Positions 1 to 64,000 of a stretch of 64,000 nt of DNA are shown in pieces. Below the pieces are notes generated by a model. The model had not been told where the DNA came from, did no database searches, and was given only the letters and a program-made list of their open reading frames with translations. The position numbers were made by a program, and so were the translations under genes. Within the stretch, counting starts at the first letter, position 1. Each line of letters starts with the position of its first letter. The stretch is taken from sequence record MT133560.1; one strand, 5' to 3'.

Positions 1-1
1 G

Positions 2-181
2 GCATTAGATGCAAATGTGCCAACTATGTATAACCTATACTGGTCCGATGATGTAAAGAGACTAGAAGAATGGTTAAATAAAAATGAATCTGATGAGCCA
101 TATATGCCAATTGATTGGTCTGAAATCTTAGATCCTAGAGATAGCCGTCTACCTGAATTGATGGATGAATATAATAATTAA
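2..181 (+). CDS. 3' end of hypothetical protein (starts before window)
   Basis: Frame 2 open from window edge to TAA 179-181, followed by a terminator. Confidence 0.7.
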   Translation, partial: ALDANVPTMYNLYWSDDVKRLEEWLNKNESDEPYMPIDWSEILDPRDSRLPELMDEYNN

Positions 182-215
182 TTTTCTCAAATGAATTAGT
201 TATAATAGCCAAAAT

Positions 216-241
216 AAACCCTCCTCTTAGTAGGAGGGTTT
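216..241 (+). terminator. intrinsic terminator hairpin
   Basis: AAACCCTCCT-CTTAGT-AGGAGGGTTT. Confidence 0.8.
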
Positions 242-284
242 ATATCGTCTCAAATTAGATTATCAATTAGAAAAGGAACATCAA

Positions 285-1385
285 ATGAATTATCGTAATA
301 GCAAACTTACGTTAGTCCAGCAGAAGTGGATTGATCGTTTTATCTCCATTGCTATGGAGGTTGATAATGGCCGTGCAATTTCCAATGCATATCGCTATAC
401 TCTTAATGAACAGGGAATTAGTTCAGATAGTGAAGATCTACGTATTCACTATCCTTTTGGAGTTGATAGAAAAGAATTCATCAAAGAACAAATTTACAAA
501 CTATGTGATGAAGTTATAAGCCCTTTAAATCTGAAAGCATTCAGAATTAGTGGTGGTTTTGCATTACTAGATGATGAAGGAATCATTGGTTTCCTAATGA
601 ATGGAATGGAAGGTACCACTAGTCAGAACTTTAGATTATACTCCAATGAAGAACTGATCAAAGTATTTAAATTACGTTTTGAAGAAGTATTTGATCAGAC
701 TCGTCCACCTAGTATTAAAAGAATTCGGGTTAACTATCAAAATAATGAACTATATAGCTTTAGTGAAGTTATTTCTGTTCGTAACTACAATCCAAATATG
801 ATGGAAATGTATCCATTCCTAGATCGATCTCCAGCTGAAATCTGGACTGAATTCGCTGCATCTGAATCTAATGTTCTACTATTGATTGGTCCTCCTGGTA
901 CTGGTAAGTCTAATTATATCAATGAGATTATTCGGGCTCGTGGTTATAATGATCGTAATGTGTATCTAGCTGATCAAGATGATGTACTTGGCCACGCCGG
1001 TTTGACTAATTTTATTCGTGGTGTTGAGGATAATTCACTCATTATTACAGAAGACTCTGATAAAATGGTGGCTAAACGTGTAGATGGTAATAGTAATATG
1101 TCAGGGCTATTAAATGCTACAGCTGGTCTAGTATCTACTAAGACCAAGATTATCATTTCTACTAATCTTCCGACTCTTCGTGATGTTGATGAAGCTTTAG
1201 TTCGACCTGGCCGTGCTTTCGATATTCTTACCTTCAAAACACTTACTGCTGAACAAGCGAATGCAGCTCGTTTAGCTAATGGTCTAGATCCAGTTGAGTT
1301 TGTCGGTAATAATCTTACTTTAGCTGAAGCATTGAATACTAGTTCTTGCAGTAGCCAACGCAAAGCAAGTCGTGTAGGTTTCTAA
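285..1385 (+). CDS. AAA+ ATPase with unknown N-terminal domain
   Basis: Walker A GPPGTGKS, Walker B LIITEDSD, SGLLN, arginine-finger segment DEALVRPGR. Confidence 0.9.
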   Translation: MNYRNSKLTLVQQKWIDRFISIAMEVDNGRAISNAYRYTLNEQGISSDSEDLRIHYPFGVDRKEFIKEQIYKLCDEVISPLNLKAFRISGGFALLDDEGIIGFLMNGMEGTTSQNFRLYSNEELIKVFKLRFEEVFDQTRPPSIKRIRVNYQNNELYSFSEVISVRNYNPNMMEMYPFLDRSPAEIWTEFAASESNVLLLIGPPGTGKSNYINEIIRARGYNDRNVYLADQDDVLGHAGLTNFIRGVEDNSLIITEDSDKMVAKRVDGNSNMSGLLNATAGLVSTKTKIIISTNLPTLRDVDEALVRPGRAFDILTFKTLTAEQANAARLANGLDPVEFVGNNLTLAEALNTSSCSSQRKASRVGF

Positions 1386-1492
1386 GGAAAAGTAAGCTGC
1401 TTTTAAACTAGCGAAGAAACATGAATTCCAACGTGTTATTTATAATCCTGATGACCTTAAAGTAAAGCATTATTTCACATACGGAGATCAGC

Positions 1493-2095
1493 ATGCAGCG
1501 CAATAATGACCCGCAGCAAGTAATCATGTCGATTGAGATGTACAATAGCCTACTGGCTATGGCTAATGATTCACCTCATTACACGACAAAACTTATCCAA
1601 CGTCACGTGCGAAAGATGAATCCTTTTTTACAACCTGCACATCTAAAGAATGTCAGAACTAAGGAAGCTATTCGGTCCCAACGTATTCGTGAAGCTCGGG
1701 CTTTCTTCGAAGCCAATCATAGAAAAATTCTGTACGCAAAGGTTGATATGGGTAACTGTAAAAAAGGAGATGATCCGGTTTACTTCCCATGCATATCTGA
1801 ACGTATTGCCAAGAATAGACAACTAATCCAAGTTCGTCATGCCAATGAAGTTGGTTATGGACGGTGCATCCGGTTGGTAGAGGCTAAATATCTCACAACC
1901 ATTATTCCTGATGGATATATCCAAGGAACTGGGCCGTATAAAAAATATCTTGTTAAAGAGAATGGTCCTTACGATATCCGTGAACAAGAAGAAAAACGTA
2001 AACAAGCTTTTTCGAGTGAGATAGCTAAGAAGTTTGAGTTCAAACATGATTCTTACGATATGGATAATCTCAAAAAGAATTATTATACACAATGA
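1493..2095 (+). CDS. hypothetical protein; N-terminal domain paralogous to 26810..27193
   Basis: ORF with GGAG upstream; by-eye alignment to 26810. Confidence 0.8.
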   Translation: MQRNNDPQQVIMSIEMYNSLLAMANDSPHYTTKLIQRHVRKMNPFLQPAHLKNVRTKEAIRSQRIREARAFFEANHRKILYAKVDMGNCKKGDDPVYFPCISERIAKNRQLIQVRHANEVGYGRCIRLVEAKYLTTIIPDGYIQGTGPYKKYLVKENGPYDIREQEEKRKQAFSSEIAKKFEFKHDSYDMDNLKKNYYTQ

Positions 2096-2222
2096 GATTA
2101 GTATAAATGGACATTAGTTTATCTCCAGTATGAGTATTCCAACTTCTTAAATATTACTAAAGAGCAGACTATGAATATATCAGTGTTTGCTCTTTGGAGG
2201 TAATTACTCTGGAGCATCTAAT

Positions 2223-2555
2223 ATGTGTGCAATTCCTGTAATACCTGTATCAAATGACATCACTATTATTAAGCCAGGTGATACAGTTTGGTCAACAGGT
2301 GTTCTCGGTATGAAAGCATCCTGTGAGCATCCACCAGCGCTATTCTGTATACGGGGTGATGAACTTGAAGTTCTAGAAATTAGCCCTCCCACGGAATATG
2401 AGAAAAAAGAAATGTATAAGTGCCGCTTAAAAAGAGGCACTGGTCATTTCTGGATTTATCGTAGTGGGTTTACTAAAACAAAGCCATTTAATCACAATAT
2501 GACTGGTTATGAGTTTTGGGATGGTGAGAAAATTAGAGAATATGGTGGGTATTAG
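2223..2555 (+). CDS. hypothetical protein, SH3-like beta pattern
   Basis: ORF track starts at TTG 2187; ATG 2223 preferred (GGAG upstream). Confidence 0.7.
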   Translation: MCAIPVIPVSNDITIIKPGDTVWSTGVLGMKASCEHPPALFCIRGDELEVLEISPPTEYEKKEMYKCRLKRGTGHFWIYRSGFTKTKPFNHNMTGYEFWDGEKIREYGGY

Positions 2556-2566
2556 AGTAAAAGAAA

Positions 2567-2692
2567 ATGACTAGCGAAAATAATAAATCAGACATACAAC
2601 ATGAACAAGAAGAACCACCCATATTCAAGATGCTTTTTCTAAGTGCAGTTATAGGTGGATCATTATGGGAAATAATTAGACAGTGGTTTTAG
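2567..2692 (+). CDS. 41-aa putative membrane microprotein
   Basis: MTSENNKSDIQHEQEEPPIFKMLFLSAVIGGSLWEIIRQWF; read by hand, below the ORF-track cutoff. Confidence 0.55.
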   Translation: MTSENNKSDIQHEQEEPPIFKMLFLSAVIGGSLWEIIRQWF

Positions 2693-2726
2693 CCACTGTC
2701 TTTATAATGTATTTTGAGTTATAAAA

Positions 2727-3075
2727 ATGTCCATAGAAAAAGCCTATTCCAATTTAATAGCTTCAATTAAAACAGTTAGAAAACATTTTCCTAAATTAAT
2801 TCAAGAGAAGAATTTAGATGAGGAATTACGACGGGAGTTTACGACTCCTATTCAATTCGACCCGACTAAGAAATCGGGAAACTCCTTTTGATAACGAACA
2901 GTCAGAAATGGATAAGTTAAAACCAATCGATGACTTTTGGAAAACTAAAACAATTAAACCATCAGATGCTTATTTAGAAAGAAAGAATGAGCAACTAAAG
3001 ATGATTAATCCGCATAAAGTTTATAATCCATTCAATGAAAAAGATACGGTATTAAAACCTATTTCTAAATTATAA
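2727..3075 (+). pseudogene. hypothetical gene split by an apparent 1-nt insertion (or sequencing error)
   Basis: ATG 2727 frame stops at TGA 2889-91; removing one A at 2879-81 joins it to the C-terminal part of ORF 2818..3075. Confidence 0.55.
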
Positions 3076-3087
3076 AAAGGATTTACT

Positions 3088-3507
3088 ATGAAACAAGATC
3101 ATCAATTCTGGCATGATAAACCATTTTCAGAAAATGAAGTTAGGAAGAAACTTGGCGGATCGTCATTATCCAAACTAAGTACAGAACAGATTTTAGAAGA
3201 GTGGCGAACAGAACATATTGAACGTAATACTCCTTTAAGTAAAAGGCTATATGACATTCGTAATAAAGCCATCAATGATTACTCACTTACTGATAATCAA
3301 CAAGTTAATAATTTGTTGCAATGTGCAGTGGATCAAGTCTTAGCAGATGTGATCATTATGTTAGATGGTTCAGTGCCACATAAGCAATTTCAAATTTCTG
3401 AATATGAAATTGAAATGGACAGTAAGGAATTATCGATTAAAGAACATACTCGTCCAATAACTGAAGATCTACTAAAAAATTATTTTGAATTGGTGAATGG
3501 CAAATGA
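3088..3507 (+). CDS. hypothetical protein
   Basis: Co-oriented ORF, AAGGA upstream. Confidence 0.8.
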   Translation: MKQDHQFWHDKPFSENEVRKKLGGSSLSKLSTEQILEEWRTEHIERNTPLSKRLYDIRNKAINDYSLTDNQQVNNLLQCAVDQVLADVIIMLDGSVPHKQFQISEYEIEMDSKELSIKEHTRPITEDLLKNYFELVNGK

Positions 3508-3848
3508 CTGAACGTATTCATTACTCAGATCGTAAGTTACCGCTGTGTTTTAAAGGTGTTTATGACATTCCAGTTGTAACCATCGAAAACTATTGTAAGT
3601 GGTATGGTCTTAATATTGTCTATCCAGATGGGCGTGTTGAATGGGTTGACACTGATTTACTTGCTGAAATAGAACGGGAAAGCAAGTTCTCAGTAATGGG
3701 TGATCACAACTATCATCCAATTCTGCTGGACAAAGTAGCTGAGAAGATTGGCGGGGTGGCATGTGAGGTTGCACGTGAGTTGATGACTGGTCGTTGGGTA
3801 CTAGAGGTTATGGACGGTAAAATCCCTGGTCAAGAAAAATTCTGTTAA
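3504..3848 (+). CDS. hypothetical protein
   Basis: ATGA overlap with previous ORF. Confidence 0.8.
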   Translation: MTERIHYSDRKLPLCFKGVYDIPVVTIENYCKWYGLNIVYPDGRVEWVDTDLLAEIERESKFSVMGDHNYHPILLDKVAEKIGGVACEVARELMTGRWVLEVMDGKIPGQEKFC

Positions 3849-3852
3849 ATGG

Positions 3853-4401
3853 ATGATTAAAATGGGTATTGATGTTTTCCCTGTAGTTACCAAACGTTCC
3901 ACACGTTCTTCAGATGGTGCACGTGTACTTAAATTCATTGACATGCATACATGCGAGGCTCTTAACTTTAGCCGTTGCTATTATCTTTGGGATTGGTTAA
4001 CCGATAATAATGAGTATACCAACCGATTCTGTCGACCGACTCTTAAAGGCTGTGGATTTGGTACACTCGTCAGTGATGACTCGCATCCAGTATGGAACAA
4101 CTTTGAAGGTCGCCTTTCACAAATTGTCAATTCCAAACAGGACAATCTAACACCGTACGCCTATTATAGTGAAGATGGTTGGTACCCACTTACAATGATC
4201 TTCAATATGGAAGACCTCTGGAACTTCGATTATGATCAGAAGCCAACGATGTTCGATCAAGATGTTAATGGTGAAGTCATTTCGGAAAAAACCTATCGCC
4301 AGCTATTTTTGAGCAATAGTGTGGATGATGGTTATTTCAAGTTCCTGGAAGAAACTAAAAAGATGGAGTGTGTTCACTTCATCGCCCGATTCTGGGGATG
4401 A
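3853..4401 (+). CDS. hypothetical protein
   Basis: Co-oriented, tightly packed ORF. Confidence 0.8.
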   Translation: MIKMGIDVFPVVTKRSTRSSDGARVLKFIDMHTCEALNFSRCYYLWDWLTDNNEYTNRFCRPTLKGCGFGTLVSDDSHPVWNNFEGRLSQIVNSKQDNLTPYAYYSEDGWYPLTMIFNMEDLWNFDYDQKPTMFDQDVNGEVISEKTYRQLFLSNSVDDGYFKFLEETKKMECVHFIARFWG

Positions 4402-4424
4402 TTACTTAACAGGAAAAGTTAAAA

Positions 4425-4994
4425 ATGGCTATTCTATCTGATAAAACAATCACTGACTTATCTAAAGGTCGTGAACCAATGATTACGGATTTCATTGGTC
4501 ACCAGGTCCGTGAAAAAGATGGTAAAAAGATTATTAGTTATGGGCTTAGTTCATATGGGTACGATGTAAGGCTAGCCCGTAATTTTAAGATCTTTTCTAA
4601 TGTAACAAGTGCAGTTATTGACCCATTAGACCCTAGTGATGGATTCTTAGTAGATTGGACTGGTGATTATTGTATTATTCCACCTAACAGTTATATTCTT
4701 GGTCATACTGTAGAATCGTTTAATATTCCAGATGATGTCCTAGCTATTTGCACAGGTAAATCAACCTATGCACGACTAGGTGCAATTGTTAATGTCACTC
4801 CTATTGAACCAGGTTTCAAAGGACAAGTCGTTATTGAGATTGCAAACTGCACTACACTACCTCTAAAAATTTATGCTGATATGGGTATTGCTCAGTTTAT
4901 GTTCTTTAGAGGTGATGCCCCATGTGAAGTTAGTTATGCAAAACGTAATGGTAAATATCAAAATCAAATTGGTATCACAACAGCGAGACTTTAA
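4425..4994 (+). CDS. dcd: dCTP deaminase
   Basis: SYGLSSYGYDVRL, GKSTYARLG, TPIEPGFKGQVVIE, KYQNQ motifs. Confidence 0.96.
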   Translation: MAILSDKTITDLSKGREPMITDFIGHQVREKDGKKIISYGLSSYGYDVRLARNFKIFSNVTSAVIDPLDPSDGFLVDWTGDYCIIPPNSYILGHTVESFNIPDDVLAICTGKSTYARLGAIVNVTPIEPGFKGQVVIEIANCTTLPLKIYADMGIAQFMFFRGDAPCEVSYAKRNGKYQNQIGITTARL

Positions 4995-4996
4995 TA

Positions 4997-5233
4997 ATGC
5001 TTAGTCCTAACCAAGAAAAGTTTGTCAGTCGGCTAACTGAAATTACAAAGGCATCTGATTCAGAACTTTGTGCAGTTAATGATACAATCTCATTTGATAT
5101 TTCAACTGATAACATGCATGCTGAATTCTTTAATTTGGTTGCTGAACTGCATTTTAAGATTGTTCATATGTTTCCAATTAACCAATATAACACTCGTTAT
5201 CGGGTTGTTATTCATGAACCATTCTATCTATGA
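4997..5233 (+). CDS. hypothetical protein
   Basis: Co-oriented ORF 2 nt after dcd. Confidence 0.7.
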   Translation: MLSPNQEKFVSRLTEITKASDSELCAVNDTISFDISTDNMHAEFFNLVAELHFKIVHMFPINQYNTRYRVVIHEPFYL

Positions 5234-5256
5234 TTGACCAACATAGTGGTTTATAC

Positions 5257-5295
5257 ATTTAAAGCATTTTAAACAGTATATCACAAATGTGATAT
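5257..5295 (+). promoter_or_regulatory. early (virion RNAP-type) promoter, class B cassette
   Basis: ATTTAAAGCATTTTAAACAGTATATCACAAATGTGATAT; 38/39 identical to 31217-31255; TATATCAC variant of TATATTAC. Confidence 0.8.
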
Positions 5296-5323
5296 AATCA
5301 ACATATATAGGAGATTCTAATAC

Positions 5324-5800
5324 ATGTCACGCAATACTATTTCTTCCTGGAGTGAACTTGGTTCAATGCTGGGTGTACAGCCGAAGCCGGTTCAGAAGAA
5401 ACAGAAAAATCGAGCTAAAAAGAATCATGAAGCTGCGGTTCGTAAAAATTCTAGGGAAACCTTTATGGACATTGCTGCAAAACAAACTAAATCAAGTCCT
5501 AACTTCCGTAAGAACAAACAAAAAGATGTTCGTCATTGCAGTGTATGTGATAATATTAAACTAAAAGAAAATGGTATCGAAGAAGGGCGGGCCAAACCAA
5601 TTGGTATGACCGAATTAGCTAAGTTCAAAGTTGAGCTAGCAAAAAATGGTCTTGAGCTATTCGGTTGTGAAGTACGTAAGCAAGAATCTTTTGCAGATGC
5701 ATTTTATGGTAATAATACCATTTGTGAAGAAACTGCAAAGCTGATTAAAGCATACCAGGAAGAGTTTGATTCAGTCTTCCGCCGCGCTATTACTGCCTAA
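5324..5800 (+). CDS. basic early protein, unknown function
   Basis: Directly downstream of early promoter, AGGAG RBS, Lys-rich N-half. Confidence 0.85.
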   Translation: MSRNTISSWSELGSMLGVQPKPVQKKQKNRAKKNHEAAVRKNSRETFMDIAAKQTKSSPNFRKNKQKDVRHCSVCDNIKLKENGIEEGRAKPIGMTELAKFKVELAKNGLELFGCEVRKQESFADAFYGNNTICEETAKLIKAYQEEFDSVFRRAITA

Positions 5801-5807
5801 CGATATA

Positions 5808-5825
5808 GGGGACCTTCTGGTCCCC
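5808..5825 (+). terminator. intrinsic terminator
   Basis: GGGGACC-TTCT-GGTCCCC. Confidence 0.75.
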
Positions 5826-5857
5826 TTAGTCATTATTATTTTTTTTGGATTTTAGCT

Positions 5858-6049
5858 ATGGATGATATTGAAAAGAAAATAGCCAAAATGGAAGCTCTAT
5901 TTAGGTACCATGGTATTACCGTTGATATTAACCATAAGTTGAAACCTAATGCTAAGACAAAATTAACTCGTGCGGAAATTAACCGATTACAAATACAATA
6001 TGATAAGCTTTTAGCTGAACGCGAAGAAGCTTTAAAAGCAATTCCTTAA
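5858..6049 (+). CDS. hypothetical protein
   Basis: Short co-oriented ORF. Confidence 0.65.
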   Translation: MDDIEKKIAKMEALFRYHGITVDINHKLKPNAKTKLTRAEINRLQIQYDKLLAEREEALKAIP

Positions 6050-6053
6050 ATTA

Positions 6054-6284
6054 TTGAGGATTTATAAAATGTTCAAGCGCGTTATGAGATATATTCGTGT
6101 TTTGAAATTAATTGTTATTTTCTATGTTAGGCGACAACTGGGTTTACACGATTATTGTACACGAAAAAATACAATTGCATTAGATCGTGAAAATAATAAA
6201 CGTGTTCAAATAAATGCTATTTCTCGTAAAGTCGAAGAAGCATTATTTAAAGTTGAACTAGCTGCGATAATGAGTAAGCGGTAA
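6054..6284 (+). CDS. hypothetical protein (start may be ATG 6069)
   Basis: Short co-oriented ORF ending before terminator. Confidence 0.65.
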   Translation: MRIYKMFKRVMRYIRVLKLIVIFYVRRQLGLHDYCTRKNTIALDRENNKRVQINAISRKVEEALFKVELAAIMSKR

Positions 6285-6289
6285 TGTTG

Positions 6290-6352
6290 TCATAAAGCCC
6301 TCCCTTCGGGGAGGGCTATTGCACTAAATTTTATTTGAGATCTACATTATAG
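6290..6352 (+). promoter_or_regulatory. terminator + early promoter cassette (class A, divergent copy)
   Basis: CATAAA-GCCCTCCC-TTCG-GGGAGGGC then TAAATTTTATTTGAGATCTACATTATA. Confidence 0.7.
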
Positions 6353-6394
6353 ATTAGCATATACTAATGGAAACATCTACATGAGGTAATTATC

Positions 6395-6694
6395 GTGAAC
6401 GAAGCTATTATTTCACTGGACCGCAGAGGAGCCCATCATTTAGGATCTCGCGGTTATCCAATTAGATCAATTGGAGATGTTACAGTATTTGATTTGAATC
6501 ATAATCAACTATATCCCAAAATCCATTCTCTTAAAGATCAAAATCATGATGGATGGCACTCCATTAGTGTTGATGATGAAAATGGAGTAACAGCATATAC
6601 GTTTGTTTTGAATATGGATCTTAATCTAGGATGGCTAAGACCTAAGCAGCCTAATGTTGGTGGTGGATATATCAAAATCAAATTTGAACAATAA
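6395..6694 (+). CDS. hypothetical early protein
   Basis: GAGGT RBS, GTG start, after promoter cassette. Confidence 0.75.
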   Translation: MNEAIISLDRRGAHHLGSRGYPIRSIGDVTVFDLNHNQLYPKIHSLKDQNHDGWHSISVDDENGVTAYTFVLNMDLNLGWLRPKQPNVGGGYIKIKFEQ

Positions 6695-6712
6695 GCGGTG
6701 TGTACACCGCTT
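6693..6712 (+). terminator. intrinsic terminator
   Basis: AAGCGGTG-TGTA-CACCGCTT followed by T tract. Confidence 0.7.
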
Positions 6713-6743
6713 TTATTCCGTGTTTATACTCAAAAGGTAATTT

Positions 6744-7877
6744 ATGATTATGTTTAAGTACTTAAAAAATGTTATTGATATTTTTAACAAACCAAAAAAG
6801 GTAGATACATTAGAACAAAAGATAGCTAATCTAAATGATAAATACATCAGAGAAAATGTAGATGTTGATCAAATTGATATTCTGTCAGGTTATTTCACAG
6901 GAATGCTATCTGGGAAATTACATGATCGAAGTTTAGTATGGGGTTATTATACCAAAGAAACTAAGACATGGATGATTTATTTTGTTGAACAAAATTTTGA
7001 TTCATTCATGTATAAAGTAACTAATAATTCATTAGATATTATTAATCTAACTGATATAGAAGATCTTAAATTATTCTATTTCTCTAATGAACAATACATA
7101 CCTGTAAATACACCAATCAATAGTGATCTAAATGTGGCTGTAATTTTCACATCAAAACCACTCACTAAGGATTTCATTGATCCATCTTTAATAGATCAAG
7201 TTAAATCAGTTAATAGTAATTACAAGATTGTGATGGGTGGGTTATCTAATAATTCCAAATTTGATAGTAACCCAATAACTCTAATTGTAGAGTCTTATGA
7301 AGCAGATGGTGATATCGTCGTAGTTGAACTAACTAATGGTACAACTGTGGCCATCAATAGAAAACTACTTAATATGTTTATGTATCAGTCAAGAATAGTT
7401 GATACATGTAATAACTCAAAAGTGCTTATAGATTTCAATGGACGGCTAAAGTTCACACCTATGGAGAATCATTTAGGTGGTATAAATAGTGCAATGCATT
7501 ATTGGTCAAGTAATGGAATTATCAAAATTAGGTGTGACTATAGTATCATATTAGATCTAGATAAGTTTCCAGAGATTGCTAATCATATTGGAAACTGGAT
7601 ACATATTGAAGCTAAGACAATTGCAAAAGTAATTGACTCGGTTGTGGTACCATACTTAACAAATGGGGAGCTTAGTACGCTCATTGTTGATTTAGATAAT
7701 ATCGATATTCAGTATCGTGGTTTAACATTATCTGGTAATATCAGCTTGCGTGATCGTTTAGATAAATGCAAAATCAAACTGATAAATCCATCAACTGATC
7801 CATATGAGATACCTAGTCTAAATGGTAAACGTGATGTCCATGGTTTTTATAGAGTAGATGGAAGTTTATTAAAATGA
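6744..7877 (+). CDS. hypothetical protein
   Basis: 377-aa ORF, AAGGT upstream; no motif recognised. Confidence 0.85.
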   Translation: MIMFKYLKNVIDIFNKPKKVDTLEQKIANLNDKYIRENVDVDQIDILSGYFTGMLSGKLHDRSLVWGYYTKETKTWMIYFVEQNFDSFMYKVTNNSLDIINLTDIEDLKLFYFSNEQYIPVNTPINSDLNVAVIFTSKPLTKDFIDPSLIDQVKSVNSNYKIVMGGLSNNSKFDSNPITLIVESYEADGDIVVVELTNGTTVAINRKLLNMFMYQSRIVDTCNNSKVLIDFNGRLKFTPMENHLGGINSAMHYWSSNGIIKIRCDYSIILDLDKFPEIANHIGNWIHIEAKTIAKVIDSVVVPYLTNGELSTLIVDLDNIDIQYRGLTLSGNISLRDRLDKCKIKLINPSTDPYEIPSLNGKRDVHGFYRVDGSLLK

Positions 7878-8344
7878 TTAAATTAGTGATTAGTCTTTTT
7901 TATAAAATAGTTAATGAAAAGATGTCTCCCACATATAAGAAATTAGTTACATTAGATAGAAATGGATACATTTTCAATAATAAACAAGATCTGTATTCGA
8001 TTAATCTTTCACTCTATCTTGAACTCATTCATTCAGTGACGAATGACTATATTGTTCAAGAAATTATAATGTGTCTAAGTTCTAAGCCACAAGCAGTGAA
8101 AGAACTATTCCTTGAAGACCTAAGTACTAATAATCAACTACATTATTCATTGTTAGCTTGTAAAATAATGAATGAGAGGAAAATCATTAATAAGAATATT
8201 AATAAAGCGTGTGCTAAAAATATGGCTACTTTTTTAAAGGGTTATTTCCCAAGAGACTACTTCACTTGGTATAGTTGTCTCTATTTAGCCCTATCGGCTA
8301 AAAATAAAGCTGAGAATAACAAAGTATCTGTTATTAATGAGTAA
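7874..8344 (+). CDS. hypothetical protein
   Basis: ATGA overlap. Confidence 0.75.
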   Translation: MIKLVISLFYKIVNEKMSPTYKKLVTLDRNGYIFNNKQDLYSINLSLYLELIHSVTNDYIVQEIIMCLSSKPQAVKELFLEDLSTNNQLHYSLLACKIMNERKIINKNINKACAKNMATFLKGYFPRDYFTWYSCLYLALSAKNKAENNKVSVINE

Positions 8345-8353
8345 ATACAATAC

Positions 8354-8360
8354 TATGTAG
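8354..8360 (+). promoter_or_regulatory. late-type promoter TATGTAG
   Basis: Same heptamer as upstream of the tRNA genes. Confidence 0.55.
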
Positions 8361-8446
8361 TAGTATTTCTATTACGTACCTTTCGAGGCATATACTCCAT
8401 GACTTATGTTGTGGGGTATATGTGTTATAATGTTTAAGAGGTTAAA

Positions 8447-8794
8447 ATGCAAAAGCAACTAAATTCTGATGATCTAGATGTTCTTGACTCCTTTAATGCA
8501 GCATGGGAAATTGTTAAGGAAGAACATACTGATCTATTCTCACGTATAGCAATGATGGCTATTAATAAGTTAACTGATGATGATATCTCAGTCAATGATA
8601 CTAAAGTAAGTATTCAGCAAGTAGTTAATTTCCATGAGAGAATTCGAGATATCATTCCTAGCTCTGAGATTGTTAATCTTACGATTGTTAAAACTATCTT
8701 AGGTGAAATGAATGGTTGGTTAGAATTTGATGAACTTAATGAAGAACTATTTACAGCATTAGGTAAAGCTTATAGCACTGTTAACTTTAATTGA
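8447..8794 (+). CDS. hypothetical acidic protein
   Basis: GAGGT RBS. Confidence 0.8.
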   Translation: MQKQLNSDDLDVLDSFNAAWEIVKEEHTDLFSRIAMMAINKLTDDDISVNDTKVSIQQVVNFHERIRDIIPSSEIVNLTIVKTILGEMNGWLEFDELNEELFTALGKAYSTVNFN

Positions 8795-8823
8795 TCATTA
8801 ATATGAAAATTAAAACAATATAA

Positions 8824-8841
8824 GTGAGGCATGTGCCTCAC
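8824..8841 (+). terminator. hairpin, probable terminator
   Basis: GTGAGGCA-TG-TGCCTCAC. Confidence 0.55.
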
Positions 8842-8862
8842 TACATAGTAGAGGACTAACAC

Positions 8863-9195
8863 ATGCAGATTCAATTAGATCCATTAATGGTTTACCATGG
8901 TAGCACTAGATCTTTATTTAATGAAGATTCTAGTTTAAATGTTGTTGATGTAAGGGGCATTCAATTAAATGCTGAAGGGATAGCTGATAACAAAAATTAC
9001 TATTTTGATTATGGACGTAAGAAAGATGATGATGGTGAAATACTCACTATTTACGTACATGATCGAAATGTAGCTAAAGATTTTATTGTACTGTACGTTG
9101 AATTCCATTTAGGCACACATAAATTTCATACGTATGTACATCCACAATATCGGCATAAATTTCCAGTATTAGTACTGGAGTTATTATTCGTTTAA
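8863..9195 (+). CDS. hypothetical protein
   Basis: GAGGA RBS. Confidence 0.8.
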   Translation: MQIQLDPLMVYHGSTRSLFNEDSSLNVVDVRGIQLNAEGIADNKNYYFDYGRKKDDDGEILTIYVHDRNVAKDFIVLYVEFHLGTHKFHTYVHPQYRHKFPVLVLELLFV

Positions 9196-9200
9196 TATTA

Positions 9201-9223
9201 AGGGACTCTTAATGAGAGTCCCT
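9201..9223 (+). terminator. intrinsic terminator
   Basis: AGGGACTCT-TAATG-AGAGTCCCT then T-rich tract. Confidence 0.8.
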
Positions 9224-9383
9224 ATTTATTTTGCGTAAGTGTATATATGAAAAAGAAAGCATTTATTGAAACTAGTCTAAAATATTCAAACACCAAATAT
9301 AACAAAGCGATCATCTGTAATGAAATAAAATTCAAACGGTACTAAACATACTAACCCTATGAATTAAAACGCACGGTGGTTGT

Positions 9384-9782
9384 ATGAAAATCTATGGTTC
9401 TTCTTTTCATGAGGTCACACTAGAATATGGAAAACCCTTTATACGCAATGGGGTTTTAAAACATTTACCTGATCTAGGTACACCAGACTTAGGATGGACT
9501 GATTTTAATATCCTTGAAATTATTCCAGGACCAGGTTATATCGATAAGAATACTCTAAACTTTTATAAAGAAAGAGATTGCTTATTTCCAGCAATCGTCA
9601 GGTTTACTGTATTTGAAGAAGAGCGTAATCGTATTATATCAACAATTAATGTTGATCTGGCGAAAAAGGAATTAGAGTGGAATAAGACTGATCGTTTTTG
9701 GGAAATCGAAAACTTTGCAATTAGATTCCAATTAACTCAAAATCCTTATTCAGTTTTATGGGCATCCAATGGATCACTATAG
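9384..9782 (+). CDS. hypothetical protein
   Basis: Co-oriented ORF. Confidence 0.75.
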   Translation: MKIYGSSFHEVTLEYGKPFIRNGVLKHLPDLGTPDLGWTDFNILEIIPGPGYIDKNTLNFYKERDCLFPAIVRFTVFEEERNRIISTINVDLAKKELEWNKTDRFWEIENFAIRFQLTQNPYSVLWASNGSL

Positions 9783-10203
9783 GTGTCATATGCTTACAAT
9801 GGTTCCGTTATACCCTGGTGTGAGAGGATATCTTGAAGACTCGGTATTTTCAAAGAATGGGATTAATGATATTGGTTATCATAAATGGCTATCCCCTAAA
9901 CGAGTGGTAGGTCCAGATGGGCTAATCATTAGTGAGGTAAAGATAACTCCACGTATAGCCAGAATGGAAGGCGAAGTAATTCTTAAAGTATGGGATAAAT
10001 GGCGAAGAGCCCAGCCTAAGCTAGTTGCTACTGTGTATATTGATCCTAAAGATAATTCATACAGGGTAGAAGTAGAGCCTTTTTATGCATGTCGTCGGAT
10101 ATTACTTGAAGTGGATTTATGGGCTCAAGTAATACCTGGTGACCGTGCACCATTTGTAAATGACTCTGTAGATGGTACATGGGCATCAAGAGATATTATT
10201 TAA
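9769..10203 (+). CDS. hypothetical protein
   Basis: Overlapping co-oriented ORF. Confidence 0.75.
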   Translation: MDHYRCHMLTMVPLYPGVRGYLEDSVFSKNGINDIGYHKWLSPKRVVGPDGLIISEVKITPRIARMEGEVILKVWDKWRRAQPKLVATVYIDPKDNSYRVEVEPFYACRRILLEVDLWAQVIPGDRAPFVNDSVDGTWASRDII

Positions 10204-10502
10204 TGCTTATACCAATTAAACTTCGTAAGACATTTAAAAGACTGGGCAAAAGACATTCTAAAAGAGTGTTGGCTGCCCAGTCATCTTTTCTGCCGTTTGG
10301 TGAATTAACGTTGAGGAAGCAAAGAATGCCTAAGAAAAATAAAGAATATATTCTTGATGTTATTGATACTAATACTAAAGAACTACAGGCACAGATTAAT
10401 ACGTTAAGTGAACTTGTATGTGAACAACAGAAACAAATTAGTTTATTAAACAGAACACTAGTTGAGTTACAAGATAATTTGAAAAAAAAAGATAGGGATT
10501 AA
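10179..10502 (+). CDS. hypothetical protein, C-terminal coiled coil (start may be 10203)
   Basis: Heptad-like LQAQINTLSELVCEQQKQISLLNRTLVELQDNL. Confidence 0.7.
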   Translation: MGIKRYYLMLIPIKLRKTFKRLGKRHSKRVLAAQSSFLPFGELTLRKQRMPKKNKEYILDVIDTNTKELQAQINTLSELVCEQQKQISLLNRTLVELQDNLKKKDRD

Positions 10503-10504
10503 AA

Positions 10505-10834
10505 ATGAATGTAGTTGATGAGTACCTACTTTTGACCTTATTCTGGATAGTTGTTTTATTTTCATTTATCCATGTATCGCAACGTTATAAACGAATTAAA
10601 GAAAAACGAAGAGTTGATTTTCTAGTTAAAAGAGAATTAGTATATAATTATTTCAAAGTAACAGATCCTTCTGAATTAACTAATGATTCTATAGAAAGTA
10701 TTATACTTAAATTAATTGGTGATAATTATAGAAAATTAACAGATATGCAGAAATTAGTAATTAGGGCAGCAGCAGGTCGTGGTTATATGTATAACCCTAA
10801 CAGACCAATTGGCAAACATTTGAAATATATGTGA
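10505..10834 (+). CDS. single-pass membrane protein
   Basis: Hydrophobic YLLLTLFWIVVLFSFIHV then basic QRYKRIKEKRR. Confidence 0.8.
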   Translation: MNVVDEYLLLTLFWIVVLFSFIHVSQRYKRIKEKRRVDFLVKRELVYNYFKVTDPSELTNDSIESIILKLIGDNYRKLTDMQKLVIRAAAGRGYMYNPNRPIGKHLKYM

Positions 10835-10843
10835 GTTATAAAA

Positions 10844-11359
10844 ATGTCAGAAAACCGCCCGTTATATATAGCTGCTATTAAAAAAGATCTTTTAAAAACA
10901 ACAGGTTTGTATAAACCTTATAATGATTCACCAATAGCTGTGGTTAGTAATGAAACCAGTAAGTGGCATGTAATGCTAAATATATTACGGCATGGTTGGG
11001 AATGGATTGAAATACCTGAAGGTGAGATTAAACAACCGGAAAATTACCATGACTATGTTATTCTAGCATTAACCACTGTATTAACTGATACTTTAGATTA
11101 TAAAAATGATCCTAACTCTGACAAATATGTCAAGCAAATAATCTGTACTGATGTAGCACTAAAAGTTGAATATGATAAATTAATCAATGTGCTAGAGACA
11201 AGTAACGAGTTAGATTTAGCTGATGAATACACCTTTACTAAACAAGGTAATCTCAGAGGATATTTCCATTATGATGAGTATTATGGTTTAGATGTACTGG
11301 CATGTGCATCTTATGTGATCTGTTCACATATCGAACTAACACCTAGAAATGTTAAATAA
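10844..11359 (+). CDS. hypothetical protein
   Basis: Co-oriented ORF. Confidence 0.8.
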   Translation: MSENRPLYIAAIKKDLLKTTGLYKPYNDSPIAVVSNETSKWHVMLNILRHGWEWIEIPEGEIKQPENYHDYVILALTTVLTDTLDYKNDPNSDKYVKQIICTDVALKVEYDKLINVLETSNELDLADEYTFTKQGNLRGYFHYDEYYGLDVLACASYVICSHIELTPRNVK

Positions 11360-11371
11360 TAGGAACTACTG

Positions 11372-11971
11372 ATGAAAAAACGTACCGCTTATATCGATCG
11401 TGCTAAATTCCGAGATTTTCTAGCCGAGAAAAAAATTAGCGTAAGTAGCCGACAGTGGATTGAAAAGAGCCACCCAGATCATAAAGAATATTACAAGGCA
11501 ATCCTAGATTACGTCGTATCTAATGTAAAATTCAAAGAAGAACGTTATATTGAAAAGGCAAATGAGGTTATTATTAATGGGTGTATTCGATATCATCTAC
11601 CCATTCACGCTCAACGTGCACTAACTGTAGTTGAAGAAGAATTCATTAATAATGCTAGTCTTCAATTTACTTATCTGAATGATAATGATACTAATATTGC
11701 CAATATTAACTTTGAAGAAGTTCTTGATGCACAAGTAACTGAGAATGAAACTGAACTAAGACAAAGTTGGGAATATGTCAATTGTGATATCAACCCATCA
11801 GAATACTTTATTGATGTTGTTGATGTACCAGAAGAACTAATTCTTCGTCTATCTGTATTCCGTTTTGTACACAGTATCAAGAAACTGGAAGTAAAAGATA
11901 AGTTAGATCTTGCCGATGTTGTAGGTAAAGATCTAGTTATTGAAGATGGTAACGTTAAGGTTGTAGAATGA
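11372..11971 (+). CDS. hypothetical protein
   Basis: AGGA RBS. Confidence 0.8.
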   Translation: MKKRTAYIDRAKFRDFLAEKKISVSSRQWIEKSHPDHKEYYKAILDYVVSNVKFKEERYIEKANEVIINGCIRYHLPIHAQRALTVVEEEFINNASLQFTYLNDNDTNIANINFEEVLDAQVTENETELRQSWEYVNCDINPSEYFIDVVDVPEELILRLSVFRFVHSIKKLEVKDKLDLADVVGKDLVIEDGNVKVVE

Positions 11972-12024
11972 TTTAAGGCTATTTTAGTAGCTTTATATTC
12001 TGATCTTAGCAACCTAGGTACAAC

Positions 12025-12393
12025 GTGATGCAATGTTTAACACACGTAATGAAGTTAGTGGCCGTATTAAGTACGTTGTTATACGTATCAAACCCACTAG
12101 CTGCATCGTTGGTAGTTGACGAGAATTACTGTAATGGTGTTGCACTTATAGCACATGCCACAGCAGAAGCACGTCAGCGTAAAACACCCATTTTACAATG
12201 GGAAGAAAACCTACGATCCCTAAAAGGGTACGGCGTGAAGAACAAAGATAACGTTCTTTACAATGTTCTCCCAGCAGCAATTAAAGAGGTGCACGTTGTG
12301 TATTCACGTAGACAAAGCCCACGTGATGCATACGTTACATCATTTAAAACCTGTATGGATAACAACTACGGTAAAGCTGTGGTTGTAAAATAA
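12025..12393 (+). CDS. secreted two-cysteine protein (dispersed member of the 25.2-28.1 kb family)
   Basis: Signal-like MKLVAVLSTLLYVSNPLAA; mature part has two Cys, near each end. Confidence 0.75.
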   Translation: MMQCLTHVMKLVAVLSTLLYVSNPLAASLVVDENYCNGVALIAHATAEARQRKTPILQWEENLRSLKGYGVKNKDNVLYNVLPAAIKEVHVVYSRRQSPRDAYVTSFKTCMDNNYGKAVVVK

Positions 12394-12395
12394 AT

Positions 12396-12415
12396 ACCAG
12401 CCCTTCGGGGCTGGT
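12396..12415 (+). terminator. intrinsic terminator
   Basis: ACCAGCCC-TTCG-GGGCTGGT TTATTT. Confidence 0.85.
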
Positions 12416-12428
12416 TTATTTCATCTAG

Positions 12429-12746
12429 ATGAGAATCTGTGGGTTGCAAATGTATAAAGTATTTGTTATATCAATGATAACACTAACGGCTATATCAACA
12501 TGTGTAACTTTCATTATTAATATAAAAAATCATTATATTCACTGGATGGGTGTTTATAAGGTTAGATATGTATTAGATAAAATGCCCAATGGCATAAGTT
12601 ATTTTTTCTATCAAAATGCTGTCCAAGACATTATAAATAAAGAATCATCTAAAATAACAAATCAACATATTTTTACATCTTTTATTTACGATATCAACTC
12701 ATTGATTATATTAAAATGTAATAATAGGGAAACAGCAAATGAATGA
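12429..12746 (+). CDS. single-pass membrane protein
   Basis: Hydrophobic VFVISMITLTAISTCVTFIINI. Confidence 0.7.
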   Translation: MRICGLQMYKVFVISMITLTAISTCVTFIINIKNHYIHWMGVYKVRYVLDKMPNGISYFFYQNAVQDIINKESSKITNQHIFTSFIYDINSLIILKCNNRETANE

Positions 12747-13029
12747 TATCATGACAGTAATTATAGGTATTTTGTTTCTGATTATAATGATGGCTTTAAT
12801 TAACTGGGGTTATTATGCCATCAAACACACGATAAAGTGTAACAGGCTTTATAAAGAAGCACTATCAATTATTGACAATATGAGTGATGGTTTATCTGAA
12901 TACCAGTATACAGTAGCTATTGGACGTTTACGTAAAAAGGCATACTCTATCGACCATTTAACTGCTGTTAAAATGTTTGAAGCATTAGACTTAGTTATTA
13001 AAGATAAGTCAAGAAAGAAAAATAAATAA
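12739..13029 (+). CDS. single-pass membrane protein
   Basis: IMTVIIGILFLIIMMALINWGYY. Confidence 0.8.
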   Translation: MNDIMTVIIGILFLIIMMALINWGYYAIKHTIKCNRLYKEALSIIDNMSDGLSEYQYTVAIGRLRKKAYSIDHLTAVKMFEALDLVIKDKSRKKNK

Positions 13030-13030
13030 G

Positions 13031-13095
13031 CATAAATAGGAGAGCTATTTAGCTCTCCTTTATTGCATTAAATTTTTTTTGAAATCTATATTACA
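13031..13095 (+). promoter_or_regulatory. terminator + early promoter cassette (class A)
   Basis: CATAAAT-AGGAGAGC hairpin 13038-13059, then CATTAAATTTTTTTTGAAATC-TATATTAC (13087-13094). Confidence 0.85.
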
Positions 13096-13130
13096 TATTT
13101 GGTCAAGTCATATCAAAATAGGTAGTTATA

Positions 13131-13304
13131 ATGCTAGCATTACATTCACTACTATTATTAGTTATAGTGATTTGTTATATAATTCATAAGTGGTTGTGGT
13201 ATACTTTCAATATGTTTAAACTAAAAGACATTATTAAAAATAAAGACAATTTAACTAATGATGAACTATTAAAATTACTCATTGATAAAATAAAGGCAAC
13301 CTAA
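13131..13304 (+). CDS. 57-aa early membrane microprotein
   Basis: MLALHSLLLLVIVICYIIHKWLWY...; TAGGT RBS; first ORF after early promoter; stop overlaps next ATG. Confidence 0.7.
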   Translation: MLALHSLLLLVIVICYIIHKWLWYTFNMFKLKDIIKNKDNLTNDELLKLLIDKIKAT

Positions 13305-13771
13305 TGTATCCATTCTTTACAGGTAATGAGAAAGTTACTGTAGATGTTCTTGATGATAAACATAATCTACATAGAAGTTGGACTGATTATAAACATCCCA
13401 TCACGACGCGTGTGGACGGTAAACTAACCAATGTGTGGTATAAAGTTGAACCACCGATGAGTGCTAAGGATATTGAAAATAACTTTACAATTGACAAAGA
13501 TAAAGTTAAATTATCTAATCGTTTGCACCAAGCTTTAGATGCAACGTTGATTAAAAATGAATTAGAAGAGTTTAACAAATTAATTGATCTATGCGTAAAA
13601 CATGTTAATTCAGTTAGTATTCATCTAGGTCTTACTATTTGGAAATTAGCAGATACTGTAAAATATGAAAAAGCAGATTTAAAGAAACTATTTAATGCAC
13701 ATTATACCAAATCTACTGAACTTGTAAAAGAAAAGAATATAGTGCCCTCAGTAGAAGATATCTTCCTATAA
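13304..13771 (+). CDS. hypothetical protein
   Basis: Translationally coupled ORF. Confidence 0.8.
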   Translation: MYPFFTGNEKVTVDVLDDKHNLHRSWTDYKHPITTRVDGKLTNVWYKVEPPMSAKDIENNFTIDKDKVKLSNRLHQALDATLIKNELEEFNKLIDLCVKHVNSVSIHLGLTIWKLADTVKYEKADLKKLFNAHYTKSTELVKEKNIVPSVEDIFL

Positions 13772-13793
13772 TTTATTTAAAGGTAATACAAAT

Positions 13794-14702
13794 ATGCTAA
13801 AGGTAAAATCATTACTCACTGGCCATATTCTTCGAGCTACCTATGATTGGTTTCTTGAGAATAACTTCAGAGATATTCTAATTGTAGCACATACTCAATT
13901 AGTACCTGATTTATCTGAGGTAGCTCTAAAGCATGCGAAAGAAGATCACACTATCACTTTCAATATCCATCCACGCTGTGCAAAGAATTTTTATATCAGT
14001 GACGAATATATCTCTTTCAATGTAACAGTAAATGGAGTTGGGGTCAGTATTAAACTTCCTCTTTATGCAGTATTGGGTGTAGTTACACCTATTGATGATA
14101 ATTCTAACGCATTCTTTGAAATGCCACTAGTAGATAGATATCTCAATGCAGATACTATTCGTGCAACATTAGAAGGAACTGTTAATAATGTAGTTGACAA
14201 AAACCCAGTATTAACTACCGTAGGTAATGTCACTGAGGTTAATTTTAAAAATAAAGCCGATACCACTAATGGTAAGTTAGTTGTAAGGAATACATCTGAG
14301 AATGAGCATGATCAGATGATTGAAAGCGCCATTAACAGAGTAACTGAATTTAGTAATCCAGAATTAGATGCACATATTAGAGTAGCGGTAACTGTAATTA
14401 AACAGAATGCACCAGAATTAATTATGGATTGGTGTGAGCGGGTTATTAATTGTACACGTAATGAAAACTATCAGGATAACATCAATGTACTTATGATGGA
14501 ACTCCTCAGTTACCCTATTTCAAATGTGGTTAGTGAATCAACTGTGGACTCGGGTGATAATACATCTAATTCATTTGACAATGATGTAAATAAGATGGTT
14601 GAGGATTTCAATAATTCTTCCAATTCGCAGGTTATTATTAATAAACCTTCTCGTCCTACCGGTACACCAAAACTCACTGTTATTAAAGGTGGTAAGAAAT
14701 GA
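13794..14702 (+). CDS. sspB: SspB-like ClpXP adaptor protein
   Basis: LLRATYDWFLEN...ITFNIHP...ISFNVTVNGV...LPLYAVLGV (SspB core) and C-terminal RPTGTPKLTVIK resembling the ClpX-binding LRVVK tail. Confidence 0.8.
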   Translation: MLKVKSLLTGHILRATYDWFLENNFRDILIVAHTQLVPDLSEVALKHAKEDHTITFNIHPRCAKNFYISDEYISFNVTVNGVGVSIKLPLYAVLGVVTPIDDNSNAFFEMPLVDRYLNADTIRATLEGTVNNVVDKNPVLTTVGNVTEVNFKNKADTTNGKLVVRNTSENEHDQMIESAINRVTEFSNPELDAHIRVAVTVIKQNAPELIMDWCERVINCTRNENYQDNINVLMMELLSYPISNVVSESTVDSGDNTSNSFDNDVNKMVEDFNNSSNSQVIINKPSRPTGTPKLTVIKGGKK

Positions 14703-14956
14703 ATGCAACTTTAGCAATTCTTTTTAGTAGTATCAGTATCGCTGGTTATCAAGCCAATGGTGCATCGCAGTCAACCGCTGAGTTCTCTGACATGGCTACT
14801 TGTTTTAGCGCGATTGAGCGCATTCAAAAACTAGCTAAAGCAAGTGCTATTCGTAATAATGTAGAGACTGTAAAAATCAGTGATGGTGTTCTATTACGTT
14901 ATTTTTCTTCTAGTACTAGTAAAGTAGAACATACTCTAATCTGTGTAAATAAATAG
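14699..14956 (+). CDS. small exported protein with F-x5-C...C pattern
   Basis: Hydrophobic N-terminus, AEFSDMATC and C-terminal LICVNK. Confidence 0.7.
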   Translation: MNATLAILFSSISIAGYQANGASQSTAEFSDMATCFSAIERIQKLAKASAIRNNVETVKISDGVLLRYFSSSTSKVEHTLICVNK

Positions 14957-14964
14957 GTACGGAT

Positions 14965-15672
14965 ATGTCTGAGAAAATGTATTTATCTTTTTCTGGAATT
15001 GGACACAATGACGTAATCAAACAAGATCTTAATGGATTCGTTCCAATGGATGTATCAACTATTGATAATGAAGTGGCTGATCGATTATTTTATACTCCAT
15101 TCAATAGTTCTGAACCAGGTACCTCATTACCTAATGTTGCTAATGTGGTATTCAAGGTATTACCTATCCATATCGAGGATAACACTATCTGTGTTTTAGA
15201 TAGTTGTTCTAGTACCGAATACTCATTGAATGACTTAGTTGATACCAGTGTCTCATCATTAGAAACACATGGTCCATTAATAGATTTACGTAGTAGTGAT
15301 CCAATTGAGACATATGCTAATCAGGCAGTGTATACTTGGTTAAATAAGAATATCTGTGATATCGAATTTGAAGTACATGGCGGGCTGCAAGTGCAACTAA
15401 CTGCTGACCAAGTGCGTTCCAATGTTAATGCATTTGTAGCAGGTATTGATCTTGACATCGACGATAAATTGATGGTATATGTGGTGATTAAAATCAATGA
15501 TCGTTTATACGATGCTTGGTCTAGTCAACATGTGGTGGAACCATTAACAATGTATCATGTGCAAGGTGGTCATGAGCCTATTGTCTATAGTGAGACCCAT
15601 ATTGAAAATAGCCTATTGCGATATGCTAAAGAGAAAGGTTGGGCTGAAATTTTGACTCGTATTGGTCTGTAA
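14965..15672 (+). CDS. hypothetical protein
   Basis: TAGGT RBS, 235 aa. Confidence 0.8.
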   Translation: MSEKMYLSFSGIGHNDVIKQDLNGFVPMDVSTIDNEVADRLFYTPFNSSEPGTSLPNVANVVFKVLPIHIEDNTICVLDSCSSTEYSLNDLVDTSVSSLETHGPLIDLRSSDPIETYANQAVYTWLNKNICDIEFEVHGGLQVQLTADQVRSNVNAFVAGIDLDIDDKLMVYVVIKINDRLYDAWSSQHVVEPLTMYHVQGGHEPIVYSETHIENSLLRYAKEKGWAEILTRIGL

Positions 15673-15736
15673 TAAAAATACTTCTTATAGACTAATAATA
15701 TAGGTAAGATACTAGCCGATTGGTTAGTTGCGCTTA

Positions 15737-15756
15737 GGGAGTCCTTCGGGACTCCC
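15737..15756 (+). terminator. intrinsic terminator
   Basis: GGGAGTCC-TTCG-GGACTCCC. Confidence 0.75.
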
Positions 15757-15777
15757 GTATATCGTCTAGGAGGTTTT

Positions 15778-16071
15778 ATGTATACAGTTACACTTGAACA
15801 AGTAGGACACCGTATACCGTCTAGTTTAAGTGCTTTTGTAATTAGACCGTTTGAAAATACCATTACGCATAATGATACGTCTTATTACTTGATCATGGGT
15901 AAAGATGATTTCGATAACATGCACATGGAATGGCGAGATGTAGCTGTAGTTGATAGTCAAGCCGTTATAGTTGCTACATACACTCCATCGAAAAACTCAT
16001 TTAATCTTGTAAAAAATGAATTAGGTATTCCAGTTAATATCAAATACAAACGGATAGAGGTTGATCTATGA
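15778..16071 (+). CDS. hypothetical protein
   Basis: AGGAGG RBS. Confidence 0.8.
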   Translation: MYTVTLEQVGHRIPSSLSAFVIRPFENTITHNDTSYYLIMGKDDFDNMHMEWRDVAVVDSQAVIVATYTPSKNSFNLVKNELGIPVNIKYKRIEVDL

Positions 16072-16098
16072 TTACCAGTAAGGTTAGAGGAATGAAGT

Positions 16099-16299
16099 AT
16101 GGATCGTCTTGATGAAAGAATCGCATTCAGTGTAAAGTCGTACAAAATTTTCAATGCTCTCTCCCATGGCCGAGTTCGGGCATTGATTATTAACTTTAAA
16201 GATGGTAAGGGTACGATCGTATCTATTAGTGATGATCGCCGCCATGATAAACATCTCTGGTTCAACTGTGGACTAGTAGACAATCCGAGGATCAAGTAA
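16099..16299 (+). CDS. hypothetical protein
   Basis: GAGGA upstream; stop overlaps thyA start. Confidence 0.65.
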   Translation: MDRLDERIAFSVKSYKIFNALSHGRVRALIINFKDGKGTIVSISDDRRHDKHLWFNCGLVDNPRIK

Positions 16300-17765
16300 T
16301 GGAACAATATCTTAATTCAATCCGTTTAGTTAAAGAACACGGTGTACATAAAGGTGACCGTACTGGTACTGGTACTCAGAGCATGTTTGGTCAACAAGAA
16401 CGTTATAGTCTGCGTAATAATCGGCTACCAGTTGTAACCACCAAGAAGATTCATCTAGCTTCTGTAATTCATGAATTGTTCTGGATGCTGTCAGGTGATA
16501 CTAAGGTGGATTACCTGATCGCTAATGGTGTACGCATCTGGAACGAGTGGGTTAAACCTGAAACCGCAGTATATGAGCCGATGACCGATGAGGCCGTTCT
16601 TAAAGCAGTAACTGCCCTCATTGGTGCCCCATTCGTAATGTACTTACATTGTATGAACGATGACTCTACTCCATTCATTGAGACTGTAGCGGAATTCGAG
16701 TCGGGTATGACTCCAGAGACTATTCAGGCCTTCTGGGATGAATATCCAGTTAACCGTGAGGAAATCCAATACATCATTGGAGTTAGCGTAACGTCGTGGA
16801 ATAGGTTCGCTACTGAAGGGTTCGATGAAGCCAAAAATCCTGAAGGTATTCGTGCTGAATATAACAAGCGACTGTATCGTGCTTTGATGCATAAAGAACC
16901 AGAGCGTCTGGTCGGCGGCGATCTAGGTGCTGTTTACGGTAAGACATGGCGTAATCTTGAAGACACTCGTGTAATCCCTAAATATGAGTGGTTTGATTAT
17001 GAGAAGCGTGGTTTTGACTTCGTGGCGGATATCCCAGGTACAACCATGGAAACCGATCGATGCGTGGTTACTCGACGTATCGACCAAATCCAAGACATCA
17101 TCGATCAACTTCGCACCAACCCGGATTCTCGTCGGATCATTGTTTGTGCATGGGCGCCACATCTTATTGATGAGCAGGCACTCCCACCTTGCCACGCATT
17201 TATTCAGTTCTGGACCCGTGAACTGACCGTAGATGAACGAGTGCAAGCTCTAGACCAAACCCAGTTCGAAGCTGATGCTTATCATGATAAGATTAGTGGT
17301 GAGATTACTCGTGGTCAACCTCCATTCGATAGTGCTGAGCAGGTTAAAGCACTTCTGCGTGTCTGTCGTGGTTATGAAAAGGCTACAGATGAAGCAGTAG
17401 TAGAATGGCTGGATCAACATGGTGTTCCTAAACGTGCATTGAGTTGCCAACTCTATCAAAGATCTTGTGATACTTTCTTAGGAAAACCCTTTAATATCAC
17501 GTTCTACAGTCTGCTGACCCATATGTTAGCTAACCAAATGAATATGATTGCTGAAGAGTTTATCTGGACTGGTGGTGATGTACATATTTACTCTAACCAC
17601 CAAGAACAAACTGATCTTCAATTAACTCGTGAACCGAAGGTTCTACCTACCATCCGTTTTAAAGAAGAAGCTATTGGTAAAGATATTCGGGAAATTGGTG
17701 TAGATGATTTTGTTATCGAGAACTATGAATATCATCCACACATTGCTGGTAAAGTTGCTGTTTAA
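16299..17765 (+). CDS. thyA: thymidylate synthase (ThyA) with large insertions
   Basis: DRTGTGT, TTKKIH, ELFWMLSG, IWNEW, DLGAVYG, DSRRIIV, catalytic LPPCH, YQRSCD..LGKPFN, GDVHIYSNH. Confidence 0.96.
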   Translation: MEQYLNSIRLVKEHGVHKGDRTGTGTQSMFGQQERYSLRNNRLPVVTTKKIHLASVIHELFWMLSGDTKVDYLIANGVRIWNEWVKPETAVYEPMTDEAVLKAVTALIGAPFVMYLHCMNDDSTPFIETVAEFESGMTPETIQAFWDEYPVNREEIQYIIGVSVTSWNRFATEGFDEAKNPEGIRAEYNKRLYRALMHKEPERLVGGDLGAVYGKTWRNLEDTRVIPKYEWFDYEKRGFDFVADIPGTTMETDRCVVTRRIDQIQDIIDQLRTNPDSRRIIVCAWAPHLIDEQALPPCHAFIQFWTRELTVDERVQALDQTQFEADAYHDKISGEITRGQPPFDSAEQVKALLRVCRGYEKATDEAVVEWLDQHGVPKRALSCQLYQRSCDTFLGKPFNITFYSLLTHMLANQMNMIAEEFIWTGGDVHIYSNHQEQTDLQLTREPKVLPTIRFKEEAIGKDIREIGVDDFVIENYEYHPHIAGKVAV

Positions 17766-17773
17766 CATAAAAC

Positions 17774-17791
17774 GCCTCCCTTCGGGGAGGC
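17774..17791 (+). terminator. intrinsic terminator
   Basis: GCCTCCC-TTCG-GGGAGGC TTTATTTT. Confidence 0.85.
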
Positions 17792-17819
17792 TTTATTTTC
17801 CTTTGGAGGTATACTTCTT

Positions 17820-18209
17820 ATGAACATTATCGAACTTAAACGTCAACTTTAACTCGCCGAGGAACTGATGGGTATAGACCCTGCTCCACTTAAAATCGGT
17901 ATCGCTGGTGATCGAGTTGATACTGCAACTCGATGCAGTATTTTCAATGGGAAAGATCCAGGTAGGGAATTCAGTATCAGTCTTGGAATTGTTAGCCGAA
18001 AGCAATTGCTTGAACACACTGACGATGCATTGATTCTCAATAAGCCCGAGAAAGAGCCTATTGTCATCCCATACAAAGCTATCTACGACATGCCTACTTC
18101 TCTTGAATTCGAGGAAGAACTGATCTCGGAAGGATGGTTGGTCTACAATATTCTCAGGACACCGATATTCATGTGGCTTGATGCTGGTAAAACAGAAAAA
18201 CTTAAATAA
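17820..18209 (+). pseudogene. hypothetical gene with in-frame TAA at codon 11
   Basis: GGAGGT RBS, ATG 17820: MNIIELKRQL*LAEEL continuing in frame into ORF 17868..18209. Confidence 0.6.
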
Positions 18210-18220
18210 GGAAAAATGAA

Positions 18221-18733
18221 ATGACTATGTCTACTCTTGGTTGGGATTTAAATGGCGGTGCTCTGGACACGCTATATCAACTAGTTCGTCATGGTTTCCG
18301 TGAACCAGGTGAGATCCCATCTAAAGCTGGCGCCGTCGATCTTGAACAGCTTCGACTGATTGATTACTTCCCGGATGGTTCCGGCATTGAGTTGACTCTA
18401 TTGGGTTCTGTTGTTGGTGATCACATTGTCAACCATAAAGAACTGATCGGTTTCAAGATTGACTTCGCTGAACGTTGTGGTAATGGTGAACTTGACGGTA
18501 AACCTATTCGGGTACTGAGTGACCATGATGACAACATCGTCTTTGTTCGTGATCTGATTCAAACTGCGGGCTTCAAGATCTCTGATCTGACCAGCGAGCA
18601 CGATTATGCTGTATTCCAGATCAATGATCCAGATACTGATGGAAAGTATATTACTCTTTATCCAGGTGACATTGTTGTCAAGACGGGATCTGGTTATATT
18701 GTTCACACCACTACGGAAAACCAGAGTCGTTAA
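18221..18733 (+). CDS. hypothetical two-domain protein
   Basis: AAGGA RBS; C-terminal YPGDIVVKTG motif. Confidence 0.8.
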   Translation: MTMSTLGWDLNGGALDTLYQLVRHGFREPGEIPSKAGAVDLEQLRLIDYFPDGSGIELTLLGSVVGDHIVNHKELIGFKIDFAERCGNGELDGKPIRVLSDHDDNIVFVRDLIQTAGFKISDLTSEHDYAVFQINDPDTDGKYITLYPGDIVVKTGSGYIVHTTTENQSR

Positions 18734-18743
18734 ACAGTATATC

Positions 18744-18763
18744 GGGAGTCCATTTGGACTCCC
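18744..18763 (+). terminator. intrinsic terminator
   Basis: GGGAGTCC-ATTT-GGACTCCC TTTT. Confidence 0.8.
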
Positions 18764-18791
18764 TTTTATATCGTAAACATGTGAGGTCCAA

Positions 18792-19170
18792 ATGTTTGTA
18801 AAAAAGTGATCTACCCAGTAATATTGAAAATATCAAAGTTGGTGAGAAAGTTATCTCCCAATGGTTCGCTTTACCCAATTATACTGAGATGAAGAAGCTC
18901 TATTTGGATGATCTTCCAGCTCTCGGTTACCATCAATCAATGGCTGATTTTGAAGCAGCTGTCAGGAAATATACCACGGCATTCCTTATCGACAATCTAC
19001 TGATGGATACTGCTGGTAAGGCTATCAACCCGATCTCACCTTACTTCCTCGATAAGGTCAACGAGCGCTTGGCAGAACTCGGTGATCCATTGTATCGAGT
19101 TACATGCATTATATCTCGATGGCCAAACAAAACAAAATGCGTTGGTTGTCAGATGAGAAGGTTCGGATGA
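18792..19170 (+). pseudogene. hypothetical gene frameshifted in an A6 run
   Basis: GAGGT RBS, ATG 18792; removing one A from 18800-18805 gives MFVKSDLPSNIENIKVGEKVISQWFALPNYTE fused to ORF 18889. Confidence 0.6.
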
Positions 19171-19514
19171 AGAAATACTTCTATTCATTGCGTCCTCTCC
19201 TTGCAGCATTGTGGGTTGAGACTAGCCATGAACATCCGCCCATGGTTTTCCATGAACTGTTACCTATCCTGTCAGATCCTATCTTGTATAAACGTATCCA
19301 AGAATTGGTTAACGCTAAGGTTGGAGCTACTGAATAGGATCTGATTGATCGTTGCCCAGTTCTGGATCGGTTCATTGACTTCCATCTGGCTAAAGAGAAA
19401 CCCAACTTCGGTAAATATAAACGTCCGGACATCTATGCACTTACCGACCTAGCCTGGCATTTTGTTGACCAGTACAAGCTCGACACATTCGTAAAACTAC
19501 CTGGTACCGAATGA
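19104..19514 (+). pseudogene. C-terminal remnant of a YcgL/RlaP-like (Pol-beta superfamily) nucleotidyltransferase
   Basis: HYISMAK...KKYFYSLRPLLAALW...PPMVFHEL; N-terminal catalytic half absent (TGA upstream); internal TAG 19335-37 with frame continuing to TGA 19512-14. Confidence 0.7.
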
Positions 19515-19574
19515 AGAAAATATTAGTCAATAAAGAAAAAAGTCTAATACCATCTTATTAAAAGGAAATATACT

Positions 19575-20069
19575 ATGTTATTTAAAAAAGAAGTATGTAT
19601 TGAGAATATCCTAGTACTAGAAAAACTATACATGGTTACTAATCGTAAGGATAATATCTATCCTAATCCAGAGGTAACTTATGAAGATATTAAGAAATTT
19701 ACCAAAACCTATGGTAAAATTCCAATGGACTTCTTAGGTCCATTATTACATGAGATTGTTGAACGGGAAGATTATATTCTAAAAGAAAAAGAAGCTCAAG
19801 AATACATTGATAAAATGCCTATTATTGTAGAACACGATAATAGTCGTATTGTTAATGAATACACTATCTTGAATTATATTATTCCAGTTACTACTCATCC
19901 TAATCTTAATAATCGATCATATACCATCAATCTTTATAAGTATGTCGACTGCCTAGAAAATACTACCAAAGCATTAAAACATTTTAGATGGACAAATAAT
20001 CAAGATTATAATTTCTTAAAGACGGTGCATGGCCGTTTACTAGATATTCTTGATATCATGGAAAGTTAA
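19575..20069 (+). CDS. hypothetical protein
   Basis: AAGGA RBS. Confidence 0.8.
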   Translation: MLFKKEVCIENILVLEKLYMVTNRKDNIYPNPEVTYEDIKKFTKTYGKIPMDFLGPLLHEIVEREDYILKEKEAQEYIDKMPIIVEHDNSRIVNEYTILNYIIPVTTHPNLNNRSYTINLYKYVDCLENTTKALKHFRWTNNQDYNFLKTVHGRLLDILDIMES

Positions 20070-20112
20070 TATGTTAAAAACATATTCATCTAATATACTC
20101 CATTACATACGT

Positions 20113-20140
20113 TACCCTACTCCATATTGGGGTAGGGGTA
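20113..20140 (+). terminator. hairpin, probable terminator
   Basis: CCCTACTCC-ATATT-GGGGTAGGG. Confidence 0.55.
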
Positions 20141-20158
20141 TTAAGGTGGGGTATAAAT

Positions 20159-20452
20159 ATGTCAAGCAACAAACTATCTGCACAACTCAATCATCATCAC
20201 AATACTCGTATAGTTAATTATTATGTCTCACTAGCCGCAAGTCGTTATGGCGACACCAATCCTTCAGCAAAAGCTAAAGGTAAATGGCGTAAACATAATC
20301 CATTTAATTGTGGTAGGTCTCGTTGTATGCTATGTGGTAATCCCCGTAAGCGTTGGAATAGACTTACTCTTAATGAGATTAAAATTAATATTTCATTAAA
20401 AGAACAATTAACTGAAATTAGTAGAGACATTGCTGAGCTAAATGAGGATTGA
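20159..20452 (+). CDS. basic phage protein with C-x4-C-x2-C-GNPR motif
   Basis: KHNPFNCGRSRCMLCGNPRKR. Confidence 0.8.
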   Translation: MSSNKLSAQLNHHHNTRIVNYYVSLAASRYGDTNPSAKAKGKWRKHNPFNCGRSRCMLCGNPRKRWNRLTLNEIKINISLKEQLTEISRDIAELNED

Positions 20453-20523
20453 ACAATGTATGAAGAGTACGAAGCAATTTAATAGTTTAGATTAACCATT
20501 CGAAATAAATTTGGAATAATTAA

Positions 20524-20646
20524 ATGAAAGTTAAAAATAAGCAACAGCCTAAATTTGTCAATCTAGCTACTATGCAAGCCGCATGGCGTTTAAATAACGC
20601 AGAGCTTAAAGCTAAGCGGGAAGCTAAAGAAAAGCAAAAAGAATAA
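20524..20646 (+). CDS. 40-aa basic microprotein
   Basis: MKVKNKQQPKFVNLATMQAAWRLNNAELKAKREAKEKQKE, followed by terminator. Confidence 0.55.
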   Translation: MKVKNKQQPKFVNLATMQAAWRLNNAELKAKREAKEKQKE

Positions 20647-20664
20647 AACTATTTGATTGCATAA

Positions 20665-20689
20665 AGAGAGAGGATAAATTCCTCTCTCT
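20665..20689 (+). terminator. intrinsic terminator
   Basis: AGAGAGAGGA-TAAAT-TCCTCTCTCT with CATAAA / TTTATG flanks. Confidence 0.8.
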
Positions 20690-20766
20690 TTTTATGTTGT
20701 TTTATAACTTATATTTAGTCTAAAAGATAATTATGGAATAAACAAAAAATATCCTAACTGATATGT

Positions 20767-21297
20767 TTGTTCTTTATTCTTGACTTATTGAACCCAAAGA
20801 GGATTTTTAAAATGACTGATATTTTAAATAAAGATAACTTCTTTTCATGGGGTGCTGTAGTAGGTGGTGCACTATTACAGTATTTTGAAAATGGTAAACT
20901 TGAAGGTGGTTATAGTATATTTAAATTCAGTGATGATGTTAATGGCCTGGTAATTACAGGTGGTATAACGCATCGAAAAAATATCGGGATCCTGTGTGGT
21001 CAAGGTGATGATGAAGATCTATTTTTAGTATTCGTCATAAGTAATACTGAAAAGCCACATGCAGTATGGTATTACGATATTTATGTAGATGATGAAAGTA
21101 GTATTTGTTTTACAAATTCTTCACCTACCAGTGGTCGTATCTTTAAATCAGATACTGATGGAAATAATGACCTGTCGATAAGTCAATTACTTAAAGTAGT
21201 TAAATACTTAGTAGATGAACGAGTTCGTTTAAATAAAAATATAGTTAATTCACCAGGTTATAAAATCATTGAAGAAGATAAAGACTTTCAACTATAA
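20767..21297 (+). CDS. hypothetical protein (start probably ATG 20812)
   Basis: GAGGA precedes the internal ATG. Confidence 0.75.
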   Translation: MFFILDLLNPKRIFKMTDILNKDNFFSWGAVVGGALLQYFENGKLEGGYSIFKFSDDVNGLVITGGITHRKNIGILCGQGDDEDLFLVFVISNTEKPHAVWYYDIYVDDESSICFTNSSPTSGRIFKSDTDGNNDLSISQLLKVVKYLVDERVRLNKNIVNSPGYKIIEEDKDFQL

Positions 21298-21317
21298 TAA
21301 GTATTTTACAAAGTTAC

Positions 21318-21398
21318 CATAAATACCTCCCTTCGGGGAGGTTTTATATTGTGTTTTTTTGTATTCAAACATATTTAAACAGTATATTACAACAGTGA
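21318..21398 (+). promoter_or_regulatory. terminator + early promoter cassette (class B)
   Basis: ACCTCCC-TTCG-GGGAGGT 21325-21342, then TTTAAACAG-TATATTAC (21383-21390). Confidence 0.85.
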
Positions 21399-21426
21399 AT
21401 TCAATCTTGAAAAAAGGAGATATACC

Positions 21427-21756
21427 ATGAATATGTCCACTATTTCTACTGGTATTCTGGTGCTGGGCGGACTGGCATTTGGTTATAGCATTTGCAATGG
21501 TGTGCATTCAGTTTATAAAGAACTGGCTATGGAAATCTATTATAAAAAGCAATTGACAAAAGTAAAAGAGAAACTCACCGAATATGAAAACAAATATGTA
21601 GAAGTACCCTCAACAGCTGAAGTAAATATTTATATCGAACCTCTACTAACTGAGGCCCTTAATAAACTAGATCGATTCACCTATGGGTGTTTCCTAGCTG
21701 AGGTTGAACAACATATCGATTTTATTATTGATAATTACCGTGTAGTTAACAGATAA
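21427..21756 (+). CDS. early single-pass membrane protein (candidate phiKZ gp241 equivalent)
   Basis: Monocistronic early unit, AAGGAG RBS, N-terminal TM ISTGILVLGGLAFGYSI; gp241 identity inferred from gene position only. Confidence 0.8.
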   Translation: MNMSTISTGILVLGGLAFGYSICNGVHSVYKELAMEIYYKKQLTKVKEKLTEYENKYVEVPSTAEVNIYIEPLLTEALNKLDRFTYGCFLAEVEQHIDFIIDNYRVVNR

Positions 21757-21761
21757 TAAGA

Positions 21762-21823
21762 GCATAAAGCCCTCCCTTCGGGGAGGGCTTTTACATTAAA
21801 TTTTTTTTGAAATCTATATTACA
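21762..21823 (+). promoter_or_regulatory. terminator + early promoter cassette (class A)
   Basis: GCCCTCCC-TTCG-GGGAGGGC 21769-21788; TATATTAC 21815-21822; 41 bp identical to 28520-28560. Confidence 0.9.
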
Positions 21824-21867
21824 TGTGTGTATTACAAAATCAAATTAATGTGTCGAGGTTTTAATAG

Positions 21868-22305
21868 ATGGACGTAGTTACTAACATTTGGGAGGACGTT
21901 CTTACGAACGTGCACCACAAACTAAAGGTAATGGCCACTACTGCTGGCGATGTCATTCATACAGTGGAACCCAAATTAAATGAAATGATTAAATCGAATA
22001 TTAATCAACTACAGACAGAAAGGTATAGTCTTAGTTTAAACAAAACTAAAGACAATAAATACTACGCAAAATACCATGATAATCATCATGGCTGGGATGT
22101 TTATTTATTTGTTGAACAAACTAGGTATGGGGCTATTGTTGGTGGTGGGTTACGCCATCGTGCTAAAGAAGCTTGGGGGCTTAATAAATTCAGAGAATAT
22201 AATCTTATCAAAGTAAGGTGTACTCGACAAAATAGTGTTGTTGATAGTATTGTCTTCTTCGATGATCCATCTGAATATTTTCTTAGAGCTGTAAATAAAT
22301 TTTAA
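21868..22305 (+). CDS. hypothetical early protein
   Basis: GAGGT RBS after early promoter. Confidence 0.85.
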   Translation: MDVVTNIWEDVLTNVHHKLKVMATTAGDVIHTVEPKLNEMIKSNINQLQTERYSLSLNKTKDNKYYAKYHDNHHGWDVYLFVEQTRYGAIVGGGLRHRAKEAWGLNKFREYNLIKVRCTRQNSVVDSIVFFDDPSEYFLRAVNKF

Positions 22306-22325
22306 ATTAACTAAAAGGTAAAAAA

Positions 22326-23222
22326 ATGAATAATCTACAAGTTAATACCACTATTAAAGAATTACATAAACTTCTAATCTGTAATATTATTGATGGTAAA
22401 CTAATTGAATATAATGATATTGTGAAAGAACTGAAAATTACTAATGATGAATTAGATAATCTACTAATAGCTATTTCAAAGCTATCTGATACACCAATTA
22501 ATAATATCTTTAAATCACTTTCACTAGCAATTGATCTACGTACAATTACATCCGTCATTGAAAAACTTAGTAATTCTACGAAACTATCTAAAAAAGAAAT
22601 CCAACTAGACCTGTTAACTAGTTTAGGAATAAAAGATAATTATTTTTCGAATAGTTGCACTAACGTGTATCATGAACTAAGTGATATTATCAAAAAGCTT
22701 GAACATAGTGATAAACTATATCAAACAGATTATCAAAACTTTATTATTGATAAAGTAACTAGTCATTTTAAAGATGTATTGTATTCGGCTGGTTATGCAA
22801 TCAGTGATATTTATAAGTACACTGATTCTAAAGTAGTTAATGTAGATAAAAATGGACTATTGATAGGTATGAGCATTACCAATTATAGCTTCCATAATAA
22901 GGATGAACCAATTAGGACTATTGGTTTTTCATTAATTGATAAAACCGAATGTTGTGTTGGAAAATCTGAAACTATTAAAAAGTTTGATGTTGAAGATTTT
23001 CTTAATGCAATGGATACTATCAATATTAACCCTACTTCTATTATTTTTTCAAACCAGTATCGAGAAAAAGACTTAGCCATTCATAATGCGATCATGAATG
23101 AATTTAAGGTGAACAAGATTTCAAATAATACACGTGACAATATAGTATCTTATCATACTGTCATGATGGGGCATAACTGTATTATCTCATTTAATCACAA
23201 TGGGTTCCTATTGAAAATTTAA
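22326..23222 (+). CDS. hypothetical protein (very AT-rich)
   Basis: AAGGT RBS, 298 aa. Confidence 0.8.
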
Positions 23223-23279
23223 TAGAATATCAATTAAAAATTATCTTATGTAGTTTATCTAATTAAGGAAACAAAAAGA

Positions 23280-23636
23280 ATGCCAACTTATATTGAATTA
23301 ATCAATATTGTCAATGACGATACTCCTGAAGATGATGCAGTTATTAGTGATCTGATGAGTCAAATGAATGATAAACAAACTGTTCTTGACAGTTGTCGTA
23401 TCAATCATAAAGGCTATGCTTATTTTAAGTTCCATGTTAAGGGATCAATTAGTAAGGATAAACTTAAGGCTCTAAATGAAACTTTAAAAGATTCTAATCT
23501 TGTTGTGACTGATGCTAGTACACAACGTGGTTTCATGCCACCTAATAAGTTTGATGATATCACTTATACTGAAGAGAGTGTTGGTTATAGGGCAATGGTC
23601 TGGACAAGCTTCACTATTGAAAAGCTACTTGTATAA
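23280..23636 (+). CDS. hypothetical protein with own late-type promoter (possible virion protein)
   Basis: TATGTAG about 30 nt upstream, AAGGA RBS, own terminator. Confidence 0.8.
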   Translation: MPTYIELINIVNDDTPEDDAVISDLMSQMNDKQTVLDSCRINHKGYAYFKFHVKGSISKDKLKALNETLKDSNLVVTDASTQRGFMPPNKFDDITYTEESVGYRAMVWTSFTIEKLLV

Positions 23637-23638
23637 TA

Positions 23639-23656
23639 AGAGCCCTTCGGGGCTCT
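23639..23656 (+). terminator. intrinsic terminator
   Basis: AGAGCCC-TTCG-GGGCTCT TTCTATTT. Confidence 0.85.
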
Positions 23657-23686
23657 TTCTATTTCGCAATTAGGTATCTGTATTAA

Positions 23687-24121
23687 ATGGATAAGTATCC
23701 TATTCTACAAGCTATGTCTAAAGAAGAGGCATTTAGACTTTTAGACATACAAGGTGAGTTTAGAAAAACTCAAATGAAAGAAAGGTATTGGAATGAGGAA
23801 ACTGGTCTATGGTGGTGGGAACAACATCCCGATGTGAAATTAAGGATAGTTGCCGCCTGCAATAGATGGAAGGATGTTTATTTCATTGCAGCGAGGCATT
23901 CATCAATCATAATGACTCAACAACAGCTAATGTATGGTGGTCTTAAGGTATTGCATGAATATGCAGGAGATGATCATGAACAAGGTTTTATTGATCAGTA
24001 TGAAAACTTCCACTCTAGGGAAGAAGCAGTAATTATCGCTAAGAATAATAATCAGTTATATCGAGCTGAATTAGAAAATAGATTAGTAACTAAATATTTA
24101 TTTAGTGAAGACCTATATTAG
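23687..24121 (+). CDS. conserved phage protein (RIVAA...ARH...EQGFIDQ...SREEA...LFSEDLY)
   Basis: Motif string recalled from many phage hypothetical proteins; function unknown. Confidence 0.8.
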   Translation: MDKYPILQAMSKEEAFRLLDIQGEFRKTQMKERYWNEETGLWWWEQHPDVKLRIVAACNRWKDVYFIAARHSSIIMTQQQLMYGGLKVLHEYAGDDHEQGFIDQYENFHSREEAVIIAKNNNQLYRAELENRLVTKYLFSEDLY

Positions 24122-24151
24122 GTTTCCAATAATTTAAATAGGAATATAGCT

Positions 24152-24808
24152 ATGCTAATGAATGAAATTATCGATATTCTAGAAGGAGGGAAAGAGAATA
24201 TTCTCTTAACTAACCATCTAGGTAATGGCAAATATTCCAATGCGGGTAATGCAATGGCTGCATCATATGCCATTGCGGCACATACTGCTGTTGGTCAATT
24301 GCGAGATGGTTCAGGAAAACCTTACTGGCATCATTTATTACAAGTAGCTGAGATGGCGCAATTATTCGACCTATCTCACGCTGCTTATAAAGCAGCATGG
24401 TTACATGATGTAATTGAGGATACTGCTGTAACTGCTTCTGATCTAACTAAACTATTCTCAATCCCTGTTGTTAATTTAGTAACTGAACTAACAAATGTAA
24501 CTTACAAAGGTAATCGTAAAACTAGGATTAGTTTACAACATGAAAGACTTTCTCGCATTTCATGGAGTGGTCAATCTCTTAAGTTACTAGATTCCATTTC
24601 AAACATGTGGTCGATTGTTAATGATAAGCCTGATTTTGCTGAACTGTATCTGACTGAGAAAGCTCAACTAATCAGTAAGTTAAATAATTGTCACCCCGCT
24701 ATTAAAGATCTGGCTATATCTGTTCTCTATGGCAGGTGTACTATGGTTGGTGGGGATGCACTAAAAGAATATAATAAACTATTTTCTGATAATGAAATTG
24801 TATGTTAA
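24152..24808 (+). CDS. HD-domain hydrolase, RelA/SpoT-hydrolase (Mesh1/SAH)-like
   Basis: HTAVGQLRDGSGKPYWHH, AAWLHDVIEDT, V.LV.ELT, LKLLDSISN. Confidence 0.85.
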   Translation: MLMNEIIDILEGGKENILLTNHLGNGKYSNAGNAMAASYAIAAHTAVGQLRDGSGKPYWHHLLQVAEMAQLFDLSHAAYKAAWLHDVIEDTAVTASDLTKLFSIPVVNLVTELTNVTYKGNRKTRISLQHERLSRISWSGQSLKLLDSISNMWSIVNDKPDFAELYLTEKAQLISKLNNCHPAIKDLAISVLYGRCTMVGGDALKEYNKLFSDNEIVC

Positions 24809-24826
24809 AATAATTACTTAATATAC

Positions 24827-24900
24827 ACCCTCCCTTCGGGGAGGGTTTTATTTATCTTTTTTTTTGTATTTAAACTATTTAAAAAGCTATATTACAAATA
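24827..24900 (+). promoter_or_regulatory. terminator + early promoter cassette (class B)
   Basis: ACCCTCCC-TTCG-GGGAGGGT 24827-24846; TATATTAC 24888-24895. Confidence 0.85.
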
Positions 24901-24928
24901 TGAATTTAATAACCAAGAGGGCAATACA

Positions 24929-25192
24929 ATGACTGAACGTTTGAAATCCGTATGGTGCGCTTGCAGCTTACTGCGTGAACGCTGGAGACACATCCAAGAC
25001 ATTGCTGTCGGGGATGAACATCATGTCATAGTAAAAAACGATATGCTGATGGTGTTTCGTGGTCAAGTACCGGTAGGTAGCATGTACCGGGGTGACAGTG
25101 ACCCACTCATCTACGAGGGTGGTGCACTGGAAGAATTTACTAAAGTTGTATTGGATTTAGAATTCAATACTCGTGGTGAAACCAATAGTTAA
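24929..25192 (+). CDS. hypothetical early protein
   Basis: GAGGG RBS, first ORF after early promoter. Confidence 0.8.
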   Translation: MTERLKSVWCACSLLRERWRHIQDIAVGDEHHVIVKNDMLMVFRGQVPVGSMYRGDSDPLIYEGGALEEFTKVVLDLEFNTRGETNS

Positions 25193-25218
25193 TAAAATTA
25201 ATTTTGAGGTAATTCATT

Positions 25219-25626
25219 ATGAAATATGTAATTGTATTTATGTTGTCTATTGTAACTATCACTGCTAACTCGGCTGTCATGTACACTAATCGTGATTCAT
25301 GCATCGAGTTTGTAAAACAGGCAGATGAATTGTTTGTAAAAGGTGCATCTGTAACTGAAGTGCAAATGAAGACTTATGAAAGGATTCATTATATCCTTAA
25401 TAACACTAAAGATCTAAAGACCAACCAGTCTAAAGTTGAAGAACTCACTGGTCTATTTTACCTATGGTCTAAGGTAGATAAAATGGCAATTGAGGCAAGT
25501 TTGCCACGTGCAACAAATGCTGCTAAAGTCTATAAGACCACTCCTGAGAAATTCATCATTGATGGTTATTTCCAGCGTTGTGTAGCGGCAGGTGCGTTTG
25601 AAGCAAAACCACTTACTCTAAAATAA
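25219..25626 (+). CDS. secreted two-cysteine protein
   Basis: Sec signal MKYVIVFMLSIVTITANSA; only Cys in RDSC and FQRC. Confidence 0.85.
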   Translation: MKYVIVFMLSIVTITANSAVMYTNRDSCIEFVKQADELFVKGASVTEVQMKTYERIHYILNNTKDLKTNQSKVEELTGLFYLWSKVDKMAIEASLPRATNAAKVYKTTPEKFIIDGYFQRCVAAGAFEAKPLTLK

Positions 25627-25638
25627 TGGAGGTACAAC

Positions 25639-25998
25639 ATGCTTAAGAATTGGCTATTATTCCTTTTCCTGCCAATCCTGTCCATTGCATGTCAGCCTGC
25701 CCACGCTGTAGAAGTGGGTATTACTAAGAAATCATGTAATGTGGCAGTAAATCTTTCACAAAAAGCAACTGAGCTTTATGATAAGAACCTATCCCAATTT
25801 GAGATAATGATGCAGTTAGATATGATCTCTCGTAAGGATATGGATGACTTAGAGTTCTATGCAGGTACCGTATATGCTAAATTAAACTTAGTTGATATTC
25901 GCGTAAATAAACGAAAAGGATTTACCAATGGAGCTATTCTAGATAGGCTAGCTGAAAACTGTGTTGAAGCAATTGGTACTAAATTTAACTTGGAGTAG
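25639..25998 (+). CDS. secreted two-cysteine protein
   Basis: Signal ending PAHA; KKSC ... ENCVEAIGTKF. Confidence 0.85.
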   Translation: MLKNWLLFLFLPILSIACQPAHAVEVGITKKSCNVAVNLSQKATELYDKNLSQFEIMMQLDMISRKDMDDLEFYAGTVYAKLNLVDIRVNKRKGFTNGAILDRLAENCVEAIGTKFNLE

Positions 25999-26001
25999 AA
26001 T

Positions 26002-26796
26002 ATGGTTAGTATTTATATTGTCATTATACTCATGGCTATGCTAGCTGCATTGACATGTGGTAATTTGGTAGATAGCTGGGTAAGGCCAGCTATTCTAAAG
26101 TGGTTAAATGATGATGTCGCTATTCATTTCACCAATGCTACCTGGATGGTTGGGGGGATCCCTAATAGTGTTCCAATGCAACTAGGTAAAGCTGTTTGGT
26201 TACCCAAATACGTGGGTGACGGAATACGTCTTTATATCACGGCTGATGAAATAAAATTTGGATGGAATGGTAAAGAAAAAGATGCTTTAGCACGAGCCAT
26301 TGTTGAAGTTATCTTTATTGGTAAAAATCCAAATAGTAAACTTCTTGAAGTAAGTATTAAACCTATTTGGTTATACCCTTCTATCCAAAAAGAAAGTTTC
26401 TATTTAATGTTTGATTGGGAAAAGCTTTATACAAAAAATGAAGAGATGCGTATTTGTTGGAAGACAATACGTCACACTTTTTTCTATGGATTCCTAGGTT
26501 TGCTATTTGGCGGTAGTGCCAATGCAGATAACCTTGTATTAACTGAACGTGGATGTGACCAATATGAAGCAATGGTGAGAACTATTGCATCTAAAGCTTA
26601 TATTGGATTAGATCCAGTTATGGGTAGGGAATTCATTATTAATGATCCTGATATGTTAAATGCCCGTGAGAAAGCACAACGTAATACCCGTATCATTATC
26701 GATATGGTGGAAACTGGACAAGAACCCAAAGACATTGCATTATGGATGAATACTCAATGTAAACAAGAAGCAGTGTCAAATTTAATCAAACAGTAA
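26002..26796 (+). CDS. membrane protein fused to a secreted two-cysteine module (possible internal start 26446)
   Basis: N-terminal TM; internal signal-like RHTFFYGFLGLLFGGSANA followed by ERGC...TQC. Confidence 0.75.
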   Translation: MVSIYIVIILMAMLAALTCGNLVDSWVRPAILKWLNDDVAIHFTNATWMVGGIPNSVPMQLGKAVWLPKYVGDGIRLYITADEIKFGWNGKEKDALARAIVEVIFIGKNPNSKLLEVSIKPIWLYPSIQKESFYLMFDWEKLYTKNEEMRICWKTIRHTFFYGFLGLLFGGSANADNLVLTERGCDQYEAMVRTIASKAYIGLDPVMGREFIINDPDMLNAREKAQRNTRIIIDMVETGQEPKDIALWMNTQCKQEAVSNLIKQ

Positions 26797-26809
26797 AAAA
26801 GGCATAGAT

Positions 26810-27193
26810 ATGAAAAGAAATTTTGAAGATGATCACGTGGTAATGGCAGTGGAAGTATATGAGAAACTGAAAGAAGCTGCTGCTTATTCATTACACTCTT
26901 CTGAAATTAGTAAGATCGAACGACATATGCGTAAGTTTAATCGTGTTCAACGCGATAAACATATTGAAAATATGCATATGGAAATGCTTGAGAAACGCGA
27001 GGCTATTAGAAAAGCAAAATCTTTCTTTTCTCAAAATGCCGGTAAAATTGGTTGCGTAGTAGATAGGCTTGTCAAAGTATGTGAAGTGTATAAAATGGAT
27101 AAGTCTATGGTGGTTGTTGAGTTTCTCCAACATAAATCTAAAATTAAAGTTCCAGTAAATCCTGAAAAAATTACTATTCTTACCATTAAATAA
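26810..27193 (+). CDS. hypothetical protein, paralog of 1493..2095
   Basis: By-eye alignment over about 85 aa. Confidence 0.8.
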   Translation: MKRNFEDDHVVMAVEVYEKLKEAAAYSLHSSEISKIERHMRKFNRVQRDKHIENMHMEMLEKREAIRKAKSFFSQNAGKIGCVVDRLVKVCEVYKMDKSMVVVEFLQHKSKIKVPVNPEKITILTIK

Positions 27194-27210
27194 ATGAAGA
27201 AGGATTTAAA

Positions 27211-27666
27211 ATGAAAAATGTAATTGCAGCAGCTTTCGCTGGTCTCATTGCCATTACCGGTATCATGTTCAATACCGCAATGGCTGAAATCAAGATTGGT
27301 AAAAAAGATGCTCAACTCACTGTGCAGTCGTGTGCAATGGTTGAAACCATTACTAAACAAGCTGTATTTCGAATGAGTGAAGGTCATAGCGCAGATGAAG
27401 TTGGTGTGCTTATGCTCAACAACTCTGCTAAACTAAAAGATGAGTTGGATACCAATAATTGGATTGCGTTAACATTCGTATTCAATAGTCTTAATAAAAT
27501 CAATAATGACCTTAACAGTAAAGAGATCCATGATTATATCCGTAGTCAAGGTTACAATGTGACTACTCCTAATCTGGCAGCTTTTATCAGCGGGTATTAT
27601 GGCAATTACTGCATGAAGCATATTGGTGAGAAATTCACTCACATGGTAATTGTTGAACTCATTTAA
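27211..27666 (+). CDS. secreted two-cysteine protein
   Basis: Signal ending TAMA; TVQSC ... NYCMKHIGEKF. Confidence 0.85.
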   Translation: MKNVIAAAFAGLIAITGIMFNTAMAEIKIGKKDAQLTVQSCAMVETITKQAVFRMSEGHSADEVGVLMLNNSAKLKDELDTNNWIALTFVFNSLNKINNDLNSKEIHDYIRSQGYNVTTPNLAAFISGYYGNYCMKHIGEKFTHMVIVELI

Positions 27667-27698
27667 TTCATATCGAATACTTTCAAAAGGAAAATAGG

Positions 27699-28076
27699 AT
27701 GAAATACGTCTTCTCGCTCATTATCACTATGGTAGCAATGTCGGTTAATGCACAACCCGTAACCGTGTCATCTTGCTACGTGCTGCACAGCTTGGCAAAG
27801 AATATGGTTCAATTCTACACTAATGGCGGTGAGCCATTGGAGATGTATGCAATACTGCAAGATGAACTATCCATTGCCATAGATAAAAACCAGAGTGATA
27901 AGGCACTCGCTATTAATATCGCATTGGATAATGTCGATGTAATATACCAAAATCTCACTGATCCCGCACTTAAGCTTTTGGCAAAGAGCGAGGGAAGTGA
28001 TCTTGGTGAGATGCTGACTGAAAAACTCAGTAATGGGTGTTTCAATATAGTCGGCGAGGAGTTGTATGATAACTAG
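27699..28076 (+). CDS. secreted two-cysteine protein
   Basis: Signal ending SVNA; TVSSC ... NGCFNIVGEEL. Confidence 0.85.
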   Translation: MKYVFSLIITMVAMSVNAQPVTVSSCYVLHSLAKNMVQFYTNGGEPLEMYAILQDELSIAIDKNQSDKALAINIALDNVDVIYQNLTDPALKLLAKSEGSDLGEMLTEKLSNGCFNIVGEELYDN

Positions 28077-28305
28077 AATCATCCTAATTGTTGCATGGGT
28101 ATGGGTAATCTCTCTTATGGGAATGATTACGTATGTTCTTTATGATACGTATCAATTTCGTAAGAAATTAGAAATGCCTGTTGTAGAATGGGAAGATAAG
28201 GCGAAGGACACTCCTGTTAAGAAGTGTCCAGATGAAGTATTATTCGCTGAAGACCCAAAGGATGGCAAACTCAAAATGGGATGCCCTGAGAGTTATAAGA
28301 AATAA
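28066..28305 (+). CDS. single-pass membrane protein with Cys pair
   Basis: IILIVAWVWVISLMGMITYVLY; KKCP...MGCP. Confidence 0.75.
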   Translation: MITRIILIVAWVWVISLMGMITYVLYDTYQFRKKLEMPVVEWEDKAKDTPVKKCPDEVLFAEDPKDGKLKMGCPESYKK

Positions 28306-28307
28306 TT

Positions 28308-28327
28308 AGAGGACCTTCGGGTCCTCT
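28308..28327 (+). terminator. intrinsic terminator
   Basis: AGAGGACC-TTCG-GGTCCTCT TTTT. Confidence 0.85.
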
Positions 28328-28387
28328 TTTTAACCGACTGGACGGTTAAAACTAGGTGGGATAAATTAAACTATTTGAGGAAATCTA

Positions 28388-28495
28388 ATGCAACTTAGTA
28401 ATGAACTTTTCTATGTGGGTATGGTAGCTGTATCAATGTCAATCGGTATGCTATTTAGCTATATTTATCACACTCATAAGAAAAAATATAAATAA
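28388..28495 (+). CDS. 35-aa membrane microprotein
   Basis: GAGG RBS; [35 protein letters not shown]. Confidence 0.6.
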
Positions 28496-28498
28496 AGT

Positions 28499-28560
28499 CA
28501 TAAACCCTCTCCCAAAGGAGAGGGCTTTTACATTAAATTTTTTTTGAAATCTATATTACA
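28499..28560 (+). promoter_or_regulatory. terminator + early promoter cassette (class A)
   Basis: CCCTCTCC-CAAA-GGAGAGGG 28505-28524; TATATTAC 28552-28559. Confidence 0.9.
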
Positions 28561-28598
28561 CTAATACAACATTAAACTATTAAATAGGTAATTAAAAA

Positions 28599-28973
28599 AT
28601 GAATGAAAATATTAAACGCTCATTTATTGGTATGCCACTGTCTATCAATATTGGTAAAGATATTGATTTATCAATGTATGAACGAATTGTATTTGTATCA
28701 CAAGTAGATAAAAATGATATAAAATACTTTGTTTATAAATTAAATAAATCCAAATTTAAACATGAACCAAATGTAGTTAATTACGCCGAAACAGATAAGG
28801 ATATTATTATTTATCCCCCGCTTGATTTCATTCAGACAATTAATGAATATTATCGAGTATCATTGGAAAATGAATTTATGTGTCATCCTGTTATTCTAAA
28901 AGCAGATGATAGTAATAATCAAGAAGTATTTTTGAAAACTATTAAAATGGTACATGAGTATGTCGATGAATAA
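28599..28973 (+). CDS. hypothetical early protein
   Basis: TAGGT RBS after early promoter. Confidence 0.8.
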   Translation: MNENIKRSFIGMPLSINIGKDIDLSMYERIVFVSQVDKNDIKYFVYKLNKSKFKHEPNVVNYAETDKDIIIYPPLDFIQTINEYYRVSLENEFMCHPVILKADDSNNQEVFLKTIKMVHEYVDE

Positions 28974-29421
28974 CTGCGCATTTATTAATTTAAGGCAACG
29001 TTTAGTTAATGATAAACTAACCTATGTGATTCATCCCATAGTGAAGGTTTATGATTTCACTAGAAAGGCTATTAGACAATTAACTGATTTTGCTATTTTA
29101 GATAGTTATAACTTCCCAGAGGAAACTTCCAATATTAGTGTTCAGCCAACTATCACAGATGATACTAATAATAGAAATTCTTTGATACATCTTGGGGTTA
29201 TAGAAGAGCCTGATTTTGGACCAACTAGATTATACGCCATCTTAGATAGAGAAATCAAAGATGATTCTAATCTAATTGAAACAACTGATGATGGCTGGTA
29301 TACATTGGATGAGTTAATTCTAGTTGAAGACGATATGGATGAATTCGCGCGACTTATTGTTCAGTACTTGCGAACTATTCCGAGGAAGCCACAATGGTTA
29401 ACTTCGACAAAAGATGTTTAG
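28954..29421 (+). CDS. hypothetical protein
   Basis: Overlapping co-oriented ORF. Confidence 0.75.
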   Translation: MSMSMNNCAFINLRQRLVNDKLTYVIHPIVKVYDFTRKAIRQLTDFAILDSYNFPEETSNISVQPTITDDTNNRNSLIHLGVIEEPDFGPTRLYAILDREIKDDSNLIETTDDGWYTLDELILVEDDMDEFARLIVQYLRTIPRKPQWLTSTKDV

Positions 29422-29624
29422 AAATAGAGCCTAATCAGTTAGGTTATGTATTTACAAAGATCGGTTGGGAAATATGTGTTACTATTGGCATACGACATAT
29501 ATGTGCTAAAACCTATTATACAGTGTATTCACTTAATGATAAATGCATTTATTACATTGAGCATTCAGCGCAATTTACTAAACGCATAAAACCAAACTAT
29601 ATACAAAGGTTTCATGTTCTATGA
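29394..29624 (+). CDS. hypothetical protein
   Basis: GAGGA upstream; ATGA overlap with next ORF. Confidence 0.6.
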   Translation: MVNFDKRCLEIEPNQLGYVFTKIGWEICVTIGIRHICAKTYYTVYSLNDKCIYYIEHSAQFTKRIKPNYIQRFHVL

Positions 29625-30307
29625 TCAATACAACCGATAAAACTATAGTTGGTATAGGATTTGAAACAAAGGTTTCAGATTCACCGATTGAACAACCTGT
29701 AAAGAAAACTAAGACTCCTAAGATAAATAAACAAAAAGAATGGGAGAAAGTAGATGATCCGAGAGAATATACAAAAGAGGAACAAACTTCTCTCTTTGTA
29801 AATTGGCTTCAAAGCACACGTAATTACTGGCATAAACAGTATACCGATACTCAAAATACAGATAAGGCACTATCTATCAGAGATATGCTTGATGGATTTA
29901 TATATAGCATCGCAGCTGGCCTAGATGGCAATGATCCAAATATACCCGGATTCAAACTTATACCTAATGTTACTCAAGAGGATATTGACTACCTAATAAG
30001 TATTGGTGAGAATTATTGGCCAGTAAACCCAGTTGAAAATTTAAAAGATAATATCCGTGCAAAGTGTGATGCAGTTGATATTTCTGGTAATCTACGTTAT
30101 CAAGTTTCTAAGACATTTACGGAACCTTTCAAAGGACCACATGCACTATTGAACCATTTCCTTAGTTTAGCAGGTGAGAAACCTGTTAAGTATTACTCGG
30201 GTAATTTTACGCAAGAGCAACTTGCTATGTTAGTAGAAAAAGCTAAAGAAAAAGCGGAAAAGATACAATCACAAATAGCTGATGATATCAGTCGAATAAT
30301 GCGTTAA
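29621..30307 (+). CDS. hypothetical protein, paralog of 30352..30726
   Basis: LDGNDPNIPGFKLIP vs LDGNNDDCPAFHLIP. Confidence 0.8.
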   Translation: MINTTDKTIVGIGFETKVSDSPIEQPVKKTKTPKINKQKEWEKVDDPREYTKEEQTSLFVNWLQSTRNYWHKQYTDTQNTDKALSIRDMLDGFIYSIAAGLDGNDPNIPGFKLIPNVTQEDIDYLISIGENYWPVNPVENLKDNIRAKCDAVDISGNLRYQVSKTFTEPFKGPHALLNHFLSLAGEKPVKYYSGNFTQEQLAMLVEKAKEKAEKIQSQIADDISRIMR

Positions 30308-30351
30308 TGAACTAATAAATTTATAAGCTACTGATAACAAGGTATGTAATT

Positions 30352-30726
30352 ATGATCTATTTTGAAGGCGATGGTAATGTTAAACCTGTAACACAGGAAC
30401 AAGTTAAAGAACTATTTATTAGTAGTGTTGTCAATATGCGTGATAATGCTATCAATAACTCTAAACTTGATCAATTTACAGAGCCAGCTGATCGGGACAG
30501 GGCTGTAGCAGATAGTGTCATTACAGGCATGCTAGATATACTAGATGGCAATAATGACGATTGCCCAGCGTTTCATTTAATTCCAGCAGTTGGTGAGGAA
30601 GAATATTTAGCGGCTGTAGAAGCAGGTGCTGATTATATCCCTTATGATGATGGTAGTGATAATTATCAACCATTAGATTTAGCTGGTGAACTACGAGATT
30701 ATTTTATCTTTGTTAATAGGGGTTAG
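30352..30726 (+). CDS. hypothetical protein, paralog of 29621..30307
   Basis: See previous. Confidence 0.8.
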   Translation: MIYFEGDGNVKPVTQEQVKELFISSVVNMRDNAINNSKLDQFTEPADRDRAVADSVITGMLDILDGNNDDCPAFHLIPAVGEEEYLAAVEAGADYIPYDDGSDNYQPLDLAGELRDYFIFVNRG

Positions 30727-30728
30727 TA

Positions 30729-31163
30729 ATGACTGAGGTAGTGATTGCACTTATCCTGTCAGCAATTATTGTTTACTTAATTAATATTTTTAAACAATCG
30801 AAAGTAATTTATACTAATGCCATAAATGATAATGTCTTTGTTGTTACTGGTTGTACTTACATATCAGAAAATAATGAGGACGGTACATTAACAACTTTTT
30901 CACCTAAATTAAATAATAGGTTAATAATTGATTTAACTAAAGGTCAACCCAATAAAGACTTTTATATTTCAGTATTAGATAACACACTTAAATTCCATCA
31001 CACTGTTGATGAAATCATCACAGCTAATAAATGGGAAGCTTTATTTAAAATTAGCATAACTAAAGAGGATGTGTGTATCTCAGGAATACCTCTTAAAAAT
31101 AAAAGCATGAAATGTAATTTACACTGGGTTATAGCACCAAGTAAAATGGTGAATAAGTTGTAA
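30729..31163 (+). CDS. single-pass membrane protein
   Basis: VVIALILSAIIVYLINIF. Confidence 0.75.
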   Translation: MTEVVIALILSAIIVYLINIFKQSKVIYTNAINDNVFVVTGCTYISENNEDGTLTTFSPKLNNRLIIDLTKGQPNKDFYISVLDNTLKFHHTVDEIITANKWEALFKISITKEDVCISGIPLKNKSMKCNLHWVIAPSKMVNKL

Positions 31164-31176
31164 TAGTTATTATAAT

Positions 31177-31255
31177 GCCCTCCCATTGCGGGAGGGCTTA
31201 TATTTTATTTTTTTGTATTTAAAGCATTTTAAACAGTATATTACAAATGTGATAT
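31177..31255 (+). promoter_or_regulatory. terminator + early promoter cassette (class B)
   Basis: GCCCTCCC-ATTGC-GGGAGGGC 31177-31197; TATATTAC 31237-31244. Confidence 0.9.
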
Positions 31256-31287
31256 TACTATCTAAATTGCAAATAGGTAAATCAATT

Positions 31288-31647
31288 ATGTTGGACTATG
31301 CTTTGGAAAAGTGTCGTGAAATCCCTTATGTAAAACATCGTCAACGTGTTTATTCAGTCATTACTGATAAACGTGGTAGGATCATTAGTGAAAGCCAAAA
31401 TATGTATGGTAAAACACATCCTGCTCAGAAACGTTATTCTCTAAAAGCAGGATTGTCCGATCTACGTTGTGAGATGCATAGTGAGTTGCGTTCTATCATC
31501 CTCTCCAAGGGAAAAGGATATAGGATCTATGTTGCGCGAGTCGGTTCTGATGGTAGGCCATTAGATGCATATCCGTGTCCCACTTGTCAAATGGCAATTA
31601 ATGACCATGGTAAATTAAAAGAGGTAATTGTATCTATTGGTAAATAA
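31288..31647 (+). CDS. cytidine/dCMP deaminase-fold (Zn) protein
   Basis: HSE and PCPTC Zn/catalytic motifs; ATG 31288 (TAGGT RBS) preferred because ORF-track start 31186 lies in the terminator. Confidence 0.8.
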   Translation: MLDYALEKCREIPYVKHRQRVYSVITDKRGRIISESQNMYGKTHPAQKRYSLKAGLSDLRCEMHSELRSIILSKGKGYRIYVARVGSDGRPLDAYPCPTCQMAINDHGKLKEVIVSIGK

Positions 31648-31692
31648 TAACACTATAGTTAATTTCCTTATTTATTTAAAAAGGAAAATATA

Positions 31693-32223
31693 ATGCCTAA
31701 TGATTATTTAAATAATAAACCATCCAAATATCTTAAGAGGATTCATCTTACAGCAAATGGTACATTGGCTACAACTGTAGAAACATGTCTAGAATATCAA
31801 CCAGTTAGTGATATCCACAAGTTCTATCCTTACTTCAATTTTACACCAGCGGAACTTTGGGATAAATTTTCTGAATCTAGTTTTAATGTACTAACTATTT
31901 TTGGTAAACCAGATACCGGTGAGTCAATCTTCGCTAGAGAAATGTTGAATCATCGAGGCTGGGATGATAAAATTTATTTAGCTGATCGGTCCGATATTTT
32001 AGAACATCCTGAATTCGCTGACCTCATTAGAGGTTTTCCAAATGGATCTGTTATTATTGCCGAAGATGTTGATAAAGTAGTGCGTGCACGTACAGGTGGT
32101 AATGGGGTTATGTCAGCTATCATTAATGCTAGTGAAGAAATTACCAAACGTAATATTAAATTAGTCATCACTACCAGCTTACCAACACTTAAGGATACTG
32201 ATGTAGGCATTTTGATGTTCTAG
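31693..32223 (+). CDS. truncated, Walker-A-degenerate paralog of AAA ATPase 285..1385
   Basis: GKPDTGES replaces GPPGTGKS; ends before the arginine finger. Confidence 0.8.
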   Translation: MPNDYLNNKPSKYLKRIHLTANGTLATTVETCLEYQPVSDIHKFYPYFNFTPAELWDKFSESSFNVLTIFGKPDTGESIFAREMLNHRGWDDKIYLADRSDILEHPEFADLIRGFPNGSVIIAEDVDKVVRARTGGNGVMSAIINASEEITKRNIKLVITTSLPTLKDTDVGILMF

Positions 32224-32243
32224 AATTTAATTAGGATCAAACT

Positions 32244-32666
32244 ATGAAAAATACACACTTAGTTGAAGTAGCAACACATGCTTATTGTCTGGTTGGTGGA
32301 CTTCCTAAACCAGAAGAAATGGATGAGGCTGAAAAAGAGTATTGGGCATCTGTACCAAGTGAGGATATTAAATTAGCTTCATATTGGAAAATGGTCCAAC
32401 CACCACTATATGACCTAGTGATGAAATATAGTGGAATTGATTACGAAAGATTTTATCCTTATCCTGGTGGTCCTTCTCTTAACACTGGCGAACTTGAAAC
32501 ATTCAGGCTTCCAGGTGCAGATGAAGGGGCTCTGGTTTGGCGTGATGTCTGTATTACGTGGTATAAAAGACCAGGTCGATGTATGTGTATTTCTCGTAAT
32601 CTGACTGATGATGAACTCGTACAACTTGAACAGGAACTCATCAAAGCCATCGCAAAACCGGAATAA
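32244..32666 (+). CDS. hypothetical protein
   Basis: TAGGA RBS. Confidence 0.8.
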   Translation: MKNTHLVEVATHAYCLVGGLPKPEEMDEAEKEYWASVPSEDIKLASYWKMVQPPLYDLVMKYSGIDYERFYPYPGGPSLNTGELETFRLPGADEGALVWRDVCITWYKRPGRCMCISRNLTDDELVQLEQELIKAIAKPE

Positions 32667-32719
32667 CTTATAAAAGAAGTTTAACAGATTTTTTTAATCC
32701 AACTAAAAGGAAATTGTAA

Positions 32720-32953
32720 ATGCAACATGTAACTGTAAAGACTATGAACTCTGGACTGAAAGTCATTGATTTGGATGGTATCCGACTCAAAGAAAAAAAT
32801 ATTATCCAGCTACGTTCTATTATGAATCACGATGCAGCAAAGCAATCATCAGCTTTTATGCATCACGATAGCCAGTTCAATAATGTACGTATTGAATTTT
32901 GGCGCGAACCATCAGCGCGAATTATCTCGCTGATTAAAGATGCGGTCGCATGA
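32720..32953 (+). CDS. hypothetical protein
   Basis: AAGGA RBS. Confidence 0.75.
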   Translation: MQHVTVKTMNSGLKVIDLDGIRLKEKNIIQLRSIMNHDAAKQSSAFMHHDSQFNNVRIEFWREPSARIISLIKDAVA

Positions 32954-32980
32954 CCGCTTTCTTTTAAGAAGGTAACTAAT

Positions 32981-33259
32981 ATGTCTATCTCTGATGTAGT
33001 ATTTGAAGCCGCTGTCAAAAGTGGTGTTAGTCTTGAACACCTTGGTAAAGAAGAGCCTATTCTAAAAATTCGCTCTGTTAAAGAAAGTGATGGATGGGAT
33101 ATCATCCTCTATTATCCTGGTAAGATTACCAAGACTGTGAAACTACTATCAAGCGATGTAGCTGGGTCAGATGCATCAAAGTTTATTGAACATGTATTTG
33201 GAGATGTTCAATTTGCTAAAGAAGCAGTACGCAATGCTGAAGGCATTGTAATAAAATAA
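32981..33259 (+). CDS. hypothetical protein
   Basis: AAGGT RBS. Confidence 0.75.
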   Translation: MSISDVVFEAAVKSGVSLEHLGKEEPILKIRSVKESDGWDIILYYPGKITKTVKLLSSDVAGSDASKFIEHVFGDVQFAKEAVRNAEGIVIK

Positions 33260-33283
33260 TCAATCTGGAAAAAGGAAATATAA

Positions 33284-33703
33284 ATGTATCTTGATGAAAA
33301 GTATTGGGCTTATTCTGTAAAAGCTATGGATAACAAACATCCAGTTTTGATGAATGTACATGGTCTTCATTGGTATTCACCGTCTTTGGTTAATTGGAGC
33401 CTAACTGCTGTCAAACGGGATGGGACACTTTCATCAAAAGAAGTGTTTGATATCACTAGCAAATATGTCAGCCATCTCATTGATAATGAAGTTAAAATCG
33501 TTAATGATCAGTTGGTCTACCTGATCAAAAATAATCTGATTAGTGGTATCACTGAGCTTGATGATGGTTTCTTTGTATTTGCAAATATTGATGGCGAGTC
33601 ATGGTCCATGCATGTTGTAATTGAATGCTTGATGGAACATGAAGAAGATTGGGAAAAACTCGCTGCCGTTAAATGCAATGAGTTGGCCATTTCTGCATTC
33701 TAA
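33284..33703 (+). CDS. hypothetical protein
   Basis: AAGGA RBS. Confidence 0.8.
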   Translation: MYLDEKYWAYSVKAMDNKHPVLMNVHGLHWYSPSLVNWSLTAVKRDGTLSSKEVFDITSKYVSHLIDNEVKIVNDQLVYLIKNNLISGITELDDGFFVFANIDGESWSMHVVIECLMEHEEDWEKLAAVKCNELAISAF

Positions 33704-33717
33704 TTAATTATGAAAAT

Positions 33718-33735
33718 GGGGGTCTAAAGACCCCC
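33718..33735 (+). terminator. hairpin, probable terminator
   Basis: GGGGGTCT-AA-AGACCCCC. Confidence 0.65.
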
Positions 33736-33781
33736 TATCTATTTAATAGAATGAAACTAATCTTAATAATGGTGAATACTA

Positions 33782-34078
33782 ATGAATAAATATTACCATT
33801 TGAAGAAACAGAAGGATGCTACATGGACAATTGAATTTCTAGGAAAGATGCGTAATTTTAAATTCAACCATGTAACTAAACAGAATAATAGCTGGGTTAG
33901 CATGGGTATTGAAGGTTATCCAGCACTTAAATTTAACTGTGATGGATTTGGTAGATTAGAAAGTATTCAACCCATTGATGATGATTTAACCATCGATGAA
34001 ATATTTATTCCACGTAAACATTCTGTTTCACAGTGTATCGATATAACAACACTTTACATAGGTGGTCAATGTGACTGA
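33782..34078 (+). CDS. hypothetical protein
   Basis: Co-oriented ORF. Confidence 0.7.
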   Translation: MNKYYHLKKQKDATWTIEFLGKMRNFKFNHVTKQNNSWVSMGIEGYPALKFNCDGFGRLESIQPIDDDLTIDEIFIPRKHSVSQCIDITTLYIGGQCD

Positions 34079-34508
34079 GATAATATTAGTTATTTTATCA
34101 TTGTTTGTTCTTTCAGTCATAACCGGCTATTGTATAACCCGGTTAGAGAAAACCGAAGATATAGCCTATTATGTTAAATCAATTACGTATTACTTAGGTG
34201 AATCCGGTGATACATTTTTTAATAGTGAACCCAAAGTAATACAGCTGGATAACCCTGTAAAACTAGTTTTCACTAATGAACCAGTTCAAATAAAAACACT
34301 TTATTTAGACCTAGATAAGAAAGAATTATATCTTAATCATCCCGAACATGCTTGTATTGTAATGCGTGTTATTTTCTTTTTAAATTATCATAACCAGAAA
34401 AAACTCATCGGTTATTCAGATGAGTACTATCATGACAATGAGTATGTTGATAGTGAGTTTGATATGGTCATAAAGAAAATTAGTGTAGAATGCTATAAAG
34501 GTTTATAA
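34062..34508 (+). CDS. single-pass membrane protein
   Basis: IILVILSLFVLSVITGYCI. Confidence 0.75.
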   Translation: MVNVTEIILVILSLFVLSVITGYCITRLEKTEDIAYYVKSITYYLGESGDTFFNSEPKVIQLDNPVKLVFTNEPVQIKTLYLDLDKKELYLNHPEHACIVMRVIFFLNYHNQKKLIGYSDEYYHDNEYVDSEFDMVIKKISVECYKGL

Positions 34509-34544
34509 TGGTCAATTTTATAGACCATCAATCAGGAGTTAATA

Positions 34545-34976
34545 ATGAGTGTTCTACAACAGCTAGGAAGTTTCCCAGTATATAAGAAAACTAATGGTGA
34601 AACTCGATTTCTATTAGACCATGATGTTGCTATCAGCATGGTTACAACTGAGCAAGGTAGTTTTATGACTGCCCCACTAAAAACAGATGGGGTAGAGTTC
34701 AATCTATCTGAAGTCTTTGGTGATTATAAAAAATTCGATAATGTGATTGTAGATAAACTCTACTATCGTGATTTATCTGGTAAAATGCAGTCTAAAAAAG
34801 TACCAACTATCCCACAGCTTTATAAAGACATGACTGTATTTAAAAGTGGGTATACCACTAAAATAAATAACCTTCGCTGGGGTTATTGTGTAACTATTAA
34901 AAATGATGGTACAGCTAAAATTTGGACAGATTCTAATAGTCCTATTTGTGGTGTGTCAATTCGTTTCACAATGTAA
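34545..34976 (+). CDS. hypothetical protein
   Basis: AGGAG RBS. Confidence 0.8.
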   Translation: MSVLQQLGSFPVYKKTNGETRFLLDHDVAISMVTTEQGSFMTAPLKTDGVEFNLSEVFGDYKKFDNVIVDKLYYRDLSGKMQSKKVPTIPQLYKDMTVFKSGYTTKINNLRWGYCVTIKNDGTAKIWTDSNSPICGVSIRFTM

Positions 34977-34986
34977 CGCCATAATG

Positions 34987-35004
34987 GCCTCCCTTCGGGG
35001 AGGC
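34987..35004 (+). terminator. intrinsic terminator
   Basis: GCCTCCC-TTCG-GGGAGGC TTTTAT. Confidence 0.85.
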
Positions 35005-35038
35005 TTTTATATCCCTTTATATAAACAGGTATATTCAA

Positions 35039-35341
35039 ATGAAAATGAATAATAAGGTAATTGACTCGGCGTCGTATATGTTGGCTAATACCGATAAGTT
35101 CATTAGTACTGTATTCGCTGGTGAAGACCGGTATATTGAGTCCTGTACTGGGCTCATTAGCGCACATGGTGATAAGGTGGAGCAGTACCGTAATGGTTGG
35201 GAAGAGGCTGGATTAGACTTTAATAAAGCACAAATAATCTATCTTCTAACCTATACTAAACTACTAGGTGATACTCCTAAGTATATGTCTAATCAATGGG
35301 TGATTGACAACTATTCTAAATACAGTGAACTATTGCCATAA
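35039..35341 (+). CDS. hypothetical protein
   Basis: CAGGT RBS. Confidence 0.8.
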   Translation: MKMNNKVIDSASYMLANTDKFISTVFAGEDRYIESCTGLISAHGDKVEQYRNGWEEAGLDFNKAQIIYLLTYTKLLGDTPKYMSNQWVIDNYSKYSELLP

Positions 35342-35424
35342 TGCATAAATGGTTTATTATAAGTAAATTTAAAAATATATAATAACCATGCTAAGTTAGA
35401 TAATCATTATTTGAGGTACTCAAA

Positions 35425-35577
35425 ATGGAAGGAATCAAATATGTAGCACTGTTTTTGATTATAGCTATTTTAAGTAGTACATTAGTTGGTATTAATAAAA
35501 TTATTAGTATAGGTGATATCGATGGATATAGATCAGAAAAAGAAAGAATCACCGAAATTCAATCCCATCATAAATAG
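35425..35577 (+). CDS. 50-aa membrane microprotein
   Basis: GAGGT RBS; MEGIKYVALFLIIAILSSTLVGINKII... Confidence 0.65.
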   Translation: MEGIKYVALFLIIAILSSTLVGINKIISIGDIDGYRSEKERITEIQSHHK

Positions 35578-35633
35578 TATCTTTAACAAGTCATGGTTAA
35601 CTGAAGATAAAAGTGGTAAAGAGGTAAAAAGAA

Positions 35634-35936
35634 ATGAGTACAACAGTGAGCTGTCTAGCAAACGTGCTAGCTAATGGTATTAGTCTTATCGCTAAGAATA
35701 AAGTTCAAGTAGGTATGATTCTACAAGCAACACAGGATATTTGGATCATGCGTACTTGTAAAAAGAATGGTTATTTAGAATGGAAGTTTGCTAATGAAGG
35801 TGATGACCTAACCGTATTAGGTGTTGATGAGGGTAATCCCGAAGGCGGCTTTAGAGTTTTAAATGCCGACAATTATAATCAAATTGAAACTGTACAATGT
35901 ACAGATATGGATGATATTCTTCACGCCTATAACTGA
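35634..35936 (+). CDS. hypothetical protein, SH3-like pattern
   Basis: GAGGT RBS. Confidence 0.75.
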   Translation: MSTTVSCLANVLANGISLIAKNKVQVGMILQATQDIWIMRTCKKNGYLEWKFANEGDDLTVLGVDEGNPEGGFRVLNADNYNQIETVQCTDMDDILHAYN

Positions 35937-35944
35937 GGTGATAT

Positions 35945-36157
35945 ATGTCAAATTCATTTAAAGCCGGTGACAAAGTTGTAGTCAATACAGATATTATTAA
36001 TAGCACCGGTGAATGCGGCTATGATCTTACACTATGCAAAGCTGGCACTGTAGTTATAATCGAGTCTGTTAATGGAGACCATCTGTTAGTTTATCCATCT
36101 AATAGTGGTCCTAGTAATGGGTTTTATGTTCATCTACATCAGGTTAATGCACAATGA
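35945..36157 (+). CDS. hypothetical protein, SH3-like pattern
   Basis: GAGGT RBS; FKAGDKVVV. Confidence 0.75.
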   Translation: MSNSFKAGDKVVVNTDIINSTGECGYDLTLCKAGTVVIIESVNGDHLLVYPSNSGPSNGFYVHLHQVNAQ

Positions 36158-36531
36158 AACTTGAATGCGTAAGAGATACTGCACAGATCCTCTATAGTAA
36201 AAGAGCTTTTATAAAAGGTAATTATATTGGTAGCGAATATCATATTTACCAATTACTAACCCATCTTCATCATCGTATCGTTAATGCGCTTATTGAAATA
36301 TATGATGATGATTCACTAACTGATGTGCTAAATAAAAGTCCTGATGATATTATTATCTTGTTCTCTAAACATGCGACTAATGCGTACCAGCATTACAAAG
36401 TTCTTCGCCAAAATATAAATGCTAAGATTGAAGAAGTAAATGCATCACGAAATAGGTATACTCTGTGGTCTAACTTAGTAGAGGATATTCTTAAGTTTAG
36501 ACTATATTGCAGTAAACTAAAGGTGGGTTGA
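36154..36531 (+). CDS. hypothetical protein
   Basis: ATGA overlap. Confidence 0.7.
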   Translation: MKLECVRDTAQILYSKRAFIKGNYIGSEYHIYQLLTHLHHRIVNALIEIYDDDSLTDVLNKSPDDIIILFSKHATNAYQHYKVLRQNINAKIEEVNASRNRYTLWSNLVEDILKFRLYCSKLKVG

Positions 36532-36532
36532 G

Positions 36533-36898
36533 ATGATCGAAATTAATTCTGCTGAAGTAGAAATGCTTGTTAAAACGATTACTGGTGATCTGTTATACTC
36601 TATCCATGACGGCACATATCCAGCTGAAACTTATTGGATGTTTAAAACAGATGTTGCAATGTTGGATGCATGGTTTGCTAAAATTTATCAGTTTGGTATG
36701 TCAAAGCAAATCCCATATGCCAGTATCCCATTTACCAATCTAGTGGATGTATCGACTGAGTGGTTATTCCAATATATGGCCAATCTGGCAGCTGATCTAG
36801 GTGATTTTGAAGAGGTCCAAGAACCTATTTTCAATATCATCAATAAGATCCATTCAATGTGGTCAGTTTATGATAAGTATTCATGGACTGGTAGCTAA
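36533..36898 (+). CDS. hypothetical protein
   Basis: Co-oriented ORF. Confidence 0.75.
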   Translation: MIEINSAEVEMLVKTITGDLLYSIHDGTYPAETYWMFKTDVAMLDAWFAKIYQFGMSKQIPYASIPFTNLVDVSTEWLFQYMANLAADLGDFEEVQEPIFNIINKIHSMWSVYDKYSWTGS

Positions 36899-36941
36899 TA
36901 CTTGACCGTCCAATTAGATAGTTATAGGACGGGAATTAACC

Positions 36942-37277
36942 ATGTTTATAGTTGATGATAAGTGTTATAGTTGGTCGAGTACTTCGCACGGTCGTGGGAA
37001 AAGAAGTGAAATAGTTGGAGCAGGTGTTTATGTTATTGAACACATTGCAACTGGGAAGTATTTAGTAGGGCTTTCAAAGACTGTTAGTAATGAAGTTGAT
37101 AAACATATCGCTGCATTACGTAATAATAGTCATCAAAATAAGGCAATGTTGGGTTTAGTACATCGGGACATGGATTTACGTTTATTAGAATACCCCATTA
37201 GTAAGGTTAGTGATCAGAAAGCACTTATTGCTAAGATCCGAGCCACCACTGAACCTAAATATCTAATGCTTAATTAG
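36942..37277 (+). CDS. GIY-YIG-like domain protein, apparently degenerate
   Basis: GVYVIEHIATGKYLVGLS...H...L...SHQN; the Arg expected after the YIG motif is not seen. Confidence 0.65.
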   Translation: MFIVDDKCYSWSSTSHGRGKRSEIVGAGVYVIEHIATGKYLVGLSKTVSNEVDKHIAALRNNSHQNKAMLGLVHRDMDLRLLEYPISKVSDQKALIAKIRATTEPKYLMLN

Positions 37278-37295
37278 GGAGGGTAATACCTCCCT
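37276..37295 (+). terminator. intrinsic terminator
   Basis: AGGGAGG-GTAATA-CCTCCCT TTTTT. Confidence 0.8.
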
Positions 37296-37322
37296 TTTTT
37301 ATATAAGAAAAGGAAATATACA

Positions 37323-38009
37323 ATGAGTAACCCGTTAGTTATCAAATCGGCAAGTGATCTAGTAGAACCAAAAGAGATAGATTACAAAGCGCCTATTTTT
37401 AAGGCCAGTCACGAATATGCATCTATTCGTGAGAATAGCAGACAGTTAATTGAAAAGCAAATGAAACTATCCAAAAAGCCTTTTGCCGTGCTTGAACGAG
37501 AAGGTGATATTGGTCCCAATGTTGTTTATTACACGTGTGGGTGTAATAAAGAAGATCCACTCTTTCCTGAACTGGTGATCACTGCATGCATCACTAAGGA
37601 ATCGGCAGTAAATACCTTTTACGCCATTTTTGAAAAATTAAAAGAAGTGAAACAGATCACGGGTAGCGTAGAGATTGCAGATTTACTGAGCGCATTTGAA
37701 GAAGATCAAAGGATGGGACGACAACCTAAATTTGGTATTCGTCTAATTGATACTCATCAGTTTGTATATGGGTTCGGTGGTAAACTCCACGCATACTACA
37801 ATATGGATGACTATTATAACCAATTGCCCATCTGGCAAATTCTCATCAGTGATATTGAAGGATTCCTACCCACTGATAGTGGTTATCTACAAACAGTTTG
37901 TCCGCAGTTTCTTCTAGCCGATAAACCTTTCGGACAAGCTGGTAATATCTATCCTACTGACATTTTTAAAACTATGAAATGTCGTCCTTCTGCAACAGTT
38001 ATTCATTAA
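37323..38009 (+). CDS. DUF4262-like protein
   Basis: YYTCG...FPELVIT...WQILISDIEGFLPTDSGY...QFLL resembles DUF4262. Confidence 0.6.
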   Translation: MSNPLVIKSASDLVEPKEIDYKAPIFKASHEYASIRENSRQLIEKQMKLSKKPFAVLEREGDIGPNVVYYTCGCNKEDPLFPELVITACITKESAVNTFYAIFEKLKEVKQITGSVEIADLLSAFEEDQRMGRQPKFGIRLIDTHQFVYGFGGKLHAYYNMDDYYNQLPIWQILISDIEGFLPTDSGYLQTVCPQFLLADKPFGQAGNIYPTDIFKTMKCRPSATVIH

Positions 38010-38021
38010 GAGGTTAATATA

Positions 38022-38261
38022 ATGCGTGAGTTTCGTACTGGTCAATATTGTATTACTAAAATTGATATTCCTCATCCAAAACCCAATGCATTAACTGGCC
38101 CAACTTATTTAACAGCTGGACAGCAGTGCCAAATTATCGTTTATGATCCATCGAAAACACCTTCTACTGGTATTCGTAAAGAAGGTGAAAACTTCGCAAT
38201 GGTTTATGTAGAAGAATCTGCACTAATTGCTGATCCATCAAAACCGGTTCCAACTCTATGA
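38022..38261 (+). CDS. hypothetical protein, SH3-like pattern
   Basis: GAGGT RBS. Confidence 0.75.
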   Translation: MREFRTGQYCITKIDIPHPKPNALTGPTYLTAGQQCQIIVYDPSKTPSTGIRKEGENFAMVYVEESALIADPSKPVPTL

Positions 38262-38617
38262 TATTTAAATTCTTTGATGTTAATGGAGAGTATGATCCAC
38301 GTAACTTGTGGTTACCCGCTGAACGTCAGCTATATATCTCTATTATTAATCCAGAGGGTCATGAGGTGCTCTGGTATGCTAGAAAACCAGGCACTAATGT
38401 AGCTATGTTGACACCTAAGCGAGATGATTATGAACTTGTAAATTGTTCAAATATTCTGAAGGCTAGGAATGTTCTATTGGTTAATCATGAGGCTGGTTCA
38501 GTAGAAAAAGCATTACGTTATTTTGACTTACCTGTTAAAGGTAAATATAAATTAGCAAGTCGTACATGGGAATGTAGTGAACTATTCACTCTTCAATTTA
38601 TTGAATATAATTTTTAA
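38258..38617 (+). CDS. hypothetical protein
   Basis: ATGA overlap. Confidence 0.75.
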   Translation: MIFKFFDVNGEYDPRNLWLPAERQLYISIINPEGHEVLWYARKPGTNVAMLTPKRDDYELVNCSNILKARNVLLVNHEAGSVEKALRYFDLPVKGKYKLASRTWECSELFTLQFIEYNF

Positions 38618-38631
38618 ACAGGTAATTATAA

Positions 38632-39153
38632 ATGGCTCTTATTTGTGGATACGGTGAAAATGCCGTGCTATTTGGCGGCGATGTTGATGTAGTCGACTAT
38701 GCGATGTCTCAAAGAAAATATACCTTAGATAATAAATTCATTATCCGTGGTATCGCTGTTATGAGTGCTGATAAAAAAGCGCGACATAGTTTCTGCCGAG
38801 CTAATAGTGAGCTGTTTCTTAGCCATCGCACAAAAGACTATAATGTAATCACACAACAATTCCAAGAATCGGTTAATAATTATAAAGTGATGGTTTACAT
38901 TGTATTCGATGACGAACTAGCCGTCTTTGTACCGAATACACCAATCACTGTACTGAATTATAAAAATAACCCGGATGGAGTTACTGTGATTAATAAAGGT
39001 TTCCGATATAAACAAAGGGAGAGGCTTAAAGTTCTCATTAAAACATATCACGATGATCTATTGTTATTGGCTAAGAATATTGCAGATAATTCATTGAAAG
39101 ATGTTAATCAACTAACTGTCTTTAAAGACGGAACTACCCAACGGTTTATTTAA
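38632..39153 (+). CDS. hypothetical protein
   Basis: CAGGT RBS. Confidence 0.8.
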   Translation: MALICGYGENAVLFGGDVDVVDYAMSQRKYTLDNKFIIRGIAVMSADKKARHSFCRANSELFLSHRTKDYNVITQQFQESVNNYKVMVYIVFDDELAVFVPNTPITVLNYKNNPDGVTVINKGFRYKQRERLKVLIKTYHDDLLLLAKNIADNSLKDVNQLTVFKDGTTQRFI

Positions 39154-39164
39154 GGTATCTTTAC

Positions 39165-39464
39165 ATGACCACTAAACAACAGCGCATTACCTATCACTAT
39201 CATTGTAAAGGTCTTAAACAGACATATCACCCAGTCATTGGTAAAGATGGGGAATTGAAACTGTCTGTACTTACACCTGATAATATTTATAGTCAATATC
39301 CATTATACGAGGATGTAGAAGATGGAGCTATTGATAAATTATGCGATCAGGTAGAACAGCTACTGAGAAAAGAACTTGTGGGTGTAATTGCTATTAAATA
39401 TAATGTAGATTATCTAGCTACCCCTGGTGAAAAATTAAAAGAAGTATATAGACTCGTAATTTAA
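39165..39464 (+). CDS. hypothetical protein
   Basis: AAGGT RBS. Confidence 0.75.
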   Translation: MTTKQQRITYHYHCKGLKQTYHPVIGKDGELKLSVLTPDNIYSQYPLYEDVEDGAIDKLCDQVEQLLRKELVGVIAIKYNVDYLATPGEKLKEVYRLVI

Positions 39465-39477
39465 TAATGGTATAATT

Positions 39478-39495
39478 GCCCTCCTTCGGGAGGGC
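39478..39495 (+). terminator. intrinsic terminator
   Basis: GCCCTCC-TTCG-GGAGGGC. Confidence 0.8.
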
Positions 39496-39522
39496 TTCTA
39501 TTTCGTAAAAAGGAAAATACAA

Positions 39523-39963
39523 ATGAAAGCATTCATTCCAAAATGGCGCCAAGATCCAAATAACGTTGACCATAAGTATGGTTATGAACTGAATGCGTAC
39601 ACCTCTGTTTCTGGTACTCGCGTCTTCATCGAACGTCGTGTTGAATACTACAATAAGAAAAAGAAACAATGGTGCGATGAAACAATTCAAGTAATTCATC
39701 TTGGTAAACTGAATTGTTATATTTGGAAACACTATCCAGTTATCAGTTTCAGAGATGTTGGTGTAATCTACGGTCGGTTAGAATTTGATGAACTAAAGAA
39801 AGTAAATAAACTTATTCAGAGTTCAAATTCCGTATCTATTGAACTGATGGAATCTATTTCAAAAGAATATCAGGTTTATATCACAGCTGTAATTAATAAC
39901 ATCAAATATGTGTTCAGCCCTGAACGCACTTATGTATCTGATGAGGGTTACGTAGATGACTAA
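39523..39963 (+). CDS. hypothetical protein
   Basis: AAGGA RBS. Confidence 0.8.
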   Translation: MKAFIPKWRQDPNNVDHKYGYELNAYTSVSGTRVFIERRVEYYNKKKKQWCDETIQVIHLGKLNCYIWKHYPVISFRDVGVIYGRLEFDELKKVNKLIQSSNSVSIELMESISKEYQVYITAVINNIKYVFSPERTYVSDEGYVDD

Positions 39964-40468
39964 AACACTCCGTGTAGTACGTGTCCGTGATGGGATCGTT
40001 GATAGTCTTAATAACGATGGTCTATGGGTTAACAAACATACCTTTTGTATGGAGGAGGTATGGGAAGCCCACAAACAAACAACCCAATTCCAGTCTTACA
40101 ACTGGGGGACTATGTACTTCGTTAGTGAAAATGATGTAGCATGTAATCCATATCCCCATCATCAATACCGTGAGGTATGGATCTGTCAACGAGGTGTGCA
40201 ACAAAAACTGGAACTATGTGAGGATTTAGAATCCGGTATAGTTGGGGATGATCATGTTGTAGTTATTATGACTACTACGGATGGATTAGATTATAGTTTT
40301 GTGAGTGGTGTGTATGGCGACCGTATTAACTACAGTCCTTACTATGGTGATGCCATTTCTATACCTTGTACCAATAATCAAGAAGCAGACGATGTCTATC
40401 ATAGCCTAGCTAAAATGGCCAATGGCATAAGTCTATCTGTTCCTCTAGTAATGAAGCTGATTAAATGA
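39956..40468 (+). CDS. hypothetical protein
   Basis: GAGGG RBS, 8-nt overlap. Confidence 0.8.
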   Translation: MTKTLRVVRVRDGIVDSLNNDGLWVNKHTFCMEEVWEAHKQTTQFQSYNWGTMYFVSENDVACNPYPHHQYREVWICQRGVQQKLELCEDLESGIVGDDHVVVIMTTTDGLDYSFVSGVYGDRINYSPYYGDAISIPCTNNQEADDVYHSLAKMANGISLSVPLVMKLIK

Positions 40469-40475
40469 AGGAGTA

Positions 40476-40841
40476 ATGATTATGGATTATAAATGGCATG
40501 ATAAGTTCATTATAGAAATTATTAGTAAAAGTTGTAAAAAAGATGGAATCTGTAAAAGTTACTTAGTACGTAAAGGTTGGAGAGATGTTAATCAGCGTGA
40601 TTACGCCATTTTATCACGTATTGGTTTCCATGACACTCTTTTGCTTGATGAACATGAAGTCGAATACTATTTGAACAATGTGGTATTTGATATCGTAAAG
40701 GCCGTATGGGAGTCTGAAGGTAAACCAAAAGATACTCATATGCATATTCGGGCATTGCGTGTAGATATGGATAGTCTATCTGATAGATTCAAGATATATG
40801 CTGATGTAAAACTAGATATGGATAAGCACCGGAAATCGTAA
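40476..40841 (+). CDS. hypothetical protein
   Basis: AAGGAG RBS. Confidence 0.8.
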   Translation: MIMDYKWHDKFIIEIISKSCKKDGICKSYLVRKGWRDVNQRDYAILSRIGFHDTLLLDEHEVEYYLNNVVFDIVKAVWESEGKPKDTHMHIRALRVDMDSLSDRFKIYADVKLDMDKHRKS

Positions 40842-40881
40842 AAGATATCCATCGTATACATTTATTAATAGGAACCTACAA

Positions 40882-41238
40882 ATGCAACTAGATAAAGACA
40901 AATTGAAAGAATTGGTAAATATCATTGAAGAGAATACACGCCTTAAAGGTAAAGTATTCCACCAGGAAGTCTACTCCAGTGTTCACGGTGAAATAGAGGT
41001 TCGCAGTTACGCTGGTACTTTCACTTTTTACAAAGATCATACCACTGAACATTATGCAATGTTTAATGTAGAGTTTGACACACATGGTAAGGTAGTTAGA
41101 TTCATAGCACCTGCACTATTACGTGCGACTGTCATTTGGGAATTGAACGAAGAACCGGAATACTACAAAATCAACATCGAGCATATGCTGATCGAAGCAG
41201 TAACCAATCACTTCAATACGGCCACACTGCTACCTTGA
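40882..41238 (+). CDS. hypothetical protein
   Basis: TAGGA RBS. Confidence 0.8.
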   Translation: MQLDKDKLKELVNIIEENTRLKGKVFHQEVYSSVHGEIEVRSYAGTFTFYKDHTTEHYAMFNVEFDTHGKVVRFIAPALLRATVIWELNEEPEYYKINIEHMLIEAVTNHFNTATLLP

Positions 41239-41272
41239 AGTTAATTGATAACCATAACTCTTATAAAGCATA

Positions 41273-41800
41273 GTGGATTTTATTATGAATAAACCAGAAT
41301 TACTTTACCATGGTTCTCTTTATAAACAAGATGAATTAATGCCAGGATTTAAAAGATCTGGTGAACTTGTTATGTGGGATGGTATTGAGTCTAACCAATA
41401 CCTATATGCAACGTCATCTGAAAAAGATGCATCTTATTTAGGTATTGGTAGCGCTATCGAAAAGTTATTTGATAGCGATAGATATGCTACTGTTGATAGG
41501 GATATTACAATCTATTGTCAAAATAATATCGATAAAAGTGATATTTTAAAAATGGTTGTGTATGTTTATACCATTCCATTTAGGGACTCTGACAAATGGA
41601 TTAAGAATAATAATCCTCACAATAGCATTGATACTGAGTGGATTACGAAAAACACTATCCATGATGTTACTGTAAGGAAATTAGATATTGGTGAATTTTT
41701 AAAAGGTGCTCGCTTAACTGTCACTAAAGCACCAGTGGATGTTGATCCATTAAACATCATGTCACAATATCGTTCAGTAACAGAGCGTTATCTGTTTTAA
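41273..41800 (+). CDS. putative ADP-ribosyltransferase-fold protein
   Basis: LYHGS...LMPG...YLYATSSEKDA resembles Arr/H-Y-type ART strands 1-2. Confidence 0.5.
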   Translation: MDFIMNKPELLYHGSLYKQDELMPGFKRSGELVMWDGIESNQYLYATSSEKDASYLGIGSAIEKLFDSDRYATVDRDITIYCQNNIDKSDILKMVVYVYTIPFRDSDKWIKNNNPHNSIDTEWITKNTIHDVTVRKLDIGEFLKGARLTVTKAPVDVDPLNIMSQYRSVTERYLF

Positions 41801-41815
41801 TTAAATAGGTTAATT

Positions 41816-42280
41816 ATGTATCACATATCGACAGTATACCTTGGGGATTATGTTTTATTAAGGCCATATATTCCAAGTAATAGAGCTGATGGCGAAGACA
41901 GTGTAACCAACCGTATATGTGTGGCCCCATCAGTTATTGAATGTATTGCAGCTAAAAGCGGGAGTTATGATATCGATCTTAATTTACTTGGTTCTAAATC
42001 AACTATTTACGCATACCGAAGTAATTCTACTGACTACATTGTAGGAAATGTACCTGATCAAAAACAATATAGGGAACACTGGTATTTAAAACCAACTTTA
42101 TTTACGTATGTTGGCTCTCTGCGATTATTAGAGACTGGGGTGATTAAGGTAAGTAGTGAAGTCGATATGCATTCTAAATTAATGGTATCACATCGGTTAA
42201 ACTACTTCAATAATATTATTAGTAAAGAAGAACTAATACACCATTGGCATATAGAGGCTTTATCTATTTTAAATGGTTAG
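41816..42280 (+). CDS. phage protein with YHIS...RPYIP...ED...RICVAPS motif (possible ART-like fold)
   Basis: Motif recognised by eye. Confidence 0.5.
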   Translation: MYHISTVYLGDYVLLRPYIPSNRADGEDSVTNRICVAPSVIECIAAKSGSYDIDLNLLGSKSTIYAYRSNSTDYIVGNVPDQKQYREHWYLKPTLFTYVGSLRLLETGVIKVSSEVDMHSKLMVSHRLNYFNNIISKEELIHHWHIEALSILNG

Positions 42281-42285
42281 ATCAT

Positions 42286-42310
42286 AATTTATTTAAGATC
42301 TATATTACAA
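42286..42310 (+). promoter_or_regulatory. early promoter
   Basis: AATTTATTTAAGATC-TATATTAC (42301-42308). Confidence 0.8.
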
Positions 42311-42335
42311 GTGTACTATCAATAAACTAATAGGA

Positions 42336-42698
42336 GTGATACAAGTGGATTTTATAATTGAAATTATCGATAATCCCAATAGTGATACTGCGTTGTATGT
42401 TTATGATTATTGGGGTACCCTAACTACGGTTGTGGGTAATGCAAAAACCCTGGCAGAAGCATATAGTTTTAAATATTCATCCATTGACAGCATTGAAAAA
42501 TTAAAAGCTGTCATTGGTAAAAATATCGAATGCATTTTTAAAGAAATGTATGATCAATCAAATAAGGTAATTCGTGTTAATATCGTAAAAGTAGATCTAG
42601 AGAATAAGATTATTAGTAAGCGCATCGAAATTGTAAAAAGCTATAGTGTTATCAATAGTGATGATGAACTTATTCTAATCACAGATGTAGTACGGTAA
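42336..42698 (+). CDS. hypothetical early protein
   Basis: GTG start inside or next to AGGAG; after early promoter. Confidence 0.7.
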   Translation: MIQVDFIIEIIDNPNSDTALYVYDYWGTLTTVVGNAKTLAEAYSFKYSSIDSIEKLKAVIGKNIECIFKEMYDQSNKVIRVNIVKVDLENKIISKRIEIVKSYSVINSDDELILITDVVR

Positions 42699-42739
42699 TT
42701 GAATAAATAATTCATTAATTTAACATAGGTGATATAACC

Positions 42740-43588
42740 ATGGCACGTCGTTCTAATAAAATTCGTATTGGTTTTAACGTATCGCTTAAAGCGCTTGAAC
42801 GAAATGGATCTGATGTAATTAAACTACATGATGACATCATATCTTGTTTTAGTGAACTATATCAAAATTACGTAAAAATTGATACAACTACTGACAAAGA
42901 TGACAAATCACTAAAACAAGGCATTATTGATGTCGTGGTGTATGTCGATCTAAATACAGCGAACCAAGCCATTCGTTTTAAAGGTATTAGTGATCTGGTA
43001 AACCATCTACAGTTTAATGTAATGGCGAATGATGTTATCGTCGATACAAGTGAATATATTCAGCCTAGCCATATGTCATATATCGAAGATGGTCACCTGA
43101 ATATGTTAGTGCGTCGAGAAGGTAAAGAGGTTATCAAAACCATTTTCACTGATGAATATGGTGTTGATCCACTAGTTAATAATGGATCAATAGGAGATGG
43201 ATGTAGTGTTTCCGGGATCTATCTAATCGGTGAAGAAAATCGGGTTAATAAACTGGCACGTATTGTTTCTAACAACATTCGCAACGGAGAGTTTAATTTC
43301 AAGACCGAAATAGGTATCCGTAAATTCTATTGGAGTGTACTCGGAAAACCAAGTGCGCAATTTAAGTACATCCACAATGAAATATGGAACCGTAATAGTT
43401 TCTATGTGGATACACTGATTAAGCTAACCAATGGCAATGTTTATAGCTATGCTAAGAATGGTTTTGTTGGTGGACCTACTGAACTAGAATTCCATTATTA
43501 TGGTGTAACTGATCGAGAAAATTGGGATAATGCGTCAGACAATTTCCTATATCAGGAATTCGAGCAAAGTTGGTCTGTAAAAATCTAA
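42740..43588 (+). CDS. hypothetical protein, possible paralog of 43645..44430
   Basis: TAGGTG RBS; CSVSGIYLIGEENRVN motif. Confidence 0.8.
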   Translation: MARRSNKIRIGFNVSLKALERNGSDVIKLHDDIISCFSELYQNYVKIDTTTDKDDKSLKQGIIDVVVYVDLNTANQAIRFKGISDLVNHLQFNVMANDVIVDTSEYIQPSHMSYIEDGHLNMLVRREGKEVIKTIFTDEYGVDPLVNNGSIGDGCSVSGIYLIGEENRVNKLARIVSNNIRNGEFNFKTEIGIRKFYWSVLGKPSAQFKYIHNEIWNRNSFYVDTLIKLTNGNVYSYAKNGFVGGPTELEFHYYGVTDRENWDNASDNFLYQEFEQSWSVKI

Positions 43589-43595
43589 TACATAA

Positions 43596-43613
43596 AGGGC
43601 TCTTCGGAGCCCT
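43596..43613 (+). terminator. intrinsic terminator
   Basis: AGGGCTC-TTCG-GAGCCCT TTATTTTTT. Confidence 0.85.
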
Positions 43614-43644
43614 TTATTTTTTCTTTATTTGGCAGGAATATAAA

Positions 43645-44430
43645 ATGCATCGTCGAACTATGTACAGATTTAGCTTATCATATTCCAATAAACTTATTAA
43701 TAATAACCCACTTGGCTTTACAGTCGAGAGTTATCTTGAAAGCTGGTTTGACAAACTCAAGTGCCGATTAACTAAAGGTTATACCAAAAGCCATGCTATT
43801 CATTTTCGTGGAAGTTGGAAATACTTTGAATTAGATCAATATAAGAACAATGCTTTCTTCAATCAATATCACATGGTGATGCAGTCACTAGAAGATCTAG
43901 AAAGAAAGATTAGTGGAGTGATTGGGTTAAGTATCAAAATCACTAAACCAGAACGACATTTATTTCATGTTCTATTTAACCATGAAAAGATTATTCTATC
44001 CCCTAATGGCATTATCTTTGATGTACGTGTTCCAAAACACACCGTGATAGCTAATCCTGATGTTATGGGATATCGTAATTGCAATGTAGATAAACTGACG
44101 GTATTTGGCGAGCGCTCTAAAGTTAACTATGTGGTTAAACAAGTACGTTATGCCTTAAAGCAGAAAGGGGTGACAACTGTTGCCAATAGTTCAATGGCTC
44201 GTTTTTTACATGACCTATTTCATCCAAAATACAGAGACAATCAAATTTATAACTACGGCATGACTATGTCTGATGTTTATGTAATGGCCGTATTCAAAAA
44301 TGGGTATACGGAAATCTATGGTAAAGATGTAGGTGAAGTATTTGAAAGTCATACTCTAGATTTCCTAGAGCGTGAGTACATGATCTGTGGACAATATTTT
44401 CCCATGTTATCCAGAGGGCTGCTAGTATGA
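43645..44430 (+). CDS. hypothetical protein
   Basis: ATG 43645 with CAGGA RBS; ORF-track start 43570 runs through the terminator. Confidence 0.8.
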   Translation: MHRRTMYRFSLSYSNKLINNNPLGFTVESYLESWFDKLKCRLTKGYTKSHAIHFRGSWKYFELDQYKNNAFFNQYHMVMQSLEDLERKISGVIGLSIKITKPERHLFHVLFNHEKIILSPNGIIFDVRVPKHTVIANPDVMGYRNCNVDKLTVFGERSKVNYVVKQVRYALKQKGVTTVANSSMARFLHDLFHPKYRDNQIYNYGMTMSDVYVMAVFKNGYTEIYGKDVGEVFESHTLDFLEREYMICGQYFPMLSRGLLV

Positions 44431-45953
44431 TTATAGAGACCTTATTGCAATATTACGCCATGTTCATCGACATCTCTCAAAAGAATATGGTGATGGGTGG
44501 TGCGATTGGTATGGCGATTGGTGGTGTATTATGGACCACTATCCGAGGTCTACCAAGTAAGATAGTTAGATTCACATTAAATCAATTTACAGTTAGTTTA
44601 CATATCACTAATACTGGTAATGGTTTAAATGAGAAAAACTTTGACTCATTTATGGAGTGGTATATTAAACAACCATTAGCTGGATTTAATCGCCGTTTTT
44701 CAACCAACGTTGATGAGCAAAGTTATAGTGCAACTAAACAGAAAATTGGTGTTGGTTTTGGCTTACATTTCTTTCTGTTTAAAGGTAGGTTATTCTGGTT
44801 TGTAAAAGCACGCCGGGATAGCCAAAATGCCAGTCGAGACCAGATGGACATTACTATCCGTGGATTATCTAGAAGTAGTAAACTTATTATTGATTTAGTT
44901 GATGCGTACCACTGGCGTCCAAATGAAATGGGTCTTACTATCTCACATTGGGATGGTAATCGCTGGGGTAATGAAATCGAAGTTACTAAACGCGATATCA
45001 ACACGGTGATTTTGCGTAAAGAGATCAAAGAAGAATTCCTTAATAAGATTGAAGAATTCTATTCTGATCGGAAATGGTACGATGATCGTGGACTACCCTA
45101 TAAATTCACTTGTGTTCTAACAGGTCCTCCTGGTACTGGTAAAACCTCAATCAGTAAAGCGATTGCCTCACATTTTAATAAAAATGTTAGTGCACTGTCA
45201 TTAGCCTCTATGACCAATGATAGTCTTAGGCGGGCATTTACTACACTACCTAAAGGTAATATTCTTCTAATTGAAGATTTCGATGATACCCCGGCAGTTA
45301 AAGATCGTGTTTTAAATGATCCTGTAAAACTAGATAAAGAGATAAAGGAATTAGAGAGGAAATATTCTTTTATTGATTTAATTGAAAAATATCCGTCTGC
45401 ATGGGTTGATCTTAAAGATGACTATGAAGGATACTCTGTAGTTGGGTTTAATGACACCATCTATATCTTTGATGAAAATAGCGATGATCAAGGTTTTGGG
45501 ATAAGTGCTTATGCTATGGCTGAACTGGGTGTTTCAAAATGGGCCGATGAAAAAGATCCATTATTTACCACAATTCGCCGATGGTGGAAATTAAAGAAGT
45601 GCATGAAGAATGGAATCACGTATGAACAACCAGCTAGCGGATTAACTTTGTCAGCTCTATTAAATGGTCTAGATGGCATTGTTCCACTAGATGAAACTAT
45701 GACCATTCTAACTACAAACCATCCTGAGAATATTGATAAAGCACTTCTAAGGAAAGGTCGCGTTGATTACATGGTGGAGATTCCATATCTACGAGATCAA
45801 GAGGTTAGGGAGTATATTAAACTAATGTTCCCTGACTTCGATATTCCTGAAGATATCAGATTTAAAGATCAACCAGGGTGTGATGTAATGGCGGCTTTTT
45901 CAAATAACCGTTATGACCCTAATGCTTTTATCAATAGTCTATTGAAATATTAA
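44427..45953 (+). CDS. membrane-anchored BCS1-like AAA+ ATPase
   Basis: N-terminal TM (MGGAIGMAIGGVLW), EFY.DRKWYDDRGLPY, GPPGTGKTS, LLIEDFD, LTLSALLNGLDG, TTNHPENIDKALLRKGRVD. Confidence 0.88.
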   Translation: MIIETLLQYYAMFIDISQKNMVMGGAIGMAIGGVLWTTIRGLPSKIVRFTLNQFTVSLHITNTGNGLNEKNFDSFMEWYIKQPLAGFNRRFSTNVDEQSYSATKQKIGVGFGLHFFLFKGRLFWFVKARRDSQNASRDQMDITIRGLSRSSKLIIDLVDAYHWRPNEMGLTISHWDGNRWGNEIEVTKRDINTVILRKEIKEEFLNKIEEFYSDRKWYDDRGLPYKFTCVLTGPPGTGKTSISKAIASHFNKNVSALSLASMTNDSLRRAFTTLPKGNILLIEDFDDTPAVKDRVLNDPVKLDKEIKELERKYSFIDLIEKYPSAWVDLKDDYEGYSVVGFNDTIYIFDENSDDQGFGISAYAMAELGVSKWADEKDPLFTTIRRWWKLKKCMKNGITYEQPASGLTLSALLNGLDGIVPLDETMTILTTNHPENIDKALLRKGRVDYMVEIPYLRDQEVREYIKLMFPDFDIPEDIRFKDQPGCDVMAAFSNNRYDPNAFINSLLKY

Positions 45954-45976
45954 TATACTAAAAAGGAATCTGTAAA

Positions 45977-46375
45977 ATGAGTCTACTCAACATTCTAAAT
46001 ACCGTTGCGGCTGCTAATGGTTTGGTACATAACTTTCTAGAATGTGATGAAAGTTATAAAAAGGTAGTTGATAAACTGCCTTCTAAACTACATCAGCTTA
46101 TTCAACGTTGTGAAAACCACCGTATCACCATTACGCCCTATCAGGTATTACTTACAGAGCTTAGTAAGCTTGATAGGGAAGTAGATGATTTTAATATCAC
46201 CTATTTAAACGATACGGATGTGTCATTTAGTTATACCTCATTTCGATATCAGTATGTTGATGAGGATCGTATTACACATATCTTCATTGCTTCTGAAAAA
46301 ATCGAACAGGTTCGCTCATTTGTATTGTTGGCAAAACTAACTGGTTACAATGTAACTGTAAATACATGTATTTAA
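45977..46375 (+). CDS. hypothetical protein
   Basis: AAGGA RBS. Confidence 0.8.
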   Translation: MSLLNILNTVAAANGLVHNFLECDESYKKVVDKLPSKLHQLIQRCENHRITITPYQVLLTELSKLDREVDDFNITYLNDTDVSFSYTSFRYQYVDEDRITHIFIASEKIEQVRSFVLLAKLTGYNVTVNTCI

Positions 46376-46390
46376 TTTTGAAAACATACT

Positions 46391-46431
46391 GGAGTTATTG
46401 ATGTATTGAGTTGAAACTCAATAATAACTCC
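46391..46431 (+). other. long imperfect hairpin
   Basis: GGAGTTATT...TATTGAGTT-GAA-ACTCAATA-ATAACTCC. Confidence 0.6.
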
Positions 46432-46466
46432 TACTTTAATTTAAAAAATACAAAAGGAATATTTCC

Positions 46467-47120
46467 ATGGCGTCAATCATTAGTCTACCTTTTATCAAAC
46501 TAGTAATCAGCCGTAATAATAATTACACTGTTAACCATCAGTCAGGTACTGATAATGTACCTCATCTATGTGTTAAAGTAAAACATTCTAACGGTTATGC
46601 CTGGTTCGGTATTATCATTGTTGATTATGAAAAACGTACCAGTGGTTGGACTGAAGAAGAATTCAATGCAGTTGTAACTCGTTTCCATGAGGCAATGAAT
46701 TCTCAATGTGATATCCAACGATTAGAAACAGACATTAACCGACTAATGGATTCCATCCAAGATGTTGTTACTGGTCGGAAACGACCAACCCTATTCGGCG
46801 GTGATGGTAATGACTTCATTCAAATGCATCTTCAAAATAATATCCAACTTGATATTTATCGGAATGAAATTAACGAAGATACTCTAACCTATGGTGGGTA
46901 TCGTGGTAAAGTAAGTCTTCGCCATGGTTATGAAGAATATAACTTCTTCCTGTATCATCGTGGTATTATTCTAAACCATTACATCGATGCAGAGATTGCT
47001 AAAGAGCTAATTGAAGATGCTCTTAATAAGACTTTCCCGGAGATTACTTATCTACCGCGAGCCACTGTCGAACCTACAGCAGTGGAACGCACTCGTAATA
47101 GACATCTGGATAAAAGTTAA
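46467..47120 (+). CDS. hypothetical protein
   Basis: AAGGA RBS. Confidence 0.8.
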   Translation: MASIISLPFIKLVISRNNNYTVNHQSGTDNVPHLCVKVKHSNGYAWFGIIIVDYEKRTSGWTEEEFNAVVTRFHEAMNSQCDIQRLETDINRLMDSIQDVVTGRKRPTLFGGDGNDFIQMHLQNNIQLDIYRNEINEDTLTYGGYRGKVSLRHGYEEYNFFLYHRGIILNHYIDAEIAKELIEDALNKTFPEITYLPRATVEPTAVERTRNRHLDKS

Positions 47121-47121
47121 A

Positions 47122-47535
47122 ATGACTAGTCAACTTATCGTAGTTGATTTACAAAACCCTAGAAATAAACATATATACAGTGAATTAACTCATGAACATC
47201 CTAGAACAATAACATCACATCTAGTTGAAGAATTAGATGATTTTGATGTTCACCAATATTCATACCAAGCGGAGTATAAATCTGGGATTGATCTTAGATT
47301 AATATTCTTTTGGGATGGACCATACACTGAACCAAGAGAAGAAGGTTACGAACCAACTGATCTAGAGAAAAGGTGTGTGAAGTTGTGTAGGCAATATGAG
47401 GCTGCGATTAACGGGCAATTATCTGTAGTTGATCACTCTCGGTTCCGGACGGTGTGTACCTTCAGATCAGATAATAGTTTACCAACAACTTTAGACTGGA
47501 TTCATAAAGAACCCCCATCTAAAGAGGTTATGTAA
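47122..47535 (+). CDS. hypothetical protein
   Basis: ATG 47122, 1 nt after previous stop, preferred to ORF-track start 47011. Confidence 0.75.
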   Translation: MTSQLIVVDLQNPRNKHIYSELTHEHPRTITSHLVEELDDFDVHQYSYQAEYKSGIDLRLIFFWDGPYTEPREEGYEPTDLEKRCVKLCRQYEAAINGQLSVVDHSRFRTVCTFRSDNSLPTTLDWIHKEPPSKEVM

Positions 47536-47564
47536 AAAATAGTAAAAGAAATACACTATTCTAT

Positions 47565-47655
47565 GTAGTTCCTTTACGATTGCTCTTTTATCTTAGTTTC
47601 AGTTTTGCTGAAGAAGTACCAATGAGATACCCTCCCCTGATCGGGGAGGGTTTTT
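47565..47655 (+). ncRNA. candidate late small RNA (about 90 nt)
   Basis: TATGTAG at 47562-68, no ORF with RBS, terminator ACCCTCCCC-TGATC-GGGGAGGGT 47629-47651 + TTTTT. Confidence 0.5.
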
Positions 47656-47676
47656 GACATCTAAGAGGAAAATATA

Positions 47677-48057
47677 ATGTGCAAACAACATCGTGTAGTA
47701 TCTATGAAAGTTACATGCACGCAAGCTCGCTATCCGATCGGTCTGTGCGATCTCGGATTTGATAATGCTGCTGATGCTCGGCAATATCTATTAGATGTCG
47801 TTGAGTACAATATGGATCGTCTCCACCCGCAACATGCTAATACATTCCAGCTACAAAATCTACAAGACGGGTTCGTAGTATCCTACGATATCGAAAAAGA
47901 TGGATCCGTTTATCTTCGGTTAACACTGGCGGCTGTAGCTTATCAATCAATCGATCTTGAGTTGGGGGTTACCGTTAAAGAAAATGAAGGGATCAGTGTT
48001 GTAATCAAAAATTGGATCAATGGTGAGTATACTGCGGGGAACAAATACTTGCAGTAA
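47677..48057 (+). CDS. hypothetical protein
   Basis: GAGGA RBS; sits between two candidate sRNA units. Confidence 0.8.
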   Translation: MCKQHRVVSMKVTCTQARYPIGLCDLGFDNAADARQYLLDVVEYNMDRLHPQHANTFQLQNLQDGFVVSYDIEKDGSVYLRLTLAAVAYQSIDLELGVTVKENEGISVVIKNWINGEYTAGNKYLQ

Positions 48058-48065
48058 TACCATAT

Positions 48066-48188
48066 GTAAAGAATACCCAAATCGGGATCTCCCGGACTAT
48101 CTCCCTTCAGCGTTCCCGTCCGCAAATGAAGGTGCCGCCGAGATCCCACCTATTGATAATGCCCTCCCTTCGGGGAGGGCATTATTTC
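48066..48188 (+). ncRNA. candidate structured late small RNA (about 120 nt) with possible pseudoknot
   Basis: TATGTA at 48063-68; GGGATCTC/GAGATCCC stem (48084-91/48140-47) enclosing interleaved CGGAC/GTCCG and CCTTCA/TGAAGG; terminator 48158-48183. Confidence 0.6.
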
Positions 48189-48223
48189 GCTTAAGCCTAT
48201 TTATTTTATTATAAGGAGTGAAA

Positions 48224-48955
48224 ATGACATATATCGTAAATGATGGTAAAGTCATGATTGCAGACTGCCTATTAATTGAGCGGAATAATGCAACTGATAG
48301 CATTGGGCGACTTCCAGTATTAGATAACGGTTATATTGATCTAACTGCTAAAGCTGAAGGTGTAGATGTATATTACAATGATTGCCACAAGATAATTTTT
48401 CATCCGACAGTTACTTGGCAAGGTAAACGTGTTAAAACTATGGCTTTTGCTGGAACTATAGATAATGTTTATGATCTATTGAATGCCCTTACCGCAGGTG
48501 TTGATTTAGCTGATTGGTTTAAAGTTGAAGTAAATATCTTGCCAGTCATAGAACGCAGGTTGTTTAATGGTAATACTTCTATGATGTTCACTATGGAGAA
48601 TGGTGACATATATACAGTTATTCTTAAAGACATGGGTATCAACATCACCAAGAAAGATTGGGCTCATTTGGGTAGTGGTGTAGATGCAGTTAATAGTGTA
48701 CTTGAGTTTATCCCTAATTGTAATGATAATGGATCAACCAAACTAACTGCACTTGAAGCATTTGCTATTGCATGTGCACATACTACTACTGTAAGTCGTA
48801 AATTTGATTATTACATCCATGCTACAGGTGAGTACAAGCAAAATCAAGAACTATCAACTAAACAACTAAAATGGATACTAGCGCGCATTCAAAAGCGGAT
48901 GGATCTTACCCGCATTTTCAATGACCGCGAATATGCCAATAACATATGGGGTTGA
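48224..48955 (+). CDS. HslV/proteasome-beta-like Ntn hydrolase
   Basis: AGGAG RBS then Met-Thr start (MTYIVNDGKVMIAD), later K, AFAG, LGSG, LTALEAFAIA. Confidence 0.65.
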   Translation: MTYIVNDGKVMIADCLLIERNNATDSIGRLPVLDNGYIDLTAKAEGVDVYYNDCHKIIFHPTVTWQGKRVKTMAFAGTIDNVYDLLNALTAGVDLADWFKVEVNILPVIERRLFNGNTSMMFTMENGDIYTVILKDMGINITKKDWAHLGSGVDAVNSVLEFIPNCNDNGSTKLTALEAFAIACAHTTTVSRKFDYYIHATGEYKQNQELSTKQLKWILARIQKRMDLTRIFNDREYANNIWG

Positions 48956-49476
48956 TTTGTATGAGTAATTCTAATATGGATATGCTATATTACACTAATG
49001 TAAATTGGGAGCAATATTTTCATCATGTGAAACAACGTGCAGATGATACTGTTAAAGTAATGTATAAACCTGAATATGAAGATCTTATTGATGAAGCATG
49101 TAGGCCATTAATTAAATGGTTTAATCAATTTATCAATGTTGCAACTATTTATTGCTGTTCAGGCCATGTTGATGAAGAAACTGGTGGTAGCCCTGGATAC
49201 ATTAGTCTTTTATTTAAAGATACCAATGCAGAGAATTCTGCAATGCGTTTATTGCGTGAAGCAATGTGTAAGGGGCGTGAGTGTAAGATCCCATTCGAAA
49301 TTGAACTGGGGGCTTATTTCGGGCATCTACATGAGACCATTGATCAGAATCACTGGGTCGCCAATCTAGTCATCCGCACCAATAGCTACAAACGTAAAAA
49401 TACGTATGATCGCTATTGGCATCGTCTTTACAATATCATAACAACATGTAATACTGAGGGTTTATACACCGTCTAA
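48946..49476 (+). CDS. Tyw3-like-motif protein (start may be 48961)
   Basis: IDEACRPLIKWFN...ATIYCCSGH...GYI. Confidence 0.55.
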   Translation: MGLICMSNSNMDMLYYTNVNWEQYFHHVKQRADDTVKVMYKPEYEDLIDEACRPLIKWFNQFINVATIYCCSGHVDEETGGSPGYISLLFKDTNAENSAMRLLREAMCKGRECKIPFEIELGAYFGHLHETIDQNHWVANLVIRTNSYKRKNTYDRYWHRLYNIITTCNTEGLYTV

Positions 49477-49494
49477 AAAATCTGAGATAATTTA

Positions 49495-49644
49495 ATGAAT
49501 GATATTAAAAATACATTATTAGTTAGATTAAAGAGGAAACAAAAAGCTAAGCGTATAGATAAATTACAAAGACTAGGTTTATGGTTTATTCTATTGCTAT
49601 GTGTATCTAATCTATTTGTCCAATTAATAAAAGGTATATTCTAA
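49495..49644 (+). CDS. 49-aa membrane microprotein
   Basis: Basic N-half then LGLWFILLLCVSNLFVQLI; abuts next ATG. Confidence 0.55.
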   Translation: MNDIKNTLLVRLKRKQKAKRIDKLQRLGLWFILLLCVSNLFVQLIKGIF

Positions 49645-50325
49645 ATGGCAGAAAAGCTCAGTTTTGCTGATATATTTAAGATGGCTAAAGAGGAAAATGT
49701 TAAGCTTGAATTGCATTGTCTAATTGGTACTCGGCCAGTTAGGGGTCTTATTAAAAGTTTAAACTTTAATCCAATCAGACCTGATGTATACGAATCTGTT
49801 AATTTATATGTAGATGTATTTTCTAAAGTAGTGGAGACTAAAATAGATCCATCAAGTACTACTGCTGATTATGGTTGCTGGAGAATGACACCAGAAACTA
49901 AGAATTATGTAGATAGTAAATATAACTTACCAGAAAAAATGGATATCACTAATCCAGATATCGTTAGGAGTAATATTAATTATTACCTCAGTTTACCTAC
50001 TCAGGAACGTATTGCGTTATTTAATAAAATAAATAATCCTAATGTCATTGAGGCGATAAACAAAGAATGGTCTAAAATGGTTGTAGAGTATTATCAATCT
50101 GAGATCGATTCATTTATTGGATTAATTGATTTCGATCATGTCCTTATCAATAAGTTCATGGTATTTAACTGGATGGATGATCTGTTTGAATATGCTTTAA
50201 ATATCCCATTAAAACAAACCAATACAGTAAATGAAGGTACCTGTTGCTTACTGGTTCACAAAGATAAAAAGGCAACATATACCCATTTTACTGATATTAA
50301 AAATCTTATCAAAGTAAGTGTATAA
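49645..50325 (+). CDS. hypothetical protein
   Basis: AAGGT RBS; last plus-strand gene of the block. Confidence 0.8.
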   Translation: MAEKLSFADIFKMAKEENVKLELHCLIGTRPVRGLIKSLNFNPIRPDVYESVNLYVDVFSKVVETKIDPSSTTADYGCWRMTPETKNYVDSKYNLPEKMDITNPDIVRSNINYYLSLPTQERIALFNKINNPNVIEAINKEWSKMVVEYYQSEIDSFIGLIDFDHVLINKFMVFNWMDDLFEYALNIPLKQTNTVNEGTCCLLVHKDKKATYTHFTDIKNLIKVSV

Positions 50326-50337
50326 TTACGGCATAAA

Positions 50338-50359
50338 CCCCTCTCCACATGGAGAGGGG
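50338..50359. terminator. bidirectional terminator at strand convergence
   Basis: CCCCTCTCC-ACAT-GGAGAGGGG between convergent genes. Confidence 0.85.
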
Positions 50360-50387
50360 CTATGTCTTTATTTTCTTTTATTTAAAC

Positions 50388-50777
50388 TCACTTAGAATAA
50401 TCTTCTACTGGAATATCATCCAGCCAATCATTAAGTAGTTTAAATTGATGAGGGTGCTGCATCTTAGTAACTTTACCATACTTAACACTAACTGCTTTAC
50501 CACTCGATACAGCAAGATCAACTAGTTTCTTTTCGTATGCATTAAACTCATCATACCACCGAGTATGAATAAGTTTTGCTAGGCGATCGTAAGCCGTCTT
50601 TCGATAATGATCTTCTAGTTCGCGACGTTGTTCATCAAGTAGTTCTTTTTGACGTTGTTCTTGCTGACGCTTTTCTTCTTCCTGTTTCTCTTTCTCTAGT
50701 CGTTTCTTCTCAGCAAAATATGATAGAACCGGTAGTTTGAAAAGCAGGCTTAGAAGTAGTTGAAAGAATTGTTTCAT
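50388..50777 (-). CDS. coiled-coil protein with hydrophobic N-terminus
   Basis: MKQFFQLLLSLLFKLPVLSYF then E/K/Q/R-rich helix; GAGGA RBS before ATG 50777; TATGTA at 50839-34. Confidence 0.75.
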   Translation of the reverse strand: MKQFFQLLLSLLFKLPVLSYFAEKKRLEKEKQEEEKRQQEQRQKELLDEQRRELEDHYRKTAYDRLAKLIHTRWYDEFNAYEKKLVDLAVSSGKAVSVKYGKVTKMQHPHQFKLLNDWLDDIPVEDYSK

Positions 50778-50857
50778 TAGTATTTCCTCAGTTTGATTAA
50801 ATAGATAATTTACAAATGGCAATCCGCCTAGTTACATACTAGATAGCTGTAAGTATT

Positions 50858-51268
50858 TTAATCCGTTACAATATCTGGATAACGTTCATCAATTAATGAT
50901 TTCCTATATGCAAACTCACGCACCTCTACTTCTAACTTTTCTTTAGTTGCATCTGTAGCACCGATCACAATAATTGAATCATTATTAATTGATAACTCTA
51001 CGTTATTATCTTTTCCAAATACTAATTTAAAAACAGTATTTAATTCATCTAATTGATCTTGAATGGTTACTGTATCATCATGGATTGCCCTAGACGGTTC
51101 CTCTAATAGGCCCTCTAGAACTTTATAAGACTTTATAAAAAGAGTATCATTAAAATCTTCTTTTAACCATGCTAATTCAAGTGTATATAAATCAACCACT
51201 CTATTAATATTTGAAGTAGTTATATCTGTTTTCCATTCATAACCTAGATAGTTAGTTTCATTACTCAT
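50858..51268 (-). CDS. hypothetical acidic protein
   Basis: AGGAG RBS, TATGTA upstream (51292-87). Confidence 0.8.
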   Translation of the reverse strand: MSNETNYLGYEWKTDITTSNINRVVDLYTLELAWLKEDFNDTLFIKSYKVLEGLLEEPSRAIHDDTVTIQDQLDELNTVFKLVFGKDNNVELSINNDSIIVIGATDATKEKLEVEVREFAYRKSLIDERYPDIVTD

Positions 51269-51310
51269 TATAAACTCCTTTGATTAATACATATTAAATA
51301 ATCTGGAGTA

Positions 51311-51487
51311 TTATTTCTTTGTAATGCGATAACCAACTGACCATAAATCTACACGGACGAAACCTTTTTCCTCATGTTGACCGTATACACATACGCGTAA
51401 CATTCGATTGCCTGGCTTCATATCAATTCGTGTTATCTCAAATTTATTAGTAATGTATTCTTGGATGATAAATAATAGATGCCTCAT
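51311..51487 (-). CDS. 58-aa hypothetical protein
   Basis: MRHLLFIIQEYITNKFEITRIDMKPGNRMLRVCVYGQHEEKGFVRVDLWSVGYRITKK; CAGGA RBS. Confidence 0.65.
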   Translation of the reverse strand: MRHLLFIIQEYITNKFEITRIDMKPGNRMLRVCVYGQHEEKGFVRVDLWSVGYRITKK

Positions 51488-51518
51488 TTTATATTTTCCT
51501 GATTAATGACAAACATAA

Positions 51519-51538
51519 GCCCCTCCATATGGAGGGGC
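51519..51538 (-). terminator. intrinsic terminator after tRNA-Thr
   Basis: GCCCCTCC-ATAT-GGAGGGGC. Confidence 0.8.
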
Positions 51539-51616
51539 AATATGATTTACTGAGTCTTTCACGTTCAATCCCATCCTAACTAATATATTTAAGAATAGTT
51601 TAAACCTCAGTAAATT

Positions 51617-51693
51617 TGGTGCCGCCACTCCGAATCGAACGGAGGACCTACGCATTACAAGTGCGTTGCTCTACCTAGCTGAGCTATAGCGGC
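51617..51693 (-). tRNA. tRNA-Thr(TGT)
   Basis: 77-nt cloverleaf GCCGCTATAGCTCAG...CTTGTAA...TTCGATT...GGCGGCACCA, CCA encoded. Confidence 0.97.
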
Positions 51694-51701
51694 GGAATCT
51701 T

Positions 51702-51708
51702 CTACATA
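51702..51708 (-). promoter_or_regulatory. late-type promoter TATGTAG for tRNA-Thr
   Basis: G of TATG lies 12 nt before the tRNA 5' end. Confidence 0.7.
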
Positions 51709-51754
51709 TAGTGTATATGAAAGTATTATTTTATTATAATAAATAGAGTTATAT

Positions 51755-51790
51755 TCAAACTTATTTAAACAGTATATTATTAACTTGATA
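51755..51790 (+). promoter_or_regulatory. early-type promoter (class B variant)
   Basis: TATTCAAACTTATTTAAACAGTATATTATT resembles 21362-21390. Confidence 0.65.
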
Positions 51791-51836
51791 TTACTAAATG
51801 TAATATTTTCTATTAATTGTAAATAGGATACTAAAT

Positions 51837-51974
51837 ATGAATATTGATCCAAAAACTTTTGGTATTATTGTTAGCGCCACTATTGGCACCGTAGGTGCTC
51901 TTATTCTTACGTATGGTATCGTGAGAGCAGTGCGTGGAAATAATAAACCTGATGTAAAAGATGTAGCAGAGTAA
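51837..51974 (+). CDS. 45-aa membrane microprotein, lone plus-strand unit
   Basis: TAGGA RBS; MNIDPKTFGIIVSATIGTVGALILTYGIVRAVRGNNKPDVKDVAE; own promoter and terminator. Confidence 0.75.
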   Translation: MNIDPKTFGIIVSATIGTVGALILTYGIVRAVRGNNKPDVKDVAE

Positions 51975-51982
51975 GATAACAT

Positions 51983-52009
51983 AGAGCTAGCCCATTAGGG
52001 GCTAGCTCT
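51983..52009. terminator. bidirectional terminator
   Basis: AGAGCTAGCCC-ATTAG-GGGCTAGCTCT. Confidence 0.85.
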
Positions 52010-52032
52010 TATATTTATTTTTTTTATTTGTT

Positions 52033-52701
52033 TTAACTTGGGGTACTATAATAAATAAATTTAGTTAATTCGGCTTCTTGCTCTTTGATTATATTATTTT
52101 TTGTTTGCTTAACATTAATATAAGATTCAATAGATAGCCAACGCTGATCATATTCGGCTAAGTCATTGAATTCAATTTTCTCGAATCGCCATGACTGAAC
52201 AGTGGTTCTAATCAGATTACCTGATTTATTAACAATATAACCTTGCATTGTCTCAAAAAAGTCATCTGCTTTACTAATAACAATAATTAGATATACATCA
52301 TCTGTGTTTTTAGTATGCATTGATTTTAATTTATAGACACGTGGGTTAAAAGAATCAATATCTTTATAATGTTCTTTGATTTCTAGAACAGCATCAATCA
52401 TCATCTTGGCGCTATTTTGAATACCGTTATTAAGTAGATATTCATTAAGTTCTTTTAATGAGTCATCACTCAATGATGCTTCGATATGTTCTTCACTTAT
52501 AGGGTAGTGATAAACTAATTTATTAATAGCTGAATTAACAACATTTAGTTTATCAACATCATAAACTTCTAATGTTTGCTTGCCAACTTTTATTTTTAAT
52601 CCTTTATTTGAATCATTAATAAAGTTGTCTAGATCTACTTCAGTAAAATGAAAAGCCATTTTAATCACCTTTATGTTTTCCGTAGTGAAGTGAATAAACA
52701 C
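52033..52701 (-). CDS. hypothetical protein (start probably ATG 52659)
   Basis: AAGGTG RBS before MAFHF. Confidence 0.8.
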   Translation of the reverse strand: MFIHFTTENIKVIKMAFHFTEVDLDNFINDSNKGLKIKVGKQTLEVYDVDKLNVVNSAINKLVYHYPISEEHIEASLSDDSLKELNEYLLNNGIQNSAKMMIDAVLEIKEHYKDIDSFNPRVYKLKSMHTKNTDDVYLIIVISKADDFFETMQGYIVNKSGNLIRTTVQSWRFEKIEFNDLAEYDQRWLSIESYINVKQTKNNIIKEQEAELTKFIYYSTPS

Positions 52702-52797
52702 ACACCCGGTTTCTGGTTAGGATAAAGTATGGTTAATCCATACATAATAAAATACGCAAGAGTATTAAATTAAAAAAACTAATATAACCTGATAAAA

Positions 52798-52818
52798 ACC
52801 CTCCCATAATGGGAGGGT
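52798..52818 (-). terminator. intrinsic terminator
   Basis: ACCCTCCC-ATAAT-GGGAGGGT (plus-strand reading). Confidence 0.8.
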
Positions 52819-52823
52819 TATAA

Positions 52824-53382
52824 TTAGCTTTTAAGAACAGGTTTTAATATTAGATAAATATAGCAGTTAGCAGTAACTGTGGTTTCAACTACTTTACCAT
52901 CACTATCGATTGCTAAAAGATTAGATGGATTATTAGTGGATACAGTTGATGATAGTATTTTATACGAATCTGCTAATCGGATACTAATTAAAGGGCGTTG
53001 AGTACGTTTAACTCGACTACAGAAGAATGTTAAAAGGTATTCAGTACACTCTTCTATAGTAGGTATACTAACCTCCCAAGTAACATCCTGCATTTCGATA
53101 TTACGACCTTGTTGAACAGGGCCTCCTAAAGCAGTTATCATTGCACTTGGTAACTTATCAGTCATGTCACCGGAAGACGCCATTAAACCAGCTTGATATA
53201 TAGTTACAGCACTAACTAAATATATTGACGCTGTATCGAAAAGAGCTATGTATTTATCGCCAATCCCATATGTTACTGGCACCGCATCTAAATCGGCAAA
53301 CTTAATAGGTTTACCAGGAGTAGCCGCAATTAATGAATGGGTTGGTTTATTTTCTGGAACATATGTTTTAGTTAAATGACAT
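52824..53382 (-). CDS. probable virion-associated protein; 5' end appears frameshifted
   Basis: Frame open 38 codons upstream of GTG 53282; ATG 53382 joins it if one T is removed (MSLTKTYVPENK). Confidence 0.6.
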
Positions 53383-53464
53383 ACACAAAGCCATTTTTAT
53401 GACTTCGCGTATGCGTGGCACGTATCTATTAAGATGATACAACTTCATATCATAACAACATAAA

Positions 53465-53483
53465 GCCCTCCGTGATGGAGGGC
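53465..53483 (-). terminator. intrinsic terminator
   Basis: GCCCTCC-GTGAT-GGAGGGC with A/T tracts on both sides. Confidence 0.8.
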
Positions 53484-53503
53484 TTTTATTTTATTTTTAT
53501 ACT

Positions 53504-54028
53504 TTAACTAAAACGAACTACAATTACACTAGTACCAAAAGTATCAGCTACCCACTGATTAAATTCTTTATCAGTAATACCTCGTAAATTCAGATTATAA
53601 GATGCGTTATCTACAAGTATATAGCGGATATCTGAAAGTAAATTTTCATTAAAGTCTTTCTGGATCGTTGATAGTCCAGATTTATGGATATAGCTACGTA
53701 GTTTAAATGTAGTTAAATATGGAATAATGTTATCTGGTGTTTTGGATAGTTTATCTTGAGCACCACGTCGAATTCTTTCGTCGGTGAATACTGCCAAACA
53801 TTCACCAGGGTAGCGTTTTGAAAATTCCATTAATGCTGTAGTACTACCAGATTGACGACCAATAAAAAACCCTACTGTTCTATGATCACGTATAGTGATA
53901 TGACTGACATCATTAAGATGATAATGCATCCCATACTTATTCCAATTCTCATTAGTTTTATATATCAATGCATCCAGGATAGCCTGGTAATCAACAATAG
54001 TTTTTACAAACTGATTTGTGTTATTCAT
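53504..54028 (-). CDS. small P-loop-like protein
   Basis: GFFIGRQSGSTT (Walker-A-like, Lys absent) and YILVDNAS (Walker-B-like). Confidence 0.65.
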   Translation of the reverse strand: MNNTNQFVKTIVDYQAILDALIYKTNENWNKYGMHYHLNDVSHITIRDHRTVGFFIGRQSGSTTALMEFSKRYPGECLAVFTDERIRRGAQDKLSKTPDNIIPYLTTFKLRSYIHKSGLSTIQKDFNENLLSDIRYILVDNASYNLNLRGITDKEFNQWVADTFGTSVIVVRFS

Positions 54029-54174
54029 TATAGAAGTTCCTTTATTACAATGTAGTATATAACCTTTATTAAATTAGGTTATATACCGGCTATGGAAAAG
54101 GCCTCGTCACCTTCCCTTCACCTATATTAAATATCAATAGTGGTTATAAAGAACGAGATACACTCATTGACATA

Positions 54175-54285
54175 ATATAGCCAGGGGTGGCAAACCCCTG
54201 GCATTCAGACACACTCTATAATTAAATCTACCACCGAGTGTATTTAGTGGATAGCTTTAGGATTATCTAGATAAAGTAATCCTAC
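54175..54285 (-). ncRNA. candidate late small RNA (about 110 nt)
   Basis: TATGTAG 54288-82; 5' hairpin TAGGATTA/TAATCCTA; ACACTC/GAGTGT stem; 3' hairpin GCCAGGGG/CCCCTGGC 54202-54180; no ORF. Confidence 0.5.
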
Positions 54286-54319
54286 ATAATATCATCGCAC
54301 TAGTATTTTTATCTTTAGT

Positions 54320-55327
54320 TTAATCGAGAACTAATGGGGCTACTTTAACTTGATATATACCAGTTAATAATTGGCTTTTCAACATATATGCTCCACCACC
54401 AACCGCCATTTTAGATCCACCTACAATGATCATGCTATTATCCGGACCTTTAGCTATAGATGAAATATTAAGGAATCCGATACCTAGTTCAAATGGTTCA
54501 GCCCATTTCCGGCGCCTAATATTAAAACGTTGTGCAAACATTTTAGTTACACCGCCGACATCAACAGCGTTAAGGTAATTAAAATAGTCCCCATCTACAT
54601 AACCATTACCTTGCCAGATTGTTCCTTTATCAGCAGGTATAATCATCCAAGGTGTTTGCTCCCATATTAAGGTAGTTGCATTATATCGATAAACTTCAAG
54701 ATTAGGTATGTTCTTTGTATTATCCCAACCACCAAAATGGTAAAAGTAACCATTATAAAAGAATAACTGTTGACCTGAACGAGCACCACCTGAATAGTCT
54801 TGCCCGCTAAGCCAAGACTTACTTGATGGTTTTAATCGCATTGCGTTTACGCCAATTGGGTTAACGCATAGAATAAGATCATTACCATCTGATGCGGAGG
54901 CTGTGCCCCAAAGTGGTACGGGACCACTATATCGCTCAACCCTATTGCCTGTAGCTATATCAAAATGTTGTATAAAGTTAGATGTTCCCGTACCACCATT
55001 ACCAGCCGAGTTCCATCCAGTAATACCGCCATAAACAATAAAGTTATTCTTATGTAATGTCCCAAATCCTAAAGATACCCCTGGTAAGAATGTTCCAGAA
55101 GCAGTTGCACCTATATCGGCAAATGGCGATATGGTAAAACGTCTGAACACAGTTGCAGCTGTTTGTCCTTCAGTATGATGACCAGATCCAACATACAGTG
55201 TATTTCCATCCACATATGACATTGTACCAGCTAACGCTACAGGTAGATCACCTAATTTAATAATTTCATTAAATCCAACCAAGGGTAACTCTTCGCCTAT
55301 ATCTGGCGATAATAGTAATTCAAACAT
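54320..55327 (-). CDS. Kelch-repeat beta-propeller protein, probably virion/tail associated
   Basis: Repeated LYVGSG, FIVYGG, FYHFGGWD, IIVGG with downstream Y/W (VYRYN...WE). Confidence 0.8.
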   Translation of the reverse strand: MFELLLSPDIGEELPLVGFNEIIKLGDLPVALAGTMSYVDGNTLYVGSGHHTEGQTAATVFRRFTISPFADIGATASGTFLPGVSLGFGTLHKNNFIVYGGITGWNSAGNGGTGTSNFIQHFDIATGNRVERYSGPVPLWGTASASDGNDLILCVNPIGVNAMRLKPSSKSWLSGQDYSGGARSGQQLFFYNGYFYHFGGWDNTKNIPNLEVYRYNATTLIWEQTPWMIIPADKGTIWQGNGYVDGDYFNYLNAVDVGGVTKMFAQRFNIRRRKWAEPFELGIGFLNISSIAKGPDNSMIIVGGSKMAVGGGAYMLKSQLLTGIYQVKVAPLVLD

Positions 55328-55381
55328 GAGTGTGCTCTCAAGTAAATCATTTTAATTCATAAGATAACCCATGGCAACATA

Positions 55382-55405
55382 AAAGAGTAGCCGAAGCTAC
55401 TCTTT
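55382..55405 (-). terminator. intrinsic terminator after tRNA-Asn
   Basis: AAAGAGTAGC-TTCG-GCTACTCTTT (minus strand). Confidence 0.85.
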
Positions 55406-55411
55406 AGAATA

Positions 55412-55487
<76 letters not shown>

Positions 55488-55493
55488 ATTAAA

Positions 55494-55570
55494 TGGCGCG
55501 CCCAAGGGGACTCGAACCCCTGACCACCCGCGTGACAGGCGGGTATTCTAACCAACTGAACTATGAGCGC
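55494..55570 (-). tRNA. tRNA-Asp(GTC)
   Basis: 77-nt cloverleaf GCGCTCATAGTTCAG...CTGTCAC...GCCA. Confidence 0.97.
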
Positions 55571-55590
55571 AAACGTATGGACATGACTTC

Positions 55591-55597
55591 CTACATA
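55591..55597 (-). promoter_or_regulatory. late-type promoter TATGTAG for tRNA-Asp/Asn
   Basis: G of TATG lies 24 nt before the tRNA-Asp 5' end. Confidence 0.7.
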
Positions 55598-55622
55598 GTA
55601 TTACATAACCAGTAATATTTTA

Positions 55623-55970
55623 TTACGGGCGATCAGTCCAGTGCTTGAAATAGTTACCATCCTTGGGACGATCGTACTTAGCAAGAATATTTTTAAGTTC
55701 TTCGCCGGACAACTTAATACTATCGCCTACTGGGCTATCCAGTTCAGGGCAAGGTTCAGTTTTACGTGTAATGATTAAATTATCAGTCCCATCTTTGAAG
55801 ATAAAGATAAACTGCGTTTCATTAGCACTAATCTTTTTCTTAACGCAATGCTTTACTTCTGGATGTTTCTTGTGGATCGTTACAAAAGATTCAACAAGAG
55901 TTAGCTTTATAAACTCAGGGCTAATAAATGTGAAATATACAGCGCTCTGCGTTGGGGTTAGATGATCCAT
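55623..55970 (-). CDS. hypothetical protein
   Basis: GGAG RBS; co-oriented. Confidence 0.8.
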   Translation of the reverse strand: MDHLTPTQSAVYFTFISPEFIKLTLVESFVTIHKKHPEVKHCVKKKISANETQFIFIFKDGTDNLIITRKTEPCPELDSPVGDSIKLSGEELKNILAKYDRPKDGNYFKHWTDRP

Positions 55971-55972
55971 AT

Positions 55973-56278
55973 TTACTCCGTATGTTTGAGATAGGCTTTA
56001 ACTGCTTTAAGACCTTTATTAAAGAACATAGCTTCAACATAAGTAATGTTACTTACATCCTCGCCGATAAGTTCCCATTTGATGCAACGTGTAACAGCGT
56101 TGATTGTAATATCTAATCCGTTTGGGAATAGGGTTACTTCATCGGTCAGGTGAATCCAATCGGGAGCCTTCGCTCCATTACGTAAACGGGGACTAAAAGT
56201 AAGATTATAAAGTGTTTGTAATGGTTGTCTCAATAGTTCTTTTTGTTCTTGATGTTCCATGTATTTTCCTAGAGACAT
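55973..56278 (-). CDS. hypothetical protein (start may be 56260)
   Basis: Co-oriented ORF. Confidence 0.75.
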   Translation of the reverse strand: MSLGKYMEHQEQKELLRQPLQTLYNLTFSPRLRNGAKAPDWIHLTDEVTLFPNGLDITINAVTRCIKWELIGEDVSNITYVEAMFFNKGLKAVKAYLKHTE

Positions 56279-56526
56279 TTAAAAATATAAATAGAATGGT
56301 TATCTCTTTCGGTTATCTTTAGAGTATTCTCATTTCGAATAACTTCAAGAGACTTGTATTTATGTTCCAGAATATCCAGATGAGAAATACACTGTTCCCT
56401 ATTTTCAAATAGGATATTACTTTCATTAGTCGAAATGAAACCAAATAATCCAACTTTGATAGATAATACCAACATTATTACTGTATTCATGTTTTCCTCA
56501 ATGAGACAGTATAAAACCTCCCCCAA
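56269..56526 (-). CDS. small exported protein with F-x5-C...C pattern (start probably 56493)
   Basis: MNTVIMLVLSIKVGLFGF...LFENREQC...FKCL. Confidence 0.65.
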   Translation of the reverse strand: MGEVLYCLIEENMNTVIMLVLSIKVGLFGFISTNESNILFENREQCISHLDILEHKYKSLEVIRNENTLKITERDNHSIYIFKCL

Positions 56527-56534
56527 GTGGGAGG
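56517..56534 (-). terminator. hairpin after tRNA-CAT, probable terminator
   Basis: CCTCCC-CCAAGT-GGGAGG (plus-strand reading). Confidence 0.7.
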
Positions 56535-56542
56535 CTAGTATA

Positions 56543-56619
56543 TGGTGGGCCCAGCAGGACTTGAACCTGCGACCAAGCGATTATGAGTCGCCTGCTCTAA
56601 CCAACTGAGCTATAGGCCC
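56543..56619 (-). tRNA. tRNA with CAT anticodon, Ile2-type body (commonly annotated Met)
   Basis: GGGCCTATAGCTCAGTTGGTTAGAGCAGGCGACTCATAATCGCTTGGTCGCAGGTTCAAGTCCTGCTGGGCCCACCA; closely resembles E. coli ileX. Confidence 0.95.
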
Positions 56620-56626
56620 TTTTTAT

Positions 56627-56920
56627 TTATTCTGGTAAGAATGTTCCATCTTTTTGACGGACTAATACACCTGACCATTTGAATGTATTTGTATCACTAG
56701 CAGGGCACTCTCTAATTACATTGGTTCTAAATGTGCCATGTGGATAGGTTACAGTGAATGTAATATGGTTATTACAAACATGTAATACAGAAGACTTTGC
56801 TTCTGTTAGATAGTGTAAGCCTTGAGCTAATTGAATATTAGTTAATTCAGGGTCACTAAGAATAGCGTAAAGAGCTGTTCCTATAATTTGATGTTCCCAT
56901 GATATCCATTTATTATCCAT
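56627..56920 (-). CDS. hypothetical protein between tRNAs
   Basis: TAGGA RBS. Confidence 0.75.
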   Translation of the reverse strand: MDNKWISWEHQIIGTALYAILSDPELTNIQLAQGLHYLTEAKSSVLHVCNNHITFTVTYPHGTFRTNVIRECPASDTNTFKWSGVLVRQKDGTFLPE

Positions 56921-56941
56921 CCTATTTACCTATTATTAAAA

Positions 56942-57017
56942 TGGTCGGAGTGGGGAGACTCGAACTCCCGACATCCTGCTCCCAAAGCAGGCGCGCTACC
57001 AACTGCGCTACACTCCG
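56942..57017 (-). tRNA. tRNA-Pro(TGG)
   Basis: 76-nt cloverleaf CGGAGTGTAGCGCAG...CTTTGGG...ACCA. Confidence 0.97.
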
Positions 57018-57026
57018 TATTTAAAT

Positions 57027-57111
57027 TGGTGCCCGAAGTCGGATTCGAACCGACAAGACCGTAGCCGGAAGATTTTAAGTCTTCTGTGTTTACCAATTTC
57101 ACCATTCGGGC
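57027..57111 (-). tRNA. tRNA-Leu(TAA)
   Basis: 85-nt with long variable arm, GCCCGAATGGTG...ACTTAAA...ACCA. Confidence 0.97.
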
Positions 57112-57123
57112 ATTGTGCTTCAA

Positions 57124-57129
57124 TACATA
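57124..57129 (-). promoter_or_regulatory. late-type promoter TATGTA for tRNA-Leu/Pro
   Basis: G of TATG lies 15 nt before the tRNA-Leu 5' end. Confidence 0.65.
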
Positions 57130-57169
57130 ACATGTATTGCTAGGTATTTTATTACAACTTATTTTAAAT

Positions 57170-57622
57170 TCAACGTGGCCATTGTAAAGAAGTTATCTTA
57201 TTACCATTAATGTAGACATCGGTCACTTCGCACCAATCATTAATTCTGTGTTCAATAATTGGAACATCATTTCGGCCAGCCACTCCAATCATATTCCATT
57301 TAACATAAATATTCATTAGATCAATTGTTAATTTCTCTTTTATGAGTTTAGGAGAAATTAATTTAATATTATTAATGTTAAAGAAGTAATTATTAACTTC
57401 TTCTAAATATTCATTAGTATTAGTAGTACTAACTTTGCCTTCATGTTCAAGTGAGGATGGTTTATTCTGATTTACAATATTGCTCACTAGACTTCTTAAA
57501 ACGGCACTTGCCCTACCAGCTTCGCGTCTTTTATACTTATCATAGTCTTTTACATTAGCTGCAATTTTATCAAATTCTTTTTGGGCATAGATTAGCCCTG
57601 GTAAAAGTTCATTTTTGATCAT
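57170..57622 (-). CDS. hypothetical protein
   Basis: Co-oriented; TATGTA at 57666-61. Confidence 0.8.
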   Translation of the reverse strand: MIKNELLPGLIYAQKEFDKIAANVKDYDKYKRREAGRASAVLRSLVSNIVNQNKPSSLEHEGKVSTTNTNEYLEEVNNYFFNINNIKLISPKLIKEKLTIDLMNIYVKWNMIGVAGRNDVPIIEHRINDWCEVTDVYINGNKITSLQWPR

Positions 57623-57677
57623 TTTATAATTACTCTATGTTGTTTATACATATTTTAATATACATACGTAAAAACAA

Positions 57678-57820
57678 AATATAAAGCCTCCCCGAAGGGA
57701 GGCGATATATCGTCATTAATGCCCAGCAAAGAGTTTTACTCTCTGGGAGCCAGTTGGAAGGGGGACTGGCTCCGATCTATTATGACTAATGTAGAAACAA
57801 GGGGGAGGGATTATTTCTAC
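57678..57820 (-). ncRNA. candidate structured late small RNA (about 140 nt) with C/U-rich loops
   Basis: TATGTAG 57823-17; hairpin GTAGAAA/TTTCTAC; junction with GGAGCCAGT/ACTGGCTCC and CCCAG/CTGGG; terminator GCCTCCC-TTCG-GGGAGGC 57703-57686 + TTTAT. Confidence 0.65.
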
Positions 57821-57835
57821 ATAATATTAGATACA

Positions 57836-59776
57836 TTACTGGTAGTTTTCATTACCCATTGCTAACCTACCTTTTATAGACCGATCTACCCATTTTGCGG
57901 CGGCCTCCATGATATCAATGAATGAGTGGTATTGCCGCATTTTATTAACTTCCATCACATCATCATCAATCCCAGGGCCAAAGCATGCGAATAACAAATC
58001 ATTCCAATCATAGTAATCGATACCAGCTATTGGACTAGGGTTATCCAACATATCGTAGATTAGTCCTTCCAGTGGATCTGGTAAATCAGGGAACTTGAAG
58101 CTAAGAGTTATCTGACGTTCCAATGCCGATATAATTAAGTTCATGGCCTTAGCTGCTTCTTCTTCAGTAAGAGCTTTGAGTTTACTATCAGTAGATGGAT
58201 ATTTCGCGACCACGGTGCGAGGTGAATTATAGGTACCCTTACCTGTAATAGTACCGGCTGGCCATTTAACACTAGTCTTGAATCCAGCACGTGCCTTGTC
58301 TACGATAGCCTTTGCTTCTTTGTATACGTTAGCGTCTAGGTTATGTGCATTCTTAATGAGTAGATCCAATGCAGGTTTAGTCTTCTGCCTGTAAGACTCC
58401 ATTTCGCGATTAGACTTTTCTTCGAGTTTGAAGAATGGTTCTACTGCACGAATGGCATCCTCGATACTGACTTTACCATTAATACTCAGTACGTTAGCTA
58501 TACCATTACTATTGATATCGCCAGTAACGAATACCTGCTTATTAAGCCATTGTGGATTGCCAAATGTAGATTCTAGTTGTTCCAGAAATCCTCTTGCACT
58601 GGACGATGAACGCCAGATACGTTTCTGATCACCTCGATTAGAAATGCCAAGAACTTTTTTGATTGAATCGATAAGACCTTCATTTGAGACTTGTATAAAA
58701 CCGGGAGTATTAATGATGGACTTCTCTACATACCCGCCACGAATAACCCGATTTATAAAACCATTAAGACCACTACCAGTTTCGGCCATATCTTTCATGA
58801 TTTCTATATTCGTTTCACCGGCACTTTGGGCATTGTATAAATAATAAGAACCATCTTTGAATTTCAGTATAATCCAGTCATCCCCAGTTAGATATGAATC
58901 AATATTACTATCATTCATACTTTGATATTTAATGAATTCTGGATTAGTACTTAATACTTCTTCAATGAATTCTTCTAATGCCGCAGAATTATTAATAGCA
59001 TCAACCGGTAGAATTTCACCATCAATGGGTTCAGTAGTTGGACCAGTAACAATGGCAGGTAACGGATCCTCCTCTACAATAACAGTTTCTTCCACTGGTA
59101 GAGCACCGCAAGATAAATCAATTAGTTTATTAAAACTACTAATGATCTCACCAAGTGCTACAAGAACTGCTGGCTGTTCAACTTGTTCAACTTTAGCAAT
59201 ACCAGTTTCTGTAAATTCTTCAGTAATTCGGTTATAGACTTCCACTAATTGATTAGTAAGCTCTGCTACTTTTGGCAGAGTCTGCTTAGACAGAGGTTCA
59301 ACTACAGTTGTATCTGCTTCAACAAAAATAGAGTCATCTTCTTCTAAACGGCTAGTATTAGCTGAGCCAGCTGTGAAGTTATAAGGCATATCTTGAATTA
59401 CTTCATTAATTTCAGATGCCTCCATATCTTCATTTAGACGACCACTATAAGTACGCATCATACCTTCTGCTTCTTTAATAGTGGAATGCGCTAAGCGTCC
59501 CCAATCACCACGCATAATACCGCGCTCGGTAAGACCGCGTGCAGCTGAACCAAGATCAATAGGTTCTTCAATAAATGATTGTTCTTCAACCCACTCCTCA
59601 TTACTGTAACATTCTTTTAGAATGGTTTTAAATTTAGTACTAAAGGGTTGTAGAATCTTTTTATCTACTTGTTCAACATTTGTTTTAAAGTGTTCTAGAC
59701 TTGGTGTAGCTTTTGAAGATACTTTTTCAGTACCGCTATATAGCGTACGGTTTAGGAAGTTTAGCATTTTATTCAT
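57836..59776 (-). CDS. gp303-like internal head protein, probably proteolytically processed, with KTSC-like domain
   Basis: Position before glycine zipper/nrdB/nrdA; S/A/G-x-E sites (AALE, VSNE-GLIDSIKK); IDSYLTGDDWIILKFKDGSYYLY...MKDMAETGSGLNGFIN. Confidence 0.75.
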   Translation of the reverse strand: MNKMLNFLNRTLYSGTEKVSSKATPSLEHFKTNVEQVDKKILQPFSTKFKTILKECYSNEEWVEEQSFIEEPIDLGSAARGLTERGIMRGDWGRLAHSTIKEAEGMMRTYSGRLNEDMEASEINEVIQDMPYNFTAGSANTSRLEEDDSIFVEADTTVVEPLSKQTLPKVAELTNQLVEVYNRITEEFTETGIAKVEQVEQPAVLVALGEIISSFNKLIDLSCGALPVEETVIVEEDPLPAIVTGPTTEPIDGEILPVDAINNSAALEEFIEEVLSTNPEFIKYQSMNDSNIDSYLTGDDWIILKFKDGSYYLYNAQSAGETNIEIMKDMAETGSGLNGFINRVIRGGYVEKSIINTPGFIQVSNEGLIDSIKKVLGISNRGDQKRIWRSSSSARGFLEQLESTFGNPQWLNKQVFVTGDINSNGIANVLSINGKVSIEDAIRAVEPFFKLEEKSNREMESYRQKTKPALDLLIKNAHNLDANVYKEAKAIVDKARAGFKTSVKWPAGTITGKGTYNSPRTVVAKYPSTDSKLKALTEEEAAKAMNLIISALERQITLSFKFPDLPDPLEGLIYDMLDNPSPIAGIDYYDWNDLLFACFGPGIDDDVMEVNKMRQYHSFIDIMEAAAKWVDRSIKGRLAMGNENYQ

Positions 59777-59831
59777 GTCTACTCTCTCGTTGATGACTGT
59801 TAATAAGAGTGCTATAGAATTGTTAGCATAA

Positions 59832-59853
59832 ACCCTCCCAATTAAGGGAGGGT
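59832..59853 (-). terminator. terminator hairpin, identical to 61506-61527
   Basis: ACCCTCCC-AATTAA-GGGAGGGT. Confidence 0.85.
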
Positions 59854-59861
59854 CATTATGT

Positions 59862-60275
59862 CTACATTATATCTCGTGTACCATCATTCATTTCAACAAC
59901 AGTGACTTTATCACCAACCTTTGGTTTTTCATTGGTAACTGTTTGAACCATGTACTGCTTGCCATCTGTATTAACAATCAGTTTACATTGAAATGTTTCA
60001 GTAGCACTAACATTATTACCGACTGCGCCGCCTGCGGCACCACCGATTAAACCACCTACCCAACCTCCAGATTTACCAAAGATTGCTCGACCTAATACAG
60101 CGCCTGCGGTGGCTCCAACCGCACCTCCAACAGTAGTGCCGACAACACTACTATCTTTAGCAACTAGCTGACATTCTGAATGTGCAATAATACCATCTGT
60201 AGTTGATTTTACTTCAGTTGCTGCAAATAGGACAGTGGACCACATTAAAACTATGAATGCGATAATCTTAATCAT
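59862..60275 (-). CDS. glycine-zipper 2TM (SlyB/YcfJ-like) envelope protein
   Basis: Signal peptide, GTTVGGAVGATAGAVLG...GGLIGGAAGGAVGN, C-terminal VGDKVTV; ATGA overlap with nrdB. Confidence 0.85.
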   Translation of the reverse strand: MIKIIAFIVLMWSTVLFAATEVKSTTDGIIAHSECQLVAKDSSVVGTTVGGAVGATAGAVLGRAIFGKSGGWVGGLIGGAAGGAVGNNVSATETFQCKLIVNTDGKQYMVQTVTNEKPKVGDKVTVVEMNDGTRDIM

Positions 60276-61435
60276 AAGAAGTCAACCTCAAATTCTTCTT
60301 CTTCACCAACATCATTTACAACGTTGACCATGTAATCAGGCTTCTCTTCTTCCTGAGGAGATGCTTGGGTTGATGAAATATCTAGGTAGTCTTCCATATA
60401 AAGAAGTGGGTTCTTCTCTGGCCAAACAAAATCAAATCCAGCTGATTCTTTAAACTCCACTTGATACTGTTCTACAACATCATTTTCAATACTTAGGAAT
60501 GTTGCTGCGGCATTAGCATTGAAAAGTACCCAGTTAATAAGTTTAGTCGCATTAACACCAGTTAGTTCACGACCTTCAGAGAATAGATAATTAACCCAGG
60601 TAACTTCAGTCTTTACAATTTCCCATAGTAGTTCAATGATTTTATCTTTACATTGACTGTAAGCGAGTTTACCGCGTTCAGTTGCCAGTAGTGCACGAAT
60701 AACTTCTTGTCCATATTGTGCATGGATTTCGAATTCGTCTTGGGCAATTTTCTTAACAGCGGCTGCAATTTGCTGGAATGCACCAGTACGACCAATAGCA
60801 AAGGTTACTGCAAAGGATGCCATGAACTGGATACGTTCTAGGAAATATAGAGCGATGAAGAACATGAATACTTTATTGTAAAGTTCTTGATCATTGGGTA
60901 CCTGATTAAGAGCATACGCATGAACTGCGTCATGTGCTTCACCCATAGTGCGGGCTACTGCAACCATTCGTTCTTGTGCTTCTTCTACCCTAAGAATTTC
61001 GTCTAGAATAACTTTAGGATCTTTAAAGCTATTACGTACAATTTCAGAATAAGTTAAAGCATGTACGTCTTCATTATCATTAATACGTACATATCCCGCC
61101 CATACTCGTGAATCTGTCATGACAGGTGATAGAATATTAACAATGGAACGACTGGCTACAGAGTCAGCTTCCCATTGCCAGGCCAGTGTCTTAATCATCA
61201 TGTCATAAGTTGATTTATCACACGTTTCAAATTCTACTAGACAAGTGGAAAAGTCAAATTCTAGCTCATCCCAATCAAGCATCTTTAGACGCTTATATAG
61301 CTCCCACATTTTAGGATAATGAGTGTGGATTGAATCTAGTAGACCTGGATCATCTCCAAGAATAATTTCCGGTAGATGATAATCACTCTTAGCAACATTG
61401 AAGATTTTCTTTGGTAGTTGAGATTTAGTAGACAT
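60272..61435 (-). CDS. nrdB: ribonucleotide reductase class Ia beta subunit
   Basis: WEADS, NEDVHALTY (radical Tyr), LERIQFMASF, IAQDEFEIH diiron motifs. Confidence 0.95.
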   Translation of the reverse strand: MSTKSQLPKKIFNVAKSDYHLPEIILGDDPGLLDSIHTHYPKMWELYKRLKMLDWDELEFDFSTCLVEFETCDKSTYDMMIKTLAWQWEADSVASRSIVNILSPVMTDSRVWAGYVRINDNEDVHALTYSEIVRNSFKDPKVILDEILRVEEAQERMVAVARTMGEAHDAVHAYALNQVPNDQELYNKVFMFFIALYFLERIQFMASFAVTFAIGRTGAFQQIAAAVKKIAQDEFEIHAQYGQEVIRALLATERGKLAYSQCKDKIIELLWEIVKTEVTWVNYLFSEGRELTGVNATKLINWVLFNANAAATFLSIENDVVEQYQVEFKESAGFDFVWPEKNPLLYMEDYLDISSTQASPQEEEKPDYMVNVVNDVGEEEEFEVDFL

Positions 61436-61505
61436 ATCAGTTCCTTTACAATTTAAAAATATTTCTTACAATAAATAATAGAGGTTAGTATAAATTGGGA
61501 ATAAC

Positions 61506-61527
61506 ACCCTCCCAATTAAGGGAGGGT
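61506..61527 (-). terminator. terminator hairpin between nrdA and nrdB
   Basis: ACCCTCCC-AATTAA-GGGAGGGT. Confidence 0.8.
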
Positions 61528-61535
61528 GTATACAC

Positions 61536-63824
61536 TTAAAGAGTGCACGAACCGCCTGCACACCCAACTTCGGCATTAGTTACCTCAACAGCACGTTCGA
61601 GTGATTTAATATCAAGTCCTGCTGCTGTTTCTAGATTTACATAATACCGGGTTTTCATTCCACGTTTCACCATGTAGAAGTGATTACTTAGCATTTCATT
61701 AGAAGAGATCTTTTCAGAACCTACAATGCGTCGATAGAGGTCCGCACTGATTGTTTGATCAGTCCACTTTTGAATAATGGCATAGCAATCAATAAGATCT
61801 TTAGTGGGGATATCATAAGCTGATTCATACACATAAGAATCATCATCTCCATATGGAGCAGCCCATAGTACACGTGCGCCATTATCAGTCTTATTAAGAA
61901 TTAGACGACGTACCGGATATGGACCATTAGTTGATCCTAGTGCTTTAGATGACGCCTCACCCGGCATGTATGCAGCTAGTACGGAGTGTGCAATACCACC
62001 ATTCTCCTTAATCTCTTTCTCTAGCTCATCCCATGGATAAAGTTCTTCAAAACCACCTTCAATGATAGTGTCCACTGACTTATTATAAGTCTTACGTGGA
62101 GTCCATCCCTCTGGCCATTTAGTCTTATGAATCCAAGGCGCATTACCACGTTCTTTAGCAATCTTAAGTGACGCCTTAATAAGGAAGTACATATGCCGTT
62201 CAGCAATGAAGTGGATTTCAGCTTTACCAGCATCGCTACTATATTTAAGGCCAGCACGTGCCATATGCGTAGCTAGACCCATGATACCAACACCAGCACT
62301 CATTCGATTCTTAGCGGTTAGTGCAAGGTGTGGGAAAGCATACTCTGCATTAAGGATACAATAGTCAATCATCTTAAGTGCGTAGTAAGCTGCCATTTCA
62401 TAAGTTTGCTTATCAGGAACATTATCCACTGCAATAGCAGCCAGTGAACAAGTAGCAATTTCACCGCGACCATGATCCTCACTAGAATAAAGATCTTCCA
62501 TTCGATAGTAAGGCTTAGTGGGTTCTGCGATTTCAAGGCAGAGGTTAGAACTGTAAATAGGTTCTTTAAATGGTGTATGATGATTGAGTTCATCAATTTG
62601 AGCTGAATAGATGGTTCCAGTCTCATATGCTTCAACTAGCATTGATTTGAGAAGATCCCGAGCATTTACATAGGTTTTCTCAAATTTAGGATCTGCTTCA
62701 TATTTTTCATAAAGCTTAATAAACTTATCAATATCACCACTATAGAAAGCATCATGTAGATCTGGAGCAGTAAATGGATTGAATACAAAGATCATGCCAT
62801 CTTTCTGAGCCGCTTTCTTAGCAAAGAACTTATTACTTAGGAATGCATAGTGAAGATCGCGGTTCTTCCTATCCTCAGTAGAACGTGGATTACGTAACTG
62901 AGTAATCATATCTGCTTCAGGGTCGAAAGCACTATAGTAACATGTAACAGCACCGCCTCGACCATTCTGTAGGTTAGCCCGTACTGCTTTACCCATTACA
63001 TCGATGTATGGTTTCTTACCTTGGTGGATGATTAGACCATTACGAATAGGATCACCAATAGACCGAGTCATTAGGTTAACACCAATACCTGCCGATGACT
63101 GCGTCATGATGTTGGCAATATAATCACCCATTGCAAGTGATACACCATTATCACCAGAAGCAAACAGGCAGCATGATGCGAATCCACGAAGCTTAGTACC
63201 TAGGTTAACATAATTAGGTGTTGGAGCGCTAAGAATCTTATTAGATAATAGTTTATAGAAATTCTCAACATGAGTCATGCGGGTTTCAACTGGTTCTTTC
63301 TCAGCTAATGCCATTGCCATACGCATGTACACAAATTGTGCAGTTTCATATTCTTGACCAGTTTTACGATTACGTAGAGCATACTTTCCACGAATATGGT
63401 GAAGTGAGAAATGTGGACAAAGTAGGTCAAGGTCGTGATCAATGATCTTTTCAATTTGTGCATATTCTTTACTACTATAATCTAGTTTAACAATGATACC
63501 ATCTTTGCGCATTCTAGTTTGAAGCGCTTTAACAGTTGGGATACCATTTAGACCATAGAACTTCTTACGAAGATAAATCGCATATAGTCGACCAGCCATT
63601 AGATAATAAGACCATGTCTTACGATTTAGACATTCTTCAATAAGTTGTAATTGTAGTTCTTGTGATGAAGTTTTATCACCAAGAGCTTGAACAGCATCCA
63701 TTACAACACTACTCCAATCCACCTTATCGCCAAGATGTTGGGCTGCCCATTCACCCCAACCATTAATCTTAGCAGGTGAGTATGCTTCTTCAGTACCGTC
63801 TAGTTTAATGATAGTTTTTAACAT
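61536..63824 (-). CDS. nrdA: ribonucleotide reductase class Ia alpha subunit
   Basis: ATP-cone-like start MLKTIIKLDGTEE (ATG 63824), FASCC, SSNLCLEI, TCSLA, MPGEASS, GMKTRYY, C-terminal CAGGSC. Confidence 0.96.
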   Translation of the reverse strand: MLKTIIKLDGTEEAYSPAKINGWGEWAAQHLGDKVDWSSVVMDAVQALGDKTSSQELQLQLIEECLNRKTWSYYLMAGRLYAIYLRKKFYGLNGIPTVKALQTRMRKDGIIVKLDYSSKEYAQIEKIIDHDLDLLCPHFSLHHIRGKYALRNRKTGQEYETAQFVYMRMAMALAEKEPVETRMTHVENFYKLLSNKILSAPTPNYVNLGTKLRGFASCCLFASGDNGVSLAMGDYIANIMTQSSAGIGVNLMTRSIGDPIRNGLIIHQGKKPYIDVMGKAVRANLQNGRGGAVTCYYSAFDPEADMITQLRNPRSTEDRKNRDLHYAFLSNKFFAKKAAQKDGMIFVFNPFTAPDLHDAFYSGDIDKFIKLYEKYEADPKFEKTYVNARDLLKSMLVEAYETGTIYSAQIDELNHHTPFKEPIYSSNLCLEIAEPTKPYYRMEDLYSSEDHGRGEIATCSLAAIAVDNVPDKQTYEMAAYYALKMIDYCILNAEYAFPHLALTAKNRMSAGVGIMGLATHMARAGLKYSSDAGKAEIHFIAERHMYFLIKASLKIAKERGNAPWIHKTKWPEGWTPRKTYNKSVDTIIEGGFEELYPWDELEKEIKENGGIAHSVLAAYMPGEASSKALGSTNGPYPVRRLILNKTDNGARVLWAAPYGDDDSYVYESAYDIPTKDLIDCYAIIQKWTDQTISADLYRRIVGSEKISSNEMLSNHFYMVKRGMKTRYYVNLETAAGLDIKSLERAVEVTNAEVGCAGGSCTL

Positions 63825-64000
63825 TGTTAATTTCCAATTGTGAGTCGTAAGTTCATGTGAAAAAGTATTCAACATATCTTTAGATCAACTAAGTATTTTT
63901 ACGACCCATTTTAAATGAATTTAGTTGATCTATTGTAAAAGCATATTATGGTACATTGGATATCTTTATCTTAAAAACCTATGTAGCCTTAGTGCCATAA

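Follow-up and report, generated by a model that had tools for sequence, protein, structure and literature searches.

What do the small two-cysteine proteins encoded in a row behind an early promoter of a Pseudomonas jumbo phage have in common, and what might they do in the infected cell? The window analysed here, a stretch of 64,000 nucleotides from sequence record MT133560.1, comes from the phiKZ species of Pseudomonas jumbo phages (100% to phage fnug). The array at positions 25219-28076 corresponds to PHIKZ247-252, and a separate ORF to PHIKZ229, whose true start is the ATG at 12028 and not 12025 as noted earlier. The first-pass annotation had described five exported modules in the array, with PHIKZ229 as a sixth copy; the positions that it gave for PHIKZ247, 248, 249, 251 and 252 are correct, and gp250, which is not a family member, is interleaved among the array genes. 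The features concerned are listed here by position.

12028..12393, plus strand: PHIKZ229 (gp229), two-Cys protein with a signal-peptide-like N-terminus; possible distant member, late-expressed
24827..24846, plus strand: intrinsic terminator phiKZ T110, predicted stem-loop and T-run, closing the upstream gp244-246 unit
24888..24903, plus strand: early (virion RNA polymerase) promoter motif TATATTAC and transcription start site (TSS) of phiKZ P122
24929..25192, plus strand: gp246.1, first ORF of the operon, non-member without a hydrophobic N-terminus
25219..25626, plus strand: gp247, probable divergent member; basic, pI 8.8
25639..25998, plus strand: gp248, short-type member, probable lipoprotein
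26002..26796, plus strand: gp249, two-part protein with its mature C-terminal two-Cys module (gp249C) at about 26527-26793
26810..27193, plus strand: gp250, non-member; hydrophobic N-terminus absent, no family match
27211..27666, plus strand: gp251, long-type member
27699..28076, plus strand: gp252, member; strongly acidic, pI 4.2, net charge -10
28066..28305, plus strand: gp253, small co-transcribed membrane protein with two C-terminal Cys; non-member
28308..28327, plus strand: first operon terminator, phiKZ T111, stem-loop in the sequence
28388-28495, plus strand: gp253.1, upstream of the second operon terminator
28505..28524, plus strand: second operon terminator, phiKZ T112, 3' of gp253.1, stem-loop in the sequence

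A sequence search located TATATTAC at 24888-24895, and the TSS of P122 at phiKZ 240373 (window 24903), classified as an early promoter by ONT-cappable-seq and also present in Wicke et al. 2021, lies 8 nt downstream of it, which bears out the early promoter proposed at 24888. The published transcription units TU179/TU180 give an operon that spans gp246.1-gp253.1 and has the marks of an early unit, namely an AT-rich motif, a mapped TSS and bounding intrinsic terminators T110-T112. Published 3' ends accompany all three terminators, at phiKZ 240325 for T110 (about window 24855), 243801 for T111 (about window 28331) and 243999 for T112 (about window 28529). The 85% relative L007 has no counterpart of gp246.1; it keeps both the T110 terminator and the TATATTAC motif, the latter directly 5' of gp247.

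PHIKZ229 forms a monocistronic unit with a late promoter and is therefore outside the early programme, and a late promoter has also been reported within the 5' end of gp252. This late component, and the fact that the phage is large and lytic and the proteins small, helical and predicted to be exported, would suit periplasmic regulators of lysis timing (of antiholin or sensor type, like T4 RI) or partners of the phage's own wall-degrading enzymes. Such a role is nevertheless very improbable, considering that the array itself is driven by an early promoter, that no lysis-regulator fold is seen among the top PDB matches and that the description of the phiKZ lysis cassette omits the array genes. 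As this cassette comprises genes 141-144, far from the array, a reading of the array as a lysis cassette was rejected.

Published experiments give some view of the context in which these genes act. The Churi homologue of gp248 is among 19 phage proteins detected at 15 min post-infection, and amongst 15 proteins tested, including the gp248 homologue, growth inhibition was reported for gp335 only, so that the gp248 homologue shows no overt toxicity. A published transposon insertion in orf252 is viable, so that orf252 is dispensable for plaque formation, and the orf184-304 region as a whole is largely non-essential and enriched for genes of host interaction. That the genes are early, carry export signals and are accessory within such a region is compatible with inhibitors of host periplasmic functions, directed at stress sensors, proteases, envelope defences or effectors delivered by neighbouring cells, in the manner of immunity arrays. 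Arrays of periplasmic immunity proteins are likewise tandem divergent paralogues with differing charges. We nevertheless consider this role quite unlikely, as neither PADLOC nor Pfam links the proteins to defence or immunity families.

The extent to which the array forms one family was addressed by profile comparison, which establishes common ancestry for gp248, gp251 and gp252 only. The family profile detected gp251 at an E-value of 1e-33, gp248 at 6e-27 and gp252 at 7e-26; a profile devoid of any phiKZ sequence still found gp252 (6e-4) and gp251 (2e-3), and a profile built from PS119XW gp301 and Psa21 gp333 alone detected gp251 at 9e-7. Pairwise Smith-Waterman comparison with shuffled sequences detected only the gp251-gp252 pair (z=7.4), the method being too weak for the others. 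The term paralogues thus applies to these three proteins, and the claim of six copies goes beyond the three that are demonstrably homologous. Orthologues of gp248 occur in PhiPA3, Phabio, PS119XW, Psa21 and 201phi2-1. Amongst earlier groupings, pVOG VOG9823 joins gp248 and gp251, phrog_15284 also exists, and GenBank notes link gp248, PhiPA3 gp303 and 201phi2-1 gp367; the pVOG, PHROGs and GenBank groupings give the proteins neither a name nor a function and define no architecture or family, and PHROGs places the six phiKZ proteins in six separate groups. Searches of Pfam (23 members, E<=1), PADLOC, PHROGs, Rfam and PDB sequence profiles gave no informative match for the family. It was previously unnamed, and, as the first-pass annotation had also stated, no prior description could be found.

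Word-indexed protein searches added few members, and it took an exhaustive HMMER search of 1.84 billion (1.84e9) proteins, which found 18 relatives in Pseudomonas chimalliviruses and jumbo-sized metagenomic contigs, every full-length new member having a signal peptide and both Cys. A core pair of one short and one long gene is kept among Pseudomonas chimalliviruses and also on a metagenomic contig of jumbo size; this pair looks ancestral, with a later expansion in phiKZ, where the copy number exceeds that of every related phage examined. The earlier description of the family as expanded therefore stands, although that of diversifying does not. Orthologues compared with L007 show dN/dS of 0.03-0.16 with every Cys kept, and the genes are 99-100% identical among 47 phiKZ-species genomes; the paralogues are thus old, and each is under purifying selection. 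In the same comparison with L007, gp253 is the most conserved gene of the operon (96% identity), whereas gp250 has the highest dN/dS of the operon and one Cys position that is not kept. A role for gp250 as a conserved partner was rejected, as it is unrelated to the interleaved gene of Psa21 and L009.

On reading the sequences, a hydrophobic N-terminal segment followed by a small-x-small site was seen in each candidate, in accordance with the Sec-like signals and A-x-A-like ends claimed for all five modules. The putative cleavage sites (slash at the cut) are ANS/A in gp247, AHA/V in gp248, AMA/E in gp251 and VNA/Q in gp252, and gp249 has an internal putative site, ANA/D, after residue 175. Cleavage there would leave mature chains of 10-14 kDa and 87-126 aa, in keeping with the claimed size of about 90-125 aa. 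These signal-peptide features suggest export by the Sec pathway. Only about 7 of 116 genes in the window encode a canonical cleavable signal peptide, and chance would rarely place four to five of these within six neighbouring genes (about 0.008, corrected for window position). The heuristic used for these counts over-calls membrane anchors and some soluble proteins and was applied after reading the sequences. Further proteins of the window with hydrophobic N-termini also have Cys near both ends.

The Cys pairs lie at residues 28/121 in gp247, 33/108 in gp248, 185/253 in the C-terminal module of gp249, 41/134 in gp251, 26/114 in gp252 and 35/109 in PHIKZ229. Of the statement that each protein has exactly two Cys, the presence of one near each end of the mature chain holds, although gp248 has a third (Cys18) and gp249 as a whole has four. 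Both Cys of the pair are invariant in the 23 aligned family sequences, where they are 73-93 residues apart, with the first lying 8-16 residues into the mature chain. The C-x4-G motif described earlier for three copies is real, the Gly at +5 of the second Cys being nearly invariant among the 23 members. In gp247, gp249C and PHIKZ229, the signal peptide and the Cys spacing are those of the family, and the Gly is shifted or absent. A single disulfide is predicted from the invariant pair and from the AlphaFold model of gp248, whose layout would place the two Cys near each other.

The additional Cys18 of gp248 falls inside the signal sequence, in the lipobox-like context L-S-I-A-C, and UniRef labels the protein 'Lipoprotein'. 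With the lipobox defined as the pattern [LVI][ASTVI][GAS]C where the hydrophobic region ends, this Cys is kept in seven of the eight full-length short-type members of alignment A4, six of which have the canonical small residue before it, and the short-type gene of L009 has an equivalent too. The variants include F-V-G-C in PhiPA3 and Phabio, F-T-G-C in PS119XW and P0081 and the non-canonical T-M-C in Psa21 and L009. Proteins of the gp248 type are thus probably lipidated. Processing by signal peptidase I is an alternative, since an A-x-A site follows 5-6 residues after the lipobox Cys in short-type members and one of these, P0078, has no lipobox Cys.

The AF2 model of gp248 has a pLDDT of 85-93 over the mature region and is helical there, as had been claimed for the mature chains. 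In this model helix 1 starts at residue 30, close to Cys33, and the last helix ends at 110, close to Cys108; the only two strands, 25-27 and 115-117, flank these helices and would bring the two Cys close together. Foldseek also matched the model to BFVD models of orthologues and long-type members. A common fold, for which the first-pass annotation had proposed a Foldseek comparison, may be shared: the gp248 model matches models of the gp247 and gp229 orthologues and of a 264-aa protein with probabilities of 0.90-1.00, although the model of gp247 reaches a pLDDT of only 60.

The best PDB matches of the gp248 model are saposins (four of the best seven), with TM of 0.70-0.73 normalised to saposin A and rmsd of 2.8-2.9 Å over about 81 columns at weak E-values of 0.4-1.3. 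Small helical bundles match easily in fold searches. Saposin-like proteins (SAPLIP: saposin A/C, Na-SLP-1) have the helix order of the gp248 model and, between first and last helices, a disulfide like the one predicted for it; however, they have six conserved Cys forming three disulfides, as against two Cys in the array mature domains, and saposins are lipid-binding proteins of eukaryotes, either lysosomal or secreted, whereas the array proteins are from phage. The match spans essentially the whole saposin chain and the predicted staple between the N- and C-terminal helices is equivalent to the outermost disulfide of saposins, and the array proteins could accordingly be saposin-like lipid binders, with bundles that open to bind phospholipid, LPS or the acyl chains of lipoproteins, thereby remodelling or stabilising the envelope. 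This reading appears rather unlikely in view of the weak E-values and the presence of one of three canonical saposin disulfides. No saposin was found in the Pfam matches of the 23 members (E<=1) or in the PDB sequence-profile search, nor was a published precedent for periplasmic phage saposins found, and the differing charges of the paralogues suit protein partners more than a shared lipid ligand.

For gp247, membership of the family is probable. Its match to the family profile is weak (0.026, below significance). In a full-length hhalign comparison it scores 75-86%; the alignment runs from one end to the other over 123 columns, places both Cys in register and exceeds controls made up of signal-peptide and membrane-anchor proteins; the mature part alone (P=0.011) is level with the negative controls. 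In its low-confidence AF2 model, five helices are placed as in gp248, and the best non-self BFVD matches of this model are family members. The orthologue of gp247, PS119XW gp302, adjoins family members in that phage too, and its BFVD model matches the gp248 model with a probability of 0.90 and TM of 0.51.

The link to the family is through architecture and Foldseek matches to predicted structures in the case of gp249C and PHIKZ229. In gp249, an N-terminal hydrophobic segment and a domain of about 135 aa are followed by a second hydrophobic segment, which is preceded by basic residues and followed by the ANA/D site and the two-Cys module; the placement of the module may differ if the two segments are oriented otherwise than guessed. 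The profile match of gp249 is marginal (0.054), out of register and not above controls, and all four of its Cys are kept in L007. A BFVD entry of 264 aa matches the gp248 model over 106 columns (probability 0.99, TM 0.59), its identity as gp249 being by length only; A0A494W8Q1 (151 aa) and A0A494WC04 (264 aa) were taken as gp251 and gp249, respectively, in this way. Separate translation of gp249C from an internal ATG at 26446 was rejected because there is no properly spaced RBS, and because a database entry of 116 aa that would support it derives from a 550-nt contig. Both Cys of PHIKZ229 are invariant in six orthologues at 39-55% identity, and BFVD entry A0A5C1K8Y4, whose identity as the PS119XW orthologue was confirmed, has a model that matches that of gp248 over 119 columns with a probability of 1.00 and TM of 0.68. 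The proposed sixth copy thus shares the predicted two-Cys exported architecture and a match at the fold level, although no profile match to the family was found and its sequence similarity is not above controls.

It is conceivable that gp247, gp249C and PHIKZ229 are unrelated products of convergence and that only gp248, gp251 and gp252 are kin. A signal peptide and a Cys pair are a common solution for small periplasmic proteins, and the pattern of Cys near both ends recurs in the window; the failure of mature gp247 to exceed the top controls, its low-confidence model, the out-of-register gp249C and the lack of any signal for PHIKZ229 are also in line with it. Such convergence is somewhat unlikely, an appreciable chance notwithstanding, when set against the full-length alignment of gp247, the matches of the gp247 and gp229 orthologue models and of the 264-aa protein to the gp248 model (probabilities of 0.90 to 1.00) and the neighbourhood of the gp247-type gene in PS119XW. 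For the present we take gp247 as a probable member of the family and gp249C and PHIKZ229 as possible ones.

Amongst known systems, the closest in architecture and expression logic is T4 Spackle (gp61.3), a periplasmic superinfection-exclusion protein that is made early, has a cleaved signal peptide and five helices and carries a single disulfide, Cys29-Cys81, from the first helix to near the C-terminus, a layout like that predicted for the array proteins. Spackle is, however, single-copy and 75 aa when mature, whereas the array proteins are multi-copy and of 87-126 aa, and there is no demonstrated counterpart, for the latter, of its target, the lysozyme domain of T4 gp5. As Spackle was absent from the PDB sequence-profile matches, the Pfam matches and the best 50 Foldseek PDB matches of the gp248 model, the analogy is one of architecture. 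Similarly, the small outer-membrane lipoproteins of the T5 Llp/Cor family act in superinfection exclusion; Llp is early, has an intramolecular disulfide and acts on an envelope protein from the periplasmic side. Proteins of the gp248 type resemble it in their lipobox-like Cys, predicted disulfide pair and early expression. Llp is, however, about 61 aa and has no sequence match to the array family, where a lipobox, putatively processed, is limited to the short subtype and is not universal even there.

Considering these features together, the best explanation, offered tentatively and at somewhat below an even chance, is that the array encodes early-made exported helical modules with a single disulfide which bind and protect the envelope of the infected cell. 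The virion RNA polymerase transcribes the gp246.1 to gp253.1 operon from the first minutes of infection, and four or five of its products would be made as precursors with Sec-type signal peptides. Their exported parts would be helical bundles of 10-14 kDa, with four to five helices each, closed by one disulfide between the beginning of helix 1 and the C-terminal end of the final helix, like the outermost staple of the saposin-like topology. The gp248 type would probably also be lipid-anchored through its lipobox Cys, by default at the inner face of the outer membrane. Because the surfaces on this common scaffold differ greatly (pI 4.2 to 8.8 in the array), each paralogue probably has a binding target of its own in the envelope. 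We infer that their most likely role would be to shield the envelope of an already infected cell from secondary attack, possibly by blocking the entry machinery or wall-degrading enzymes of later phages or by masking surface structures, a role modelled on T4 Spackle and T5 Llp.

The study of chimalliviruses has so far focused on the cytoplasm, namely the early infection vesicle, the phage nucleus, protein import and the tubulin spindle, and a 2025 review of their biology makes no mention of periplasm, secretion or lipoproteins. phiKZ nevertheless gives one of roughly 30 early promoters to an operon whose products appear mostly built for export. A more far-reaching reading, which we regard as improbable, is that nucleus-forming jumbo phages possess a dedicated periplasmic arm made up of disulfide-stapled proteins of saposin fold. 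These would be soluble, lipid-anchored or, as in gp249, joined to a cytoplasmic domain that spans the membrane, and by binding lipids of the envelope, or molecules linked to lipids, they would reprogramme the envelope within minutes of the start of infection; if true, this would be the first saposin-like lipid-handling system described in a bacterial virus. The family also offers a compact structural target of 10-14 kDa, with one predicted disulfide and a confident gp248 model. If the envelope is protected or remodelled as envisaged, this would bear on superinfection, on how phages compete where populations are mixed and on the appearance of infected cells to phages that arrive later, and so be relevant to understanding the phiKZ-like phages used against P. 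aeruginosa. The locus thus points to an unexplored cell-envelope side of infection by nucleus-forming phages, in which these proteins may have a protective function.

Over 24800-28400, sequence identity is 100% with Pseudomonas phage fnug and 99.9% with phiKZ, and the segment is matched in 47 phiKZ-species genomes. It carries an operon of genes packed tightly between a promoter motif and terminators, five of which, together with the distant PHIKZ229, are candidates for a family of exported two-cysteine proteins.

24827-24846, +, terminator upstream of the array, from sequence (published T110)
24888, +, promoter motif after this terminator, a T-rich stretch and then TATATTAC
25219-25626, +, PHIKZ247, precursor Cys 28 and 121
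25639-25998, +, PHIKZ248, precursor Cys 33 and 108, extra Cys18 within the signal sequence
26002-26796, +, PHIKZ249, precursor Cys 185 and 253, also Cys19 and Cys152
26810-27193, +, gp250, a non-member between gp249 and gp251
27211-27666, +, PHIKZ251, precursor Cys 41 and 134
27699-28076, +, PHIKZ252, precursor Cys 26 and 114
28308-28327, +, terminator on the operon 3' side, from sequence (published T111)
28505-28524, +, terminator on the operon 3' side, from sequence (published T112)
from 12028, +, PHIKZ229, precursor Cys 35 and 109

An early promoter had been proposed ahead of the array, and the motif at 24888 is indeed accompanied by a published start site, P122 (phiKZ 240373; window 24903), which the ONT-cappable-seq supplement lists as an 'early promoter' and which was also seen by dRNA-seq. 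In the same supplement, TU179 and TU180 span gp246.1 to gp253 (and gp253.1), terminators T110, T111 and T112 coincide with the predicted hairpins, and PHIKZ229 forms its own monocistronic unit, driven by a late promoter. The published list also has two internal starts: a late promoter, P123 (phiKZ 243202; window ~27732, +), lies ~33 nt into gp252, and a middle promoter, P124 (phiKZ 243620; window ~28150, +), falls within gp253. The operon's 3' end is therefore also transcribed later, from these starts. The operon opens with gp246.1 (24929-25192, +), the ORF nearest the early promoter. The Logan contig L007, a relative of ~85% protein identity (60-96% over operon genes) that holds the whole array, is without gp246.1 (equivalent stretch 1861-1994) and retains terminator and promoter directly ahead of gp247; either this ORF is dispensable or it was inserted recently. 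At the other end, gp253 (28066-28305, +) shares 11 nt with the 3' end of gp252 and encodes a membrane protein of 79 aa bearing two C-terminal cysteines; it is the operon's most conserved gene (96% identity in L007).

All candidates carry a hydrophobic segment at the N-terminus and a small-x-small site; mature chains of 87-126 aa are predicted, with the first cysteine of the module (Cys1) 8-16 residues from the predicted new N-terminus. The two-cysteine module is absent from gp250, gp246.1 and the N-terminal half of gp249. The first-pass annotation had given each module exactly two cysteines, which is true of gp247, gp251 and gp252, but not of gp248, with its Cys18, or of whole gp249, which has four; its sixth copy at 12025 is PHIKZ229, although the real start is the ATG at 12028. 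A loose signal-peptide heuristic flags 20 of the 116 window genes, on reading mostly membrane anchors or false positives, and canonical cleavable signal peptides were read in the window only in the candidates and one unrelated Gly-rich protein. Four to five of these ~7 signal-peptide genes lie inside six adjacent genes (P ~0.008, corrected for window position). The Gly-rich protein (59865-60275, -; 137 aa), with a textbook signal peptide, a long glycine-zipper-like middle and two cysteines, is a probable further envelope protein, unrelated to the family. The N-terminus of PHIKZ229 (12028-12050, +) is unusually conserved ahead of the hydrophobic core in 6/6 aligned orthologues, with T-H-V invariant (M-Q-C-L-T-H-V in the phiKZ copy), which is odd for a signal-peptide n-region. 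Directly 3' lie the small membrane proteins PHIKZ230 and 230.1 (105 and 96 aa; 12429-13029, +), the three forming a small envelope-directed gene cluster.

Pairwise comparison picked up gp251-gp252 alone (z 7.4). A profile of gp248 orthologues, restricted to non-phiKZ sequences and the mature region and run against 170 window ORFs, ranked gp248 (8e-25), gp252 (6e-4) and gp251 (2e-3) on top, with the next match at 0.33, and a profile of PS119XW gp301 and Psa21 gp333 reached gp251 at 9e-7. An exhaustive HMMER search of 1.84 billion representatives gave 18 hits (E<=0.001); all eleven new members retrieved (104-152 aa) have both cysteines, and 10 of the 11 a signal peptide, the exception, P0073, being N-terminally truncated. 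In the 23-sequence family alignment both cysteines are invariant and a Gly five residues past the second (Cys2) nearly so, and cysteine spacing separates a short gp248 type (73-75) from a long gp251 type (87-93), which differs by an inserted segment. The claim that all six candidates are paralogs is thus upheld for gp251, gp248 and gp252, which this alignment's profile scores at 1e-33 to 7e-26, whereas gp249C (the C-terminal module of gp249) and PHIKZ229 gave only short local matches around Cys1, none above controls. Next best was gp247 (0.026, in register); its mature-region hhalign score (19.1) is level with the top negative controls, and its full-length profiles reach a probability of 75-86%, aligning 123 columns with the two cysteines in register, against <=19% for unrelated signal-peptide or membrane-anchor controls. 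No Pfam, PADLOC or PDB-sequence match was found for any of the 23 members; PHROGs splits the family into singletons, pVOG VOG9823 joins gp248 and gp251 only, and we found no earlier description. Many database entries for 'Klebsiella pneumoniae' partial proteins, from contigs of 200-700 nt, are short pieces of these phiKZ proteins, probably from phiKZ-type DNA contaminating the assemblies and not from Klebsiella genes.

The AlphaFold2 model of gp248, built from a six-sequence alignment (mean pLDDT 80.5; most of the mature domain 85-93), has helices at 30-48, 53-65, 71-82/84-92 and 97-110. Its only strands, 25-27 and 115-117, are for this reason presumed to pair; Cys33, at the start of helix 1, would presumably adjoin Cys108, where the last helix ends. 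Among predicted viral structures (BFVD, with two identities assigned from length alone), the model matched orthologues in PhiPA3, Psa21 and 201phi2-1 (1e-7 to 9e-5), long-type or additional members in 201phi2-1, Phabio and Psa21, the PS119XW orthologue of PHIKZ229 (accession verified; prob 1.00, TM 0.68), PS119XW gp302 of the gp247 type (identity verified; prob 0.90, TM 0.51) and, over 106 columns, a 264-aa protein (prob 0.99, TM 0.59) that, judged by length alone, is probably gp249. The low-confidence gp247 model (pLDDT 60) has five helices at positions equivalent to those of gp248, and its top non-self BFVD matches are family members. With the family defined by early synthesis, a signal sequence, a single disulfide and a helical fold, three members have good support and the other three moderate support.

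In gp248 and most orthologues a cysteine ends the hydrophobic region (L-S-I-A-C, F-V-G-C or F-T-G-C, then Q-P), a context that fits the lipoprotein signature; UniRef labels gp248 'Lipoprotein'. Psa21-like members have a non-canonical T-M-C at this position and one member has no cysteine; since an A-x-A site lies 5-6 residues further on in all of them, signal peptidase I processing is an alternative for the gp248 type. As for gp249, its internal Met149 is without a properly spaced RBS, so it is probably a single protein of 264 aa. No charge precedes the first hydrophobic segment and basic residues follow it; the second has R/K/R/H before it and ANA|D after it. This arrangement suggests a putative N-out topology, in which a membrane anchor and a cytoplasmic domain would be followed by an exported C-terminal module.

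PhiPA3 and Phabio have one copy at the syntenic locus, Psa21 and a 315-kb metagenomic contig two (short type, unrelated gene, long type), PS119XW three adjacent copies (short, long, gp247-type), and phiKZ, with three certain and two probable copies, the largest array seen; this pattern indicates that a short and long pair is probably ancestral. What lies immediately upstream of the short-type gene varies by lineage: a small multi-pass membrane protein of 90-92 aa is encoded next to it in PS119XW (L005 3600-3872), in the position of phiKZ gp246.1, and one gene farther upstream in Psa21 (L006 3224-3502). The gene upstream of the array, gp246 (24152-24808, +), is an HD-domain phosphohydrolase whose HD_4 domain (E 7.5e-12) has the RelA/SpoT-type hydrolase fold; it is annotated 'GTP pyrophosphokinase' in some records. 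A gp248 orthologue also lies downstream of an HD phosphohydrolase in PhiPA3 and PS119XW, and from domain and synteny gp246 may be a phage alarmone hydrolase.

The family had been described as diversifying, which the comparison of L007 with the window does not bear out: dN/dS is 0.09 for gp247, 0.03 for gp248, 0.10 for gp249 and 0.16 for gp252 (non-member gp250, 0.23), with dS saturated or nearly so for most array genes and, for gp251 (dN 0.118), saturated so that no ratio is given. Every cysteine of the five candidates is in place in L007, including the lipobox cysteine and all four of gp249, and gp249, gp251 and gp252, seen in the phiKZ species only, are kept in 47/47 genomes (the gp252 match split in two pieces in one). 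The array is a set of old paralogues under purifying selection, not current diversification.

In two infection formats, the Churi homologue of gp248 was among 19 phage proteins detected at 15 min post-infection; it was also among 15 proteins tested by overexpression, growth inhibition being reported for gp335 only. A phiKZ carrying a transposon insertion in orf252 is viable and has been sequenced, orf184-304 has been called a largely non-essential region, and the lysis cassette is elsewhere (genes 141-144); a 2025 review of these phages has nothing on the periplasm. We infer the family's function by analogy with T4 Spackle, which blocks the tail lysozyme of a superinfecting phage and shares the family's architecture and timing, and T5 Llp, an early, disulfide-containing outer-membrane lipoprotein that jams the receptor from the periplasm; neither has a detectable relationship to the family. 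Alternatively, family members might bind lipid, a reading favoured by the saposin resemblance of the gp248 model: saposins are four of its seven best PDB matches (saposin A, target-normalised TM 0.70-0.73, rmsd 2.8-2.9 A, ~81 columns), with E-values of just 0.4-1.3, and this modelled likeness is the best structural lead. The predicted mature proteins range in pI from 4.2 to 9.4, and this wide spread of surface charge argues for a different partner for each paralogue.

Follow-up and report, generated by a model that had tools for sequence, protein, structure and literature searches.

Four short intergenic transcription units of Pseudomonas phage fnug (Phikzvirus), designated U1 to U4, are, with a probability of roughly 80 per cent, orthologues of short non-coding transcripts known from mapping in phiKZ, a giant phage of Pseudomonas. 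The DNA analysed (the window) covers the final 64 kb of the fnug genome; it is 100 per cent identical to MT133560 and 96 per cent identical to phiKZ over the same stretch. The four units are not new: in phiKZ all of them appear, with both ends mapped, among the '5'UTR-derived ncRNA candidates' of Putzeys et al. (2024, microLife uqae002, Table S7), at positions 262671-262760 (U1), 263172-263292 (U2), 270595-270485 (U3) and 274148-274007 (U4) of NC_004629. The discrete transcripts proposed by an earlier, sequence-only reading of this DNA thus exist in phiKZ, where ONT-cappable-seq located where each of the four begins and ends. The phiKZ RNAs upstream of PHIKZ297 and PHIKZ302 were also validated by northern blot (Putzeys et al. 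2024), and the former, the counterpart of U3, was first described by Grad-seq as '3'UTR_PHIKZ298' (Gerovac et al. 2021, mBio). The present analysis adds the conservation of the RNA bodies, stem changes that preserve pairing, the C-rich loops of U4 and a borderline match between U1 and the ribosome-binding site of the ribonucleotide reductase beta gene. The ends of the fnug units are those of phiKZ carried over by homology; measured from mapped start to mapped end, the lengths are 90 (U1), 121 (U2), 111 (U3) and 142 nt (U4). The features are as follows.

47562..47568 (+), U1 start motif TATGTAG; orthologue of phiKZ P129, start site 262671
47566..47655 (+), U1 RNA, 90 nt; orthologue of the phiKZ 89-nt '5'UTR-derived' candidate upstream of PHIKZ288
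47629..47651 (+), U1 terminator, hairpin plus T run; phiKZ T118
48045..48069 (+), U2 promoter, ATAC box, 14 nt and TATGTAA; orthologue of phiKZ P130
48067..48187 (+), U2 RNA, 121 nt; orthologue of the phiKZ 120-nt candidate upstream of PHIKZ289
48157-48184 (+), U2 terminator; phiKZ T119
51702..51726 (-), tRNA-Thr promoter, ATAC box, 14 nt and TATGTAG; orthologue of phiKZ P134
54282..54306 (-), U3 promoter, ATAC box, 14 nt and TATGTAG; orthologue of phiKZ P138
54174..54284 (-), U3 RNA, 111 nt; orthologue of phiKZ 270595-270485, '3'UTR_PHIKZ298', later '5'UTR_PHIKZ297'
54202-54180 (-), U3 terminator; phiKZ T126
55591..55597 (-), start motif of the tRNA-Asp/Asn promoter; orthologue of phiKZ P140
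57123..57147 (-), tRNA-Leu/Pro promoter, ATAC box, 14 nt and TATGTAT; orthologue of phiKZ P141
57817..57823 (-), U4 start motif TATGTAG; orthologue of phiKZ P144
57678..57819 (-), U4 RNA, 142 nt; orthologue of phiKZ TU237 (141 nt, northern-validated)
57799..57810 (-), U4 C-rich tract 1, TCCCTCCCCCTT, 10-nt apical loop of hairpin 1
57756..57765 (-), U4 C-rich tract 2, TCCCCCTTCC, 10-nt apical loop of hairpin 2
57703-57686 (-), U4 terminator; phiKZ T131
57648..57652 (-), second start motif, 3' of the U4 terminator; orthologue of phiKZ P143, PHIKZ302's own promoter
61437..61451 (-), candidate pairing site for the U1 5' end, a lead only; ribosome-binding region of the ribonucleotide reductase beta gene (PHIKZ305 homologue)

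The phiKZ candidates and the fnug units share their loci, flanking genes, start motif and terminators and are 86-100 per cent identical (unit slices at the same positions: U1 100%, U2 99.3%, U3 86%, U4 99.4%); they differ in the sequence, but not the pairing, of the first hairpin of U3. The supplement gives the PHIKZ302 leader of Table S7 as the + strand, which is the reverse complement of the RNA, so that the C-rich loops of U4 are not visible there.

The start motif is found where it had been reported, as TATGTAG at 47562-47568 (+), 54288-54282 (-) and 57823-57817 (-) and as TATGTAA at 48063-48069 (+). The tRNA units share this initiator (TATGTAG at 51708 and 55597, TATGTAT at 57129), its fourth letter, G, lying 12 nt upstream of tRNA-Thr, 24 nt upstream of tRNA-Asp and 15 nt upstream of tRNA-Leu. 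There is no enrichment of TATGTAG in the window as a whole (19 observed, 14.8 expected). Nine of the 19 copies are intergenic, though intergenic DNA makes up 11.8 per cent of the window and dinucleotide shuffles predict 1.4; this count was reached in none of 300 shuffles of intergenic DNA (binomial 1e-4). The signal is one of placement, not of overall abundance in the window. A box 14 nt before the start motif is present in the window only at the U2, U3 and tRNA promoters; it reads ATAC, but TTAC for tRNA-Asp. The idea of a dedicated late set is not supported, since the phiKZ promoters are typed as early for U1, middle for U2, U3 and all three tRNA units, and late for U4 (Putzeys et al. 2024, Table S3).

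Strong terminator hairpins end the units at 90-142 nt, in agreement with the 90-140 nt proposed. In the whole 64 kb, exactly four intergenic TATGT sites co-directed with the next gene have a strong same-strand terminator before that gene, and these are U1-U4; elsewhere in this phage the terminator usually comes first and the promoter after it, and the two are often fused. Contrary to the earlier reading, the units are not orphans: T118, T119, T126 and T131 also end upstream operons (TU194 for T118 in phiKZ), and the promoters also yield read-through mRNAs, which in phiKZ cover PHIKZ288, PHIKZ297/296, and PHIKZ302 with the tRNA cluster (TU194-198, 213-216, 233-238). Short terminated species predominate at most such phiKZ leader terminators, with more than 90 per cent termination quoted for the PHIKZ221 leader, and the short RNAs are called abundant for the two illustrated cases, the PHIKZ221 and PHIKZ302 leaders (Putzeys et al. 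2024).

The units have a common arrangement. In each, a promoter for a phage RNA polymerase, with a start motif that reads TATGTA(G) in the window, follows the stop codon of the upstream gene and precedes the intrinsic terminator of that operon. In phiKZ, some transcripts stop at this terminator as RNAs of 90-142 nt and others read through into the downstream mRNA, which for U4 includes the tRNA cluster; each unit thus has two outputs, a leaky-terminator leader setting downstream expression and a small non-coding RNA.

It is very improbable that the units encode micro-proteins missed by annotation. ORFs of 11-28 codons do begin within each of the four RNAs, and short CDSs or 'hypothetical proteins' are annotated over U2, U3 and U4 in some GenBank records (ANB1, PhiPizzaParty, KEN phages and others). 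However, as the earlier reading had judged, none is credible: every ORF of at least 10 codons starting inside U1-U4 lacks an upstream Shine-Dalgarno-like sequence and crosses the terminator hairpin and the mapped 3' end, so that the short RNA contains no stop codon. Screens for such ORFs in both phiKZ source papers found none (Putzeys 2024; Gerovac 2021).

The GC content of the units (U1 41%, U2 53%, U3 39%, U4 46%) exceeds that of intergenic DNA (31%). In U1, the AU-rich 5' part is unpaired and one small hairpin precedes the terminator; the folding z-score is -2.6 for the full RNA and +0.4 once the terminator is removed, so that the body is not unusually structured. U2 forms a long irregular hairpin (nt 18-81) ahead of its terminator (z-score -6.4 in full, -3.6 without terminator), U3 two hairpins (-4.3 and -2.5) and U4 three (-5.5 and -4.1). 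The C/U tracts are present as quoted in the earlier reading. Those of U2 and U4 stand out: on the transcribed strand, with terminator stems set aside, the window's intergenic DNA holds no other C-rich pyrimidine tract than these three. The TTCCTTT of U1 is weak by this measure, and U3 has no pyrimidine tract.

The units are kept across the genus Phikzvirus. No sequence relatives of U1-U4 were found outside this genus, and Rfam (cmscan, E up to 5) gave no family match, including leaders, riboswitches and the RsaE/RoxS type. U1 is 100 per cent identical in 12 genomes and at least 99 per cent identical in 46 records. The most informative comparison is with phage T2P, in which the third codon positions of the flanking PHIKZ288, 289 and 302 are 62-68 per cent identical. 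U1 is identical at 90/90 positions there (PHIKZ288, 83%), which is less telling because the upstream gene is also 97 per cent identical. The U2 body is identical at 85/88 positions (PHIKZ289, 79%), that is, three changes, all at unpaired positions, against about 18 expected at the flanking rate (p ~6e-6); T2P has swapped the U2 terminator for a different hairpin and retained the body. U4 is identical at 141/142 positions (PHIKZ302, 78%).

Divergent variants of the units fold alike, and substitutions in the stems of U3 and U4 keep pairing. In U3, 98.4 per cent of the pair cells are paired, with two pairs changed on both sides and five wobble-compatible changes; this score was matched by 3/500 shuffles, slid controls pairing at 32-49 per cent, although sequences that are related can outscore shuffles even where no structure exists. 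U4 has standard pairs in 99.5 per cent of pair cells; one pair has changed on both sides, from A-U to G-C, and three changes on one side only are wobble-compatible. With 4-7 distinct variants per RNA, all from one genus, the covariation statistics are weak. From conservation and folding together we infer that the RNA bodies, beyond promoter and terminator, are under purifying selection; with the pairing of the stems kept, the short RNAs, or the same sequences within longer mRNAs, therefore probably act as RNA. Conservation of the intergenic cassettes could come in part from roles at the DNA level, as promoters, terminators or recombination junctions between mosaic blocks.

These observations bear on the possibility that the short RNAs are by-products without a function of their own, made unavoidably because a promoter happens to precede the terminator of the previous operon, and that only promoter, terminator and read-through mRNA matter. 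The terminators shared with upstream operons and the existence of read-through mRNAs fit this explanation, the reversed promoter-terminator order could be an accident of compaction, and the U1 body is not unusually structured. We nevertheless consider it unlikely: the bodies of U2 and U4 are far more conserved in T2P than the flanking genes, that of U2 outlasted its terminator, and the stem changes are compensatory or wobble-compatible. Moreover, PHIKZ302 has its own promoter 3' of the U4 terminator, so that U4 is not required for its expression. More unlikely still is a cis-acting leader, whose stem-loops would bind a protein or alter the transcribing phage RNA polymerase, in the manner of RNA-mediated antitermination, and so set read-through or the stability or translatability of the mRNA. 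The stem-loops do directly follow the start site, ahead of the terminators; phiKZ transcripts from the U4 promoter can extend over about 2.4 kb and reach the tRNA cluster in spite of several mapped termination sites on the way (TU233-236); 'conditional termination' is the description of the phiKZ authors (Putzeys et al. 2024), and in the study of 201phi2-1 antitermination is suspected for phages of this kind. Yet the predominance of the short terminated species implies that any antitermination is weak. No alternative structure capturing the 5' arm of the terminator was found in U1 or U2, so any 'conditional' termination would operate without a visible RNA switch, and no leader or riboswitch match was obtained in Rfam.

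As to the mode of action, the leading, though tentative, guess is that exposed pyrimidine-rich segments (the 5' end of U1 and the loops of U4) base-pair with purine-rich ribosome-binding regions, and an anti-Shine-Dalgarno role is plausible for these two RNAs. The sequences give some support to such pairing for U4 and U1, little for U2, half of whose tract (48100-48108, +) lies within a stem, and none for U3. Nothing in the analysis spoke for or against the decoy and anti-defence roles that the earlier reading had offered as alternatives. Pairing might occur in cis within the read-through mRNA: in the U1 read-through leader, the 5' tract pairs with the Shine-Dalgarno of PHIKZ288 in the minimum-energy fold, with an unpaired probability of 0.29. 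It might also occur in trans, the short RNAs blocking ribosome binding on specific phage or host mRNAs through C/U-rich single-stranded segments; this is somewhat more doubtful than pairing in general. The two conserved 10-nt C-rich apical loops of U4 favour it, as do the rarity of the U4 and U2 tracts and the resemblance of U1 to a classic base-pairing sRNA (unpaired 5' end, AU-rich body, U-tailed terminator). The ribonucleotide reductase beta gene has a Shine-Dalgarno over which nucleotides 2-16 of U1 are predicted to make 15 contiguous pairs (-20.8 kcal/mol). Only 3/400 shuffled seeds and 8/800 natural intergenic 20-mers equal this match, and throughout the genus the two partners show little or no variation. 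However, the match is borderline after correction, since five seeds were tested; perfect 11-nt complements were found for 5 per cent of natural intergenic 20-mers. The U4 and U2 tracts pair on average no better than their shuffled versions with the ribosome-binding regions of the window, and the papers of 2025-2026 that were consulted report no function for these RNAs. The U3 RNA of phiKZ sediments in Grad-seq light fractions 3-4, apart from the ribosomal fractions (Gerovac et al. 2021, mBio), which argues against pairing.

The arrangement of the units has several parallels. The 'type I' 3'UTR-derived sRNAs, with DapZ and MicL as textbook cases, are transcribed from a promoter of their own and end at the terminator of the mRNA. 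As in the fnug units, this promoter is located at the end of the upstream gene or beyond it, the intrinsic terminator of the upstream mRNA is shared, and the sequence is also present as the 3' end of a longer mRNA; unlike them, the fnug units double as 5' leaders of the next gene and are transcribed by phage RNA polymerases, and there is no sequence relationship (no Rfam match). Riboswitch-derived small RNAs are a class of 5'UTR-derived sRNAs that arise by premature termination. An rhlI 5'UTR-derived sRNA has been reported in P. aeruginosa. Here too, by the account of the phiKZ authors, termination within the 5'UTR makes the short RNA the main product and leaves full-length mRNA in the minority, but the fnug units have no visible ligand- or switch-type alternative structure. 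Small RNAs of the RsaE/RoxS type in Firmicutes bind Shine-Dalgarno regions through C-rich loops. U4 likewise has two unpaired C-rich apical loops on stable hairpins, without homology to these RNAs and in a different host lineage.

Abundant small structured RNAs beside phage tRNA genes are a further likeness. The tRNA cluster of T4 includes the stable RNAs C and D. Others are ncRNA1 and ncRNA2 of PAK_P3 (cited in Putzeys et al. 2024) and the sRNAs of 201phi2-1, one of them directly upstream of a tRNA (201phi2-1 study). The PAK_P3 RNAs differ in being processed from 3'UTRs, without a start site of their own. In fnug, U3 and U4 flank the tRNA cluster, and the U4 read-through transcripts carry tRNAs.

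The four intergenic units running from a promoter to a terminator, U1 (47562, +), U2 (48063, +), U3 (54288, -) and U4 (57823, -), are already known: their existence, ends and non-coding nature have been published for phage phiKZ, so that as a discovery they add nothing. The phiKZ start and end sites were mapped by ONT-cappable-seq, and Table S7 of that study lists 17 '5′UTR-derived ncRNA candidates', four of which are U1-U4 (Putzeys et al. microLife 2024; preprint 10.1101/2023.10.13.562163). The existing phiKZ data, to which the sequence-only reading had pointed, contain short transcripts with mapped ends for all four. The coordinates of U1-U4 agree with Table S7, and the units are 100%, 99.3%, 86.3% and 99.4% identical to phiKZ (U1 to U4; BLAST, between matching genes). 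The stretch 47400-58000 matches Pseudomonas phage fnug (MT133560.1, 262299-272899) at 100% from end to end, so that adding 214899 to a window position gives the fnug position and the window is the final 64 kb of this Phikzvirus genome; phiKZ matches the stretch with 96% identity across 86% of its length (megablast). The gene maps used were those of the fnug and phiKZ records. The predicted fnug RNAs, with the phiKZ ends transferred by homology (about 90, 121, 111 and 142 nt for U1 to U4), and their phiKZ orthologues are the following (P-, T- and TU-numbers denote phiKZ promoters, terminators and transcription units).

47566-47655 (+): U1 RNA; phiKZ 262671-262760 (+), T118, upstream of PHIKZ288, 89 nt, no extra validation
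48067-48187 (+): U2 RNA; phiKZ 263172-263292 (+), T119, upstream of PHIKZ289, 120 nt, no extra validation
54284-54174 (-): U3 RNA; phiKZ 270595-270485 (-), T126, upstream of PHIKZ297, 110 nt, northern and Grad-seq
57819-57678 (-): U4 RNA; phiKZ 274148-274007 (-), T131, upstream of PHIKZ302, 141 nt, northern (Fig. 6B)

The U3 orthologue was first detected as a transcript some 100 nt long, located between PHIKZ298 and PHIKZ297 and found in the light fractions 3-4 in Grad-seq (Gerovac et al. 2021). In Table S7 (preprint supplement), the PHIKZ302 leader is given in + strand orientation, and so as the reverse complement of its RNA, and the folding energy listed for it would therefore be that of the antisense; for the same reason, the twin C-rich loops of U4 are invisible in the published table. 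The PHIKZ297 leader, the other minus-strand entry, is printed in RNA sense.

The window carries more members of the published class than U1-U4.

8354-8426 (+): fifth unit, with a TATGTAG start; orthologue of the PHIKZ221 leader, about 70 nt, ending at T102, northern-validated in phiKZ
15702-15760 (+): orthologue of the PHIKZ234 leader, 58 nt in phiKZ, starting with TATAGG, not TATGT
ending near 32957 (+): orthologue of the PHIKZ263 leader, 139 nt in phiKZ, overlapping the end of the PHIKZ262 coding sequence

The weak terminator of the unit at 8354-8426 escaped the strict terminator scan.

U1-U4 are known dual-output units, in which a phage promoter lies upstream of the leaky intrinsic terminator that ends the previous operon; in phiKZ, the output has been shown to be an abundant short ncRNA together with some read-through mRNA. 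The sequence-only observation holds, its interpretation in part. The units had been described as orphan. In phiKZ, however, terminators T118, T119, T126 and T131 also close upstream operons, namely TU194/TU195 (PHIKZ287, 288), TU216 (PHIKZ298) and TU238/TU239 (PHIKZ303, 304). Read-through from the U1 promoter yields TU197, which spans PHIKZ288, that from the U3 promoter TU213 (PHIKZ297, t02 and 296), and that from the U4 promoter TU233-236 (PHIKZ302 and the tRNA cluster). The gene anatomy in the window matches this shared-terminator arrangement. Given the shared terminators and the read-through mRNAs, each RNA serves as 3′ end to one mRNA and as 5′ leader to the following one. The units do not form the late set that had been proposed either: Table S3 lists an early promoter for U1 (P129), middle promoters for U2 and U3 (P130, P138) and a late one for U4 (P144). 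The tRNA promoters P134, P140 and P141 are typed as middle in the same table and were also detected early in infection by dRNA-seq.

The positions of the TATGTA(G) motif were found in the window exactly as the sequence-only reading had them, and the tRNA units do start with these common letters, at 12 nt (tRNA-Thr), 24 nt (tRNA-Asp) and 15 nt (tRNA-Leu) upstream of the tRNA. Counted over the whole window, the word TATGTAG shows no enrichment (19 copies against an expectation of 14.8). Of these copies, nine are intergenic, with intergenic DNA making up 11.8% of the window; the expectation from dinucleotide shuffles of intergenic DNA is 1.4, and nine copies were reached in 0 of 300 shuffles. The signal is thus the placement of TATGTAG, not its window-wide count. 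TATGT lies at the mapped phiKZ start position in all four fnug units. Within the window, an ATAC box precedes the start motif by exactly 14 nt in U2, U3, tRNA-Thr and tRNA-Leu; the tRNA-Asp promoter has TTAC in its place, and a search upstream of the U1 and U4 start motifs found no ATAC box. All six tRNAs of the window are on the minus strand (ARAGORN, Rfam). One of them, tRNA-Met (56544-56619, -), has no start motif of its own, lies between two small ORFs and is directly followed by a terminator hairpin (56536-56515, -); it must therefore come from read-through of upstream promoters, that of U4 included.

All intergenic TATGT sites were tabulated by how far away the next gene and the first same-strand terminator-like hairpin lie. 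A strong terminator comes ahead of the next gene at exactly four of them, and these are U1-U4, as claimed. Their hairpins, G+C-rich with a T-rich tail, end 86-134 nt after the start motif, which agrees with the definition of the published class (terminator within the 5′UTR, less than 250 nt from the start). The units are also GC-rich for this genome (41%, 53%, 39% and 46% for U1 to U4, against 31% in intergenic DNA). Folding z-scores of the full RNAs relative to shuffles are -2.6, -6.4, -4.3 and -5.5 (U1 to U4). Without the terminator, folding remains unusual for U2 (-3.6), U3 (-2.5) and U4 (-4.1), whereas that of U1 is ordinary (z of +0.4).

The usual intergenic terminator stem pairs a CCCTCCC with a GGGAGGG arm across a 4-nt loop, and is present in most terminators of the window, for example at 20665-20697 (+), 51538-51513 (-), 53486-53458 (-), 54202-54170 (-) and 55402-55377 (-). 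Many of these stems read as terminators on both strands. At about 10 places, a TATGT start motif directly follows the T-rich tail, so that terminator and promoter form a compact cassette in that order; U1-U4 have the opposite order.

Sensitive blastn against 50 697 phage records found U1-U4 in 46-47 records, all of them Phikzvirus, in line with the expected conservation in related phages. The short matches to PhiPA3, PA1C and similar phages were rejected, as they span the generic terminator hairpin alone. Protein-anchored scans of IMG/VR for more distant relatives returned PA7 alone, and 26 metagenome contigs carrying a degenerate 20-mer from hairpin 2 of U4 were dismissed as chance matches, being G+C-rich and sharing no other similarity.

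The most divergent well-covered genome, that of the Phikzvirus T2P, was compared with fnug. PHIKZ288, 289 and 302 are 82.9%, 78.8% and 77.5% identical between the two phages (62-68% at third codon positions), while identity is 90/90 for U1, 85/88 for the U2 body and 141/142 for U4. At the flanking rate, three or fewer changes in the 88 nt of the U2 body have p of about 6e-6. By this comparison of sequences, U2 and U4 are conservation islands amid fast-evolving genes. In T2P, a different hairpin replaces the U2 terminator; the body is kept, and its three changes are all in unpaired positions. U1 is at least 99% identical across all 46 records, a conservation that is less telling since the upstream gene is also well conserved. 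U3 evolves at about the rate of its neighbours, with changes that preserve the fold. Two pairs of hairpin 1 are altered on both sides (G-C to A-U; U-A to G-U) and a third is rescued by a one-base register shift; five one-sided changes are all wobble-compatible. In the covariation analysis, 98.4% of U3 pair cells are standard, compared with 32-49% when partners are slid, and the score was reached in 3 of 500 shuffles. In U4, one A-U pair has become G-C by a double change, three further changes are wobble-compatible and a single terminal pair is broken, which leaves 99.5% paired. With five to six distinct rows from one genus, these covariation numbers for U3 and U4 are suggestive and no more.

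Are these RNAs anything beyond a consequence of their position? That they are pure by-products of promoters and terminators so arranged is unlikely: the apparent selection on bodies and stems speaks for a function of the RNA sequence itself. Among known systems, U1-U4 resemble the 5′UTR-derived candidate ncRNAs of phiKZ in position, sequence, start motif, terminator and missing Shine-Dalgarno-led ORF, and type I 3′UTR-derived sRNAs in having their own promoter and a terminator in common with the upstream mRNA. A cis-acting leader directed at the polymerase or at a protein would fit the read-through mRNAs; we consider it improbable. Unlike riboswitch or attenuator leaders, U1-U4 show no mutually exclusive antiterminator and terminator folds: a search of nascent-RNA folds found no riboswitch-like antiterminator in any unit, the 5′ arm of the terminator being free in two of them (U1, U2) and engaged only weakly in the others (U3, U4). 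Rfam 15 cmscan at E ≤5 gave only chance-level matches far below gathering scores: Phe_leader (22 bits, gathering 55) and ar14 (20, gathering 59).

The production of small proteins is by far the least probable alternative. As the sequence-only reading held, there is no credible ORF: those of at least 10 codons have no Shine-Dalgarno-like sequence and all overrun the terminator, no stop codon being found for them inside the U1-U4 RNAs, and coding is rejected on these two grounds. Several GenBank records do annotate short 'hypothetical protein' genes over U2, beside U3 and over U4 (in ANB1 at 921-1115, 10827-10916 and 14493-14591 in locus coordinates, over or next to units). In view of the ORF tests, these genes look like over-annotation of ncRNA regions.

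The residual interest lies in the function of these RNAs. In papers from 2025 and 2026, no function is given for them, and phage small ncRNAs are called unexplored or credited with 'potential roles'; nothing was found bearing on the decoy or anti-defence roles that had been suggested for U1-U4. Our leading guess, with a probability of roughly 0.3, is that exposed pyrimidine-rich segments may pair with ribosome-binding regions. C/U tracts complementary to Shine-Dalgarno sequences had been claimed for three of the units. Across the intergenic DNA of the whole window, only three C-rich pyrimidine tracts lie outside terminator stems on the transcribed strand, two in U4 and one in U2, but that of U2 is half in a stem. 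The U4 tracts (57810-57799 and 57765-57756, -) form two 10-nt apical loops of stable hairpins (minimum-energy and centroid folds, three variants); this fold is also predicted for the variant most divergent from fnug, and loop changes are solely C to T. C-rich motifs exposed in loops were not found in U1 and U3, and that of U2 is partly exposed. In its loop-exposed C-rich motifs, U4 is similar to anti-Shine-Dalgarno sRNAs of the RsaE/RoxS type, from which U1-U4 differ in having no homology by Rfam. Predicted pairing of the U4 and U2 tracts with the ribosome-binding regions of the window was on average no better than that of shuffled controls, giving no sign of a general anti-Shine-Dalgarno complementarity of the C-rich tracts.

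The 5′ end of U1 is unpaired in the predicted fold, and nt 2-16 could form 15 contiguous pairs (-20.8 kcal/mol) over the Shine-Dalgarno sequence of ribonucleotide reductase beta (61437-61451). Among shuffled seeds, only 3 of 400 reached this energy, as did 8 of 800 20-mers taken from natural intergenic DNA, giving p of about 0.01 before correction, with five seeds tried against the ribosome-binding regions of the window. Both partners are invariant and so show no covariation. For U1, the PHIKZ297 homologue also offers a 10-nt perfect match within its ribosome-binding region. In the minimum-energy fold of the read-through U1 leader, the 5′ UUCCUUU closes onto the PHIKZ288 Shine-Dalgarno sequence (unpaired probability 0.29). 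Less probable than the general guess is that U1 and U4 are trans-acting phage riboregulators that would pair exposed pyrimidine-rich segments with ribosome-binding regions. The invariant 5′ end of U1 would shut down or tune translation of ribonucleotide reductase beta (and of the PHIKZ297 homologue), and the twin loops of U4 would target G-rich Shine-Dalgarno sequences in mRNAs of the phage or the host. If so, a jumbo phage would have its own layer of post-transcriptional control. Small RNAs with a known function are, to our knowledge, very few in virulent phages. The comparative data help to choose which of the 17 phiKZ candidates to study first; conservation and loops may favour U4, U2 and U1, the last being invariant across 46 records and having one concrete candidate target.

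A hypervariable block (52660-53503) separates the PHIKZ294 and PHIKZ297 homologues; it contains one 459-nt gene in fnug and KTN4, PHIKZ295 and 296 (HNH endonuclease) with an extra tRNA-Asn in phiKZ, and, in OMKO1, T2P, ANB1, SL2 and PA7 (Y12), four genes over about 4.5 kb, which some records annotate as virion structural proteins. The PHIKZ297 homologue (CDS 53504-54028, -) exists as two alleles about 70% identical, and the 145-nt leader between the U3 terminator and this gene (54029-54173, -) is confined to the 11 records with the fnug-type allele. The transcribed strand of this leader carries a purine tract, GAAGGGAAGG (54119-54110), with 6-7 nt of complementarity to the C/U tracts in U2 and U4. 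TATGT occurs once more at the tail of the U3 terminator (54174).

Follow-up and report, generated by a model that had tools for sequence, protein, structure and literature searches.

A conserved rod-like non-coding RNA with its own promoter and terminator in phiKZ-like Pseudomonas jumbo phages

A stretch of 64,000 nucleotides of record MT133560.1 (hereafter the window) was analysed. It is from a phiKZ-type Pseudomonas jumbo phage: the region of the locus described here matches Pseudomonas phage KTN4 at 100% identity and phiKZ at 99.4%, and adding 215105 converts window coordinates to those of phiKZ. Between PHIKZ288 (47677–48057) and PHIKZ289 (48224–48955) lies an element that, like both genes, is on the + strand. 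It consists of a promoter (phiKZ P130, 48043–48067), a single-stranded 5' leader (48067–48083), a rod-like conserved core (48084–48147), a linker (48148–48154) and an intrinsic terminator (phiKZ T119, 48156–48187). GC content, 35% across the window, rises to 63% here (60-nt window), in keeping with the GC-rich core in AT-rich DNA that had been predicted from the sequence, and no other GC island in the 64 kb lies outside both tRNA genes and coding sequence.

PHIKZ289, annotated everywhere as hypothetical, is the first gene reached when T119 is read through. Its match in PHROG is weak (phrog_1040, 'peptidase HslV family', E = 5e-5). M1-T2, D14, K56 and G152 are invariant, and a GSG motif (residues 150–152) is largely kept. 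The AlphaFold model has a pLDDT of 74, with low confidence in an insert at residues 17–54; Foldseek matched it to 20S proteasome beta subunits (E ∼1e-6, probability 1.0) at TM-scores of only 0.40–0.48. PHIKZ289 looks like an Ntn hydrolase of the proteasome-beta/HslV type, with an N-terminal threonine, and this study flags the gene behind the RNA as a proteasome-like peptidase. A homologue in PhiPA3, gp355 (hhalign 97%, E = 1e-10), has diverged: it starts with MS rather than MT and has no GSG, and it seems to have lost the threonine and the GSG motif. A literature search on phiKZ gp288 or gp289 found nothing.

Transcription of the locus has been mapped by ONT-cappable-seq of phiKZ (Putzeys et al., Microlife 2024, PMC10914365; bioRxiv 10.1101/2023.10.13.562163), the source of all start-site, termination-site and transcription-unit data used here. 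The promoter motif of the phiKZ nvRNAP is TATG, with initiation at or next to its 3' G. This motif is present at 48063–66, as part of the TATGTA correctly placed at 48063–68 by the original prediction, and a AAATACTT-type box lies upstream at 48043–50. The start site mapped for P130, which was classed as a 'middle promoter', is phiKZ 263172(+), or window 48067 (Putzeys et al. supplement, PMC10914365). We conclude that the element is transcribed from its own phage promoter. At its other end, a terminator scan found a GC-rich hairpin with a 13-bp stem (48156–68/48173–85), a UUCG loop and a U-tract, and the published termination site T119 ('intrinsic', −18.6 kcal/mol) places the RNA 3' end at phiKZ 263292, window 48187 (Putzeys et al., PMC10914365). 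A UUCG terminator had been foreseen at 48158–83; the terminator is present, but its hairpin extends over 48156–48185, with the U-tract behind it.

P130 and T119 delimit TU198, a 120-nt unit on the + strand without an annotated gene and one of 17 phiKZ ncRNA candidates, each given with an RNAfold energy only (Putzeys et al., PMC10914365). Table S7 of the preprint enters it as '5'UTR-derived, PHIKZ289, 120 nt, -46.6 kcal/mol' and leaves the validation column empty (bioRxiv 10.1101/2023.10.13.562163). TU198 and the element are the same locus and the same molecule, matching in start site, termination site, length and strand. The RNA had therefore already been catalogued when it was predicted from the sequence, and the discrete species of about 120 nt expected between the TATG promoter and the terminator exists, with both ends mapped (PMC10914365), so that the prediction does not founder for want of a discrete transcript. 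The paper on TU198 has no northern blot, consensus structure, homologues beyond the genus, covariation, long form or proposed function for it (PMC10914365), and a jumbo-phage review says on this topic only that phiKZ expresses ncRNAs.

Transcripts from P128 and P129 likewise terminate at T119 (Putzeys et al., PMC10914365). The same is true of TU195 and TU197, the PHIKZ288 transcripts (Putzeys et al. transcription-unit table, PMC10914365), and the core therefore also lies within the 3' UTR of PHIKZ288 transcripts. The longest read from P130 reached phiKZ 264292, covering PHIKZ289, while for most such units the short species predominates (Putzeys et al., PMC10914365). Most transcripts end at T119 as the RNA of about 120 nt, and some continue into the downstream operon. 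PHIKZ289 itself lacks a promoter: P131, the next to have been mapped, is at the end of the gene (Putzeys et al., PMC10914365). A second published '5'UTR-derived ncRNA candidate' (P129 to T118, 89 nt) occupies window 47566–47655, just upstream of PHIKZ288; it ends at a terminator at about 47630–47656 and bears no resemblance to the element studied here.

The sequence from 48063 to 48195 has a minimum free energy of −50.6 kcal/mol, as compared with −32.5 ± 3.7 kcal/mol for shuffled sequences (z = −4.9), none of 200 shuffles being as good. The fold is nested, with an outer stem, a 3-bp CGG/CCG helix, CCUUCA/UGAAGG, a 3-bp GCG/CGC helix carrying an 8-nt loop, and a terminator hairpin of 13–14 bp; RNAalifold independently recovered the same helices and terminator. 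In the core, which minimum free energy, RNAalifold and covariation all support, these helices are P1a (48084–91/48140–47), P1b (48093–95/48135–37), P2 (48104–09/48127–32) and P3 (48110–12/48121–23). P1b and P2 flank an internal loop of 8/2 nt, in which 48096–48103 (ACUAUCUC) is opposite UG at 48133–34, and P3 is capped by an apical loop of 8 nt at 48113–20 (UUCCCGUC). The 5' leader is single-stranded in alignment A2 (see below) and in the minimum-free-energy folds; the phiKZ lineage has 7 nt more here than its relatives, which read (G)UA-ACGAAY. The element folds as an unbranched nested rod interrupted by a single large, asymmetric internal loop. The invariant AUCUCCC motif of that loop recurs in the 5' strand of P1a (GGGAUCUCCCGG, window 48084–48095), but only in the phiKZ lineage.

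Every string quoted in the original prediction occurs in the sequence. Its outer stem, GGGATCTC at 48084–91 with GAGATCCC at 48140–47, is P1a of the supported fold, and its CCTTCA/TGAAGG helix (48104–09/48127–32) is P2. The third helix, CGGAC with GTCCG, was correctly placed at 48093–97 for its 5' strand, but its partner lies at 48118–22 rather than 48117–21. The anatomy read from the sequence is two-thirds right, and the pseudoknot and ribozyme reading built on it is wrong, as discussed below.

Homologues were found in at least 12 sequence types: phiKZ, T2P, RVTF4, Psa21, D6, Phabio, PA1C, PhiPA3 and four IMG/VR contigs. In Phikzvirus the core (77 nt) occurs once per genome and hardly varies, and a covariance-model search found no second copy in the 64-kb window. 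The T2P group has a core that is 97% identical, as compared with 58–79% in the flanks; by part, identity is 95–98% in promoter and core, 58% in the terminator and 79% in the coding DNA of PHIKZ289. Both substitutions in the T2P core are at unpaired positions. Close by, a block of about 650 nt (window 47122–47780) is 98–100% identical to T2P within flanks that are 70–80% identical. This indicates a recent mosaic exchange between phiKZ-type and T2P-type phages adjoining the locus, and mosaicism therefore contributes to such identity patterns in these genomes.

At greater distances the element was found upstream of PHIKZ289 homologues in RVTF4 (74% amino acid identity) and in Psa21 and D6 (39%). 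Exact-block scans yielded the four IMG/VR sequence types and a fifth truncated on the 5' side, on contigs of 50 to 317 kb; in IMG/VR, JGI metagenomes and GTDB genomes, the exact-block patterns returned only the same phage lineages and chance matches. A covariance model (R1) run unfiltered on the region downstream of PHIKZ287 homologues scored the distant members at 53 bits (Phabio), 48.5 bits (PA1C) and 31 bits (PhiPA3). The syntenic region of 201phi2-1 had no match to the model. In Viktualia, which has a PHIKZ289-like gene without upstream intergenic space, the model gave a weak E = 0.06 inside coding sequence. Every member has a AAATACTT-like box and a TAT(A)TG/AG promoter motif, both conserved in all relatives, followed by core, linker and terminator. 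The stem sequence of the terminator differs between phages, and its pairing is kept by compensatory changes (RNAalifold alignment). We conclude that the element is the phiKZ short-form copy of a conserved ncRNA of the Pseudomonas phiKZ-like, nucleus-forming jumbo phages.

Compensatory changes in relatives, which the original prediction had named as a check, were found, and they support the rod. In a MAFFT alignment of nine short-form sequence types (A2), 92.8% of cells were paired under the nested model, as compared with 36–45% in slid controls. Twelve of the 22 pairs had compensatory changes, and the observed covariation score was reached by none of 500 shuffles. With 12 types in a model-fitted alignment, compensatory changes rose to 16 of 22 pairs with 92.6% of cells paired, figures that lean towards the nested model because the alignment was fitted to it. 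P2 reads CCUUCA/UGAAGG in phiKZ, CCAGCU/AGCUGG in RVTF4, CCAAC/GUUGG in Psa21 and CCAGC/GCUGG in D6; its pairing is kept by compensatory changes. P1b occurs across the family as CGG/CCG, CGUGG/CCACG and CGUAG/CUACG. Two of the three core pairs of P1b and all three pairs of P3 are compensatory, and G–U pairs occur on the + strand only. A scan for further pairings shared by all sequences returned nothing but overlaps with the nested helices, such as GGUG/CACC, whose invariance leaves no covariation to count. We conclude that the element is real and that selection acts on its structure.

The unpaired nucleotides are conserved as well. Across the nine short-form types the internal loop reads A-A/C-C/U-AUCUC and faces UG, the apical loop reads U-A/U-CCCGUC, and ACCUAUU follows P1. 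All members share AUCUC, the CCCGUC core and UG without change; the distant ones show slight variation in the linker and in the loop positions that flank these motifs. The linker, which joins core to terminator, is ACCUAUU in all nine short-form types (A2). Phabio, PA1C, PhiPA3 and KEN49 have slight variants of it, among them ACCUUAUU, ACUUAU and GCCUAUU; in KEN49 the difference is a C-to-U change in an otherwise invariant linker.

In some phages the core and terminator are far apart. PA1C-type phages (seven GenBank records, 91–100% identical) and PhiPA3 carry about 230 nt of GC-rich, strongly folding RNA between them (z = −4.7 in PA1C), and the phiKZ-type phage vB_Pae3705-KEN49 (KEN49) has an insertion of 280 nt at the same point that is unique by BLAST. 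Core-to-terminator spacing in these three is 230–280 nt. The KEN49 insertion aligns with the PA1C and PhiPA3 extension through the blocks GCUUWCGGUGU, UCCGYAU, CAARCYG and AGUUAMGA. The family thus comes in two sizes, a long form of about 400 nt and a short form to which the phiKZ element belongs. The extension has no Rfam match and no conserved ORF, the conserved blocks falling in different frames in different phages. RNAalifold on four extension sequences, too few and too uncertainly aligned to define a structure, predicted several hairpins and some compensatory pairs. The long-form segment may belong to a larger structured RNA of which the phiKZ element is the 5' domain. In the extracted loci, the extension is at 1600–1880 (KEN49), 7450–7700 (PA1C) and 7320–7580 (PhiPA3). 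What appears to be new is the conserved fold, its occurrence in several jumbo-phage genera and the long form; the transcript itself had already been catalogued.

The genes on the two sides of the RNA differ in constancy. Upstream, PHIKZ287 and its neighbour are syntenic in all lineages and the genes between them and the RNA vary, with no PHIKZ288 homologue detectable beside the RNA in relatives. Downstream, the unit of promoter, core and terminator lies directly 5' of a small-TM gene and/or a PHIKZ289 homologue in every lineage, down to 25–39% protein identity. In most short-form relatives a small ORF with two TMs stands between the RNA and the peptidase gene; it is absent in phiKZ and T2P. 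One IMG/VR contig, of 310 kb, has no PHIKZ289 homologue. The small two-TM proteins have in common an E-x-RYGL-x-F motif, and their stop codon overlaps the peptidase start (ATGA); in five extracted loci the ORFs span 1271–1504, 1334–1504, 1286–1504, 2015–2203(−) and about 95–271 (listed ORF 17–271).

Known RNA classes were searched for the element. At the gathering score, Rfam gave no family match for it in the whole window, so the Rfam search suggested in the original prediction leaves the structured RNA outside all Rfam families; at E ≤ 10, the locus and three relatives had only terminator-like or chance matches, and cmscan on phiKZ, Psa21 and PA1C returned no ribozyme or riboswitch family. 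ARAGORN found no tRNA or tmRNA at the element. The tRNA cluster of phiKZ, six genes of 63–73 bits on the minus strand, is at window 51620–57111, 3.5–9 kb downstream. A frameshift signal was considered for CCCAAAU, 1 nt before P1a, and rejected on inspection: it lies past the PHIKZ288 stop, the frame is unconserved and the −1 frame stops at 48127. That the RNA might be of a novel structured class is borne out insofar as it is conserved, covarying and outside Rfam, but the class is not one of pseudoknots or ribozymes.

Transcription can reach PHIKZ289 only through T119, and a cis-acting leader that tunes read-through is therefore the most economical reading of the locus. We tentatively favour, with a confidence somewhat short of even, a factor-binding cis leader that tunes T119 read-through into the peptidase operon, the bound factor possibly being the polymerase itself. 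The conserved unpaired nucleotides would be the docking surface for a trans factor, either a small ligand or a protein; the RNA polymerase that the phage encodes might be that protein. The leader would then act in cis to set transcription past the terminator, through attenuation or put-like antitermination, a mode of action that would differ from the alternative-hairpin switching of classical riboswitches. As expected of an attenuator, a conserved and covarying structured domain is found upstream of the small-TM gene and/or the PHIKZ289 homologue.

The layout is that of attenuation leaders and terminator-platform riboswitches, with a promoter-proximal structured domain, a terminator and then genes, and like them the element yields short terminated and long read-through transcripts. 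It differs from them in having no competing antiterminator or anti-antiterminator pairing, no known aptamer match, and a gap between core and terminator of up to 230–280 nt; nor do its downstream genes imply a ligand. Mutually exclusive terminator and antiterminator pairing was sought in nine truncated leaders and not found: when folded up to the terminator loop, all nine kept the core intact and left the 5' arm of the terminator free, and in the long form the two parts are 230–280 nt apart. With that gap in PA1C, PhiPA3 and KEN49, any coupling must act at a distance.

HK022 putL and putR are processive-antitermination RNAs of two stem-loops. Like the element, they are structured phage RNAs of about 65–70 nt just past the promoter and ahead of a terminator, and a put-like action in cis on the polymerase at a distance would tolerate the long-form insertion. 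They have no sequence or structure similarity to the element, which is a single rod, and by this analogy the polymerase would be the phiKZ nvRNAP. Several observations weigh against a cis leader. The terminator sequence varies independently of the core, and a complete unit of promoter, structured domain and terminator is also typical of a stand-alone sRNA gene. No downstream gene is universal, the peptidase or the small-TM gene being missing in some phages, which argues against autoregulation by a downstream product.

A bolder form of the cis-leader reading is that the RNA represents a new class of cis regulator for transcription in nucleus-forming jumbo phages, either a put-like antiterminator acting on the nvRNAP or a new riboswitch or protein-sensing aptamer. 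We regard this as unlikely. If it were true, the form of about 400 nt in PA1C, PhiPA3 and KEN49 would be a large structured RNA not described before, and phiKZ would retain no more than its 5' domain. The phiKZ-like phages transcribe by their own non-canonical RNA polymerases inside a protein 'nucleus', and we know of almost no account of regulation at the operon level inside it. Promoter-proximal terminated RNAs of phiKZ have been catalogued and, to our knowledge, none had previously been shown to be under structural selection.

The principal alternative, possible but less probable than the cis leader, is a stand-alone trans-acting sRNA, in which the terminated 120-nt product is functional and read-through into PHIKZ289 is incidental. 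Its C/U-rich unpaired stretches AUCUCCC, ACCCGUC and CCACCUAUU would pair with purine-rich sites (Shine–Dalgarno sequences in host or phage mRNAs) or would bind or sponge a protein. The conservation of promoter, structured domain, single-stranded linker and terminator hairpin in all short-form lineages is consistent with such an RNA, as are the presence of three conserved pyrimidine-rich single-stranded motifs, the predominance of the short species reported for most units of this kind (Putzeys et al., PMC10914365), the inconstant downstream gene content and the failure to find an antiterminator in nine leaders. The sRNAs of the RsaE/RoxS type provide a parallel in combining several conserved C/U-rich unpaired motifs with a terminator hairpin; their sequences are unrelated, and the element differs in that one motif is partly paired, half of AUCUCCC being in P2, and in having a long form. 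In RsaE/RoxS-type sRNAs, C-rich unpaired motifs target Shine–Dalgarno regions. Against an sRNA, the 230–280 nt of extra structured RNA before the terminator in the long-form phages means that a simple sRNA architecture is not universal. The same downstream operon also stays adjacent though the upstream neighbours vary, and PHIKZ289 depends on read-through of T119. With its covarying fold, conserved loops, multi-genus spread and short and long forms, the RNA is a concrete candidate, amenable to experiment, either for a phage sRNA or for control of terminator read-through by an RNA.

A role in RNA processing or stability is unlikely. The irregular hairpin of about 22 bp would serve as a site of the RNase III or RNase E type, or as a protective end structure, and would shape the 3' end of PHIKZ288 mRNA or the 5' end of PHIKZ289 mRNA, as the early RNase III sites of T7 do. 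A long irregular hairpin with conserved internal-loop nucleotides fits such a role, as does its position in both the 3' UTR of TU195 and TU197 and the 5' UTR of the PHIKZ289 transcript. It is at odds with a conserved promoter of the RNA's own immediately upstream in all lineages and with the lack of conservation of PHIKZ288 beside the RNA, and the published ends are those of the start site and the terminator, with none inside the hairpin.

The original prediction had placed an H-type pseudoknot inside the 8-bp stem, with likenesses to HDV-like ribozymes; that the RNA is such a pseudoknot, whether as a self-cleaving ribozyme or as a pseudoknotted aptamer, is scarcely credible. In phiKZ, CGGAC (48093–97) can indeed pair with GUCCG (48118–22), interleaved with CCUUCA/UGAAGG. 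This helix (S1, 48093–48122) is specific to the phiKZ lineage and has no compensatory change, only 66.7% of cells being paired in relatives. It is mutually exclusive with the covarying P1b and P3, and the minimum-free-energy fold is nested. With S1 lacking covariation and excluded by P1b and P3, the supported fold is the rod and not an H-type pseudoknot, and the scan for universally kept pairings gave nothing outside the nested helices. Models of the HDV type in Rfam are nested double pseudoknots of P1, P1.1, P2, P3 and P4. The element shares with HDV-like ribozymes a GC-rich, compact make-up and, in phiKZ, one possible interleaved pairing. It differs in its unbranched nested fold, a simple rod whose interleaved helix is unconserved, and in matching no Rfam ribozyme or riboswitch family at E ≤ 10; P1 and P4 are absent, as the prediction itself had stated.

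Equally hard to credit is a signal at the level of DNA (an inverted repeat bound by protein, or a cruciform) or a small protein gene (a 64-codon ORF at 48020–48214). Inverted repeats are present, and a hypothetical protein is annotated over the element in several GenBank records. Against this, only the + strand tolerates G–U pairs, and the RNA has been mapped with precisely these ends. Stop codons interrupt all six frames across the element in RVTF4 and two of the IMG/VR types, and no frame is open across the family, in which variable segments differ by 1–6 nt and indels are not multiples of three.

The UUUAUGCCG that follows the terminator hairpin was considered as a part of the RNA and rejected, as it is also present at unrelated terminators (phiKZ T120, 201phi2-1, Noxifer and Phabio). 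Directly after the hairpin, UUUAUGCCG(U) is common to the terminators of phiKZ T120 (at about window 50338–50370), Psa21, 201phi2-1, Noxifer and Phabio; one example is at 1293–1322 of the extracted locus whose two-TM ORF spans 1334–1504. This recurrence in sequence suggests a terminator consensus particular to these phages or to their polymerases.
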